Below, piece by piece: positions 1 through 64,000 of a stretch of 64,000 nucleotides of DNA. Where the stretch lies: positions 620,001 to 684,000 of the forward strand of contig JAPETS010000004.1 in NCBI GenBank assembly GCA_026023565.1, read 5' to 3'. The DNA comes from Cirrosporium novae-zelandiae (lineage: Eukaryota). The first letter of the stretch is position 1. Every line of letters starts with the position of its first letter. The notes under the pieces were generated by a model that worked only from the letters and a program-made list of their open reading frames with translations, was not told where the DNA came from and made no database searches. A program made the position numbers and the translations under genes.

Positions 1-1092
1 GACATAGAGAGAAAATCCCTCCAAAACATTCGTCGAATCACCCATCATCCAAGATGTGGAGGTCTTAAATTGTTTGTCCTCTGGCATGGAGGGATCAATA
101 GGACCAGGTACAGATACATATCGGTCAGATGGCTCTAGCTTATCCAAATCAATAGGCAACTTATTTTCGGAGTCCTCTACTATCTTATTAAACGAATCGA
201 GCTGTTGACTAATCATTTTCAAATGATCATCCAATGGCATATCCCCATAGGTAACAATCTTAGCGTTGCTTGGATGGTAGTGATCTGCATGGAACCTTTT
301 CAGGCGTTCGTATGTTAAATCTGTAATCTTCTTGGGATCTCCTCCGGAGTTGTTGATTGCCGGAAATATGTGGTCGTTGAACTGGACATAGAATTCTGAG
401 TCGGGATCTGACATTACACCCTTCATTTCATTATAAACAACGCCTTTGAATACCAGCTTGCTATCTTTCTCTTGAGGATCCTCAGGCGCCAACCGCCACC
501 CCTCTTGGAGGAAGTCATTCCGGCTTAGCAGTGGATGGAGCGTAGAATCAAGGTAGACAGAAAGTAGGTTCTGGAAATCTTTTCGGTTCGTAGTAGCGAA
601 TGGGTATATTGTATGATCGGGATAGGTCATGGCGTTCATGAAGTTGGAAAGAGATCGCGGAAGCATCTTGAAGAAAGGGTCTCGAATAGGGAATCTTGTT
701 CAACATTAGCTATACATCTTAGCATATTTAGCTTTTGCAGTTCTTTACTTTCGACTTCCGCATAATGTTGTATGCTCGAGGATATGAGGGACACCAGTAT
801 CATCCGGTGGGTTGGTTTTGAAACCGATAGAAAAAACATTGTTATTATCATTTCGAGCAACATGGAGTAAATTTGCACCAGTCATGTTATGAGTGAGATG
901 AAAGGCCGTAAGTTGAAGCTCAGGCACATGCTTTGTCCGCAGTAATGTGAAGCCATGAAGCTGTTCCTGTGGTTTTGGATAATCTAAATTCGCGACATGG
1001 GCGAACTTCCTTTTGCTTGGAGGGAATAGTAATCTGGGTATGGCGGGAAGGTTAGGACTTTTCAAGGTCAATCGGGAATGCAAACGCAACAT
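1..1092 (-). CDS. CYM1: Mitochondrial presequence protease (pitrilysin/M16C metallopeptidase); 3' part runs off the window
   Basis: HILEH inverted zinc motif in [14 protein letters not shown]. Intron 748-695 (GTAAAG..GCTAAT..AAG) joins to [24 protein letters not shown]. Basic, presequence-like N-terminus. Confidence 0.93.
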
Positions 1093-1702
1093 TTTGAGAA
1101 CGCCTTAGGCTTCTAAGTTCTAGAAGCCTCGATATTATTGCGAACATCAAATGTGAATACTTATCTGAAGATTCAACCTAGAACACTGAAAGCTATATTT
1201 CGGCGTGCTCGGTATGAAACGGAAGTGGATTGTCGGCCGAGAGACCTCCGTCAACCCTCCTCTTTCTTGTGCCTGTCGATTAATCATATCAACCCACGTG
1301 CAGCCCTTTGGCCCTAATTCATCCCAGGCCCTTTGTCAAATTAATTATGGATACTAAGATACTGTAGTGCCAAGATCGAGATTTCCATACAGCTATAAGT
1401 ACAAGCAAGATACCAACAAATAACCAGCTTCTTGGCTAGTTGTTTTAGAGCCTTCCCAGGAACATTACTACATTACTCCGCCCTTTTTTCCTATAAAGAT
1501 AAAGATGAACAGAACTCCTTCAAAACCAATGAATCAAAGAAAAAGACTCAAAGCCTTGCAACAAACTAATCCAGTTCGGTCTGCAAGCATTAGCGTACCC
1601 GACATCAATTAACAGACCTGCTGCTAGTGATAAATTATTAATCCTGCCCTAGAAATAAAAACGCCGATTGTAGTCGCAGGACCTCGGTAAAATCCCCCAT
1701 AT

Positions 1703-2345
1703 TTACCATCGAACCGGCCGGTGTGTTGCGTACTGCATGCCACAAGACTCGGAGAGGTGGTTAGTCCGACCACAGTATTTGCATGAGGGGCAGTCGGTGC
1801 TTCGCCGTCTCTTGTGGCCCTGTTGGATACCAGGAGTATTCTTTAGGTCATAATTCGATCTTATGGCTTCCGAGGAAACCAAGGGTTTCTTCCTAATAAT
1901 TCTCCAGAATAGCATGGCATCCTCATAAATTGCCGAGAGCTGTAATGGTTCTTTCCCTTGTTGTTGTTCAAGTGATGCGCGTGCCAAAACATCCTCTGCT
2001 TGGACCTTTCGTTTAAAGGAATCAAATTCGACCGGGAGGCCTTCGAGGAAAATCACAGATAGGAACTGATCCGGTAGCGACATCCTTCCATCTGTAAGTT
2101 GTTCAAGATCATGATTTTTGTTGCAAATATATTGATAGAATGTTTGAATGTCAGATTCGGTTTCACATGACCGAAGCTGAGCCTTTTTTAATTGAACGAA
2201 TGTTGTGTAAAAGGAGCCCTTGGTTGGGCCTGTGTTATCGTTGTGTAATTCTTGGAGGTCGCTTTGTCCAGCATTGATACCCTAAAGTATAGTGATTAGC
2301 CTTTTTTCTTTATTTTTTTCTAATGTGAGGAAGGTGATGGACCAT
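1703..2345 (-). CDS. Ty1/copia Gag-derived protein with a CCHC zinc knuckle (~193 aa, one predicted intron)
   Basis: ATG at 2345-2343, then intron 2342-2282 (GTCCAT..GCTAAT..TAG), then a frame open from 2281 to 1703. Contains LPDQFLSVIFLEGLPVEFDSF (UBN2/Retrotran_gag_2-like) and CKYCGRTNHLSESC (CX2CX4HX4C). Confidence 0.7.
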
Positions 2346-2530
2346 TTTGTTTTGCCTGGTTAATTGATGTTCTGCGTGTGAATAGAAACAACGGGAAGGG
2401 GGAGGGTCGAAAGAGGTAAATACAAAGAATTAGATAATTGGAAGTTGTATCCCAGGTAACAATCATTGGCCAGTAACCCAAAGTTAGACGAATCATAAAT
2501 CATAAATGCATGGTGGGATTTTATTTTATG

Positions 2531-2562
2531 CAGCATTACACAGCATTACACAGCATTACACA
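2531..2562. repeat. Tandem repeat (CAGCATTACA)x3
   Basis: Directly visible. Confidence 0.9.
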
Positions 2563-3224
2563 ATAAATTATCCAATTATTAACGGGATCACTGGGACTAA
2601 CCGACTTGTAGCTGAATCTCCACTGTGCGAGAAACCCAAGTGACGAGCGGACTGGACGGCAAATCCCCAATGTTTGAAAGATTATTTTCAGCCCAGTATC
2701 TACACAATTTCATCACCACCGTGCTAGGGGGTACTTATTGATAAAAAAAAGGATTGCTTCGGACCTTAGGATTGAATTCGCATTTTTATTCCGACGAATC
2801 GCTCCATTATTAACTTAATCAACATCTTGCTTCAAAGTCAGAACCGAGAGACACCCTACTACATAACCGAAACCTCTAAATCGCCGTCCTTCCACGCAGA
2901 TGACACAGCACGTCTTCGAGCCTTGAAATCGAAAACACCGCCTCGACGAAACTCTCCATTCATGATCGGTAAAGGTCTTTAGGAAGGCAGCAACGTGTTT
3001 CGCCACTGTACGAACCCACCTATAGACCCCTCACTCTACAGAAACCCAGCGACGCCTCCCGTCCATGCACCGAGACTTGGCTCCTTTCTTTTTCGGTGCC
3101 CCAACCGTGATATCGGCGCAGCTCGTTGAGATATTTCATCCACCAGATCAGTGTATTAAACAAGTTTGATTCAACCACTTTCCGATAACGTGGGATTAGG
3201 TGGAACGGCCCGTGGAAGACAAAA

Positions 3225-5100
3225 ATGGTACCTACAACACAATCACAGCATGCTCCCACTAGCTCTCGAGCATCTTCAATAACAAATGGGCATACGGGAA
3301 CCGCGTACGGTAGTGATCATGTGGACCCCTCACACTCTGCTGGACCGGCTCCAAATACAACGAAAAAGAGTAAAGACAGGAAAAGAATGGACCCAAATGA
3401 GGCGGCGAAGTTGGTATCCGCAAAAATTTCTCAATTAGAGCTGGATGCAGCGGGGGAGAAGGACCAGGAAGTTGAAATAGGTCAGTATATAATTGGATCT
3501 ACACATTGACGGGACCGAACTTCCCGCACTGAGAAGAGAGTCGTGTTGAAACCTGGTGGATCGCATATTCCTGCGAATAAAGGATTTCCAGTGTTTGCCT
3601 CTACTCCCTTTATACGAGTTATACCGCATAATAAAGTGCTCCCACTTATCATGCTTGCATGCTTTATAGTATCGAAGAATGATTTTGACTGATTATGTCA
3701 TAGAGCGCGACGTGAAAAAATCAATCCGAGATCTCAATCAGCTCCTTAACAGCGTCGAATCTTCAGGGGCCCGTATAGATCTTGTGCAAAAGAAATATGC
3801 AGAACTCCTTGCCGACATGAAGAGACTAAAACGAGAGCATGTAAAGGATAAGAAACGCGCCGACCAGCTACAGAAGGAGAAAGACCAGGGTAGATCGGAG
3901 CTCACCAAGGCAGTCACTATGAAGGACAAGTTGGAGAAATTATGTCGGGAATTGACTAAAGAAAATAAGAAGATCAAGGTTCGCTCTTCTAAATTCCGTA
4001 GAATATGCGGAAATGATCAAGGGCTGATACAGATCTTCTAGGAGGAACATAAGAGACTTGAGGAGTCGGAGAAGAAGGGCCGAGAAGTTCTCAATGATAA
4101 GTTTGATTCGATGCTTTGGGATGCGCAAGATGTCATGACACACAAGGAAAATCCAGAACACCAGAAACTAAATATGGAAATGGATGAGCTGTACGTTGTC
4201 CAACGACACCAATACTATAGCTTAGTGCTAAATGTCGACAGGTTCCGTCAAAAGTTCAGATCCTTTATTGAACAAAGCGAACTGCGAGAACTACATTTTC
4301 AGTCGCTCATGCGCAGCAAAGAACATGAAATCCAATACCACCTAGCAAGGTTTGAGCAGCAACGCAAAACGGCTGAAGCTGAGGCGGCCAAAGCCCGCAC
4401 ACTTAATGCGCAAGTGGCCACTTTCTCACATACTGAAAGCGAATTGAGGAGTCAGCTTAACATATATGTAGAAAAGTTCAAGCAGGTAATACCGTTTACC
4501 CCTTTTCATAATTAATGTTATACCCTTCGTAGTTTCGCCTTTTACTACTTATTTATGTTTCTATTTGCTACGTGCACTGGCGTAGTTTTCAACAAGAATA
4601 CCATTGTCTGACACTTGTCATCGCAGGTTGAGGATACTCTAAACAACTCGAATGACCTATTCCTAACATTCCGCAAGGAGATGGAAGAGATGTCTAAGAA
4701 AACCAAACGTCTTGAAAAGGAGAATCTGAATCTCACCCGGAAACACGATTTGACGAACCGAAATATCCTTGAAATGGCTGAAGAGCGCACTAGGATCAAC
4801 AAAGAAATGGAAACGTTGAAGAAAAAGAACGCAAATCTCGAGGGACTCTGTCGTCGAATGCAGGACCAAGGTCGTGGTCTCGTTGGCGATGACGAAGAAG
4901 CAACAGATAGTGAATATGATTACGAAGATGGTGAAGGTAGTGAGGAGGAAGAATATGACGAAGAAACGGAAGATGACGAGCAACAGAATATCGTTCAGAA
5001 TCCTCCTTTTATCGGCCCTCAACCACCACCGTTGCCGCCTGCTTCCCAGGCTTTGGCCAACGGGATGACGAATGTTTTGGTTAACGGTATGAAGCATTGA
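3225..5100 (+). CDS. Taxilin-family coiled-coil protein
   Basis: Multi-exon gene (first intron 3481-3703) with KLEKLCREL, QLNIYVEKFKQVEDTLNNSNDLFLTFRKEMEEMSKKTKRLEKE and an acidic C-terminus. Confidence 0.9.
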
Positions 5101-5649
5101 GTTTTTGGAACTGGCTTTCGGGATTCTTTTATTACCATTTGGACGCAGTGTTTGTTGTTCTTTGTCCAGGTGCGCTATGTTGCTCTATAGCTTAAGGGCG
5201 CACCTTGTTTTATAAGTAGATAGAGATGTCTGCTCCAAACAACGAAGCCCATAACCCAGACACCAAAGGAAACTTCTACATGTGGGACTCTCTCTAGATG
5301 CATATACCACCGTTTACAGGTCGATGGTCAGTATCTAAGATCAGGATATGACCTATTATTGAGCTGCGACCTAACTAACATATTGATGTTTCCATGAGCC
5401 TTTGTGTAACCCGTCTCATTGGACGCTTGACATTCTGAACCGAGGCATCCCGCATTTTCCTCCCCTCCCGATCTTCATCCATCTCCTCTTCTTCTTCATT
5501 AACCAGAGTCAGCATCCAGCATTTATAGGCAATGTCTCTCGTACTTTTCCCATTCAATTTGTTGATTATTTCTTTAAAATTATAGAACATCATAATACTT
5601 GTTGACTATCCACCTTGATTTAGGCTTGTCTATCTTTGTGTGATCCATA

Positions 5650-6732
5650 ATGGCGTCTTCACCCACTACAGTTCCTACAATTACTACTCCCCTCACTCGA
5701 CTCCTTAACATAAAACATCCAGTTCTCCTTGCCGGCATGGCCCATGCGACAACCCCTTTACTTTGTGCGACAGTCTCCAATGCTGGCGGGTTGGGTTGCC
5801 TCGGTGGTCTTGGCTACACTCCCACACAACTACGAGCTCTTCTCGCCGAACTTCGATCTCTTCTAGACTCCCCAAACCTTCCGTTTGGTGTTGATCTCGC
5901 TTTGCCACAGGTTGGGGATGGTGCACGCAAGACAAATCACGATTATACCCACGGCCAACTCGATGAACTCGTTGAAGTTACAATCGAAGCGGGAGCCAAA
6001 CTTTTTGTCAGTGCAGTAGGGATTCCGCCCTCGAGAACCATCAAACGTCTCCACGAAGCGAAAATCCTGGTAATGAATATGGTCGGTGCCCCTAAACATG
6101 CAGAACGTGCATTCGAGGCTGGTGTGGATATTGTGTGTGCTCAAGGAAGTGAAGGCGGAGGTCACACAGGGGACATCCCCACATGTATCCTAATACCGGC
6201 AGTTGTCGACATCGCAAAACGGTACCGAAGTCCATTGACGGGTGAACCTGCGCTCGTAGTAGCAGCTGGGGGTATTTATGACGGGCGGGGGCTAGCTTCC
6301 GCATTGATGATGGGAGCAACGGGTGTTTGGGCAGGTACTAGGTTTGTGGCCAGTGAAGAAGCCGGAGCTAGCTCCATGCACAAGAAAGCGGTCGTTACGG
6401 CAGGCTTTGAAGACACGGCGCGGACGCTAGTTGTTAGTGGACGGCCATTGCGAGTGCGAACAAACGATTATATAAGGGAGTGGGAGTGTGAGCGCCAAGA
6501 AGAGATGAAGCGGCTACTAGAGGCAGGAATAGTGCCAATGCAGAAGGACCTGGACGAGGGAAGCGATAATATTGAGGTTGATATGCCATTTTTAATGGGC
6601 CAAGTTGCGGGAATCATTGGAGACATTAAGCCTGCTGGAGTGATTGTGGAGGAGATGGTTGAGGAGGCCGTGGAGACGCTACGGCAAGGGTGGGGATACA
6701 TTAACAAGATAGGGAAGGACAGCAAACTTTGA
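5650..6732 (+). CDS. Nitronate monooxygenase (2-nitropropane dioxygenase) family flavoprotein
   Basis: Intronless, 360 aa. Motifs HPVLLAGM, VSNAGGLG, QGSEGGGHTG, AAGGIYDGRGLASALMMGA, WAGTRF. Confidence 0.93.
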   Translation: MASSPTTVPTITTPLTRLLNIKHPVLLAGMAHATTPLLCATVSNAGGLGCLGGLGYTPTQLRALLAELRSLLDSPNLPFGVDLALPQVGDGARKTNHDYTHGQLDELVEVTIEAGAKLFVSAVGIPPSRTIKRLHEAKILVMNMVGAPKHAERAFEAGVDIVCAQGSEGGGHTGDIPTCILIPAVVDIAKRYRSPLTGEPALVVAAGGIYDGRGLASALMMGATGVWAGTRFVASEEAGASSMHKKAVVTAGFEDTARTLVVSGRPLRVRTNDYIREWECERQEEMKRLLEAGIVPMQKDLDEGSDNIEVDMPFLMGQVAGIIGDIKPAGVIVEEMVEEAVETLRQGWGYINKIGKDSKL

Positions 6733-7182
6733 GGAGGGTGAAAATATGCTGGATACTTTGGTAAAGATGAATTATATAATCCATACTCCAATGTGTACCC
6801 ATCCGATTATTATATACATGTGCCTAGGTAATTATATGGACAAGGAAAAAAAAAGTCCCCAAATTGGAAACTACATGCGATGTTACACAAGATGACAAAT
6901 TATGAATCCATATTATCCATTTTAAGCATCGTGTATCGTGATCCACGGCCGACCAACTCGGTCTATCTCGGCCTATACCAGTACTGGTAACTTTTATCAT
7001 GACGCTAAGTTCTACTTTCTTGCTTTCTCTTCTGATGCTGCATCTTGCCGACATTTAATTAATAAGCCTTTGCCAGTCTCTAGTCATCATGCTTCTACGA
7101 ATCGGGTTCCTTTATAGGCACCTTGCTCGAGATCTCTATCAAAAGTCCTCTCATTCATTTATACAATAAAATATAAATAATT

Positions 7183-9000
7183 ATGGCAACTATCACAAAT
7201 ACAAACCCCAATAGTCCCGCTGAAGCTAAACATGCTCAAGCCAGAGATCCCGACCTTGAGCAAGCCTCTACAGACAATGAATCTATTGGTAAGGGTGATA
7301 TATTATCTCTCGAGCATATTGATCCCGCCTTGAATGCGAAAATGCATGTGGTGAACGATGTATCCTCAACCCCTCCCCTATCACTTTCTGACAAATATTA
7401 ATCTGATGTGACTAGGCAATTGATGAGATTGGATGGACTACATGGCAATTGAAGCTTTTCTTTCTTAATGGCTTTGGGTAAAATTGACACCTTGACCTTC
7501 TTCATCCGTTGTATCAGCTGATTCGAGGCATGCCTTATGAAGTGGTGGCTAATCAATGGGATAGCTACGCCGTGGATTCTCTTATTATACTTGTACAGAG
7601 TATCATTGCCACGCAGGCTGCTTATGAATTTAACCCATCCTACGACAAAGGCTTGACGATCGCTGTATATGTGGGAATGTTGGTACGACAGTAACTATCC
7701 ACACAACTGCTAGGATACAGGCTGATCTTCGATTAGGTCGGCGCTCTCTTCTGGGGTTTCACTGCTGACATTATAGGCCGCAAATTTGCTTTTAATGTTT
7801 CGCTAATGATCTGCTCGATTTTTGCCATTGTGGCTGGAGCCAGTCCAAACTGGTTTGTACTTGGTCTTTTCACCTGCCTCTCAGCTTTTGGTGCAGGTGG
7901 AAATTTGGTTCTTGATACAGCCGTTTTTTTGGAATACTTACCTTCAAGGTTTCAGTGGATGGTCACTTTACTCGCAGCCTGGTGGGGAATTGGTCAACTC
8001 ATAGCCGGGCTTTTCGCATGGGCCTTGCTGCCGAATTATTCCTGCGAAAGCGTCGAAACTTGTACCTATGATAACAATAAGGGGTGGCGATATGTTTGGT
8101 ACTCATGTGGAGGCCTCGTGTTCGTTATGTCAATACTCCGAATCACTGTTATTCGACTAAAGGAGACGCCTAAGTTCTTGCTTGGGGAAGGAAAAGATGA
8201 AGCCGTTGTGGAGACACTTCAGCACGTTGCGCGGAAATATAATCGTCATTGTTCGATTACCCTAGAGACCCTCTCCGCTTGTGGTGTTACCCAAGGAGTA
8301 GGACATGCTAAGAAACGCTTCTCCTTGACCTCAGTTTGGGTGCACATCAAAGGGCTATACCAAACCAAGAAAATGGGACGGTCCACAAGTCTCATATGGT
8401 TATCCTGGCTTCTAATTGGTCTCGCTTATCCTCTTTTCAACGTCTTCTTACCATCATACCTGGCTTCACGCGGTGCCGTAAGCACTCGTGTATATCAATG
8501 TTTGTTTGTCATTGCTTACCTTTGAATAGGACTTTGGTCAAATATCTCCCAATGTCACCTGGCGAAATTATGCGCTGGCTAACTTTGCCAGTATTTGGGG
8601 ACCAGTTCTGGCTGCATTCCTATGCACTACCAGGATCGGCCGCCGTGGAACCATGGTGGTTGGTGCTTTGCTTTCCATGGCTTTCTTTTTCGCATATACC
8701 CAAGTTCGGACACAGACACAAAACATTGCATTTACATGTATTGTTGACTTCACACTCAACATCTACTACGGTACCCTATACGCTTTTACCCCAGAAGTCC
8801 TCCCAAGTGCCCATCGAGGAACAGGAAATGGCATTGCTATAGGATTAAACCGAGTTATGGGCATTGTCTCCGCAGTAATCGCGTCTGCAGCGGACACGGC
8901 TACTTCGGCCCCGATATACATTTGTGCTGCATTATACATTGTAATGGCTATCGTCGCCATGGCATTTCCATTTGAACCACACGGACATAGGAGTTCTTAG
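7183..9000 (+). CDS. MFS transporter (sugar-transporter/SV2-like)
   Basis: Spliced. Motifs ADIIGRKFAFN, GGNLVLDTAVFLEYLP, ETPKFLL, YAFTPEVLPSAHRGTGNG; many TM segments. Confidence 0.9.
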
Positions 9001-9516
9001 TTGGTAGAGCGTATGTTCTGATGGAGAAGGGTTCTAGACTTCATGTATTGGTAGTGTGCTATAAAGTAGCGAGCGATTAGACAAATACTAGAATTTCGCC
9101 ATCTACCTAGGTAATTACTAAAACTGAGCAACTGTAATTTTCAATTTAGACTAATTTCACTCGGCAAAATTCCCTAAATATTAAGTCATGGAGGTTGTAT
9201 TGTTTGTATTGTTTGTATTGTTTGTGCTGTTTGCAATGTTTGCTTTTACCGGTAGATCTATATAACATCTCCGACTCTTTTCCTCCTTGTTGCGTGGAAA
9301 TCCGTTTCACTAACTGGTCACATCGGATAACAACGATTTGCTATCATAATCTATAGATAATGCATTGGTCCTATCAGCACAAAATATCTAATGTGTCAAT
9401 CGCGCTCGGTGAAGCAACAGCCATCATGGCTTGTACATTAGATAAAGAGCAGGCTTTAATCCCTTCTCGACTTATCCCTCTAGGCGTTCAAGTAGTTGCT
9501 GAATCTCTTTGGCATA

Positions 9517-11510
9517 ATGCTATCTCTACCTTTCTCCCAGCTCACTAAATGGTCTAGAGAGAGGGCTGTTAATTTCCGAGCTGCCACAAGGAGTCGCAAA
9601 AGGTTCCTTGAATTCCTTGAGACGAAAGAAACCGCCTATGGAAGGACAGAGGAGCGAACAATTTGGAAAAATGAAGACCTAGACTTGACTCCACCGAAGG
9701 ATTGGACCTGGGCGTGGTATGATTTTGCTGCTTTCTGGTGGTCTTATGGTATGAAGAGGCATGCTTACTGAAATTCTTCACTGACTCGAGAATTAGGCTT
9801 CTCGATTGGAGTCTGGAGTCTTGGATCCTCCATGATTGCACTCGGACTAACATGGTGGCAAGGTATTTCTTCAAAGAATCTGTTTACACATAACTTTCTT
9901 CTAACCGCTCTGGAGCGATTATCTGTGTTTTTATCAGCCATACCCTTGGTGCAATTGGTATCGCTTTTCATTCCCGACTAGGGGCCAAGTACCACTTTGG
10001 TTTTCCAGTTGAGTGTCGAATAACATGGGGTCTTCGGGGCAGTTATTTCCCAGTCTTTGTGCGATTACTCGTTGGAACGATATGGAATGGCGTCAACACA
10101 CTCGAAGGCGGATATTTCATGGCTATACTGCTGCGATGCATCTTTGGCAAACGATATTATAATATGTATAATTCTTTCTCACCTGGTGCAGATATAACTG
10201 TGCAGGAGCTTGTTGGTAAGTATTGATAATTTCGATGCAGTGAGGAACTTTTCTAATATCAACGTAGGCTTCATCATCTTCATGGTCATTACAGCACCGA
10301 TTCTGGCTATTCCGATCCCTAAGCTACGCCGTGTGTATACAATCAAGTCAGTCGTCCTTCCACCAGTGGTCATAGGACTGTTCGTATTCTGTATTCTGGT
10401 CGGGAAAGATGCTGGAGGAAGCGGAGGTGAGTTCAATACAACTGTTCCTTTAAGTGGTTCCACGCTCGCATGGGCCATGCTCTCTGCGATTAATTCCTGC
10501 ATGGGGAAAACTTCCGCCTCGGTTGCAAATCAGGTACAGTGAATTGAAATCTTATAAGGCTTTTGACAAATATTTAATCATTCCAGACCGATCTTTCCCG
10601 CTATGCCCGCACCCCTAGGGCTCCATTCTGGTCGCAGCTAATCGCTATTCCCATTGGCAACACCCTCTGCGCAACTCTCGGCATCTTCGCCACCTCTGCA
10701 ACCCACCGCGCTTGGGGTGTCCTTATCTGGAATCCGTGGGACCTCTGTGACTACATCCTGACTCTTCACTGGACCGCAGGGGCTCGTACCGGTATCGCTC
10801 TTGTATGTATGGGTTTTATGTTGTCAACTTTTGCCTCGAATCTAGGCGTTAATGTCATCCCCTGGGGTGCAGATGCCATGGTAGTATGTCCACGATTTAT
10901 TAATATCAAGAGGGGTATGTACATATGCTATGCGCTGGGAATGGTGATCTGTCCATGGAAAATATTGAAGAGTGCAACGACTTTTCTTCGTTTTCTTGGA
11001 GGCTATTCTATATTCCTAGCCCCGATCGTAGGTATCTTCATAACGGATTACTACGTTATCCGGCGGGGCAACATCTGGACCTCTGACCTTTATACCCCAA
11101 CCAAGGGAACGTCGTATTGGTACCACCATGGCATCAGCTGGCGTGCCTTTACGGCCTTCGTTATCGGCATCGTCCTCCCTATCCCTGGATTCGCGGCCGA
11201 GTTCGGACATGAGGTTCCAGTGGTTTGGGAGCATATCTACAGCCTAGGGTGGATCTTAGGGTGCATCATAAGTAGCGTGGCATATTACGGGCTCTGTCAG
11301 ATTGGGGGAGGGAACTTTGCCAAGGGAGAAAGGGAACTGGGGTTTGAAGAAGCCTACGATCTGCAAGAGCTCTTCCAACAGGATTCAAGCGCGGAGGTCA
11401 CGGTAGGCCTTCCACCGACGGATGATTCATCCCCCATCGAAAAGTCGGATACTAGAGGCCTAAATGCAAAGCAAGTTGGGGTTAAAGAAATTGATGGTGA
11501 TGTTGTTTGA
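9517..11510 (+). CDS. NCS1 nucleobase:cation symporter (Fur4/Dal4-like uracil/allantoin permease family)
   Basis: Spliced. Motifs NEDLDLTPP..WTW, DLSRYA, WNPWDL, PRFINIKRG, PWKIL, FLGGYSIFLAPIVGI..DYY. Confidence 0.9.
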
Positions 11511-12227
11511 TAAGATAAATTGGATAATGAGGACCTTGATGGCCTCGGTACAACATCACCTCGGTAACGACGTATGTTCCTGGCAGCCAACTGCCGACTT
11601 CGGCCAGTATTTCTGATGGTGTGGAGCCTCAACAATAATATTTATTTACTAGCAGGGTAAGCTTTTACAATAGTAGCATTATCAAGGATGATCTTCACCA
11701 ACAATTATTCACCGTTTACGTCAAACCGTTAAATTTCCTATAACCTTACCGTACTACTGTAATTATCGAACCCATGTCCCCGCGTTTTCCGTCAACCTTC
11801 ACAGAATATACGCCAGAAAGCATTCCTGTCTGGTACAACTAGTACATGCTTCTATCTGGTATCCCTTTCAACACTTATTATAAAACTTGAGAAAAAGCAT
11901 TAACAGCCATGAAAAAAAGAATACTCGGTTCGAGGCATTTCCAGATGGTTGACTTTGTTCGAAAAAAAAAATGAAAGAGAGATCAACCAGGGCCCATGGA
12001 GACAACCCTCCTGGAGTAGTTCCCTAATTAGTTTCCAGTCCTTGACATTATTATCTCATTATCGATGCTAATGATAACTTAAAAGATGGACATTGGGCCT
12101 GACTGCTATATATAAAGGCTATGGTCCATGACATGAGGGCGGTGTCGCTGTTTCTGCATCCTCTCCCTCTTTCTTATATAAACACTTATTAGTTCCCGAA
12201 ACATTTATTCTTAATTTATTTAGGACG

Positions 12228-14152
12228 ATGAAAGCTTTGGTCTGCTCGCTTCTGCTGGCGCTCGTTCCCGCGACAGAAGCAATTATTGCTGCGCAAGGAA
12301 AGGCCTACAACTTCTCTACTCCGGCGACGCCTCACACAAGCTTTGCTACTTCGAACTTCACCGACACGAGTGATGCGTTGACAGCATTGTCCCAAGCACT
12401 CGGATCCAATGTCACTATCGCCTATCCTCTGAGCTTAGCTTATGGCTCGACCATCGCAAGAGTCTGGACGAAGCAACGGGAACCCTACCCCCAGGCTATC
12501 GTCTATCCAAAAATACCGCAACATGTTAGCATTATCATGCAATTCTACTCTAATGCCTATGCGCTCTGGGGTGATGAAGGGTTTGCCATTATGTGTGGTG
12601 GTCATGCCGATTTTGGTGGTGCACAATCGTCTAGCGTCATAATCGACCTGCAAGAAATGGATTCAACTCAAGTTTTCGAGCCAACGGAAACGGACGAGTA
12701 TGCGATTCTGAAGATTGGGGGTGGGTCTAAGGCTGGCCATGTCTACGATGCGCTTGACGGTACTGGTTGGGCATTTCTTGGCCCTCGAGCTGCGACAATC
12801 GGTTGGTGGCTCTTTTCCTTTTTTCTGCCCTCCTCTATTGTCCTTCCATATAGGTCCCCAGTCGCATAGAATACCTCTTTAATGCTCTTCTCTAGGCTCG
12901 GGTGGCTTTCTTCTCGGTGGCGGCCTTGCATTCCAGACAAACCGCTATGGTGTCGGCACCGACAATCTCGTGGGCCTCGAGGTCGTTTTGATCAATGGTA
13001 CCATAATTTATGCCAGCCCCAATAATCAGTATAATGACCTTTTCTGGGCTTGCCAAGGAGCTGGTTGGATGGGCATCGGGGTAATCACCCATTTTTATAT
13101 TCGGGCTTATCCTGATCCTGGTGAAATCAGCGTTGGAACATTCGCTTTCGTCGAGTCGAATAGTAAACCAGTCTTTGAAAAGATTACCAATTTCTTCGAA
13201 AACAACACTGACCCTGATGCATTTCCTGCGGTTGTGTATCGGTTCAGAAACCCGAAATCACCCTCCGAATCATCTCCGATCATGGACCGCCAATTCATTA
13301 TTCAGATCAATGCTCTGTACTTTGGCTCGCAGGCGAAATTCAATGCGTCATTTGGGAACTTTTATGAGAATGCTTCTAACGCCGTCCTTACCACGTATAC
13401 ATTGAAGAGCCTGCAACAGTATCTGCAGGTGAATTACCCATATGGCTATAACCGTCTTTTCTACGGCAAGAGTCACACAAATGCAACAGTGGGATTCTGG
13501 GAGGATACCCTAGCAATCTTCAAGGAGACTATTAATGGACTCCTAGCCCGTGGTGATGATCCAGGGAATTCGCTTTGGGTATCTGAATGTCAGTTATACT
13601 ATACTATATTCCTTTTAAACAAAGGATTGCTGACAATCATAATTAATTGATAGATATGTTCCCAAATTGGAACAACGCCGGACCCGAAAACGATTCTGAT
13701 ACGGCCTGGCCCCATGCGACCACTGCCCATGTCACACTGACGTCACCTGAATGGTCCAACTCAAGTAACACCGAATATCTCTACGATAGGGACAAGGTGA
13801 TGATGAATTACCTGCGAGATTTCCAGAATAATCTGGACATGCCGCCAATCTATGATTACCCCAATTACATGTATGTTCTATTTCCCCGCACAATTTCTTT
13901 CCAATTGAATCATGTTCACGCATATGTGTTATTCAACCAAGATGATATGTGTCCTCCAAAGTTCTTACTAATTAATTATATCCGACCAGTGCTCCTTACA
14001 GTAATACGACCGAGGTATGGGGCAAAGAGAACTTCCAGCGCTTGTTGTCAATCAAAGAAAAATATGATCCTCAATGTCTCTTCAATCGCGGCCGTGTATT
14101 CGCCACCACCGCATGCGTGAGCAAGGGCCTAGCGAATACTTCCATTCAGTGA
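12228..14152 (+). CDS. Secreted FAD-linked oxidoreductase (VAO/berberine-bridge-enzyme-like)
   Basis: Signal peptide; CGGH FAD-attachment motif; GGFLLGGG, DLFWACQGAG, YPNY and C-terminal KYDPQCLFN. Three predicted introns. Confidence 0.88.
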
Positions 14153-15001
14153 AGCAGACACCATTTCAAGCTCGCAACTGGACCTCGAGTCGGATGACAA
14201 CACATTGATTTGATTGCAATACGATTAGGTGACCAAAGGCAAAGAGAGTTATGTGAGGCCAGCGCCTAAGCCCTAGATGTTTTCTTGGGTTAAGCTGGCT
14301 GACTAGACAGTCTCGTCGAGAAAGAAGAAAAGAAGAGGGAAAAAAGAAATCTGTGTTGTTGGTTAATTAGGTATGATATTTGATATTTAAATCATCCTGA
14401 GTTGAAACTGTCACCGGCTGCCTGAGTCCCTATTTCAATGCCTGAGGCACATAACAGCGTAGATCATGTGGCCATGTATTGGCTAGTTCAAACGTACTCG
14501 CGCCCTCCTTTTATAATTAATTATTCATCGCTTGTTTGTGGATTTGAATAGGCGATAATATATGCTCTAAGTTTTATTCTTTGATGGATAGGCCTATCTA
14601 TCTATGATGGTGGTGTATTTTTTTATATTTATATATGGGCCACGGGTTTGGGTTGGGGTTGTCATCGGTGTGGATCTTTAAGAGCGGGTTACGGGCATGG
14701 CATAACCCCCATGTGACCCGTGTAACACCCACCCCCCCCCCCCACTTAGATAGCTGCTCCGTTGAGGAGCTCTTCAACTTACTCCACTCTCATCTCAGTG
14801 TTCAGTCCGCGACCTGGTCAAGCATACTTTTTTTTTTCATGTCACCTTTTTTCTTTTTCTTTTGGCAAAGGCAAATACTTACCTATTATAAATGTTTAGA
14901 AGATATATATATAATACTTCATTCATTTTTTTATTTTATTTCATATCTTCTATTTAATTTCTAAGCCCCCGTTTTTGCAATTGGGGATTCATATATACAA
15001 A

Positions 15002-16529
15002 TCATTTCAACCAAGCTTCGATAACGGCGTACGGCGATCCAGGCCCGATGTAGATCTTTTCGAGTCTGTAGCCCGCCCGGTCCAACAGCGCTCTCCACTG
15101 TTTCTCCGTGCGCTCGATACCCGTTAGCACCATCATGGTCAGATCTGACCAGACCGCTTCGGCGTCAGCGCCCTTTTCGGGTACGACGTCATCTTGGAAT
15201 AGAATTCGCTGCTTGGTCTTGTCGGTGATGCCGGGGGTGATGTTCTTCAGGATCTCAATGCAAGTGTCGTCGGGCCAGTCGTGGAAAATGCGGCGGAGGT
15301 AGTAAATGTAAGCTCCTGTTTTGAAAGATTTTGTTAGTGGGAAGTGAATTAAATGTGGGGGGACGTTGGATGGGTTTGATGCTAACCTTTGATCGGTTGG
15401 GGTGTGAAGAAGTCGTATTCCATTCTCTCAATTCCAGGAAGTTCGTCGGTTATGTCGGCCAGACACGCGGCGCGCTCTTGCAGAATGTATCGACCCTTGA
15501 TATTAGGCATGAGGGCTTGCATCTGGACAAGGGATTGGCCTTTGCCGCCACCAATGTCGACCACCAAGGGAGTCTCGGGCGTCGTGTTGAGCTTGCCAAA
15601 AATCTCCTGATATGGGAAAAGAGCAATTGCCCACGAATGTGCGGCTGACTGGGCTTGCATGGCATAGTTGAAGGCGTTGAACCGGTCTGGGAACTGGACC
15701 ATGTATTCCCACATGTTCTTCCCCTCAGTCCGGTGGAAAAATGTGTAGGGACAGTTTCGGTCGTCGACGGGATTGATCCATCCGTTCTTCTTGAAGAATT
15801 CGAAAAACCGGAGTTCTCCAGGTTGGTATTCGTCGACCCTGCTTTGCGTTAGAAAGGGACTCCAGAAAAGGCTCTCCAGAGAAGACATGGAACTCACAGG
15901 AGCTTGAAGATGCCGGTGACTGCTGGGACAAGATAGACTAGGGAGTAATCGGTGTGGGCATATTCTTCTGCACCAGTTTCCTTGAAAGGTCCCCATATGA
16001 CGCACATTCTCATCAGACGAACTGGGCAGGAATTAGCTTTGCCCAATTGTGGAAATAAGGTGGACGGAATGAGTCCAAAGCAAAAAGCTGCCAGGGTATA
16101 TGTAACGCACCGAGCAATACTTTATCGACATTCAGCTCCTTAGCCAAAGCATCGGCAGTCATGCTGGTTCCATCCTTGGGAAGCTTGTGGAAGACCCCCA
16201 TCTCGAACAATGCTCTCGTAGCACCTGTATGAGCAACCTTGGATTCGCCAGGATTAGCAATTGGTAGCCGGAAGAGGGATCAAAAAGCTTACATTTTCGA
16301 AATGGCAGAAGACGGTATCAAGAGGGCCCTTGACGGCATTGAGAAGCTTGTGGGTTTCTTGGACAAGAGTTGTATGTGAACCAGTCACTTCCCCTTTCTC
16401 AACAATTCCATCGTTGCCAGCATTCTTGGTAGATATAGCGGCAAAGTCGTCTACCAAGGCGGTAACATGTTTCAATTGTTTCCTGATGGCAGCAATGTGC
16501 TGCGCAACAGCGTCTGCAGGGCTAGCCAT
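15002..16529 (-). CDS. SAM-dependent O-methyltransferase (Methyltransf_2, secondary-metabolite type)
   Basis: Spliced. Motifs VVDIGGGKG, YDFFTPQPIKGAYIYYLRRIFHDWPD, GIERTEKQW. Confidence 0.92.
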
Positions 16530-17151
16530 GATAATTATGATGAAAGTTGATCCTTATTGCTCAATTCAGGGTAGAAGATGGAAGTTGATTGAATAGAAAT
16601 CAACGGGGCGCTAGGAAGCCATATTTATGATTTGAATCCGGAACAGACTGCGTCCAGACTATAGAACTGGTGACGAGGAAACGGCACCAAGGTTACTTAG
16701 GCGTTGGAGCTACGAGTAGGTTTTTGGTTTTTGCGACGGCGGAGATAACTTCAAGTTGGTTTAGATATCGCCAGCCCATACACAATGTTGAACGATGGCA
16801 GTCCAGCTGCTGTGGTGAACAATGCACAGACCGTTTTATCATGTTTGTTGGTGCAACTTGGATTCATACTTTTTACTACCGGTTCAAAAGCATCACGCAT
16901 CGGAATACTCCCGCCACAATCAGATCGAGATGTTTCATGTGGGTACCTTTGGGGTGGTTGGCGTCGACAATTTTATCCCAACTTTGACAGCACGAGTAAT
17001 GTTGCGGAGCATCCATGGGGGGGGGGGGGGGGGTGACAGTGACCATAATAGGAAGCAATCGACATGGCATGCTGCTGTTTGTTATCTTGGACGAACAAGT
17101 TAAAACGAGTTGACACAAGTTATCACGAGTTAAGGTCAGTTAACACCCCAA

Positions 17152-18320
17152 CTAGCACGAAAAGTCCAAGTACTCGAGTAGGAACGGTCCTCTAAGGTGG
17201 AGACCCTAACATGAAAATAGCCTTGGAGGCGGTCAATTCCCCTGAAATTCAAATCTTCACTAAAAGACCTTTGAACATCTTCCCCCCCCCCCTTTCCGTT
17301 TACCGAACTGGTATCGAATTAGGTTTGGGGAAGGTTTGTTTGGTGGGGCCGAAGAGAACATGATGATGATGAAGAAGCAGTAGAAGCAGCAGAAGAAGAG
17401 GAGAAACTATGATAAGAGGTGACGAATGATGGAAAAAAGTATATATTGAGAGTTGAATCTAGAAATACAATAAACTATACGATTCCAGACAATTCAGACA
17501 CATGTCTCTCCCTAGCACCAGGTCATCGGGTTCTGTCCCTTGTTTGCAGGGTCCAAGACACGTTGTGAAGGTGTCTTCTCCGGTGGGGCAGGATAGGGAC
17601 CATGCTGGGTATGGAGAACACTCGAGGAGACTTTATCCAACATCCTAATAGGGAATAAATAACACAACCACCATAACTACTTAGTAAGAATACCACACAC
17701 AGGACTAATTAAAACAATGAGAATTCTTGAGAAAAAAAGTGATCCTTCGACCCACTCGGGACTTGGTCGACTAAGATTAGGCTAATGAAAGGCGTTAGAC
17801 TAATTAATTGACTTAGCCTTAAGGTGATGACTTGTAAACAATTCGTGGATTACTTTGTTTAGTCGCTTGTTAGTCGCTTGTTAGTCGCTCGTTAGTCGCT
17901 TGTTAGTCTTCCTGCTCGCTTAAAACTTAATGTCGATAAAATTCAATCACCACTGTCTAGAAGATATACTGGAAATAAAATCACAGGAAATAAACAAAAA
18001 AAATTAAAACACCAGATGGTCTCTCTGTCTATACACACCACTTATTTTAGCCTTTTATTTTTAAGCATAAAATATATTTTCTGACCAGGTCAGTCAATTA
18101 CCCATTTTTTTTTTTGAGTTTTTTTGGTTAAGAGATTTTTCAATAATCTGAATGTAACCAGGATTCGCAGGAGTTAAATTATGTCTCGTAACAAACGGAA
18201 GGATTTTCTTTTGCATTGATATAATCAAGGCTACGTAACTACAAACAGATGACAGATGACAGACTACAGATGATAGACAAACAGACTGACGGCACACAGA
18301 AACTACTACTATTATATGGA
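17152..18320 (-). mobile_element. Probable non-autonomous Helitron-like element (~1.17 kb)
   Basis: Minus strand starts TCCATATAATAGTAG followed by TCTG-rich simple repeats. It ends in the near-palindrome CTCGAGTACTTGG..GTGCTAG followed by T. No TSD. Confidence 0.45.
17859..17908. repeat. 11-bp tandem repeat (TTAGTCGCTTG) x~4.5
   Basis: Directly visible. Confidence 0.9.
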
Positions 18321-19163
18321 CGTTGGATTAGGGTTAACACTTCGGGGTTCAATTTTCCGGAAGAATGATCCCTGCCGTCCGGCTGTTCATCCATCACTCA
18401 TCTTTGCTGACCATGACCAATTTGGTTGTCTCTCCTGATTAATTCCCCTACGTTTTCAGCCTATTACAACAAGATTTCCCTTTCTCCAAGCCATACGGGT
18501 AGGCCATACTCGCTAATTATCGGAGAGGACTGGAAAATTATCTTGAAGCAAAAATAAAGAATCCTAAGTCTGGCGTCGTTGTGAAGCACACTAGGGTACA
18601 GCCGGTGGCCACACTTTCCACGACCCATCTTTTAACTCCCATCCTTCAACTGACGAATAATTACTCCATTCTTGTTGATGAAATGCCTCTTAGTTGTCGA
18701 TCTCATACCAATTTGTTATCCCTAGTTATCCCCCTTTCATTGCTATCTCATTCGCCCTGACCAACATCCCCAACTGTCTTTCTTGATAGGACCTTGCCAC
18801 CCTTGGCCTTCCGCATGATGGAACGTGCCTTGTTTGACTATCCCGACACTGCACTATTGAGGGCTGGCAGCTTCCTGGGATGTTCGCTGCAAGTTGAATC
18901 TTGCTCTTGCCAGCTTGCTTAGTCCGAATCGACCGTCCTGGGAATATCCGTCGGGCACTTGGTTCTAGCCCAACGGTCTACTTGTTTGTAGATCCAGGAG
19001 TTATGTCTTGAATTCTTCTTTGCAAGTATACAGGGTGCGCCTCAGCCGTAGTTTAATTTATTCGAGTTATAATATCCTCTCGTTTGCTCCGGATTGCCTT
19101 TCGTTAAGAATTGAATCGGTGCTATTCATCTTTTAATCACTTGTCCATCAACTGTCAGAGATC

Positions 19164-20746
19164 ATGGTGGCCATCAGCGACGCCGAAGTGAAGCAGCAGA
19201 GTCTCAGATATGGCTGTTATGTAATCTACGTTCTTGCCATGATTGTCGTATGTCTAAGGTATGTTTCTGCTGAGCTATGTCTCCATTTGATCTGGTCAAA
19301 GACTAACCAACTTTCCTTCTGCAAGGCTCTACGCCAGGAAATTCCTGGTTGGAAGTCTGGGAGCTGATGATTATTTGATTATTGCCGCCTCTGTAACTAG
19401 GTCCAAATTCCTCCACCGACGGCCAAGTTGCTAACTTTAGAAATTTAGATAACTTCAACTGGAATTATCGTGACAGTGCCTTATATGTATAATCTCGGAA
19501 TTGGACGCCATTATTATAACTTGACCGAATATGAGATTCTTTATGGGAGACGAGTAGGTATCCATTGGCTCCATTCTGTGAGGACTTATATGCTAACCCC
19601 GATAACAGTGGGGTTGGATATCCCAAATCCTCTATTACTTTGCTTTAGGGTATTCAACACACCCCCCTTTCATCTTCAATTTGGGAAGCATCAATGACGG
19701 AATAATGGTGTAGCCTTGCGAAGACCAGTATGGTCGCTTTGTATGTTCGATTAGCTTCGGATAAGAAGCACATTTACCTTCTTTATGGGATGGGAACCAT
19801 GATATTCTTACACGGATTGGCTGCAGCCATCGTAAGGCTACCCTCCACCATATCCCACAAGAAAATTGTTTAATTGACCCTTCTTTAGACCACCTCGCAT
19901 ATGTGTAGCCCGGTTTCCATCGTTTGGTCCAACACTTTCCCCGCAGGATGCATTAACCTGCTCACATTCAACTATTTTAACGCAGCTTTTCATATCCTAT
20001 CTGATCTTATTCTTGCCATTTTACCCATCCCGATATTGAAACACCTCAACATGAACAAGAAGCGAAAGCGTAAGATCTCTATTCCTTTTCCAGGTGATAT
20101 AATACTAAACTACTCATTTGTTAGTCGGTCTGAGCATCCTTTTCTCTATTGGTATTTTAACCATTGCTATTACCATAGCAAGACAAGTCACAAACGCTAT
20201 TTCATTAACTCATGTCGACTTTCCATGGTATGTACTTATCGTCGTATTATACCTTTAGGGGGAGAGTTACCCAGAGACACTAGTTAGGCTTGTGATTAGC
20301 ATTCTGATATCCCGTTTTTTAGGTACTGGTCTCCCGCCGAGCTCTGCACCTGCCTTGAAGTCAATATGGGTATCGTCTGCGCGTCAGCCCCAGCCATGCG
20401 TTCTCTCTTCAAGGGACGTTTCGGTGGAAGCAGCGACAAACCATCAAAGCTCTATGAAGCAAACAGCAACACCCGCGGTACATTTGGATCTCGAGGAGCC
20501 ATTGAACTAAGTAGCGTTGCCGCATCAGGGGACCCTAAATCCAAAGATACTTCTCGGTATAGGAGCGGCATCTTTTCCAACACTCGCAAAAGTACGTCCA
20601 ATGAAAGCGAGGAGGACATTATCCCTCACCATCCAAAAAAGTCACTGGTGAAGACCACCGAATTCCAAGTCTCGTATACCTCGCGAAACCGTGAAGACGA
20701 GGAGTTGGAGAATCGGATTGTCACTAACGCGCACCTGGCAAAATGA
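19164..20746 (+). CDS. Pth11-like (fungal rhodopsin-domain) integral membrane protein, no CFEM domain
   Basis: LRLYARK..LGADDYLI, GIGRHY, AKTSM..LYVRL, SDLILAILPIPIL, EVNMGIVCASAPAMRSL. Many introns. Confidence 0.88.
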
Positions 20747-21480
20747 AACGGGAAAATGTAGTGAAAGAAAGGTATGGAATTCGCTTCGGCAAATATATGG
20801 TTTTTGGGAGGTTCTTGGTGAAAAATTATGGGTATTTTCATATATCAGGCGCAAAATGGCACCTGTTGGTAATTTAAAGTCGGCTGTGGAGAATATATCA
20901 CCACGACGCTGGATTACAAATCTACCCATTCCCTTAGGACTCGGAGAGACCTTAACCAGATCAGCTTTTGTCCCGTTAACGGGACACGCAAAGGGTACGC
21001 TTTATAAGCATATACATATTATACCATTATTTCCCTTTTTTACTTTTAAGCTTAATACGGTGGGGCTTCAAGCTCTGTCAACTCTATCTTCCATGGAGCC
21101 CGGAACTCCGTGTTGTCCAGGACAATCGTATCTACCAACTTTGTTACCGTAGAACCCTCGTGGCTCAGAGAAGAGAGGGGGTTTTCATTGGAATTTATAT
21201 GGATGAACCTAAGCGATTTCTGGTTAGAGAGAATCATGTTATACCTGAACTCGGTGTTCCGTGTTCAAAATTTGTCATCCCCTGTTTTATAATATCTCCC
21301 AGAGGTACATAGGAGATGATGCTAGCCGCTTATAAATCAAGTGACATACAATCTGAGGATATTTATTTGTAGCGATGAATATAAAAAGGTTCTCACGCGC
21401 CTTGGACGGTTTTGTTCTCCCAAGCAATATCATTTCTTGCCTTGTTACTTTGAAAAATACTCTTACTATTGCATTCAGCC

Positions 21481-22716
21481 ATGTCCTCGATTATGAATAA
21501 CCAGGCAGTGTGGATCACAGCTCCAAAAGCCAAACCGTTCAAGGTTGGACCTGGCCCTACCCCGAATCCAGGAGAGAAAGAGATGGTGATCAAGGTGGCT
21601 TATGCAGCCATCAACCCTTCTGAGTGGAAGGTAGGCGTTGTTGTGACTAGAAACAATAGTATAATGGATGCTTACAGGACGGTCTACATAGACCCAGGAA
21701 CTCTCTATTGTCCCAATTGACTACCCTCATGTTCTCGGTAGTGATGTTGCAGGAGAGGTAGTTCAGGTTGGCTCAGGAGTTACTCGTTTCAAACTGGGCG
21801 AGCGTGTTATCGGGTAGGCTTCAATCTTAGTTCCATGGGGTGGATGCTAATATTGACATGGATAGTCAGTGTCTTGGTCTCGTCACAAAAAAACCTACCG
21901 ACGGCGGCTTCCAACTCTACACTACTTGCCCAGAGATTCTTGTTGCCAAAGTTCCGGACTCCCTCCCCCTCGCCAGTGCGGTCGTCCTCCCTCTGTCCAT
22001 TTCCACCGCCGCGACAGGCCTCTTTCGCCACCTAGGTCTTCAGTTTCCCACATTGAACCCCAAACCGACGGGAGAAATGATCCTCATTTGGGGCGGAAGC
22101 TCATCGTGCGGTAGCTCAGCTATCCAGCTAGCCGTGGCTGCAGGCTACAAGGTCATCACGACCGCAAGTTCCAGGAATCATGACTATGTCAAAAGTCTGG
22201 GAGCGGCGTATGCATTCGATCATACGCATCCTGACGTTGTCGACCAGATCATCAAGATTCTCTCAGGGGGTAAGCTTGCCGGGGTATTTGATTGCATCTC
22301 CGAGGAGAAAACCGCTCGAGCCTGTGCAGAGATCTTGAGTCGATTTGGTGGTGGTGTCCTCCCCCTACTCCTATGGGCGCCGGAGGGCCTGCCCAGCAAT
22401 GTGAAAACAGTAATGGGTATGTAAATTCTTCAAGTCCTTCGACAAGGACTTTTCTCGATAGTGTGCAATTCCATTGCTAATTTTTTATTCTTTGCTGCTG
22501 GCAGTTTGGGGTGTTGATCCTGCGTCCAATGAAGCCCTCGGAGACGCAATTTGGCGTAAGTATGTGCCGGAGGCATTGGCCCAAGGGAAATTACAGGCGA
22601 AACCTGATCCTGTGATCATTGAAGGTGGTTTGGAGAAGGTGCAAGAAGGGGTTGACCTTGTGAGGAAAGGTGTATCGGCAAAGAAGGTTGTTGTCGAAAT
22701 ATCTAAGCATATCTAG
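21481..22716 (+). CDS. Medium-chain dehydrogenase/reductase, trans-enoyl-reductase-like
   Basis: AINPSEWK, GSDVAGEVV, ILIWGGSSSCGSSAIQLA, GVSAKKVVV. Three predicted introns. Confidence 0.9.
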
Positions 22717-23173
22717 CTGATTACCTAGGTACCTAATATTGGTATTCCCACTCCTCTACGTGTACTTGGTCAGTCTCTGAATAATTCTAGGAGGTACGAA
22801 GTAATTTTGTGTAATAATCCATGTCCTATCCAGTCTTGCACAGAACATAGTTAGACTATAATTACCCCTGTTCGAAACCAGGCATGGGCATGGGGCATAA
22901 GCCCTAGGAGACACGTGGGCCCCCACACCCCCCCACTTGGACACTTGGATACCTGGATAACCTGGATGGCACAGATAGGTCAATTAGGAATCATAACGCC
23001 TTCATTCAAAAGTAAATAAAAAGTACCCTGATCTATGTCTATCAATGTAACTATGAGGTATCCAAAAGGACACCGCCAACTTTCTCATCCAATACCTTTT
23101 ATGGCGTGGAAATTCATAACCTTGCTGAAATTAATTATTAGAAATTAGAGTCCCCGTTTTCGAATACCCTCAT

Positions 23174-24682
23174 TCAACCCTCAAATACCCAACGTTGTTT
23201 GCCCATCACAGCCAGTCTCTCTAAACCGGCAGATTGCTGCTCTGCAGATGTATCTGGGTCAATGTCTAATAGACGCAGCACCTCCGCCAGCAACTTCGCA
23301 CCGATGACATATATCGGAATTGCCACATTGGGTGTCTGATTTGGATTGATGTGAAAGGGCATATCTGAACAGAAATGCATTGCCTCGTTAAAGCGTACAC
23401 GCAGATCTATGTCCTTAGTACTTCCTTGGGCGCCGAGAAGCTCGTGGATCACTGGCTGCATACGTTTGTTCAACTCAGCGTAAGTTTTGGTCAAAACTGG
23501 AGAGGTGAAGTGGAAATTGACCACCGCAGTGTCGTCCCGCATGGCGAAGCTAGCTTCATGACGGCCTTCGTGTAATAGGTCGTAATTGCTATTGTAGCTA
23601 TGTGCCAGCTTACCCAGGTCGTAGTAGATGTCGCTACATGGGTACCCACGTGGATCAACTAGCCAAAAGCGTTTCCCGGATACGTCGCAAAGAATATTCT
23701 CCAGGTGCAGATCGGCATGAATGAACGGTGACACACTACCAGGATCCAACCGGACTGCAGCTTTTTTACTCTGCTCAAGTTGAAGAAGCATGGCTGGGAT
23801 GTTTGGCAACTTTTGCCCGTTCACTTCAAGCCAACGCGCTTCAATGAGCCGATTGAATTGCGGATCCAGCTCCTTTGAGATGATAATGCGTCTCCACACA
23901 CGGTGATAGTGGTAATCGTGCAAGTAGTTGGGTGGTGTCGGTTGCTGGTAGCCAAGAAAGACCTGACGATACTCATAATCAAGCACCTGTTTCAACAACT
24001 CCACTGCCTCTGTCGGGCCAATTTGGAGGTTCAGCAACAGGTCGCGCAGGTTGGGGTACTCCTGATACTCAATGCCCATAGACACACCCCGTTCATCCTG
24101 TTCGGCGAATAGCAATCTGGGATAGTGGTCGCGCAACGGCGGCGGCAGTGATTTGTACAGCTGAACCTCGTCAAGGAGCTTAAGTGCACCGCGGCCACTC
24201 GCATTCTTGAAGAAATGCCGACGAATTCCGGACTTGGAAAACGAGCCACCGATACGTAATACATCAGTACTAGTGAACTGCTGTAGGGTGTATGCGGTAA
24301 TGCCATCGCTTCCACCCAGGGCCCGTACCGCGTCTTCGACATTGTCGTACCCCTGAGAGAAGCTCTTACGCAAGCTATCCCATGGCACTCGCGCAGCAAC
24401 AAGACGGCGCTGAGCTGGGCCGTCCCAGACTGTAAGACGCGAAGGCAATCGCACTGAGCTCAGGGTCAAGCGACGGATGGCCAAGTTAGTCAGTCCGGGA
24501 TGTGTGCCGATGAATACAACCTCACTGTGTGCTTGATACCGCTCAATCAAATATGCTATATCAGCGCCATAGTCAAGCTTGACAACATCTTTCAGGCCAT
24601 AAGAGGCCAAAAGATTTGCCAAAGCCTGGTTATCTTTGGCAGATCTGTCATCTGGATTGAGAAGAATTGCAAGCATCGTCAT
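23174..24682 (-). CDS. Intronless APH/choline-kinase-like phosphotransferase (protein-kinase-like fold), 502 aa
   Basis: Brenner-type motif FIHADLHLENIL, metal-binding LVDPRG, YYDLGKLAHS, and KLLDEVQLYKSLP..YPRL. Confidence 0.82.
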   Translation of the reverse strand: MTMLAILLNPDDRSAKDNQALANLLASYGLKDVVKLDYGADIAYLIERYQAHSEVVFIGTHPGLTNLAIRRLTLSSVRLPSRLTVWDGPAQRRLVAARVPWDSLRKSFSQGYDNVEDAVRALGGSDGITAYTLQQFTSTDVLRIGGSFSKSGIRRHFFKNASGRGALKLLDEVQLYKSLPPPLRDHYPRLLFAEQDERGVSMGIEYQEYPNLRDLLLNLQIGPTEAVELLKQVLDYEYRQVFLGYQQPTPPNYLHDYHYHRVWRRIIISKELDPQFNRLIEARWLEVNGQKLPNIPAMLLQLEQSKKAAVRLDPGSVSPFIHADLHLENILCDVSGKRFWLVDPRGYPCSDIYYDLGKLAHSYNSNYDLLHEGRHEASFAMRDDTAVVNFHFTSPVLTKTYAELNKRMQPVIHELLGAQGSTKDIDLRVRFNEAMHFCSDMPFHINPNQTPNVAIPIYVIGAKLLAEVLRLLDIDPDTSAEQQSAGLERLAVMGKQRWVFEG

Positions 24683-25829
24683 CTTTGTGAAGGTCTAAGG
24701 GTGAAATTGTATCTTGATACTGAAGAATATGCTTAAAGTAAAAAGGTTATAGGTTAGAGCTAACCGGAATATAGTGGCACTGAACTGCTTTATAAAACGA
24801 GTTCGATTCCTATCTCCCTCATAATCAGAAACAACAAGACTTGCCATCTTATCCAATGGCCTTAGTGAACTGATAATGTGCCGCTTTCGAGATTTGTATA
24901 GGTCCTTCCTATCTAGGATGATACGTTCAGAATATTCACCATGCTCTCGCCACTTCGTTCCTGTTGGATTCTTACGTAACTGCTCTACTCAGACCGCGTT
25001 TTAAATGTGCGGATAGTGGCTGAGTTCATCGCTTTCTTGCCACCTCGTGGGTCCTGATAGCTCTTCATGAATTGATATGGATGGGATCACAGCACTGTTT
25101 AGGGTATAGTTGCCACTACCCCTGGTAGTAATACCATCTATTATTATATCACACCGCTCGACATCACTCCCGTGCCTATAATCTAGTGAGCGTGTGCCAC
25201 TTTGCGGCTCGGACCGTCCGGGGATCCAGAGAAAGCTTCCTGGACATGTTAACCTTTTATTGAATCCCGCTTATATCTGCGTGGTTTCATGTACGGATAT
25301 TCTATGGTTGCAAATCCCAAAGGCTTGCTTATCCACTTTTATAACCTCTTCTGCTGACGTTATGAGCCTTAACTATAAGCAAGTAGTGATTGGAGGTGCT
25401 CCGCTCCACTCGATAGCTTTATCTGTTTACCCGCCAGTTTTTGCATGCATCTAAACGTTAAGTCCGGAGATGTGATGATCATTGTGATCAGGTCGGCGAA
25501 TTCACAATCACCAACTAATTCAATGTATTGGTTGATAAATTTCATCACATCTCATTTTGTAATTTCAAACTCTTCATGCCGTGCAGCAGACAGAGAAATG
25601 CCCTTTGTATTCACACCTCTTTTATTTTCTCGATCGGAAGACCTAAATTCATTCTCCCTCGGGGAGCATCCTATAGCATAGGTTCTGGGGAGACTTGTTG
25701 AGTGGCTTTACGAAGGGCGCAGTCAGCCAAGCTTTTACATATAGTCAGATCTATAATGAAAGTTGCCTCTAGTTTACCGCCTCCCTGAGACAATCATAGA
25801 CTAAGGCTTACATCCTACTATTCACGACA

Positions 25830-27200
25830 CGTGCAGCGACTCCGATGGTTGAAATTTGCAGTGCTCGAACTCGGCTAGAGAAAAGAACAGGAAGAAGGTT
25901 TTCTTTGACTCAGAGGCTCTGATTATTGGGTAAGAACTTTGATTTCCGAATTACAGTAAGCTATACCAATATTTAGCACGATGTTTACTTTTACTCGCTT
26001 TCAGCCTTATTTACGTACCAAATCATACAACTGCCTGCTCTTTTTAGGTAGCTAGATATCAGGAAATAGGGCTCGGCTCTCATCCGATAGGCGTGATTCT
26101 CAGCATTTGACAATAGTCAATAGGAGAAAGAGATGCCACAACACAGATCACCCGCCAACTTGCGGTGGCTCAAAGATCCTTTCTAGATCGCAATCGACTC
26201 TATCGTAGGTCTGCGTAATTCCGATGCCATTGCATTAGTAAACGCCAATGGCTACCACCTTGGGTCCAAACTACGTGGGCATCTAAATAAATGAATTATC
26301 TTGGGTTGAGCATAAAAGATGCTCTATTGCTTAGAGAGAAATTTAATCCCTAAGTTCTTAGAAATAGAAAGCTATGCACGTTGATTTTCTACAATTTTAA
26401 AATCCAACGTGTCATAGAATCTCTGCGAGTTCGCAATCGTGGCGAGGAGATTTTCCATGTCTTTATGCATGGCATCGCTGGAGAACCATGGCATAGCCTT
26501 TGGATAACGGATTACCTTTGTTTCAAGGCCAAAAGCGAGAAGGTATTCAGTTAGGACAAGATAAACGAAGATCTCGAAGCCCGCATCACTGAGAATGATG
26601 TTGATGTGCCGCTCGATTTTATTAGCTGTCAAAGCAACACCGAGAACGTCGTAGGCGGCCGAGAGGTCATTAGTAATGATGTCATCTTTACTCACTTTGC
26701 TTCCCCCTAATCTCTGCGATTTTTACCTATCCTCGATAGTCAAGAAGGTCAATAGGGAGAGATCGGTTGCATTCCCCCAGAGGCCGGTCTCGCACATCTC
26801 GATAAAGAGTAACTCCTCGGCCTCTTTGGTCTTGCTGTCTTTTTTTAAATCCACTTGAAGTTTCAAGTTTCCTGCACGAAAGATTTGTACTCTTGAGCTA
26901 ATTTACAAATAGCTGGCCTTGACAAACAAAATGCGAACATCTTTTAGAAGGTAAAATATCATAATCTGGAAAGAGGAAGAGATGTATGAATATGGTGATT
27001 TTTTTGATGCGTTAGACGAGCACTGACAAGGAAGGAATGAGACGATACAGAAATGGTACTTCACATAGGGACACGAGATAACAGACCGTTTTGGGGAGCC
27101 AAGAGCCACGAGTTCCAGGTTATAACTTGCGATATCTGTTCCACCACCTCTAAGGATAGGCCTGTATATGGTTCATTATGATTGAAATCAACTGTCGTAG
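25830..27200 (-). pseudogene. Decayed DUF89/ARMT1-like damage-control phosphatase pseudogene (boundaries approximate)
   Basis: Fragments DIASYNLELVALGSP, ELLFIEMCETGLWGNATDLSLLT, ILSDAGFEIFVYLVL, YPKAMPWFSSD and KGSLSHRKLAGD. Interrupted by in-frame stops and frameshifts; the DNAGFE and KGDLNYRKL motifs are degraded. Confidence 0.82.
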
Positions 27201-28675
27201 GAGCCCTACGTCGAATATATATCTCCCAGACCATAATAGTGCTTCATCTCGAGCAGTAATATACTCCAAAAAATATTCTAGGGTATGATAAGGAACTGTC
27301 ATCAGCGGTTAGTATTTTGTTTTGTTACAAATGTAAGGGGTCAGTGCATCAATATGGATAACAACCCCAGAGCTCCTCCTGTCTGCTATCCTCCTGCCTT
27401 GGAATAAACAGTATACTCGTGAAAATGGACCCTGTTATGCCGGATCAGGCGGAATAACCAAATTGTGGTCAGGGCTCGCCAGCGCCTCAATATGGAGACA
27501 GAGAGAGATCATACCAGAAGGGCTTCTTGAAATTTTTATCACAGACTTTCGGAACACGAGAAACACGAAGCGTCGTCGCATACATTTATCTAGAGTGAGT
27601 ATACGGGCACAATAATCGTCGTGGCAATAACCCCTTCCTTGGTAGTCTCTAACTTAATTTGGTTGCCACTAAATAAATAAAAGGGTCTGACCATTTGCCG
27701 GAACAAGGCTGAGGATGTTTTAGCACTCGTCAACATTAATAATAAGCCAACGTTCGAATCGCCCATGAAGACATTAGAAAGAAAGAAAAAACATATTATC
27801 TCAATGGACTTGAGGGGACCGGATAGGTTGGTCAACTACTTTTCTCTCTGCTTCTACAGTATTAATGTGGTGATTTCTAATCTCTAATTTTCTTGGTACC
27901 ATTATCAACCAGAGGGTCGAGAGCGTTTACAAATACGAAATAATTAAGAATTAAGGGTCGCTCGGCTGACTCTCAATGACGTGGAACCGGGCAGTGAGGC
28001 GCTTGGGGGGTTTCCTTGTATGCCACGAAAAGACGCGTTTATATGGTTGACTATTTGTATGCATAAATAAAATTCAGGAGCTTTTACTCCAAAGGTCAGC
28101 AGACAAATAGCCACACAAGGAAAATGCCGAGAGGCCGGTAAGGCGCAGTTGGAGGTGCAATCGGCCCGGAATCCAATTAAAGATTTTGAATCCGATGATC
28201 CGGCAAATATTCCCCGATGCCGTTTGTTTGTTTGATGCACTGACTAACTACTAACGGCCTAGGGTAACAAACAAAGTGATCGTCAACGTCAATGGTAACG
28301 CAAATGTTAATGTAAAAATCTTTCTTCATTTCTTAAATTCAACCTCAGCTTGACAAATCTTATCACATACATCCTATAACCCTGATTTAGCTTGGAGGGG
28401 GACCTCTGGACGCGCACCTATACTTCTAATATAGGTTCTTGCTCCGCCTATCTTCTTTTATATTTTCTTGTGTACTTGTTCTTAGCAGCCATGCTATCGT
28501 TTCGGACATTCAGCTGTTGCGTAAAGCGAGAGGCCTATGCCACCATGGTCGCTACCCCAGCTTTCATTTCTCTTGACTTTATATGGTTGGAACTTGCGCG
28601 AGCTTTCAAGTCTGCTTCTTGAATTCTTTTCTTCATAATGAAAACCCGCTTTACTTTTAACTTCTACAAGTCCCA

Positions 28676-30564
28676 ATGCCACGGATGGCTGCTGAAAACT
28701 GTATGTGCTTGTCTGCTTTTTTCTTCTTCTTTTTTTGCTATATAGATATTGTGTTGATTAACGACGCTTGAGTAGCATGGTAACCCGATTATCTTAACTC
28801 CTGACCCAAGAAAAGGGACTAAAATCAACTTATAGTGCAACATGTCGGAACCGGAAAATCAAATGTAAGCTTCGCCTTCAACTATCCCCTTTTTTTTTTT
28901 GATTTACGTGAGCTTACTCCTGGGACACTACTTTTAGGTGATGGCCAATTACCAGTCTGCCAGAACTGCACGAGGAGGCGATTGAACTGCCAGAGACCAG
29001 ACAAGAGCCTCAGATTTGTTATTCATACGGATCAGCCGCCACCTGAAGTAGGTAGGTTTAATTCTCATTTTGCCGTCAAGAGAATCAGTCAACCAGCTTG
29101 GCCTTGATTAATTCATCAAGTGCACATAAACTATCGAGGCACTGATCATATGTGCAGGACCTAGTGTGGGGAGAAATGTCGAAAGCAGCCTTCATCTTCC
29201 TGAGTCGAGAGAACAGGGCACATGCGATTCGTTGAAGCAAGCTAATGAGCTTGCATTTTCTGTACCCCGAGTCGCTCTCGAGAGCACTGAGATCACTAGT
29301 CTGTTCCGCCATTATATTGACATCCTTGCGCCATGGCATGATCTGAATGATTCTCAAAGGTATTTTAGTACGATTGTGCCAGTGAGAGCGATGGATACGT
29401 CTATTCTTTTCAGAGCCATTATTGCATTTTCCGCATTTCATTGGTACAGAACAACCGGTAAGCTGCAGAATGTTGCAACAGCATTTCACGGGGCCTGCGT
29501 GATAGAGCTGCTTGAAGTGATGAATAGCTCGCTTGAGCCTTCCGGAGATTACCTGGCCTCTACATGTCTGCTTCGGTCATACGAAATCCTCAATGGTATG
29601 AGCGCTTGATGTTAAATGGTCATGGCCACAGCATTCTTACAATTTGACAGGTGACATGAGCGATCAGCAACGCCCCCTCAGCGCTCACACATTTTCCCTG
29701 ACCGATAACGTAAACCTATCAAGATGGGGACTTCATCAAGCACCCACCTGGGCGTATCTCCGCGATGAGATCAATATCGGTCTAGAACGCCGGCGACCCG
29801 TGGGGATAAACACGGATTTTGCAAGCTTCAAAGCGGATGATTATGTGGACGATGACATGAAAGCGAATCTGATGGCATACATTCTAGCGCGGATTATGAA
29901 TTTCTGCTTCCAGGATCATCTGCAGGCGCCTACACAGGAGACGAAAATCAGCTTATGGAGAGACCTCAGAGCGGACTTAACACTCTGGACGCATAGCTTA
30001 CCTGCAACCTTTGATCCGATCTCAACCGCTCCTAAACCCGGAAATTTATTTCCTTCCTATTGGATGCTTCATCCTTGGCATGGTGAGATAATCATCCGGT
30101 TATCCCTGCAGCCCTACCTACTAGCTAACGCATGTACTTGTAGTCAGTGCCTTACAGCATGCCTCTACGGCCGAAATACTTCTAGCCCTCTACGACCCCT
30201 CCTCTCCCTCCGACCCGACTCCCCACTTCGCTCAGCGAGCGGCCTCGGACTTTATCCATAAGCACGTAATGCGAATCTGCGGACTCGCCAGAACCAACGA
30301 TGACGGTGCGTCCCGTGTTAACTCATTCGGACCCTTATCTTTCTGTAAGTAATATCAAGAGCGGTCTAATAGTCCCTCCCTAGAAAGGAGATGAGATAAT
30401 CGGGTTAAATGGCAATGTTAATGTTTTTTGTAGGTGGTCGATACTTGATTGGTGAAGACCATCGGGAGGAATTGGAAACCATGCTTTTCAACTTTGAGCT
30501 TTCATCCGCCTGGCCTGTGAATCCTATCGTCAACGATCTGCGTCAAGCGTGGGCAGGGAACTAG
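28676..30564 (+). CDS. Zn(II)2Cys6 transcription factor with fungal TF domain
   Basis: Exons 28676-28700, 28776-28779, 28836-28864 and 28938 onward give SCATCRNRKIKCDGQLPVCQNCTRRRLNC. Downstream: LFRHYIDILAPWHDLND, LLRSYEIL. Confidence 0.88.
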
Positions 30565-30851
30565 CTTATCAAGGCAAAAAATAAAACAAGCTTTCTGTTT
30601 ATCCATGTATCGTATAGCAAAGGGGGGTGGAAATAATATTTATTAGACAAAGAGCAAAAAAAAAAAAACAATTCAATCCCTAAGGGCAAAAATCCAACTA
30701 GCGTAGATGTTCCTACCACTTCCACTTCCCCACTGGTTAATCAAATAACCTATCCCCATACATAACCCCATAAAAACAATTCCCCCATATACAAAAAAAA
30801 AGAACCAAGCTGATGTTAGAAGCGTATTAGCAAGCAGTAGTAATACACGAC

Positions 30852-31278
30852 ACATATGCTATCTAGAAAGGCAAGCCAATACTCTTCTTAATTGCCTAAC
30901 ACCCAACTAAACCAAAAGTATTAACAAGTAGAGTAGCTACCTAGGTAGGGCAATATACAACAATACACAACAATACACAACAATACACAACAACAATAAC
31001 ACATGTGTTGCAGAAGCATAATGTTCGTTCTTGTGGTCTAAGAATCTAATATACAACTTGCGAGTCACCTGACCAAGGTCATCACTATGAGGGACCAACA
31101 CTCTCCAACAACATGTACAGTACTATACATGTGCTAGTTAGAAAGGCAAGCCAACACACCTCTTAATCACTTTAATTACCTAACACCGTTATATCCGACA
31201 TAACCTGAAGGGGCAACATACGGACAATAAAATGAATTATCATCATCACCTAACACCTATCCAAACTAAGCCAAGGGG
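30852..31278. repeat. Degenerate local direct duplication (30852-30918 vs 31127-31278)
   Basis: Shared core TAGAAAGGCAAGCCAA..TTAATT.CCTAACACC..AACTAA.CCAA. The second copy carries a 60-bp insertion. Confidence 0.8.
31188..31247 (+). mobile_element. 60-bp retroposon-like insertion (LINE 3'-end or ultra-short SINE), copy 1
   Basis: 10-bp TSD ACCTAACACC (31178-31187 and 31248-31257). Hairpin, then AATAAA, then an (ATC)n tail. Confidence 0.75.
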
Positions 31279-31304
31279 ACAAAGGACAAGGGAGGGGCAT
31301 GGGG

Positions 31305-31336
<32 letters not shown>

Positions 31337-32912
31337 CATCCATCCACCTCCTTTCCCCCACTTCCCCGAAAACCGAAAACCGAAAAAGGAAAAGGAAAAA
31401 GGGAATAGAATACGCTGGTTAATAGTTATATTTGATTACTAGATTTGTTCTAAATGTGTGTGATTGGGATGTGGGATTGATAAGTACGAGAGAGAGGGAG
31501 AGAGAGATTAGGAGTAGTAGTAGTAGTAGTAGTAGTAGCGTTATGACTGTAGTAGCAAAGATAATAATGATAATGATGAATAAATGGGGATTAGCGATTG
31601 GAATGAGACTTACCTTCCTCCTCTCCAGCTCCTCTTCTCGACCATCGCCCATGCGCTCTCAATATCTTGACACCAACACCTTCTAGCCCTTAGCCAGTTC
31701 CGCGCTATCAAGCTATCGACCCAAGCCCAGCTTAAACCCAGCTTACTTACCTAGGTACTTAGATATAGACAGTACTCGAAGATCCCTTTCCCTACCTCCC
31801 TCTCTCTTAACTCTTAACCAGCTATTCCATCTTTCTCTCTCCCCCTCCCTCTCCCTCTTCCCTCCCTTTTTTTTCTCTTTTACTTTTTTTTTTGGAAAAT
31901 AAAAATAAAATCACTTGTTATTATTACCGGTAGTAGTGGTGGTGGTAGGTCAGTTATAAAAATGATAATTAAAAATGGAAACAGAATGATTTGGATTTGT
32001 GATCTGTGATCTATGATGGGTAGAGATGTGGTGGATAGAGATATGTAATATGTGGAGTTTTGATATGAGTACCAGTGGAGTGAAGAAGGGTGGGGAACGG
32101 GGGGTGGAAGAAAGAGAGAAGAGTGGAATAGGGAGGAGAGGAGAGAGATAGAATGGAATAAGGGATTATGCTACCTATCTAGGTACCTACCTGGGGATTT
32201 CCGTGCGTGCGTGGGTGCCGTGCGTGCGTGTGTGTCTATACGTGTGTAGGGTGAACCTGAACTCCCCTTCCTCTTCCCATCCCTTCCCCCCCTTTCCTTT
32301 CATCGACTAAAATATAGATATAATTATAGTATACTAGAGAGCTGGGCGAGGTTGGAGAGAGGCTGGCAGTGAAATATTAAAGATTAATGGAGTGTGGGAT
32401 TTCGGGGTGGGTGATTTGATTTGATTTGACCTGAACTGGACTGACTTGACTTAACTTGATGGGGAAGGGGGGGAGGGGGTATATAGAATGAAAGGATATA
32501 TGAATTATGAATTACCTCCGAGGCAGGGGAGGAGGAGAGGGGAAGGAGATTGGTAAACTATTTGCCTACCTACTTGGGTATTTAGGTATGTATGACAGGT
32601 ACTAAGAATTCTGCATCTACATCTAGATACATTCTGCGTACACCCACCCACATACACACACAACCCCCCAAACACAGACACATATATATATATGTCCTAC
32701 CTCTTTCCATTTTTTCTTTCTTTTTTTTCTTTTTTCTCCCCCTTTTCTTTTCCTCTTTTCTCCTTCCCTTTTCTTCTTCATCCATATCCAAGTCCAAATC
32801 CCAGTCGACCCAAGAACCCAAGAAACCAAAACCAAGAACCAAAAAGGTTCAAATAATTTCTATAATTTCTATTATTGGGAAATTGAAATTGAAATTTATG
32901 AGATAGGGATAA

Positions 32913-32974
32913 GGATGGATGGATGGATGGATGGATGGATGGATGGATGGATGGATGGATGGATGGATGGATGG
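32913..32974. repeat. (GGAT)n microsatellite (~15 units) in a simple-repeat-rich non-coding region
   Basis: Directly visible. Confidence 0.95.
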
Positions 32975-34588
32975 GGATTGAGGGATGGGGATTGAGGGAT
33001 TTTCTTTATAAAGTTGGGCAAGGGGAGGAGGGGCCGGGGTTGGATACTGAGGGTTTGGGTTTGGGTTTGGTTATGTGTAGAAGGTGGTTGTAGTTGGGGT
33101 TTGATGGTGGAAGAGTAGCGAGGGGTATTGTGTGTATCTTTCTTTCATTTTTTCTAAAAATAAAAATGAGAAAGAGAGTCAGTGGGAGGGTGAAAACTGT
33201 GTCTATAAAAACGAATATAGATATGGATGGAATAGATGGGGGGTTGGATATTAAAAGAGGCTATTCGCTACTATTGCAGTGAGGAGGGGAAGAATGGGTT
33301 CCTTAACTACTTAAATACCTAGGTATGTATGATTGGTGCTGGAAGTTCTGCATCTGCATACAACCATATATATTTCAGCTAATTTCTTTTTCCTTGTTAT
33401 TGTCCAAGCTCGAATCAAAACAGGAATTTAAATTTTTAATAATTTCCTTGGGGGAAAGCAAGTAGTAGTGTGTTTTCTTTTTAAAAAAAGTGTTGGTCCT
33501 TTGTTCGAAGATGAAAAAGAGAGTGAGTGGGAGGGTGTATATCGTATCTATAAGGAAGGAGATGAATATGGAATGGATGGAATGGATGGAATAGATGAGA
33601 GAGGGGGGAGGGGAAAGGGGTCGGATATTGAAGGAAGTTATCACTTGCCGTTGCTAAGGTTAGGATCATGGAGGTTAGGGCTAAGAGAGTTTTTTGGGTT
33701 TTTTGGTGGAGTTATTTGCTAGTGTTGGTGGATAGAATGATGACGTCTCGTGTACTACGTCAAGGCGAGACCTCTCTCTGATAAAGTAGAGAAGAGATAT
33801 GAGATTTAAGTAGGAGAACTGCAAAAAGAGAGAGGGACAGAGAGCTCTAGGGATATCACTTGTCTCTGACTAACTCCAGGCCGTGTTCGTGGGAACAAAA
33901 CGAAAAATTAGAGGATGTAATATGTCTAATCCTGTACACCGAGTGTATTCTCTGATTATCTCTTTACGCCAAGTAGACTCTCCTAAGTGTTGAGAGATTC
34001 AGATGATTGATAAGGTTGGCCATACGTACGCCATGTTAACCTCGCTCGAATATCACGGGATCTTAGTTTTGAATCTCCTCCGTCCTACTGAACCTTGCCT
34101 TTCTTTTTTTTTCTTTTTTTTTTGCATGAGCCTTGATTAGCGCGAGCATTGGTGGTCTCGAAGGGGATGGGGGATGTGATTTTGGAAGGTCTCTAGCAGC
34201 TTGCATGAATAGTGGATCCCATCGATGGGATATAAACAGCTAATTCTTGTCCCTTCTATACTCTTCTGATATCCAAACTATCATGATATTCTAGGATCGA
34301 TTGATACTGAGCCTGTAGAGCACTGAATTTGAAGCTTAGTCTACCAGTTCGTAGCAAGTCAAATCACATTTTGGAATAATAGAATTGCTGTAAAATTTTC
34401 TGAGAATCCATGATAGCATTGATAGGGGATAAGATAATAATAGTGTGGAGAATGAAAATGCAGCCAAGAAATATTTGTAAAAAGCTTGTTAGACGAGTTT
34501 CACAGCCTTTAAGCGTTCACTTAAGGCTATAATTAATTAGGAAAATTAATTCATTGTTGCATTAGGGATAAACATACTTTTAAACACA

Positions 34589-34999
34589 TCAACGGACGCG
34601 TCCCAACTCAACATCCTTATCATCCCCAGTAATTACCTTCGTCGTCTCCCATACACGGAGCATCTTTCCATTCTCATCCCTTTCTCCCAATAATAGTACT
34701 TCTAACTTTGTCTTGCTGCCATCAACCTTTTCAATCTCAACCGTGTGTCTATCGGCAATACGATTTTCCTCCTGGACCAACAAATTCACTGTTATTTTCC
34801 CAGAGCGCACGATCCCTCGTACCTTGTTAATATGCTCGACAAACTCCTCAAAGTTGCTGTCATGTCCATCAGTGGTTTGGACATAATATGGGCTGAAATA
34901 CTGCGCAATGATGGTGTGGGACTCGGAGGATGTGCCAAAGAATATGGTCTCGAAGAGAGACTGATATTCAGGTATCGAGAATCGTTTAACTAGATCCAT
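34589..34999 (-). CDS. SnoaL/NTF2-like small protein
   Basis: Intronless, 136 aa. YFSPYYVQTTDG..FEEFVEHI..IADRHTV..GKMLRVWETT pattern typical of SnoaL-like folds. Confidence 0.75.
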   Translation of the reverse strand: MDLVKRFSIPEYQSLFETIFFGTSSESHTIIAQYFSPYYVQTTDGHDSNFEEFVEHINKVRGIVRSGKITVNLLVQEENRIADRHTVEIEKVDGSKTKLEVLLLGERDENGKMLRVWETTKVITGDDKDVELGRVR

Positions 35000-36005
35000 T
35001 TCTGATAGACGGCGGGAGGATGTGGAGATAAAGTGAGAATATTTGGTCCAAGGGGAAAATCGAGGCTGAAGGCACTGGCGGTTTCGGGAATTTGAATTTC
35101 GGGGATTACGCCTCGGTAGGTGTCAGATAGGGCAATGGGGTTGAGGGGGGATCCATGGGATGTGGGTCCATGCAAAAAAAAAAAAAAAGCTTTGCGTTAG
35201 AACCCGGGTCCCCACGCAGCTGAACTTGAATTGTTGTTTACTGTGACGCATTTAGTTAGTTAGAGGATTCTAAACCCTTGAATTTCTTGCATTTAGACAG
35301 GCATCGAGATGACGAGTGTTTAGAATGTCTTATCTCTCAAGAATCGATTAGTCAATGGTATGGTAGCTTGTCAATCAGACCATGATGCAGAGAGTATGTA
35401 TTATATAACAATTGTTGACTGCCAGTTGCAATCAGCTTGTTCGAGGCATTGGGCCTAGTCAGGTGTGCCTATGCAAGGTACAGAGCAAGTAACTGTGCAG
35501 ATCAAGGTACTGAGTAGTTTGAGGGTTTTGTCGTTGAACATAAAAGGTGAATGGTCTAATGGATAGTCTAGGATTCGTGGATGAAATAAGTTGCGCCATT
35601 GTTACTCGAAGTAGTCCAATTAACTTTTCACCGGTTCACCTGACTAAGCCATGAGCAGTTCGACTCCTTTCTCACTAAATCATTACCTACTTGGGATATT
35701 TCAAGAGCTCCCCACTACCTGTCCCTCACTGAACAATTCCTTGTACAGAGCGCTAAGATGCTAATAGATGAACCCGATCGAAGGGTATCCTTACGATTCA
35801 AGATCTACTCTCTAGATAATGTAGTCGTGCCAGACATCTCCTGATAACTAAACTCAGGTTATATCATCTCTGATCTCTTGTCATTCAACATGGCCACCAA
35901 AATCACCATCACCACTCTTCCTCCCTATGGACCATGTTGATCGATGCTAGAGGTCTGGTTCTACTGTGTTTTTGATCAATTTTTATTCTTTTCGTTTTTC
36001 TCATA

Positions 36006-37816
36006 ATGGTCGTTATCAACGATCTGAGGCCCATTATCCTTGGGTTAGGATGGACCCTAGCATTCGTTGGAACTCTCCTTTTGTTCGCAAGATTATACAC
36101 CAGATTCTACATAATGTCAAAACCTGGCATCGACGACTTGATCGCCTCAATGGCTTGGGTAGATATTCTATACTTATGCTTTCTACCTTAAGACCTCCAT
36201 TCTGACCCTGCTTCTACCTACAGGCAACCGCTATCATTTGCTCGGCCTGTACTACTGCAGGCTGTACTACCGGACTCGGCGTACATATAGCCAACCTCAG
36301 TACACCTGAAATATTATGCTCATCCAAATTTATTCTCATCGCCTCCGTTTTCTCCATTACCAGCAGCTGCATTGGGAAGCTCGCTGTTGCAGCTTTTTTA
36401 CTGCGATTGATGGATAATGCCGCCTTTATGAAATGGCAAAAGTGGTTTCTCTGGGGTCTTTCTATCGTCAATGTGGGATTAAATGGTGCCGCCGTCGGTA
36501 ATACATCTCCTTCCAATTGCCATGATCATTAGTCTTGATAAATTTTGGTCTAGGTATGTCGCTATCTATGTGCGTTCCCATAAATAGACTATGGGACCCC
36601 ACAGTAAAAGGTACCTGTATAACTTCATACAAGCCGACCTGGAGCGTAGCAATTACACAGGTTCGTCTTCTCCCTTTGTCAATTGGCATCATTGTGCAAG
36701 AATACTGAAACTTGCTTTAGGGAGGTAGGTAACCTCAAGATGGCATGTAACGCCTTTTGGTCAATTCCGCTAATGCTCCGCCTTAGCATGCAACACATTC
36801 ACTGATTTTATTCTCGCCATATTTCCTTTTCTCATCTTCAAGTCCGCGAAGCTGAAGTTCAGGGTCAAAGCTGCAATGTTAGCTGCAATGGGAACTGGAA
36901 TCTTGTATGTCTGACTTCAACTTCTGTGTACAATGATATTCGCAATAAGTCAAGTGATTCCCTAGCCCCGAAGGCCAATCACATAGTGGGCATGGCGTGA
37001 CATCTGTAGGAGACTTTCGGGGAAAGTGAATGTACGTTTGAAGTACAATCAGACTGGCGGGAAACATTTGGACGGTCATTGAGGACGATTGTAGATGTGG
37101 CTTTGGACTGGATTGATTTGATTTGCTTATTGCGAATATCAGAGAATAAGACAATTGCTAATAGCAAGAAGAGCCGCAGTAGCTTCAGCCGTGAAGACGG
37201 CCCAATTTCAGCGAATCGGCCATGACTATACATGTTGGTCAACCGCATTGGTGTACCTATTGATTGGAAGTTGAAGGGCTAACATCTGACTAGATGAATG
37301 GGGTAACATAAGTATCTGGTACATGTAAGTTTTGGTACTATTCTCTTTTATCCATTACTATAACTAATTCTTATCTCCTAGGTTGGAAGTAAGTTTGCTT
37401 GTTTCATGGTAGTATTATCGATCATCATTAACAATTGGCCCCTCAAGATGTACATTGTTCTCGGAACTGCCACCATCCCCACACTTCGCCCTCTCTACTT
37501 ATCTATACGGCATCAGGACACAGTCACCGAAATCCATCCACTCCAGTCCTACACCTTTCAGGTTAGTGTAGGAGGAAGTCGCCTCGCCAAACCGAAACTA
37601 AAAAAGTCCTTTATCAAAACGATGCCGGAACGGGGAGTTCCCAGTTCCAAATCCATTGTCTATGGAAATGAGACACCTAACGACGATGCATCAAGCGAAG
37701 AAAATATTCTAGGGATTAGGGCTGTGAGGGAGGTGGAGGTGCGTTATGTTCCGGAACATCAAACTAAGGAAAATGAGAGAGTCAGGATCCATCCCTTTGA
37801 CCCGAGAGAGGTTTGA
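36006..37816 (+). CDS. Second Pth11-like rhodopsin-domain membrane protein, with micro-exons
   Basis: ARLYTR..GIDD, GLGVH, GKLAVAAFLLRL, CVPINRLWDP..GTC, TDFILAIFP, AVKT, LEMYIVLGTATIPTLRPL, assembled across 8 predicted exons. Confidence 0.85.
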
Positions 37817-38307
37817 GGGCTATATGATAGAAATTATGTGGTCGAGATGAAACCAAGTACTCTATACCTTCAACACCGCAGAGATGAGTCAACAGTTGCT
37901 CACGTGGTGGTGCAATACCACTTGAAGAAACCAAAACCAACCCGAGGCCGAGGATTTAGGTTGAAGGAACGTCCCAGGCGGATGGAACCAGCCAACAAAA
38001 ACGAAGTGATACAGTGAACAGAGGATTACATGGTGCTAGATACCAGAGACAAGGACCGATCCCACGGTCCAAAAAAATTCCACCTACGTGGAGAAAATGG
38101 TGAGCAGGGAGTTGGCGTTTTCAAAAGTTTTTAGAGCAAAACCATCTCAAAGGAGATGAAGATGTAAGATAATAGTGTGTAATGAATTATGTAATGAATA
38201 ATTAGCTTTTTATGCCACCTTACGGTGGTCTCAAGAGACCTCAAGAGATTTGAAGCAGAAGGTGATAGCTATGGATCACCTTGATAGCTATGGAAGCTAT
38301 GAAAGTC

Positions 38308-38366
38308 TGATGATGATGACAATTCATTTTATTGTCTGCATGTCACTATCAGGCTATGGCGGACAT
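38308..38366 (-). mobile_element. 59-bp retroposon-like insertion, copy 2 of the same family
   Basis: 13-bp TSD with one mismatch: AGCTATGAAAGTC (38295-38307) and AGCTGTGAAAGTC (38367-38379). Homologous to 31188-31247. Confidence 0.75.
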
Positions 38367-38529
38367 AGCTGTGAAAGTCCAATTACATCAACTCTTGAGA
38401 TATTTCAAGTCGCATATTAATTAAGCTACCTAGGCAATCTTTGCCTTTCTATTCGGCGCCCCTATATTTCCACCATCTCTGGCAGTACTCACCTTGGCAT
38501 CAATACATGGTTAATAACACAGCTTATAA

Positions 38530-40386
38530 TTAGTAATTCATAGTCGGAACTCCTCCATCCAAACCACCATCGTACGAGGTATATTCTTGTTCGTGACCTC
38601 TGCCTTGCCCGCCGTCACCATATGATGGTTGATAGCCTTGATGATAGCCACCTCTGTCGCCAACGTCGTCCAATGATCGGTATCCCCCTCTCCTTCCTCT
38701 ACCACCACGATTGCTACCGCCTCTGCCACCTCGACCATAAGGAGTATTTCGAGATCCGCCTCCACCACGGCCTCGGCCTCCCCCTCGGTACTGGGAACCA
38801 CTACCTCTCCTGTTGTCTTCATTACGATATTTGTGATGATACGACTGGTCATTGGACTGTTCGTAGGGATGCTTTCGGGGATTCGGATTCTCTCTATAAG
38901 ATGAATTTCCCTCGTCCGAACCTGCGTGACCAACTTTAAGGAGCACCTTCTCTCCTATAACCGTCTCAAAGACAATGGCATCCTGAGGATCTACCGGTTC
39001 AAAATTACGAATATCCCTTGCCTCAAAAGGTTTAGCACTTTGAACGTGAGCCAGAATGACCGTAGGTGGGCGCGTATATGTATATTGAGGCTCTTTTTCG
39101 GGAATAGACTCGACACGAGCTGCCCAAATCCTATCTTTGAAACTGCCGACGCCTGTAACTTTCCAGGTCAATGTTTTACCGATTGGACCTGCTCGCGCAA
39201 GTGCAAAATCTTCAGGTTTGCCGACAGAGATAAGAATATTGTTCGCAAGATACTTGACATTGTTGTAGGGTATGTTTTCAGGCACATCTACTAAACGGAT
39301 TAACCGACGAGAATCGGATTCGGAAATAAGGTAGCCGGTATACGACACAACCTTCTTGATTTCTTGCTTGTTGTTTTGGAGACTTGTTCTTCGATTGCTT
39401 GAAATTACCGTGAGATTATGTGAGTTAATCATACGCTGTACTTCGGCAACTTCAGTTATTGGGTCAAGAGTTGTAGAAACTTCTGCCACCTCGATAACTT
39501 CGGCGTTGATGACTCCACGTGGAGCACAGTCTGGAGAAAAAGAAAGGTCTTCGTTCATAGTCTCAAAGAATTTACGGAATCCTTGGACACTTTCTGTATG
39601 TCAGCATACGACGGCAACACAGAAAGAGTCGAAATAACATACTGCTTAGGGCGATCCTCGTAAACTCGAATATCACTGGCCTCGCGATACGTGTTAACAA
39701 TCTCCTCTAAAAGCGTTTGCTTGAACATCATGGTGCTCGTGAATCGTTGGTTGGAAGGCCCGGCCTCTGGTTTGAGGCAAACCATATCGAATTTTAGTTC
39801 CTTGCTTGCAATCATTCGCTTGATCAAGTCGGCAAAACCTCCCTCAGATCTACCAGTCAAGAGGACGTTTAAGGTGCTATTTGATCGCATACTCAGCTGG
39901 ACGAGATCTACCTATAGCTTGAATAAACCTTTGTGTTCCCTTTAATGTTATCCAGTGCTCTTACGATTGTTTCATTCCACCATCCCTTCCAAGCTCGTGG
40001 CTCCTCTTTGTCTATTCCTTCTCCAGTTGCAGCAAGTATATTTGAATCATGCCACCATCCACCATTAGTGAAGCCATCTGCCGACTGAAGATGACCCAGG
40101 GTGGGGCCTACCCATACTTTCGGACTTGGTAGAGGACTGAGGAAGACTATCGCATAATGAGTGAGATGCAATGATTTAGGGAAGGAGGACACAGACGAGT
40201 GTTGTCGAAATCATAGATATGGATATGCTTGATCTGTGAGACGGCTAGAAAGTTATCAGTAAGGACTTCTCAGTAGGTGGATGTGGTGCATACGAGGAAG
40301 GTCCTTGCCTCCACAAGACCATCTTTTAAGCCCAGTAACAGTTTGAGTAACGAATCTTCGGCCCTGAGTACCATTCAGCGAACCAT
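38530..40386 (-). CDS. Swiss-Army-knife RNA-repair-like HAD protein (YMR265C-like) with RGG-rich C-terminus
   Basis: Spliced. HAD motif IYDFDNTLF, GGWWHD, LLTGR, FDMVCLKP, YEDRPKH, and an RGG tail. Confidence 0.82.
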
Positions 40387-40579
40387 TAGCCATTGGAATG
40401 GCCATGGCGCATAAGAAAGGCAAATGAATAGAAAAGTTTCAAAAGAGTGAAAGGACTACCAGGTTGATAAATCCCATGGGGGAAAGGTAGGAAGCCAAGT
40501 TTATGGGTTGTGTAGAAGTTTAGTTGATTGCAGTAATTACCTACTTGAGTGTGTACAGAATGTGTATACAAAGCAGGTA

Positions 40580-42421
40580 GAGAGGCTGGTCGGGTCTTTA
40601 GCCAGACCCAGCTTTTAGCCGAAAACACCACAATTTCAATTATTCAAGCACAATCGACCAACTTATATATTAATTTACATAGAATTGCCCTATATAATTT
40701 TTTATTGGGGTAGGAAATTCCTAAGAAGCTGGCTTTTTTTTATTAAGCAATTTTGGCTTTCCCCGTTTTCTTCCCCCCGATTTTTTAATTTTGTCCTGCT
40801 CTTGTTTCTCCCGCTGTCTCTGCAATTCGCGCTCGATATTTTGTTTATCAGCAAATCGATTATTTAAGTCAATTGTCAGTTTTGCACGCGTATTACGTTT
40901 GAAAGTGCTTATTTCAGCTTGCGTTTGCTTGAGTTGTATATCTATTAAACCTTCGTTGAAGCTCTGTTGATCGAGTTGTTTATCGATCTTATTTATCAAG
41001 GTCCGGAAGTCTCGATTTGGTACTACGTCGAGGTTTTCTACCAATTTTCCTAGCTGTTTTCTGTTGTGGGGGGTGTCGAAGAGCTTAGGGGAATTCGATT
41101 GAAAGCGTTCAGGGGACGGGGTAATCACTCTAGGGGGGGGAAGAATCGAATTTTTGAATTCGGAAGAAGTAAGTACCCGGTCAGGGTTATAAAAGTAGAT
41201 TCCAGCTCTTTTCCACCCAGCTGCAATTGTCCGACGAGTCAAATATTTAGTACGAGCTTTGTTGTACGTAGTAATGAATTTGTTTTTTTTAATAGGTGCA
41301 GCGTTATCCTATATAGAAAGATTTTCAATTTCCTTTTTGTATGCGTTTTTCAGGGGGGAAAACACGCCTTTATCTAAAGGTTGTAGCAAATGAGATGTAT
41401 AAGCAGGCAAATATAAGCATTGTACGTTGTTTTAGTGGCATAACCATATAAATTCTGGGGATATATGACTGTTATACCCATCAAGTAGCAAAATTCGAGC
41501 CCTAGGCTTATTCGGAGAAGTATAAGAAAGAAAAATAGTCCGCAACCACGTGATAGCAATCTCATTGTTCGTCCAACCATTGGGGGAAACAGTATAATAT
41601 ATATTGGGGACCGAATTATTGAACCAAGCGACCATAAGGTTCTTCCCTTTGAATATAATAAGGCATGGAATATATTTTCCCCGAATAGACACAGTTTCCA
41701 ATATAGTGACCCAGTCACGATTCTCCGGTACAGTTTTAGTCGTATATCGTTGATTTGCACGCCCAATAACCTTAGTAGTACTGGTGCATGCCCCCATTGC
41801 AACCCCCATTTCATCCATATTCCATATATCCCCTAGCTCGACTTTGTACTCGGCCTTAGTGCGTTCGAAAAGGGTAAGGAAGCCGGTAATGTCATCGGCA
41901 GTAAGACAAGCTCGGTCGGTCGAAAGAGGTCGACTTTGAAGGATTTTAATATCATCGTGTCGATTAACAAATCGAGTTACCCATTTCTGACCAAGCGAGC
42001 TTGGTCCAGCGAGATATTGGGCGACATGGAGAATAAAATAGCGTACGAGTTTGAATGTTGGGGCTTGACCTCGGTCATCTAGAAGCTTTATCCAATTGAT
42101 TATTGCAATTTCTTGATTATCGGTCAAAAGTTGTTGTTTTGTATGCGATTTGCGCATTGGTTGATAATAACCGTGAAGTCGATTTGCTAGCGTAGATCGA
42201 TTAACCCCATACATAGCCGCAGAAGCTCGGATACTTGAGAAAATGCCTTCATTATAATCAGAAATAGCTTTTTGCAAAGCTGCTTCATCAACAGATTGAT
42301 AAGGCATTGTGGGGGTGATAAATATGAAGAAGTTGATTGAGGGGTGAGTTGGAGATGAGGTGGAAGTTGGTGTTTTTTTCGGCTAAAAGCTGGGTCTGGC
42401 TAAAGACCCGACCAGCCTCTC
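40580..42421 (-). mobile_element. Full-length pogo/Fot1-type (Tc1/mariner superfamily) DNA transposon, 1842 bp
   Basis: 46-bp perfect TIRs GAGAGGCTGGTCGGGTCTTTAGCCAGACCCAGCTTTTAGCCGAAAA. TA TSDs at 40578-40579 and 42422-42423. Confidence 0.96.
40721..42307 (-). pseudogene. pogo/Fot1 DDE transposase with two premature stops
   Basis: N-terminal HTH, WNMDEMG, GWTNNE, LLDGYNSH, LLQPLD. One continuous frame with stops at 41434-41432 (TAA) and 41311-41309 (TAG). Confidence 0.93.
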
Positions 42422-42780
42422 TATGCAGATGAATTTGCGACAAGTTGCATGGAGTCAGGGTCATGAATGAGTAGCGCTAGCTAGAACTACAGGTAAACAA
42501 GTGAATAATTACATTAAACTCTCCCAGCTAGTCCTAGCACCTTATGCATCTTATGCCTTAGGCTCCTAAGCCCTGACTAGCACGTGCCTTTGTACTGTGG
42601 TAGTTTATCGATAACAACGAGAAACAACATAAACAATCCAAAGGTGTCGCATGCATCGCACTATCAGCTTATATATAATACTACCTCTCTTCTCTTCTTA
42701 TGCCTTGAATCATAATAGTTGGCAATCCCTCGAGCCCTTTTCCCAGATCCTTAAAACGCAAAGTCGAAAAAACGAATGAT

Positions 42781-43895
42781 ATGGCTTCTGAAGATCACGG
42801 GGATAAGAATCCTTGTGCCATATGTCTAGAACCTGTCAGCGAGAAGGCCATTGCACATCCTTGCGGTCATATTTTCGATTTTGGATGTCTTGCTACCTGG
42901 TTACTACGAAATCCAACCTGTCCATTGTGTCCGTATTCCCATACCAAGACTATCTCCTTTGAATACTCTTAACGTGACTGAAAGCAAAATCCGACAACAA
43001 GATCTCTTGAGATTATTCTAATGAAAGATGCTAATATCACGTCTATATAGGTAAATATGATATACCGCTTGTCGACTATAACTTTACTTCCACTGGAGAG
43101 TTCCAGACATATAATGTAACTATATTAGCCGATATCAATCTCGAAGAAACTCGAAACCAACAACAACCACAAGAAATTCCCTCAGAATGGCAAAGTTCCC
43201 CAAGCCTATTTCCAACCAGGCCTAGAGAAAGACATACGAGACGTCGGAGAAATGGGACTCAGGTTTCCGAGCTTAGAGAAAGACATATGAGACGTCGGAG
43301 AACTGGGACTCAGGTTTCTGAGATTAACACTCGTACAGAACGCAACTTTGGAAATATCTACAGTCTGGGATATTGGGATGTTTCAAGGCGATTATTGCAG
43401 GTCAATAAACCAAGGCCCGGGGATAGCGGTGAATTGTTAATGCGAAAACTCGTCTACCATACTAATATCCCTTCGGCATACATCGGATCCAATAGATACA
43501 ACGGATACCGCGATTTTACTGCCGCTCAATTCCGGAATAGCCAACCCTTGATTCATAAGGCGCGTTTATGGATCAGGCGCGAATTCAACGTGTTTAGATT
43601 TCCAGAAACTCGAAGTGGGGTTTCTCATAACCTGGATAGACGAGAGATTAATCCTGAATATCTCCTTGAGTTTATAATTCATATGTTAATGGTGCTTGAC
43701 ATAAACGGGGGTGCCGGCCAGGGGGTAGCTATTCTCTCGGATTATATGGAAGCCAATCACGCCATCCTCTTTCTACATGAGCTTCGAGCTTGGCTGCGCA
43801 GCCCACATATATACTTAGGTGTCTGGGACAGAACTGTCCAGTATCGATGGGGTGCATCGGAAGTTAGGCTTGGGGAGATGTTCTTCATCCCCTAA
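42781..43895 (+). CDS. RING-finger (C3HC4-like, Topors-like) putative E3 ligase
   Basis: CAICLE..PCGHIFDFGCLATWL..CPLC(K) across intron 42929-43050. C-terminal LWIRREF and FLHELRAWLRSP. Confidence 0.85.
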
Positions 43896-44243
43896 ATAAC
43901 CTAACAGCGGATGAAACAGATTTTATCCGCAGATTCCGCCTGAAATTTAACCGAGTCCTCGCTGCAAGTTTCCATTAATTGACCAGTCTTTCACTTTCCA
44001 GGAACCACGGGATCCTAATCTCTAAAGATTCAAGAGGTCCGCCCAGCTCACACGCAAAAGATGGGAGATGTTGGAACGAACATCAGTCCTAGTATATCCG
44101 AATTAATGCTATTCATCTAGAAGCGTCAATGTAAGCGAAATTAACCATTATCTTCACTGGAACCTTTTCGAGAAAAAATTCACACGTTGGATCCAGCTAA
44201 CTTTCGAACCGCGGCTCAAACAAATACAGTCACAATACACTCA

Positions 44244-44849
44244 CTACTTCTTAATCGCAGACCTCAAGCGCTCAAGAACACGCGAGATCTGTTCAAGTCC
44301 AAGTCCGTCAGCACTGGATGAACAAGGCACGGAGATTATCTTCTGCCTTGAAGTAGCACCCTTGACGATGATGATATCACCTTTAGGCAAACCAAGTGCC
44401 TAGAGATGAATGAATGGATGGAGTTAGCAAGATCCTCCAGATAGATAGATAGACACATGAATATATATATATAAACATAAAATTCAAATCCAAATCCAAA
44501 AGGAAAACAAATCAAAGCAAATCAAATCAAATAAATAAACAGCTCCCCCTCATCTCTTTCCACTTACCTTACAACCCCTCCCCATCAAAAAAAAAACAAT
44601 AATACACACCTTCCCCAGCACCCCCCTAACCCCCTCATTACTCCTCCCCCCCCTCGGCACCGCCGCAACACAAATCCCAATCGCCTCCTCCGTCACCGAT
44701 TCGATCCCCTCGCGCTGTGCGGACACGTTTGGCTTTATGCTGCAGGAAAGTAGGAGGTGGGCTTGGTTGGGGTTGGGGTTGGGGGGGTGTTTGAGGGGTT
44801 TGGGGGATAGGTAGCGGATTGCGGTACGAGCGGCGGTGTGGGTGGACAT
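44244..44849 (-). CDS. DUF167/UPF0235 (YggU-like) protein
   Basis: IKPNVSAQREGI..ICVAAVPRGGRSN, an intron, then ALGLPKGDIIIVKGATSRQK. Confidence 0.85.
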
Positions 44850-46155
44850 TTTTGGATAGTTGATTGATGAGGGAGGGTCTCGAGGAACCGTTTTGTTTGT
44901 TTATTGGAAAGTTGCTTGGTTGGTTGCTTAGTTGCTTGGGGAAGTTATTCCAGTAATTAGTTCGCGTGGTACGGTACGGGTGGGACGGACAAGACAAGCA
45001 CAAGTTCGGGCTGCGGGTCGGGTGTCGGGTCGGGTGCCGAGTTCGAGTTCTTTGTTATTTGGCACGTTTGGCACGCTTTGGTTAGGAATAGGAATAATTA
45101 GTTGAATAATTAGTAGGGTGGAATTGGAATTGATTCGGGATTCGTTTGCTTGGATTAAGGGTAATTATTGCACATAGAAAAAGTATTCCCTACAAGGGCG
45201 AATTTTTGTAATCTAAGGTAATTATATAGTTGTCCTTTATGGAATGAACAGCAGCGGGAAACTAGAATCTGAGCATTTATGCTGTAGGTTTTACTATTAG
45301 TTTTCGTCGAAACTCTGGTCTAGTATCATGTGGTGGGAAAGTTTTATGATAGTGTCGTAATTGTACGAAGAAGAAGTCGAAGAAAAGAGGAAGAAGAAAA
45401 GAACCTGTATACTGAAACGAGAATTTGTTGTTACAACACAATGGATTGGCTTATCAGATAAGATGACGAAATCTAGGATTAAAACCCAAGCAAGCAATGG
45501 CGTCTGAGAGTATATCATAAAAGGAAACCAACAGTAAGAAAGCGGATACTCCCCAGTCAATATTGAAAAAGGCCTGCTTTATTATAACTTTCTAGGTCGG
45601 TGAAGCTGATAGTTGCTATATCTCAGGGAAACCCAGATAGAATTGCCAGATATACTATTAGCGATCGACGGGAAACATGAGAGGCTATCGGTCCGGCAAA
45701 CTGAGCCAAAGTAATAATTGGCTAAATAAATCCCTTCCACGTGGGTGAATAACATATATATATGGTGGACAAAGCGGACGAGTATCTCTGAACCAGGAGT
45801 GTTTTACATTTGTTGAGCCAAGCCCAGCTTCCAGACCAATTCACTAATTCACGTTGGGGGAAGCCCGTTTCCAATGAAAATCCACCTTTTGTAGTTGACC
45901 TCTTGAGACACAATGGGCGACCAGCTAGCTAGCCGATCCCTTTTAGGGGCGGATACCAATGGCCTGGGATGGCATGTTCTAGGTGAAGGCTCTAACCTTT
46001 CAGCCCTGATCGGTCTGTTTCTCCACCATCGCCTAATTTTTACACGTACTGACCGCTCACGTCAATGGATAGGGTGGTAGGGTGGCATGTGTGTGAAGAC
46101 AACGGAGAACGCTCTTCAGCTCTCTCCCCCTCAGGGTATTCTCACTGCCACTTGC

Positions 46156-46530
46156 TCAGATTGACTTCTCGCCTATCTCTCGGTCTTTCCTCCTCATCTC
46201 CTCCAGCATATCCCCATCTGGAATCTTCCCAACGAGATTTTTACCCTCGAGACCAGCGTGGAGCCTTTTTAGTTGGTGCATCGTCGGGCTGTCGATGCCA
46301 GCTTTGGGGGCCGCGAACCCGTGTGATGTCAGCTGGGCATCGGGATGAAGGTGCGGCTGGGTCTCTGCAGCTGCGATGAAGGCGCCAATGGCCTTATGCG
46401 CCGAGGCGATGGTGAGAGGCTTCGGGTTGCCATGCGAGACTGTGGGGGCGGGTGGTTTGACGTATTTTCTAACCTGGAACGGAGTGGAAGGTTCTTCGGG
46501 AAATTTACCCGGTTCGCGGAATCTTGGCAT
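46156..46530 (-). CDS. Small protein resembling fungal RNA polymerase I subunit A14 (Rpa14/Ker1-like)
   Basis: PHLHPDAQLT..G..MHQLKRLHAGLEG motif recalled from Pezizomycotina A14-like proteins; recognised from memory only. Confidence 0.55.
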   Translation of the reverse strand: MPRFREPGKFPEEPSTPFQVRKYVKPPAPTVSHGNPKPLTIASAHKAIGAFIAAAETQPHLHPDAQLTSHGFAAPKAGIDSPTMHQLKRLHAGLEGKNLVGKIPDGDMLEEMRRKDREIGEKSI

Positions 46531-46836
46531 TTTGGGATGTGGATGAGAGAGAAGTTTTATGATCAATTTCTTTAAATGTCTGGCGTGAATGGTTTTCAGT
46601 GTGGATTGGAAAAAGATATTGATGCGACAAAAAAGTGTGGGAGACTAACGATGGACTAGTCATGCACGGACCAGGATGACATAACCTGAGGTTCTCATAT
46701 TGTGGACTGTCTGACTGTGCACCTTACTGTGGAACTACCTAGGTACCTGATATTGGATTCAATTTCTAAAGGAGTCTATCAATTCATGTCACATTATTGC
46801 TTCCCAGCTTTGGCTTTACTCCTTAACTTGAGCTCC

Positions 46837-48326
46837 TCATTCCAACCTTTGCCCATACACGACATAGCTGCAGTAATATCAGACCCCGAGATATAGAACT
46901 GTGTGCAAACCAACTTACAATTTAAACATAAGATGCACGGATTTCTTCATCATGTCTTTTCGGACATCAATCAAGAACAATTGGACTTCCTCCGCAGACC
47001 ATCCGTGCACTTTCGTAAAGATGCCCAGGGCGAAGGCCTCCAATCCATCAAGTACCTGCGTCATATTGTACGCACCAAGTTCTTTCTATGTTCTCAGTCA
47101 GTCAGTTGGCCCAACAAGATATGCAAATGATAACAATTGAATCTATGACTTGCCAGCTTCGGGTTTTTAGGCCACGTTCCTAGGGGTATTTTGTATTCTG
47201 TTTCATGGATATTTTTGAAGCCGGCGGCTTGGGCCCATTCCTTCAAGTGCGGACCAGGGCAAGCGTTTCGGCCGATTTTATTGCAACCGTCAATAAGCAA
47301 CTGATGGAACTCCATGAACTTGTTATCTGCGTCGCACGAATTATCTTCTGTGAAATAATGTAAATCATAATCTTGAAATTCGACCCAGGCCTTATTCTTA
47401 AGCTGACTAGAATTTCAGTGAGCCATGATTGGATTGAGAAAATTGCGAAAGGGGGCACGCAACCTGTAACATTGGTGCATAAGTTTTGGCCAATCTAGGA
47501 TTGATCCTGCCAAATATCGTGCGTGAATATAATCAAAGGGTTGCCTCTCTGGCCATTCGCTCTCGATATCGTCTACTTCGAACGTAATGTTCGGTGGCAC
47601 CCTGTAATCTGTCATTCTTCCCGGCCGCGATCTAGATTACATAAAGTGAAGGCCAGAAAACCAATACCATTGGGGTTGAATAGGGCTCAGGTCATTACCA
47701 ATCTACAAAAACTTAGCCTTCCAGGCCATGTGAAAGCAACACAGAGGGTGATGCTCAATCTCACCACCTCGGCCGAGGGAAATCGATCAGCTTAAAACAA
47801 ACTCAGCAACTAAGATCAGAATGGGGGTTGCACAGCCCGTATACTAACCTGCCTCGATAGCCCAAATCCCAGTTCCAGTACCGATGTCCAAGATACGTGA
47901 TGGATCTGAAGGAAGTGGAGCTAGGTGAAGTTTGCCATCAAGTAAGGAAGTTATCATATAATGAGCAAGGTCAAGGCGATCCTGCTCCTTTTCATCGTTC
48001 GGGAATTGATAGGCTGTCTCAGTTAGAATTAACCAGATATAATAAGCCAGCTGCCGTCATACATCCTTCTCGATAACTATGGTAGCGACGACCATTCTCC
48101 CATCGGTAATTTCTTACACTGGAGCTCAAAGAAGTGGTATAGCTCTGGCTGGAGTCTTATAAGTATGTCCTTAAATCGCAAAATTGCAAGATACACACAC
48201 AGCTCATCACCATAACTAGAATCATCATCTCGGCTCTGCAGAAGGTTCAGTAAGTGGACGGTATGAAATTGTATAATAACCTACTGATGCATCAATTTCG
48301 ATGGGTGGATTCGAAGACTCGGTCAT
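46837..48326 (-). CDS. LaeA-like/TAM-type SAM methyltransferase
   Basis: ENGRRYH, YQFPNDEKEQDRLDL, ILDIGTGTGIWAIE, DLSPIQP, FEVDDIE, FDYIHARYLAGSI, LGTWPK. Many introns. Confidence 0.9.
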
Positions 48327-48935
48327 TATCACTATCAGTATTTGCAAAAGGTTGTTGATGTGCTTACGGTTAGAAAAGTATACAGCAACAGTTGGATGAT
48401 ATGTATGAACGGATGGGGCTTTCGGCAATCCGGTCCCCCCCGAGCCGCCGTTGCTGCCCCGCGGCTGTAATAGGTTATCACCGTTTCCAAACAAAAAAGG
48501 CTAATGGGACGTCGGACGGTGATCTGTTCAATTCAAGATAGTGTAGTCCCAAGACGTTGCATTTAAGGAAGAAGTTTGATTGAATTTTGACGGGCTGAAA
48601 TATAAATGTTACTGTACCACTTTAATGTTGAATCACATTTCAACCAATTACTTTTATATAAATGAATAAATAAGTAAATAAATCAATTCTTTACACCAAC
48701 ACCCGTCAGTAAACTATGGTGATCCTTCGCATGTGGTTCAGGATTGGATTATTAAAGTTCAGGATGCTTACTGAGTACATCTATTTTCGTCTTCTGAGCT
48801 TTTGTTCCAATCAACATTTGTTTTTCCAAACGTATGTACTTGTGCACCTTGTATGAAAACCAAGCATTGTTGCGTAAATCCTAAATTTTCATAACTTCGT
48901 CGCTTGACACTCATTCCACCCCTGCGTCCACGCTT

Positions 48936-49166
48936 TCAGTAAGCCCATCGCCTCATCTCCCACCGCATAAGCATCTTCTCCATGTTTCTCTTCCGCCTCC
49001 AGCATGAAATACAGCAGATGATGGAAATTATCAGTATTAAGCCGATGATGCTTCCGACGACAATGGCAGCGATTTTGCCGTTGAAATGACAATTCGTGCC
49101 GTTATTGTCACATATTTTGCCAATGCCCCGAGATAGTTTGAGCTCTTGTGGGAATGATGGCGCCAT
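48936..49166 (-). CDS. Putative small single-pass membrane protein (76 aa)
   Basis: GKIAAIVVGSIIGLILIISIICCISC hydrophobic helix followed by WRRKR (positive-inside); good ATG context. Confidence 0.45.
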   Translation of the reverse strand: MAPSFPQELKLSRGIGKICDNNGTNCHFNGKIAAIVVGSIIGLILIISIICCISCWRRKRNMEKMLMRWEMRRWAY

Positions 49167-50027
49167 AGTTGATGATTTTGGCGGGGTGTGGGGTGTGGGG
49201 TATGGGGTAGGGCGGTTGCGAGAGATGGAGTGACGAAATTTTTACTTTGTTGGTATGTGGAGGAATAAGGATCTGATGTTGAGTGCGGTCTCGGTCAAGC
49301 TTCGGGCTATATGTTTCAGGTGCAGAGCTTGAGGATTGAGAATGCACGATCAACGTGACTTAGGCTTTGCCTCTTTATTGACATTAAATGCCGATATCGA
49401 GATCAAAAAACCGGGAAAGAATATATAGGGATTATGTAGTGTGTAGGATCGTATGAAATGAGCAAAGAAAATGAGACATTTGAATTGAAGAAGGACGAAT
49501 TAATCGTTGAAAAGTGAGAAATGAGAAGCGAAAAATCGAGAAAGCTCGACACACGATGAACAGCAGATAAGAGGAGGATGAGAGGTTCTTTTATGAAGGC
49601 ATTACTTAGTAGAAGGAAGGATCGACACGAGGCTCAGAAAAGGCTTAGAGGATACCTATGTAGTGATTACCTTGATAGAATGGATGATATATTTAAGCCT
49701 GCTGACGACAACACAGTGTAGGGTGGGAAAGTTGAATATAGAACTATGAATAGGTGATCAACCATGGAACAATTTAGTTCCGGTAATATGGGGGGGGGTT
49801 GGCCCACGGACCCCACAAACAACCGCGGGAAGGTCTTAGGAACCGCTACAATGGGACTTGGGTATCCACTAAATAACTAGCCTTTGGTTCCGACAATCTG
49901 GTAACACTACTCGAGTATCTCTCTACCCAAACTATCATGAATATTCTCTTTTTAATATTTTGATAATATATACTGACTATCATCGCTATTATGACCATTA
50001 ACATTTCTCAACTCATCATCTTCGATC

Positions 50028-51485
50028 ATGGCGTGTCTTTGCATGTTTTTTCTCTCGCTTCTACTTTCAGCTGCAATAATCTAGATACTGGCCCTAATGC
50101 AGACCCCAACTAGTTCACCTAATTAGTGTATCCATAACCGAATCTATACATATTGACCCGGAAGATGCTGAAATTCTTGGGTCTGCCTTCCCCGACTTTG
50201 GATGGACTTTTTCTCCTAACAAATGGAATACTCTCGATGAGCAAGCCCATGCCAAGCATCTACCCTCGTCGCCCTCATCGCCCTCGTCGCCCTCGTTCCT
50301 AAGTCGGATGACGCTTACCACAACCACCCAATTTCCAAGGCAAATGTTACCTTATCACAATGCTTTTAGCCCCTTGCTCTAACCTTGCCATAGCAAATAT
50401 CACCCATTCTTCTGGTATTCTGGATGCCCTAATGAAAGCTTTACACCCTGGCCATAGCATGGGTGTCAAACCTATCCTACTAACGCATCAGAATGCCCCA
50501 TCCCTTAAAGGAATCCTCTGGAACTTGAGTTCTTTTCCCATCATGCAAACCATTTTGCTCCATCATTTCACATCGCAAATCGTATGACCCTCTCACCACT
50601 CTATGCCATCCTGATTGTTGCAGCCTTCAAAAAGGGTTTGTCTTACCGTCGACGAAGAATTTTCTAACATTATTGACAGAGGGTGCTAGGTTGGTTCTTC
50701 GACTCTGATTTACCGCCATACCTCCAGTTATTCGACACACCAGGAGGGTTATGTTCCTGTTGGGAATCTCATTGCAAAGATATTCATCAAAAACCTAGAG
50801 GCCAGGTATAATAGTCTATAGCAAATCTTTTGCATACTCTTCTGCCACTTTTTAAGCTTAAAGATCCTGCTGTCAAGTAAGTGTTCAAGCCTAGTGGTCC
50901 GTTGAATCAAGCTTAGGGAGATGCCATGATTTATACTCATATTATGGCAGGCAGACATGCATCCTGAAGGTATAGATATTCCAAGGAGGTTGAATAAGGA
51001 GGCATTGAGAAAATTAGAAGAGGGTTACAAGGCAAGTAGTTCTCTGATGACAATAAGTTTGCTAAACTAACGTTCTAGTGTAGACGAGTAGCTATGAAGC
51101 TTTAGTGGAACAAAACATACACAGTGAGGAACTTCATAATAAAAACGTACAGAAGGGCCTCTATAACCTAGGGGAATCAACGTGTGGAGGGGTCGTACAA
51201 GACTGGCGACGGTTGAGAGACTTTGAAAGACAGCATGCGCCCTGTGACGCTCGTCCTATAGAACGTTGCTTAACCATGTCGGGAATCGATGATCCCAATG
51301 TCATTCACGCGAGACAGGAGATGAAGGCTATGAATGTCAGTCCTGGGGATCGAATGGCAAAAAAGGCCAGAGTGACAGCAATCACAGATATTATGAAAAA
51401 GTTGGAAGAGAGCAGAAAGAACCCAACAGATACAGAGAGGAACGGAAGATTCGAGAGCGGAAATGTTTCCTCATCTCCGCGATAA
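50028..51485 (+). CDS. Possible orphan multi-exon gene or remnant; structure unresolved
   Basis: Several open segments bounded by CTAAC/CTAAT..YAG signals and a 126-aa terminal ORF. No recognisable domain; phases not fully reconciled. Confidence 0.3.
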
Positions 51486-52574
51486 AATAGCCTAGGCATT
51501 AGGCCATCTGTGTCCCATGATTATATAGGTCTTAGGGGAATTGGAGATTGTTTGATAGATGTCTTTACCGGAAATAGTATCATATCTAAGGTACTGTATT
51601 CTCGGCCTTTAGACATTAAAGCTAAATTCGTATGATAAGGTGGTACAGATGGTTAGCGGAATAAATGTGGATCCAATGTTATAGAGTAGGCGGATAGGTT
51701 CCCTAAATAGTCGGGTAAAGAGAATATGTTTATATATAAATAAAGGGGGGAAGGGGAGTTGGGCGTCAGGGGCGAGATGAACTACCTAGGGAATTGCTGC
51801 TAGTTGGGCAGCTGGGCAATTGGCGGCTAATCAACGGTTAAAGAGAATAGATGGGTGGGAGATCCGAACCAGGGGGAACCTATAGGAATGGATTCCACAA
51901 GGAAAGGGTGGGACGTCACTGATTGAATTTTGCATCGATATTGTAGTCCCTAAAAGGCTTAATTGAAGAAAAAATTGAAAAAAATTGTTCTGATGGAGGG
52001 GTGGAGAAAAGGCCAAGAAGAAGATGTACTCGTGTAGATAGCCAGTGGTAGAAAGCGACGAAGAAGAATGACAAGCCAGACATGCTTGCCATGCTTGCTA
52101 TGGGCCATAGGCTTTGAGGCCTATTTTTCGGGGCTTGTAACACCAAAGATAGGCTATATGTGGGTCCCAAAAGATAGTGAAATGGAATGGCCACCATGGT
52201 TTAAAATTTCAAGCCCTTTCAGCAGGTGTGACCACGGTACCTAACTAACTTCTCGATAATTACGAATTACAGTAATTAATCTATTACTAAGTTGAACCCT
52301 TACTTGTTCTTACCCGTTCTTACCGTGTTTGCCAGTTTCTACCAACTTTTGCGAGTGAGTTCATTCGTTCTTCATCCCTCTTCTCCTCCCCCCCCCCCCA
52401 TCCCACCTGAACTTTTTGTCTTTCAAATACTCACCGCCCTCCCACTTGACACCTTTTCTCTATTCATTTATTCATTCGAATCCTACCTTTTAAACAAACA
52501 TCTTACCTAGAAATCACCTGGAATTCAATTTAAATTTCGCAGCCCTAGATAGCTTGATATCTTCATCGTTACAT

Positions 52575-54898
52575 ATGAGCTCGCAAGCCTCCGCAACCAG
52601 AAAACCCAGGCGTACCTCAAGTGGTGTAGACCCTTATGCTGCAGCCGCTATATATTATGGAGAGGAGGGTGATGCTAGAAGACGTGCACATGGCAAAACA
52701 AGAACCTATTCTACTATAGTCACCTCTGACAATCGTGAAACCCCACGAGATGGCAAACCTGCACGGCGATCAAGTCATGGTATAGAGCATTCCCTCCAAT
52801 GCCAAGAAAATTACTTTAGATTTGTTCTATATTCTAACCTTGTACAGATGAGATTGTTCTTCAACCTCGAAAGTTCTTAATTCCGGTGGCGTCGACTCTA
52901 GAGAGTCTTCTCGCCAATGAAGATACCGACCGGAATATGCAAATCACCATTGATGACCATGGACCAAAGGTATAGCCCATCCAAACTGCCCTAGTGAAAT
53001 TATACTAATTATCATGATAGGTACTGTCTGTGGGTACTGCCGCTTCCAATGGCTTCAACAGATTCGATATTCGAGGCACCTACATGCTCTCTAATCTCCT
53101 CCAAGAACTTACGTTAGCGAATGAATACGGTCGGAAGTTTATTGTTCTAGATGAAGCCCGTCTCAATGAGAACCCTGTGAACCGCCTTGCTCGTTTGATC
53201 AAGAATTCATTCTGGCCAAACCTGACACGTCGAATCGATGCTTCTAATATTGAGATTGTGGGTAAGGACCCAAAGGATTGGACGGATGATCCAAGGCCGA
53301 GGATATATGTCCCGAGAGGATGCCCCGAACAATATGAATATTACTGCAAAGTTTCAGAACAGCACCCCAATATCCATCTTGATGTTCAATATCTCGACAC
53401 TATTACCCCAGATTACGTTCGTGATCTGAACGAAAAGCCAGGCTTACTTGCACTCGAAATGGAGGAAATTGTTGATCCTCAAACTGGACAGAGAAGCATG
53501 CGAGGTTTACCGTTTGTTGTACCAGGAGGTAGGTTCAACGAACTCTACGGCTGGGATAGCTACATGGAATCCCTTGGCCTTTTAGTTAATGATCGCGTTG
53601 ATCTTGCCAAATCCATGGTTCAGAACTTTTGCTTTTGCATTAAGCATTATGGGAAGATTCTAAATGCTAATCGATCCTATTACCTTACCCGCACACAGCC
53701 TCCTTTCCTAACCGATATGGCCCTCCGAGTATATGAACGAATCAAGAACGATCCTGGCGCACTTGAATTTCTTCGTCAGGCTATTCTTGCCGCAATTAAA
53801 GAGTACTACAGTGTTTGGATGGCCGAACCGAGATATGATCCGGAGTCGGGCCTTTCCAGATACCGATCGGATGGCCTCGGTGTACCCCCCGAGACAGAAG
53901 CATCCCATTTCATACACATTCTCACACCTTACGCCGAGAAACACAATATGACTTTTCAAGAATTTGTTCGAGCATACAATTACAGGGAGGTCAACGAACC
54001 TGAATTGGATCTGTACTTTCTTCACGATCGGGCCGTTCGGGAGTCAGGGCATGATACATCTTATCGCTTGGAGAAAGTTGCTGCCGATCTTGCTACAATT
54101 GATCTGAACTCTTTACTCTATAAGTATGAATGTGACATTGCGAGAACAATTAGAAGCTTTTTCGGAGATAAGCTCGAAGTACCGGCTGGATTCTGCACTG
54201 TTGGTAAAAAACCAGGTTATATCGAAACTTCTGCTATATGGGACCGTCGTGCCAAACGAAGAAAGGTGTTGATTGACAGGTACCTTTGGAATGAGGAGAA
54301 AGGTATGTACTTTGACTACAATACCCGGACGAAAGAGCAAAGTGACTATGAAACTTGCACTACTTTCTGGGCCATGTGGGCAGGTGTAGCTACTCCTCGG
54401 CAAGCCTCTTCGCTTATGGAAAATGCTTTGCCCAAATTCGAAGTCTTTGGTGGGTTGGTATCCGGAACAGAAGAATCCAGAGGAGCCGTGGGTCTTGAAC
54501 GTCCAAACCGACAATGGGACTATCCCTTTGGATGGGCACCTCAACAGATGCTTGCCTGGACTGGATTTCTTCGCTATGGATACCAGGATGAGGCAGAAAG
54601 GCTTGCTTACAAGTGGCTGTACCTAGTCACCAAGGCTTTTGTTGATTTCAATGGAGTTGTAGTGGAGAAATATGATGTCACTCAACCTATCGACCCTCAC
54701 AAGGTAGAAGCCGAGTATGGCAATCAAGGTAGCGACTTCAAAGGTGTTGCTAAAGAAGGCTTCGGGTGGGTGAATGCGAGTTACGTCTATGGGTTGCAGA
54801 TCACCAATGCTCATATGCGGCGAGCGCTGGGCGCATGTACACCCTACGATACTTTCAAAAAAGCGACAGAGATAGACATGGCTTCAATGGAGCTATGA
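52575..54898 (+). CDS. NTH1: Neutral trehalase (GH37)
   Basis: Ca-binding [61 protein letters not shown]. Two introns. Confidence 0.97.
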
Positions 54899-56192
54899 GT
54901 GGTGAACGACATAGAGTGAAACGACAGACATAGAATTTGCACGTGTATCAGCGATGTGCACATAGAGGATCAACATATAGAGCTTGGTGGATATTATTAG
55001 AGGGAAACGCGCATGCCCAGGTAATGAGAAACGGCATGCATCTGGAGTTTGCTACTTTTGGCTTGCCGTGGGTTGGGTTGGGTTTTGCTGGGTGGAACAA
55101 GGATTCTATTTCATGGTTTCAGCTCCGATATCAATATTGGTTTTTTTACTTTGTGCACAGGTTAGCTAAGGCATTGTTCATGCAGTGTCATTTTAACGGT
55201 GTTGATTGTTAGCGAGGAAGCATGGTGTTTGTCGTCTAGTGGGTGATTAATTAGGAAATTGCAACAGAATACATTTAATAACTATCTACTTAATTGAATA
55301 TTAAGGATCTACTTATGTGACAGAGTGCGTGATAGAATGCATGATAGCAAGCAAACAGAAGATCTCGGTCAACATCACTAGCGTATGGGGATTCGTACTC
55401 TCAGCCCCGATGAAGGAGGGTGGGAGGCCTTCGAGTATAGTAGGTACGATACCCAAGGGATGTATTACATTAAACCGTGAATACAGGTATGGATACAAGT
55501 ATGAGTTATGTACCAAGTATACATGCATAATTTACGGAGTACAGGATATCCATGTGCCGTACGTAAGCTTATTTTTATCTTGTCTTGTCTAGGATTGGAT
55601 TGACAGATTGATTTTCCCCCTCATTTTCCTAATTCAATTAACTTTGAATGGAAGCCAGACGGAAGGGAGGGATGGAAAGGAGTGGACAAAAGGATACCTA
55701 GGTACTGTGGAGAGGGGCACGTGAGGTGGGTGAGACTGGAACTGGAACTGGAACTAAAGACAGACACACCAGACACGCCAGACCCCGCCTTATTAGCAGG
55801 CTTAAGGCTTAAGGCTTAAGGTTTATTTAAGGGCTTAAGAGATGAGAAAGCAAGAAAATCTACTTGTTGGTATTTAGTCGGGTACATCGGGGGGTTCAAT
55901 TCACTCATTCCATTTCCAGCCCGGCTTTCCCTTGATTCACCCCGCAAAGTTTGTTAATTTAGGTTGGTGGGCGTGTGTGGGCGTGAGTGTGGGCGTGGGC
56001 GTACTGGGCTGGCACACGCACGTGGCTGAGTGCCAGAAAAGGTTGGGTTGGGTCGGTCGGGATCGGGTCGGGGTCGGGATCGGGGTCGGGCGGGCTATGC
56101 GGCGTGTACGTGTACATGAACGGAGAAGGAGAAGGAGAAGAAGAAAGCTCAATTAATCAATCGGTTCAATCCAATCTAGATATTCATACTAT

Positions 56193-57486
56193 TCAGACAG
56201 AAGCAGCAATTGAAGCAATCTCAGAAAGCCCTCTACTACTATAATTCTTGGAGGTATTCCAAGCCCTCCACTCCCCCGCGTTAACCGGTTCGTACCGACT
56301 CGTTTCCCCCTCGTTTACTAGAATGGGCGTTATTATCGTATCGGAATTGGGGTGGTTGAAGAAGGCTGTTGAGTAGCGGGCGGGTAGTAGCATTTCTCCG
56401 TTTCTGCCCTCCCTCTCAACGTGCTCCTCCGTCGCTAGCGACGCCGGCGACGGCGACACAACCCTATGTCTCGTACTCCTAAACCTCCCATTCGAAAGCC
56501 TCATTCCCAAATCCGCCATATTAATAACCACCGTCCCCCTAATCGGCACCGCCTGGACAAACTCATCCGTATGAAACGGATCCACCTCCAACCCGCCCAC
56601 CTCATCTTGAAATAGTATGGTGCAGAGTCCAAAATCCGTGTGCGGGTTTATTCGGCTGTGGTTGGGGGTTTGGAGTTGGGAGGGGGGAAGGGGTGGGTAG
56701 TGGAGGAGGCGAAGTTGGGGATCGGCGTTTTTTAGGTGCGTGGGGATGTAGGTTGGGGGGAGGGAGAGGGAGAGGGAAAGGGCTTGGAGGAGGTGATGGG
56801 AGAGGGTGTGGCATTGCTAAGAGGTGAGGTGAATTTGTAACTTTTTTCTAACTTAGGGGCCGGGTGGGAGGAGAGGGTTATGAATAAGTAAGTATATATA
56901 ATCCACTCACCTGATAAAACCCATCCATAAACTCCCTAAACCCATCCAACTCCCCCGGAGCAGGACAAAGCTCGTTCCTGAACCGTCGATGCTCATAGCA
57001 TTCCTTATGATCCACACCCCCATTGGACTCGTCGCCATCGGCTGTATATCCCTGATTCTCGGATGCGGAGCGCAGGCGGTGTTTTAGTTTTTCTGAGAGA
57101 GGGAGATCGAAGTAGGATTTGCTCTGTTTGGAAAGAGAGGGATTAGTAAAAAAAAAATGAGAGTTTGATGGGTTGTTGGATTTGGGGGTTTGAAAATAGA
57201 GAGAGGGGGGAGGGGTGATGGATGATGGGTAGGTGGATTGACTGATATTGATTGATATCGATGCATTAATACTATCGATTCGTCTTCCTTCATTCAAACT
57301 CACCCGTCGAAACATCTCATCAACCGTCTCCTGCTCGATACCAAAGTCCTTGAGATAAACCCATCCATACATATGAAACGCATCGTAAAGCTCCTGAGCA
57401 ACTTTCTGTTTCCCCTCTGGGGTCCCGGAGAGGAAGGGAGCGAATGAGACGATGGGGAAGGCTGAGGTTGGAGTGGGAGCTGTCAT
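56193..57486 (-). CDS. 2-oxoglutarate/Fe(II) dioxygenase (isopenicillin-N-synthase-like)
   Basis: LRLLHYP, HTDFG (HxD), GGLEV, HRVV and the RYS motif. Two introns. Confidence 0.92.
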
Positions 57487-58108
57487 GGTTGGTATGGGTG
57501 GATGGTGGACGGACAGGTGGATGGGATAGTAAGTATATCTTTTATATACATGTGTCTTTTATGTATAATGTATGTGCTTGGGCTTGGGCTAATAACTAAA
57601 TAGCCGGAAGTATATATATCGGAAATGGGTTGCTGAAGGGATGCGGTTACGATATAACGACGACGACGATAATAGTTATTGGTAATATATATAGAATGAT
57701 ATATCGAGATGAAATTGTATGTATTGGTCTATTCACTCATCCATCTATCCATCCATCCATCCATCCATCCATCCACCCCCCCCTCTCTCTCCATTTAACC
57801 CACGACCCACCTCCGCTAATCTCCGTCACTATTGATAAACAAACCCATTTTGTCCATCCATGAGTGGGGGAGCGCACTTTTCCACGACGGGTAGTAATAA
57901 TAATAACATCTTCAAAACGAGATCGATCAATCGTATCAGCAAACCATTGCATTTCCTATTTTACATGGGACCGACTTGGTTTAATACACAACGGGAAAGG
58001 TGTTGGGTGGAAAAGAGAAGGTCGTGGAGAGTGGGGATGGGAGCATACCCAGGGTGGAGTCCTGGTTGCAGTCTGGGTTTTGTTTGTATGTATGCATGTA
58101 TGTATGTA

Positions 58109-58686
58109 CAAAGGGGTGTAGGAAGTCTTCGTCACTAACCGGAAACCCACTACCTACCTAGGTACTTAGAATACTTATAACTTATCAACCAGACATTCAA
58201 TTTCAATATAATTTTGATCATTAGATAGTATATTTAATATTTAATAATTTACCTTCTTTTAAAAAAAAATTTAATTATTTTTAAAAAGTATCAGTTATCA
58301 GTATCTTTAGTGTTCTTTATATAATGAAACCTTGATCAAAACAACCCACTACTTCAGGAATAATAAAACCAATTTAAAAAAAAAATCCATATTAAATATA
58401 TTTCCTAATAATTAAAATTATATTAAAATTAAATGCGTGGTTAATAAATTATAAGCATTTCAATAAGTCACAGGTTTTTAATTAATAACGATACTTTTTG
58501 TATTAAATTGTATTTAACAACGCCAATAAAAAATTAAAAAAAAATATTATAGATCTATTAACGATTAAATATACTATCTTATAATCAAAGTTATATTGAA
58601 ATTAAGTGTGTGGTTGATAAGTTATAAGTATTTCATATAACTAGTAGAGTTTTTGATGGGTGACGAAGACTTCCTACACCCCTTTG
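58109..58686. mobile_element. Tc1/mariner-type MITE/foldback element, 578 bp, AT-rich interior
   Basis: Perfect terminal IR CAAAGGGGTGTAGGAAGTCTTCGTCAC flanked by TA on both sides. A second imperfect internal IR spans 58170-58239 and 58564-58632. Confidence 0.88.
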
Positions 58687-59006
58687 TACAAGAGGATGGC
58701 CGGACTATATATAATATATCTGTCGCTGGTATAGAATCACTGTATCAAATGACAGGCTCCTAAAGAATATGTAAAGAGAATTGTGAAGATGTAAAGAGCT
58801 GGGGTAGTGGATAAGAGAGTCAGTAGCACGTCTCTCATATCCTAATAGCCACGGCTTTGTGGCTAAAGACCCCACATAAGGTTATGCACGGTATTTGAAA
58901 TTACCTTAAATATATAAACATTGAATGCTAGCAGAGTATCATGTACAATCATAACTTTCCCAAATTTCCCATTCCTTCCTTTTCCTTTTTCTTATAACTT
59001 CACCCT

Positions 59007-60668
59007 TCATAGTATCCAGAAACCAAACCCAAGAGCAAGGCACATTATAAGCATCGGAACATTGGCATTTAGTTCCGGCGCTGCCCCTTCCTCTCCACCA
59101 CCATCTGAGCTGCTTGGTGTAGTGCTTGACGATGACGACGACGACGACGATGATGATGATGATGAATAACTCGCCTCGGTGTCACATAGGCCAGATCCAT
59201 TGAGATTGTCCGTGGGAAAGAATACCTTGGGCATTCCATTCCCCATGTTCACTGTGATATTTCCGTCCGAATCGGCAGTCGTTGTGTTACAACCGAGAAT
59301 CTCGGTCACTTTCATTCCAGCAGAGAAGCCCCCAGGTACTTGAAGGTTGTACGACCCACCGTGGTCACCTTGGTTGGAGAACACGGCAACAATCTGTGAA
59401 CCATCGGCACCCTTGCGGCGAGCCATGGTGCTGTTATCCAGATACAGTTCTGTACTGTGATTGCTTGCATAATTGCTGTCGACACTGATAGCATGGTTAC
59501 GAATGGTATTGAGGTGGGAGGTTAGGTTGTACATTTTCCATTGAGTGTCATATCCAGTTATCCAGACCGGTCCTCTGTTGTCGGGAGAATAGTTCCCGGA
59601 GAGATGCTGTTCTTGACCTTGATAAATAGTGGGAATCCCGTCATTCAGAATGGTGAATGCGATGGTATTATGTGCGAGTGCCATATCACTGGTCTGGGAA
59701 GCGAAACGTGGAAGGTCGTGGTTCTCGGAGAAAGTGCCAAGGGTAGTAAAGTCACTGCAGGTGTCTTGGACGTCGTTAATCATGTCCGAGAGCGTTTGCA
59801 TGTCGCCGCCTGTAAAAGATTGGATGAGAGGAAAATAAACCGGGTAATTTGCAAGACCAGAAACATCAGCTTGATATCCGCACACCTCCCCGACGCCACC
59901 GGCGTAAACTTCGCCAAAGGTGAAGATACCAGCTGCCTTGACGAAACTGGCAAGGTATGGCGAAGAGACGTGTTTGGCAGCATCAATTCGAAGGCCATCG
60001 ATGGAATAATTACCCACTAGTTCTTTGATCCACGCATTGATCATCTCTTGGACGGCGGAGCTTTGAGTATCAAGATCTGGAAGGGCCACCTCCTCTACAC
60101 CAAACCAGCAATTTTGGTAGTTGGTGGCGTTTGACCAGTCTGTAATATTGCAATAGGGATGGTAGTATTTGATGTCGTTAAATGGATTGATAAGGCCCCA
60201 GTCAAGTTCTTTGCCGTCGTCCTTGACGATACCTACATTAGCGATGGCCATGTCATTGATGACAACATCGACCATGAGATACATGTTGCGTCTGTGAAGC
60301 TCATCTGATAATGCCTTCAAGTCGTCTGCGGTTCCGAAGTTTTCGTTCAAGGCGTAGATGTTCTGAGGCCAATATCCATGGTAAGCCTCACCATACGCGG
60401 TATTATTAGGAATATTCTCGACGACAGGTGATATTTGAATAGCCGTAAATCCCATGTTCTGTATGTAGTCCAATTTCTTGATTATCCCCTGCCACGTTCC
60501 GCCACAATATTTAGAAAGATCGCAGTCATCGGTTGCTCCATTGGTTCTTGCATATCGGTCCGTCATTACTTGGTAGATAGATTTCGAAGCCCATTCTGAT
60601 CCGGTTGCAGCGGCAGTGAGCCTTGCCAGGGCCAACAATGGTAGGGCAAGACAAGTGACCTGGACCAT
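59007..60668 (-). CDS. GPI-anchored GH13 alpha-amylase/alpha-glucanotransferase (AmyD/AgtA/Aah-like)
   Basis: Intronless. Signal peptide, YHGYW, DGLRIDAAKHV, GEV, ENHDLPRF, poly-Ser linker and a hydrophobic C-terminal tail. Confidence 0.93.
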   Translation of the reverse strand: MVQVTCLALPLLALARLTAAATGSEWASKSIYQVMTDRYARTNGATDDCDLSKYCGGTWQGIIKKLDYIQNMGFTAIQISPVVENIPNNTAYGEAYHGYWPQNIYALNENFGTADDLKALSDELHRRNMYLMVDVVINDMAIANVGIVKDDGKELDWGLINPFNDIKYYHPYCNITDWSNATNYQNCWFGVEEVALPDLDTQSSAVQEMINAWIKELVGNYSIDGLRIDAAKHVSSPYLASFVKAAGIFTFGEVYAGGVGEVCGYQADVSGLANYPVYFPLIQSFTGGDMQTLSDMINDVQDTCSDFTTLGTFSENHDLPRFASQTSDMALAHNTIAFTILNDGIPTIYQGQEQHLSGNYSPDNRGPVWITGYDTQWKMYNLTSHLNTIRNHAISVDSNYASNHSTELYLDNSTMARRKGADGSQIVAVFSNQGDHGGSYNLQVPGGFSAGMKVTEILGCNTTTADSDGNITVNMGNGMPKVFFPTDNLNGSGLCDTEASYSSSSSSSSSSSSSSTTPSSSDGGGEEGAAPELNANVPMLIMCLALGFGFWIL

Positions 60669-61543
60669 GATTGGTATTAGATATTAAAGACAGGGTTTCA
60701 GGATTCAATGTGGAACATTTGGATGAAATGGTGCTAGATTGATTCTGCGTATCTTGGAGGGATTGAAAAAATAGTAAAAGAAGGTGTTAGTCAATTATAA
60801 ACTAGAATGAGTGTGGTGTAGCAAGGCTACTATGTGGTGTTTGGGAGGACACAATTGTATTCAGAGACTCGGGATTTGGCACAAAGACAAGACAGGATCA
60901 AAGCGAATGTGACGATAAATGTAGATACAAGATGTAAGAAGAAAGAGTTTGGAAGATAGAATTGTAAAAGAGTCGTCCTTAGGTGACGCCCCTGCCAAGA
61001 GATGTCTCCAGGGTTATCCGGGAAGGCGTTATATTGGCATAATTCGCACGAATAGTAACAGGTGACCATCGTGGAGAATAGCCCTTGAAAGCTGAAATGA
61101 GGGCTTATGGTTGGGCTTAGTGAAAGTGAGAATACGAGAAAGTTGGAAGAGTTGGGAGGGAAGGTGAAACTAGTGCATATGATGACAAGGATATCATTAG
61201 CTATCATTAGCTGTCGTTTAACCATCAATTAGCTTTACTTTTAACCATCATTACCTCTGCTTAGTTTAGTTGCTTAGTTGGGGCTTGCCCAGGGCTTCTT
61301 ATCAATATGAGTGGGGGGGCCGGGGGATTTCCATGTTGATTATTCAACCTTAATCTAGCAATTCATCAAAATTCATAAATTAGATAATTCATAAATTAAT
61401 TCACGTGACTATTCCCATCCACTGAATTATTCTGACCAGTCCACAAATCAACCAACCAACCAATCAATCAATCAATCTATCAACCAACCAAAATATCAAC
61501 GCACCATCAACCTCACGCCCGACTTAACCTTACCCCATCCCAA

Positions 61544-63490
61544 ATGGGCTCTCATCAGTCCTCTCAAATAATGAGTCATGACGGTGATGATCATTTCTTA
61601 CCCCCATCTAGCAATAACACGGAAAATCCACACAGAAAAATGAAAAAAATATGGAACACAAAACCACATTCTGACTCGGAAGAAGCTGATAAGGACAACG
61701 ATGGTTATTCCAACCTCAAAAATGATGACATGAAATTAAATAATAAGCACAAAGTGTGCTATAATCGCAAGAAACGCAAGAGATCACTCTCACATCCAAC
61801 CGTCAAGGAAGAGGGACTGTCTATGAACCTGGGAGAAGTACCTCAACAGAACGAGGATGAATCCGAAAGTGAAGCTGAAGAAGAAGATAACAAAAGATTG
61901 AAGGAAACCTCAGTTTCTGATAATAGTAGTGAGGACTCAGACACATCCCATCGTCCTTATGAAATAGTATATTCCTGTTTCAACCCAGACAAGAAGATCA
62001 AAAGATATTTAGATGATGTAGATGAAACCAGAACCCCAACACTTCCGCAGCTTGTCAAGCAAGAGAATGGTCCTAAAGCGGATGCACAGCCTACAACCAC
62101 CGACGAAGACCTCTCCTCAGTTTCACCTTCTGCACAAGCTCTTCCTTCATCACCTAGCCAAAGTAACGCGAGCGAAGACGATTCGGATACCCAATCTACA
62201 TCGACAAACAATACACCATCTAGCAGACCCTCTACTACTTTAAAGGTCAAACAAAAACCCCATTTACTTGACCGTTTGTCCTCCTCGATAGCCTCGACAA
62301 AGAGTAGTGGTAACAGAAAACCCACGACACCACGTTCTGCGCCAGCCCGTCGCAAAAGCTCTAATCTTCCACAACCAAATAGTGTCAATTTCAATAGATC
62401 TAGTGAAGCCAATGATAATGAAAAGAATAAGAAAGCAAGCCTAACAACAAAGTCTGCCCAAGTTTCCGACTGGAGCCAGTTGTCATCCGCTTTTAAGCAA
62501 GGCAGTGGCTCTTCAGTGGCGTCAGAAAATAGTACCCGAATAAAACGACGCAAGAACTACAACGTCGACGAAAATGTACAGAATGCAACAGGCGTCTTCA
62601 CCAACAGAGAAATCGAAAGTCTCGAGCAGTTTAGAAACCTATATTGTAACGTCAATGACCTTTCACATCAAGATTTCAACAACAAAGCACAAAAAACTGG
62701 TTCGGAGCGAAATGCCGACCGAGATGCTAAAGAAATCTGGAAAGGGTTCCATGAAGCCCTCCCGTACCGGGAACAGCATTCCTTGCGACGTTTCTGCCGC
62801 CGACACTTCGATAACCCGACAAAGTCCCGTAAATGGAGCAAGGAGGAAGACAAACAGCTTGTCCAACTTGTCGCAGAAAAGGGACGTCGGTGGACGGAGA
62901 TTGCAGCAGAACTTGATCGAAATCCCGAAGCCGTTTGGAATCGATATAAGGACTATCTAGCGCATGGTATATCTAGCAAGGGTCCTTGTCCTTGGACCGA
63001 AGAAGAAGCAAATAACCTAGAAATGTACATGATAGAGTGCCGACAACAGGTCCAAGAGAAGCAGGCGGGGAAACAAGGATCCATCGCCCGTGGCGGTCAA
63101 TCTTCTCAAGTTCGCCCTGGGATGAGTTACTGGCAGGCTGTCAGCCAGAAGATGAAGACGCGGAATCCTAAGCAATGCATGCTCAAATGGAAGCGAATCC
63201 AGGAGAAAAGGGAAAACGAGTCTGGATCTTCAAGAGGAGATTCAAAAACACCTCAGAGGTCGATCTCAAGCTCTCCTTTCAGCGTCGACTGGCGTCAAAC
63301 TAGGGCCTCACTAAATCGCAATTCTAGTCCTAGATCTAGCCTTGGGAAATTTAGTCCAGCTCCAAAAAGCCTCCAGGATATGTACTCGTCAGATGAGAAG
63401 GGAGAATCAGAAGACGAAATCGAAGATGATGATAGCAACGACGACGATGTTGTTCCAGAAAGTCGGCAAGGATCTGTCGAATTAAGTTAA
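61544..63490 (+). CDS. Myb/SANT-repeat DNA-binding protein (Reb1/TTF1-like)
   Basis: GVFTNREIESL, KWSKEEDKQLVQLV..WTEIA, PWTEEEANNL..WQAVSQKMKTRNPKQCMLKW; long low-complexity N-terminus. Confidence 0.85.
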   Translation: MGSHQSSQIMSHDGDDHFLPPSSNNTENPHRKMKKIWNTKPHSDSEEADKDNDGYSNLKNDDMKLNNKHKVCYNRKKRKRSLSHPTVKEEGLSMNLGEVPQQNEDESESEAEEEDNKRLKETSVSDNSSEDSDTSHRPYEIVYSCFNPDKKIKRYLDDVDETRTPTLPQLVKQENGPKADAQPTTTDEDLSSVSPSAQALPSSPSQSNASEDDSDTQSTSTNNTPSSRPSTTLKVKQKPHLLDRLSSSIASTKSSGNRKPTTPRSAPARRKSSNLPQPNSVNFNRSSEANDNEKNKKASLTTKSAQVSDWSQLSSAFKQGSGSSVASENSTRIKRRKNYNVDENVQNATGVFTNREIESLEQFRNLYCNVNDLSHQDFNNKAQKTGSERNADRDAKEIWKGFHEALPYREQHSLRRFCRRHFDNPTKSRKWSKEEDKQLVQLVAEKGRRWTEIAAELDRNPEAVWNRYKDYLAHGISSKGPCPWTEEEANNLEMYMIECRQQVQEKQAGKQGSIARGGQSSQVRPGMSYWQAVSQKMKTRNPKQCMLKWKRIQEKRENESGSSRGDSKTPQRSISSSPFSVDWRQTRASLNRNSSPRSSLGKFSPAPKSLQDMYSSDEKGESEDEIEDDDSNDDDVVPESRQGSVELS

Positions 63491-64000
63491 TTCGTTTTTT
63501 TTTTCTTATCTTAAATAGGGCTGTTAGTTGTGGCATTTTATGATTCAACGTTTTAGTAGCCACGGTGCTCGGGTGATTTAACAAACACGGTTAATCAATA
63601 TTTTACAGGGCAGGGAAAAAAGAGAAGCCAGATTATGCAAAATATACAATATCCACCCATCATCTATCTTCCTTTCTCTCTTATTTCTTATTTCTCATTA
63701 GCCTTCCAATATCTAAAGTTCACAACACTGGCCATTCATCAGCATCAGCCTCAGGATGCGACACCAATTCCTTCCGGGAGGCTTAAAAAACACAAAAAAA
63801 AAAGGTTCGATAAAAATAGAATAGCCCCCCCACCTGGTAGCCAGCCCTCTACTTAAAACCCATACACATAATACAAGCATTCCTTCCTCCCCTTCCTTCC
63901 TCCCTTCCTCCCTACCTAACCTAATTTCCGCCCTCCCCACCCCATCCAACTCACCCTATCTAACCCCCCGTCCCTGTAACCGTCCCCCCGTTCTCTCCAA

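Follow-up and report, generated by a model that had tools for sequence, protein, structure and literature searches.

A copia half-Gag, probably co-opted, between CYM1 and taxilin in Cirrosporium novae-zelandiae

The open frame and its neighbours

Cirrosporium novae-zelandiae is a fungus dwelling on wood. The genus is described as monotypic and placed in an isolated class, and its sexual morph is given as not known (PMC6712537). The window analysed here, a stretch of 64,000 nucleotides, is part of a 998-kb contig within an assembly of 31.4 Mb, and close to its beginning a minus-strand frame (P0001) is located between two housekeeping genes, an M16 peptidase (CYM1-like) and taxilin, as had been read from the sequence alone (Table 1). 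That sequence-only reading had furthermore extended the frame by 66 codons above the ATG at 2083, and the frame is indeed open from 2281 to 1706 and closed by a TAA at 1705-1703, hence 192 codons are open, 66 of which precede the internal ATG. When the interval between CYM1 and taxilin was shuffled 2000 times by dinucleotides, a frame as long as P0001 arose in 15 cases. The zinc knuckle described as perfect is so, as C167-C170-H175-C180 match CX2CX4HX4C exactly, a motif which was met at none of 920,836 six-frame codon positions in 460 kb of other DNA from the same genome. Its zf-CCHC score (14.1 bits) lies below the cut-off of 20.8, and the knuckle of the genome's real Ty3 Gag scores 14.3. The inferred starts of P0001 and taxilin are 879 nt apart, and the intergenic stretch possibly serves both genes as a shared promoter; within this likely promoter region a 10-nt unit is repeated three times head to tail (2526-2562). 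Elsewhere in the window, a frame of 506 codons (23174-24694, minus strand) looks intronless and, by eye, phosphotransferase-like.

Table 1. Coordinates of P0001, its parts and its neighbours (positions within the window)
Feature	Position	Strand	Basis or remark
CYM1-like presequence protease gene (M16 peptidase), 5' part	1..1092	-	gene start 1092, 610 nt downstream of the P0001 stop
Half-Gag frame P0001, 192 codons plus stop	1703..2281	-	ORF list and translation
CX2CX4HX4C zinc knuckle, 12 residues ahead of the stop	1742..1783	-	exact motif, residues 167-180
Ty1/copia capsid C-terminal domain, residues about 23-127, five predicted helices	1901..2215	-	profiles and models
Residues 67-80, comprising the internal ATG (2083) followed by helix 3; second half of the predicted dimer surface	2042..2083	-	ESMFold2
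Helix 1 (residues 23-32), half of the predicted dimer surface, upstream of ATG 2083	2186..2215	-	ESMFold2
Putative 61-nt intron; donor GTCCAT non-consensus, TAG acceptor and branch point good	2282..2342	-	signals only
Branch-point-like GCTAAT	2295..2300	-	sequence motif
Candidate start ATG, which would form exon 1 by itself	2343..2345	-	A-rich context resembling the CYM1 and taxilin starts
Exon 1 of the ab initio public model (222 aa)	2874..2963	-	same acceptor (TAG, 2282), weak donor at 2873
Taxilin gene	3225..5100	+	inferred start 3225; head to head with P0001

With respect to flanking element features, a repeat search around P0001 returned no LTR-like repeat, and a profile built from 53 copia loci identified no protease remnant downstream of it, while the same profile ranked the genome's copia relic first; the absence of protease, pol and LTRs, as noted from the sequence, was thereby borne out. 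A protease-like word seen downstream by eye was discarded, as it obtained no profile score whereas the copia relic did. Likewise, a perfect 12-nt inverted repeat which flanks P0001 (1602-1613 and 2359-2370) was put down to chance, since 298 of 500 shuffles carry such a repeat; no target-site duplication was seen by eye. When the assembly was searched, P0001 yielded one match only, by protein and by DNA (both counts being lower bounds), so the copy number check that had been proposed returned a single match and not a series of copies within LTR elements. What marks an autonomous or a Gag-only LTR retrotransposon, namely LTRs, a downstream protease or pol and several copies, was not found at P0001.

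The start codon and the putative intron

The sequence-only reading had joined P0001 to a lone ATG by a 61-nt intron, resulting in a protein of about 193 aa. All elements of this proposal are present, i.e., the ATG (2345), the GT (2342), the GCTAAT (2300) and the TAG (2284-2282), and once the 61 nt are removed, a continuous frame of 193 aa results; the donor is the part which does not hold up well, as GTCCAT ranks 230 among 256 hexamers. It scores under every one of the 26 introns with coding flanks that were called in this genome (from 460,500 bases, one of them hand-corrected), and is placed at the 22nd percentile of a noisier, unfiltered set of 51 introns; a second GTCCAT donor elsewhere in the genome turned out to be a false call. 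At 61 nt, the intron would have a length usual for this genome. A TAG with a CTAAY branch upstream was found at 315 of 43,296 stop triplets, and 20 of these have in addition an in-phase ATG-GT 44-90 nt upstream. The public model (Table 1) uses a donor at 2873 which is as weak as GTCCAT, and its exon 1 is probably wrong. A further 28 in-frame donors with an upstream ATG were found, and every one less than 180 nt away scores below 0. At 2355 (minus strand), 74 nt upstream of the acceptor, there is a possible GC donor by which the ATG at 2466 or 2496 would be connected in frame; it scores poorly too.

Other routes to a start were considered. That the TAG at 2284 is read through or edited was dismissed, as the frame upstream is without an ATG, and one frameshift from the ATG at 2345 was dismissed too, as the TAG at 2284 is still met. 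Several out-of-frame ATGs precede the internal ATG at 2083, and helix 1 is located upstream of it, so that the predicted dimer surface would not be made without a splice. In our judgement some splice into 2281 is an evenly balanced proposition, and use of the exact 61-nt intron is doubtful. The premise that gag genes normally lack introns requires a caveat, because plant Ty1/copia elements are reported to splice a Gag-only RNA (PMC5580714); the splicing described there takes place around the protease domain and not after the start codon. Moreover, a putative intron was reported for the gag region of Crtg14 (PMC8321522).

Relation to copia Gag and the predicted dimer

A check against Pfam (Retrotran_gag_2, zf-CCHC) had been proposed for P0001, and it returned no call: neither the whole protein nor its helical parts matched a family, the only signal being the sub-threshold knuckle. 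P0001 stays below the curated cut-off of PF14223 (Retrotran_gag_2) and was not among the candidates when this genome was searched with that family. As the standard searches were silent, copia Gags were gathered for a profile of our own from metagenome contigs picked by their protease motif (80 of 109 loci examined); two further copia motif scans of viral contigs returned nothing. PF14223 recognises 21 of the resulting 22 copia Gag seeds (E up to 0.001), and the remaining seed (L065) is without a Pfam hit. Using a profile from which the knuckle was left out (19 seeds), P0001 scored 9.5 bits (P 4e-5), a value exceeded by 1 of 2000 shuffles, and HMMER placed it at the top of 205 frames from its own genome (8.9 bits vs 6.9 for the next). 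With hhalign it was likewise first of 205, with a score of 24.3 (none of 150 shuffles exceeded 17.8) and a probability of only 15%. Shuffling everything except the knuckle gave 5 sequences in 2000 that reached the real score. On the knuckle-containing profile host CCHC proteins outscore P0001, and the genome's one Ty3 Gag matches at the knuckle alone. The profile signal is modest yet consistent, copia Gag having been chosen deliberately as the single family to compare.

On the whole-Gag profile (258 positions) P0001 covers 119-253 only, collinear from the capsid C-terminal domain (CTD) to the knuckle, and three frames upstream of P0001 gave no signal for the capsid N-terminal domain (NTD). A whole Gag, as the earlier wording would imply, is therefore not what the locus holds. 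A profile of the matched region finds Drosophila Copia CA, Ty1 p22 and Drt2 in the PDB, a result which is driven by its 20 seed rows, and a PDB sequence search with P0001 itself gave one knuckle match (E 1.8). For P0001 as a whole the Atlas returned an unnamed ascomycete cluster (0.94); for residues 18-135, its ranks 2, 3 and 8 were clusters of PF14223 (0.82-0.84), which serve as leads only.

Structure prediction was carried out with two programs. Single-sequence AlphaFold2 models of P0001 reached a pLDDT of 35 and 46, with five helices in the second, and four fold searches with these low-confidence models gave no standout and no capsid, which does not exclude the fold. ESMFold2, given residues 7-135 and the sequence alone, predicted a symmetric homodimer (0.66 vs 0.05 for the best of 3 controls) with a pLDDT of 78-79 and at least 85% of the contacts agreeing between runs. 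Of 30 microbial homodimers, 21 reached the dimer mark used, and of 23 monomers none did, the eukaryotic figures being 17 of 29 and 0 of 30; as only 1 of 7 eukaryotic pairs without an older solved relative passed, the pass of P0001 documents likeness to known dimers and not binding. The predicted contacts Y25/F28/V29/K32 and M67/L69/F73/I77 have a spacing equal to that of p18m residues 266/269/270/273 and 302/304/308/312, which are described as its Dimer-1 residues on helices 1 and 3 (PMC13709905). By prediction, P0001 would be a CTD without NTD that pairs via helices 1 and 3, though the prediction may be a memory of solved dimers.

The copia-Gag origin proposed from the sequence is hence upheld without a Pfam call, as the knuckle-free profile, hhalign and the predicted dimer agree, and P0001 very probably derives from a copia capsid CTD. 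Consisting of this domain and the nucleocapsid knuckle, it corresponds to the p22/Drt2 half of Gag and would be unable to build a capsid alone; for this reason p22 and Drt2 provide a better comparison than Arc or PEG10. In Saccharomyces cerevisiae, Drt2 (PMC10951436; PMC13709905; PDB 9rxy) is likewise a Ty1/copia gag gene at a host locus which keeps the p22-equivalent CTD region but no longer a usable 5' half; it comprises 169 aa vs 193 aa for P0001, and the dimer surface is the same by prediction. For Drt2 alone, a recognisable element relic, 91.5% identity to a live target, transcription, purifying selection and restriction were reported, whereas P0001, known from its sequence, has no element trace or target that was found, carries a CCHC knuckle and may obtain its start from an intron. 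Ty1 p22/p18 (PDB 7nlg, 7nlh, 7nli) is also a copia-superfamily Gag reduced to its C-terminal half, and it dimerises by helices 1 and 3, as predicted for P0001; p22 is made by the element from an internal transcript, whereas P0001 stands by itself between host genes.

Crtg12 and Crtg13 of Dothideomycetes (PMC8321522) are, like P0001, single-copy fungal genes derived from copia gag and without pol. They are described as detectable with PF14223, about 710 and 870 nt long, common to several families and neighboured by an AbiEii-domain gene and by PTZ00376 and ACPS genes, respectively (PMC8321522), whereas P0001 is not detected by Pfam, is without the NTD, and no orthologue of it was found. Being longer, Pfam-detectable and differently placed, they are not the gene described here. 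Crtg9 of flowering plants (PMC8321522) is a co-opted gene, as P0001 probably is, with the architecture Retrotran_gag_2 plus zf-CCHC; unlike P0001, it is a plant gene of about 700-730 nt which frequently occurs in tandem and is conserved in synteny (PMC8321522). Among the papers listed by our literature search, no CTD-only domesticated gag outside Saccharomyces was found.

Decay of other elements, co-option and the proposed role

P0001 carries no RIP signature: its composite index is -0.73 (CYM1: -0.78) and its substrate index 1.32, vs 0.37-0.68 in 7 broken RT loci, the thresholds being background values. Eight of ten fetched RT loci were measured, the eighth being intact (0.98), and 29 of 31 RVT_1 matches in this genome contain stops. 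Within the window a pogo/Tc5-type transposase (HTH_psq, HTH_Tnp_Tc5, DDE_1; 40724-42307, minus strand) had been read as damaged by RIP; its two internal stops (TAA, TAG) are there, whereas bulk indices of 0.85/1.14 indicate RIP that is light at most. The sole copia relic found (L042; G000:C51, about 60-63.5 kb) has a decayed gag and integrase, with 9 stops per 420 codons of the gag-region frame, no RIP signature and a substrate index of 1.16. It shows no useful similarity to P0001, and its decayed integrase fetched no relatives.

Further loci were recorded on the way. A 618-codon frame (L044:2162-4015, minus strand; G000:C52, near 275260) has a weak F-box at its N terminus (Pfam E 0.017) and, at its other end, a CCHC knuckle of copia style, which reaches 36 bits with the knuckle-containing Gag profile; it is possibly a second captured Gag piece. 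On very short contigs, an intact Ty3-type Gag piece (L029; G000:C15, 1234 nt) and an intact 1080-codon pol frame (L030/L040; G000:C3) probably represent a collapsed young Ty3 family. Identical zf-CCHC matches at nearly the same coordinate of two contigs (L010, G000:C35:391543; L011, C47:391542) suggest that the assembly may hold duplicated contigs.

All flanking element features are gone around P0001, yet its frame, its knuckle and its predicted interface are complete, and on this basis, an intact frame beside erased flanks, its domestication is plausible. The contrast with the broken transposon remnants favours co-option of some kind, which we regard as somewhat likelier than its opposite. 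Co-opted gag genes were recognised by shared synteny or host-like phylogeny together with natural selection (PMC8321522). For P0001, only its own public model (222 aa) was recovered as a homologue among 5.8 billion clusters/1.84 billion representatives, two further phmmer matches were tandem-repeat junk, and a metagenome scan with the protein gave 122 pattern matches, none of them confirmed. No orthologue was thus found, and, the genus being monotypic and its class isolated, close relatives are thinly sampled. Codon use was equalled by 52 of 300 synonymous randomisations, and as the same holds true for CYM1, the codon test is weak.

The main rival explanation is that of a neutral remnant, i.e., a copia fragment left by deletions or partial insertion which has not yet acquired a stop, next to splice-like signals that arose by chance, and from which nothing useful is made. 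The poor donor, the lack of an orthologue and the unremarkable codon use all suit this explanation, the locus was moreover chosen for being intact, and a single copy evades RIP without selection, as the copia relic exemplifies. On the other hand, at the stop density of this relic 192 equally old codons would be open in about 2% of cases (Poisson estimate), there is no flanking trace of NTD, protease or LTR, and no parent family was found in the assembly; furthermore, neither the knuckle nor the predicted dimer surface is damaged, and the frame starts just ahead of the CTD, following a branch point and an acceptor. On balance we consider a neutral remnant unlikely.

Where co-option is assumed, its likeliest reason would be restriction, with P0001 acting as a lattice-poisoning factor, a tentative proposal to which we give somewhat less than an even chance. 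It assumes that the host retains half of a Ty1/copia gag, that is the CTD and the knuckle without NTD, protease, pol and LTRs. Transcription would start from the stretch held in common with the head-to-head taxilin gene, and an intron ending at 2282 would provide a start upstream of helix 1. Through its Dimer-1 surface the resulting 22-kDa protein would pair with an incoming copia Gag at the CTD of the latter and, lacking an NTD, would lead to dead-end assembly intermediates, as yeast p22/p18 and Drt2 do. For these, a CTD without NTD was reported to block particle assembly of the cognate Gag (PMC13709905; PMC10951436), and restriction in yeast was described as subfamily-specific, Drt2m being 91.5% identical to the target region (PMC13709905). 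In the present assembly, which is possibly incomplete, no cognate copia target was found, the one decayed relic being without useful similarity; RVT_2 gave no match, and as the controls gave none either, its absence is not established. Given a near-identical partner family and RIP, a 580-nt copy should be RIP-marked by the background thresholds, and P0001 is unmarked. The missing cognate copia and the unmarked P0001 together argue against a present-day restriction role, and P0001 may have outlived its target. An extended version, according to which P0001 is an independent host-integrated p22-type factor with an intron after its start, the divergent side of the taxilin promoter, RIP escape by divergence and a part in the extinction of copia elements in the lineage, was considered improbable.

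Alternatively, P0001 could have been co-opted for a role outside defence, as a small dimeric RNA-binding or scaffold protein whose CTD dimerises while the knuckle and a basic linker bind nucleic acid. Everything in favour of co-option applies here as well, and the failure to find a target family, together with the absence of RIP marks, fits a long independence from elements. RNA binding would moreover account for the retained knuckle, as p18m was reported to restrict without the nucleic-acid chaperone region (PMC13709905). A lasting function would be expected to leave orthologues, whereas P0001 is not conserved outside this genome (sampling being thin), and no direct evidence points to any target; we hold such a role to be rather unlikely. 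That P0001 is no Gag at all but an orphan host gene combining a CCHC knuckle with an unrelated helical domain would agree with the missing Pfam family of the helical part, the modest profile scores and the higher scores of host CCHC proteins on the knuckle-containing profile, yet is very improbable, since two programs place P0001 first of 205 without the knuckle, the dimer predicted without an alignment has the Dimer-1 spacing, the Atlas leads include PF14223 clusters and Pfam misses a true copia Gag among the seeds as well.

Taken as a whole, P0001 is a real half-Gag which was probably co-opted, with putative splicing, possible selection and a function proposed from its architecture. If neutral, it would be an ordinary remnant. 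If under selection, the half-Gag 'lattice poison' known from yeast p22 and Drt2 would have arisen again in a distant filamentous fungus that possesses RIP, and such genes may lie below Pfam detection, so that surveys based on PF14223 would undercount them. P0001 would then present a case for how a transposon-derived defence gene avoids the defence that mutates duplicated DNA.
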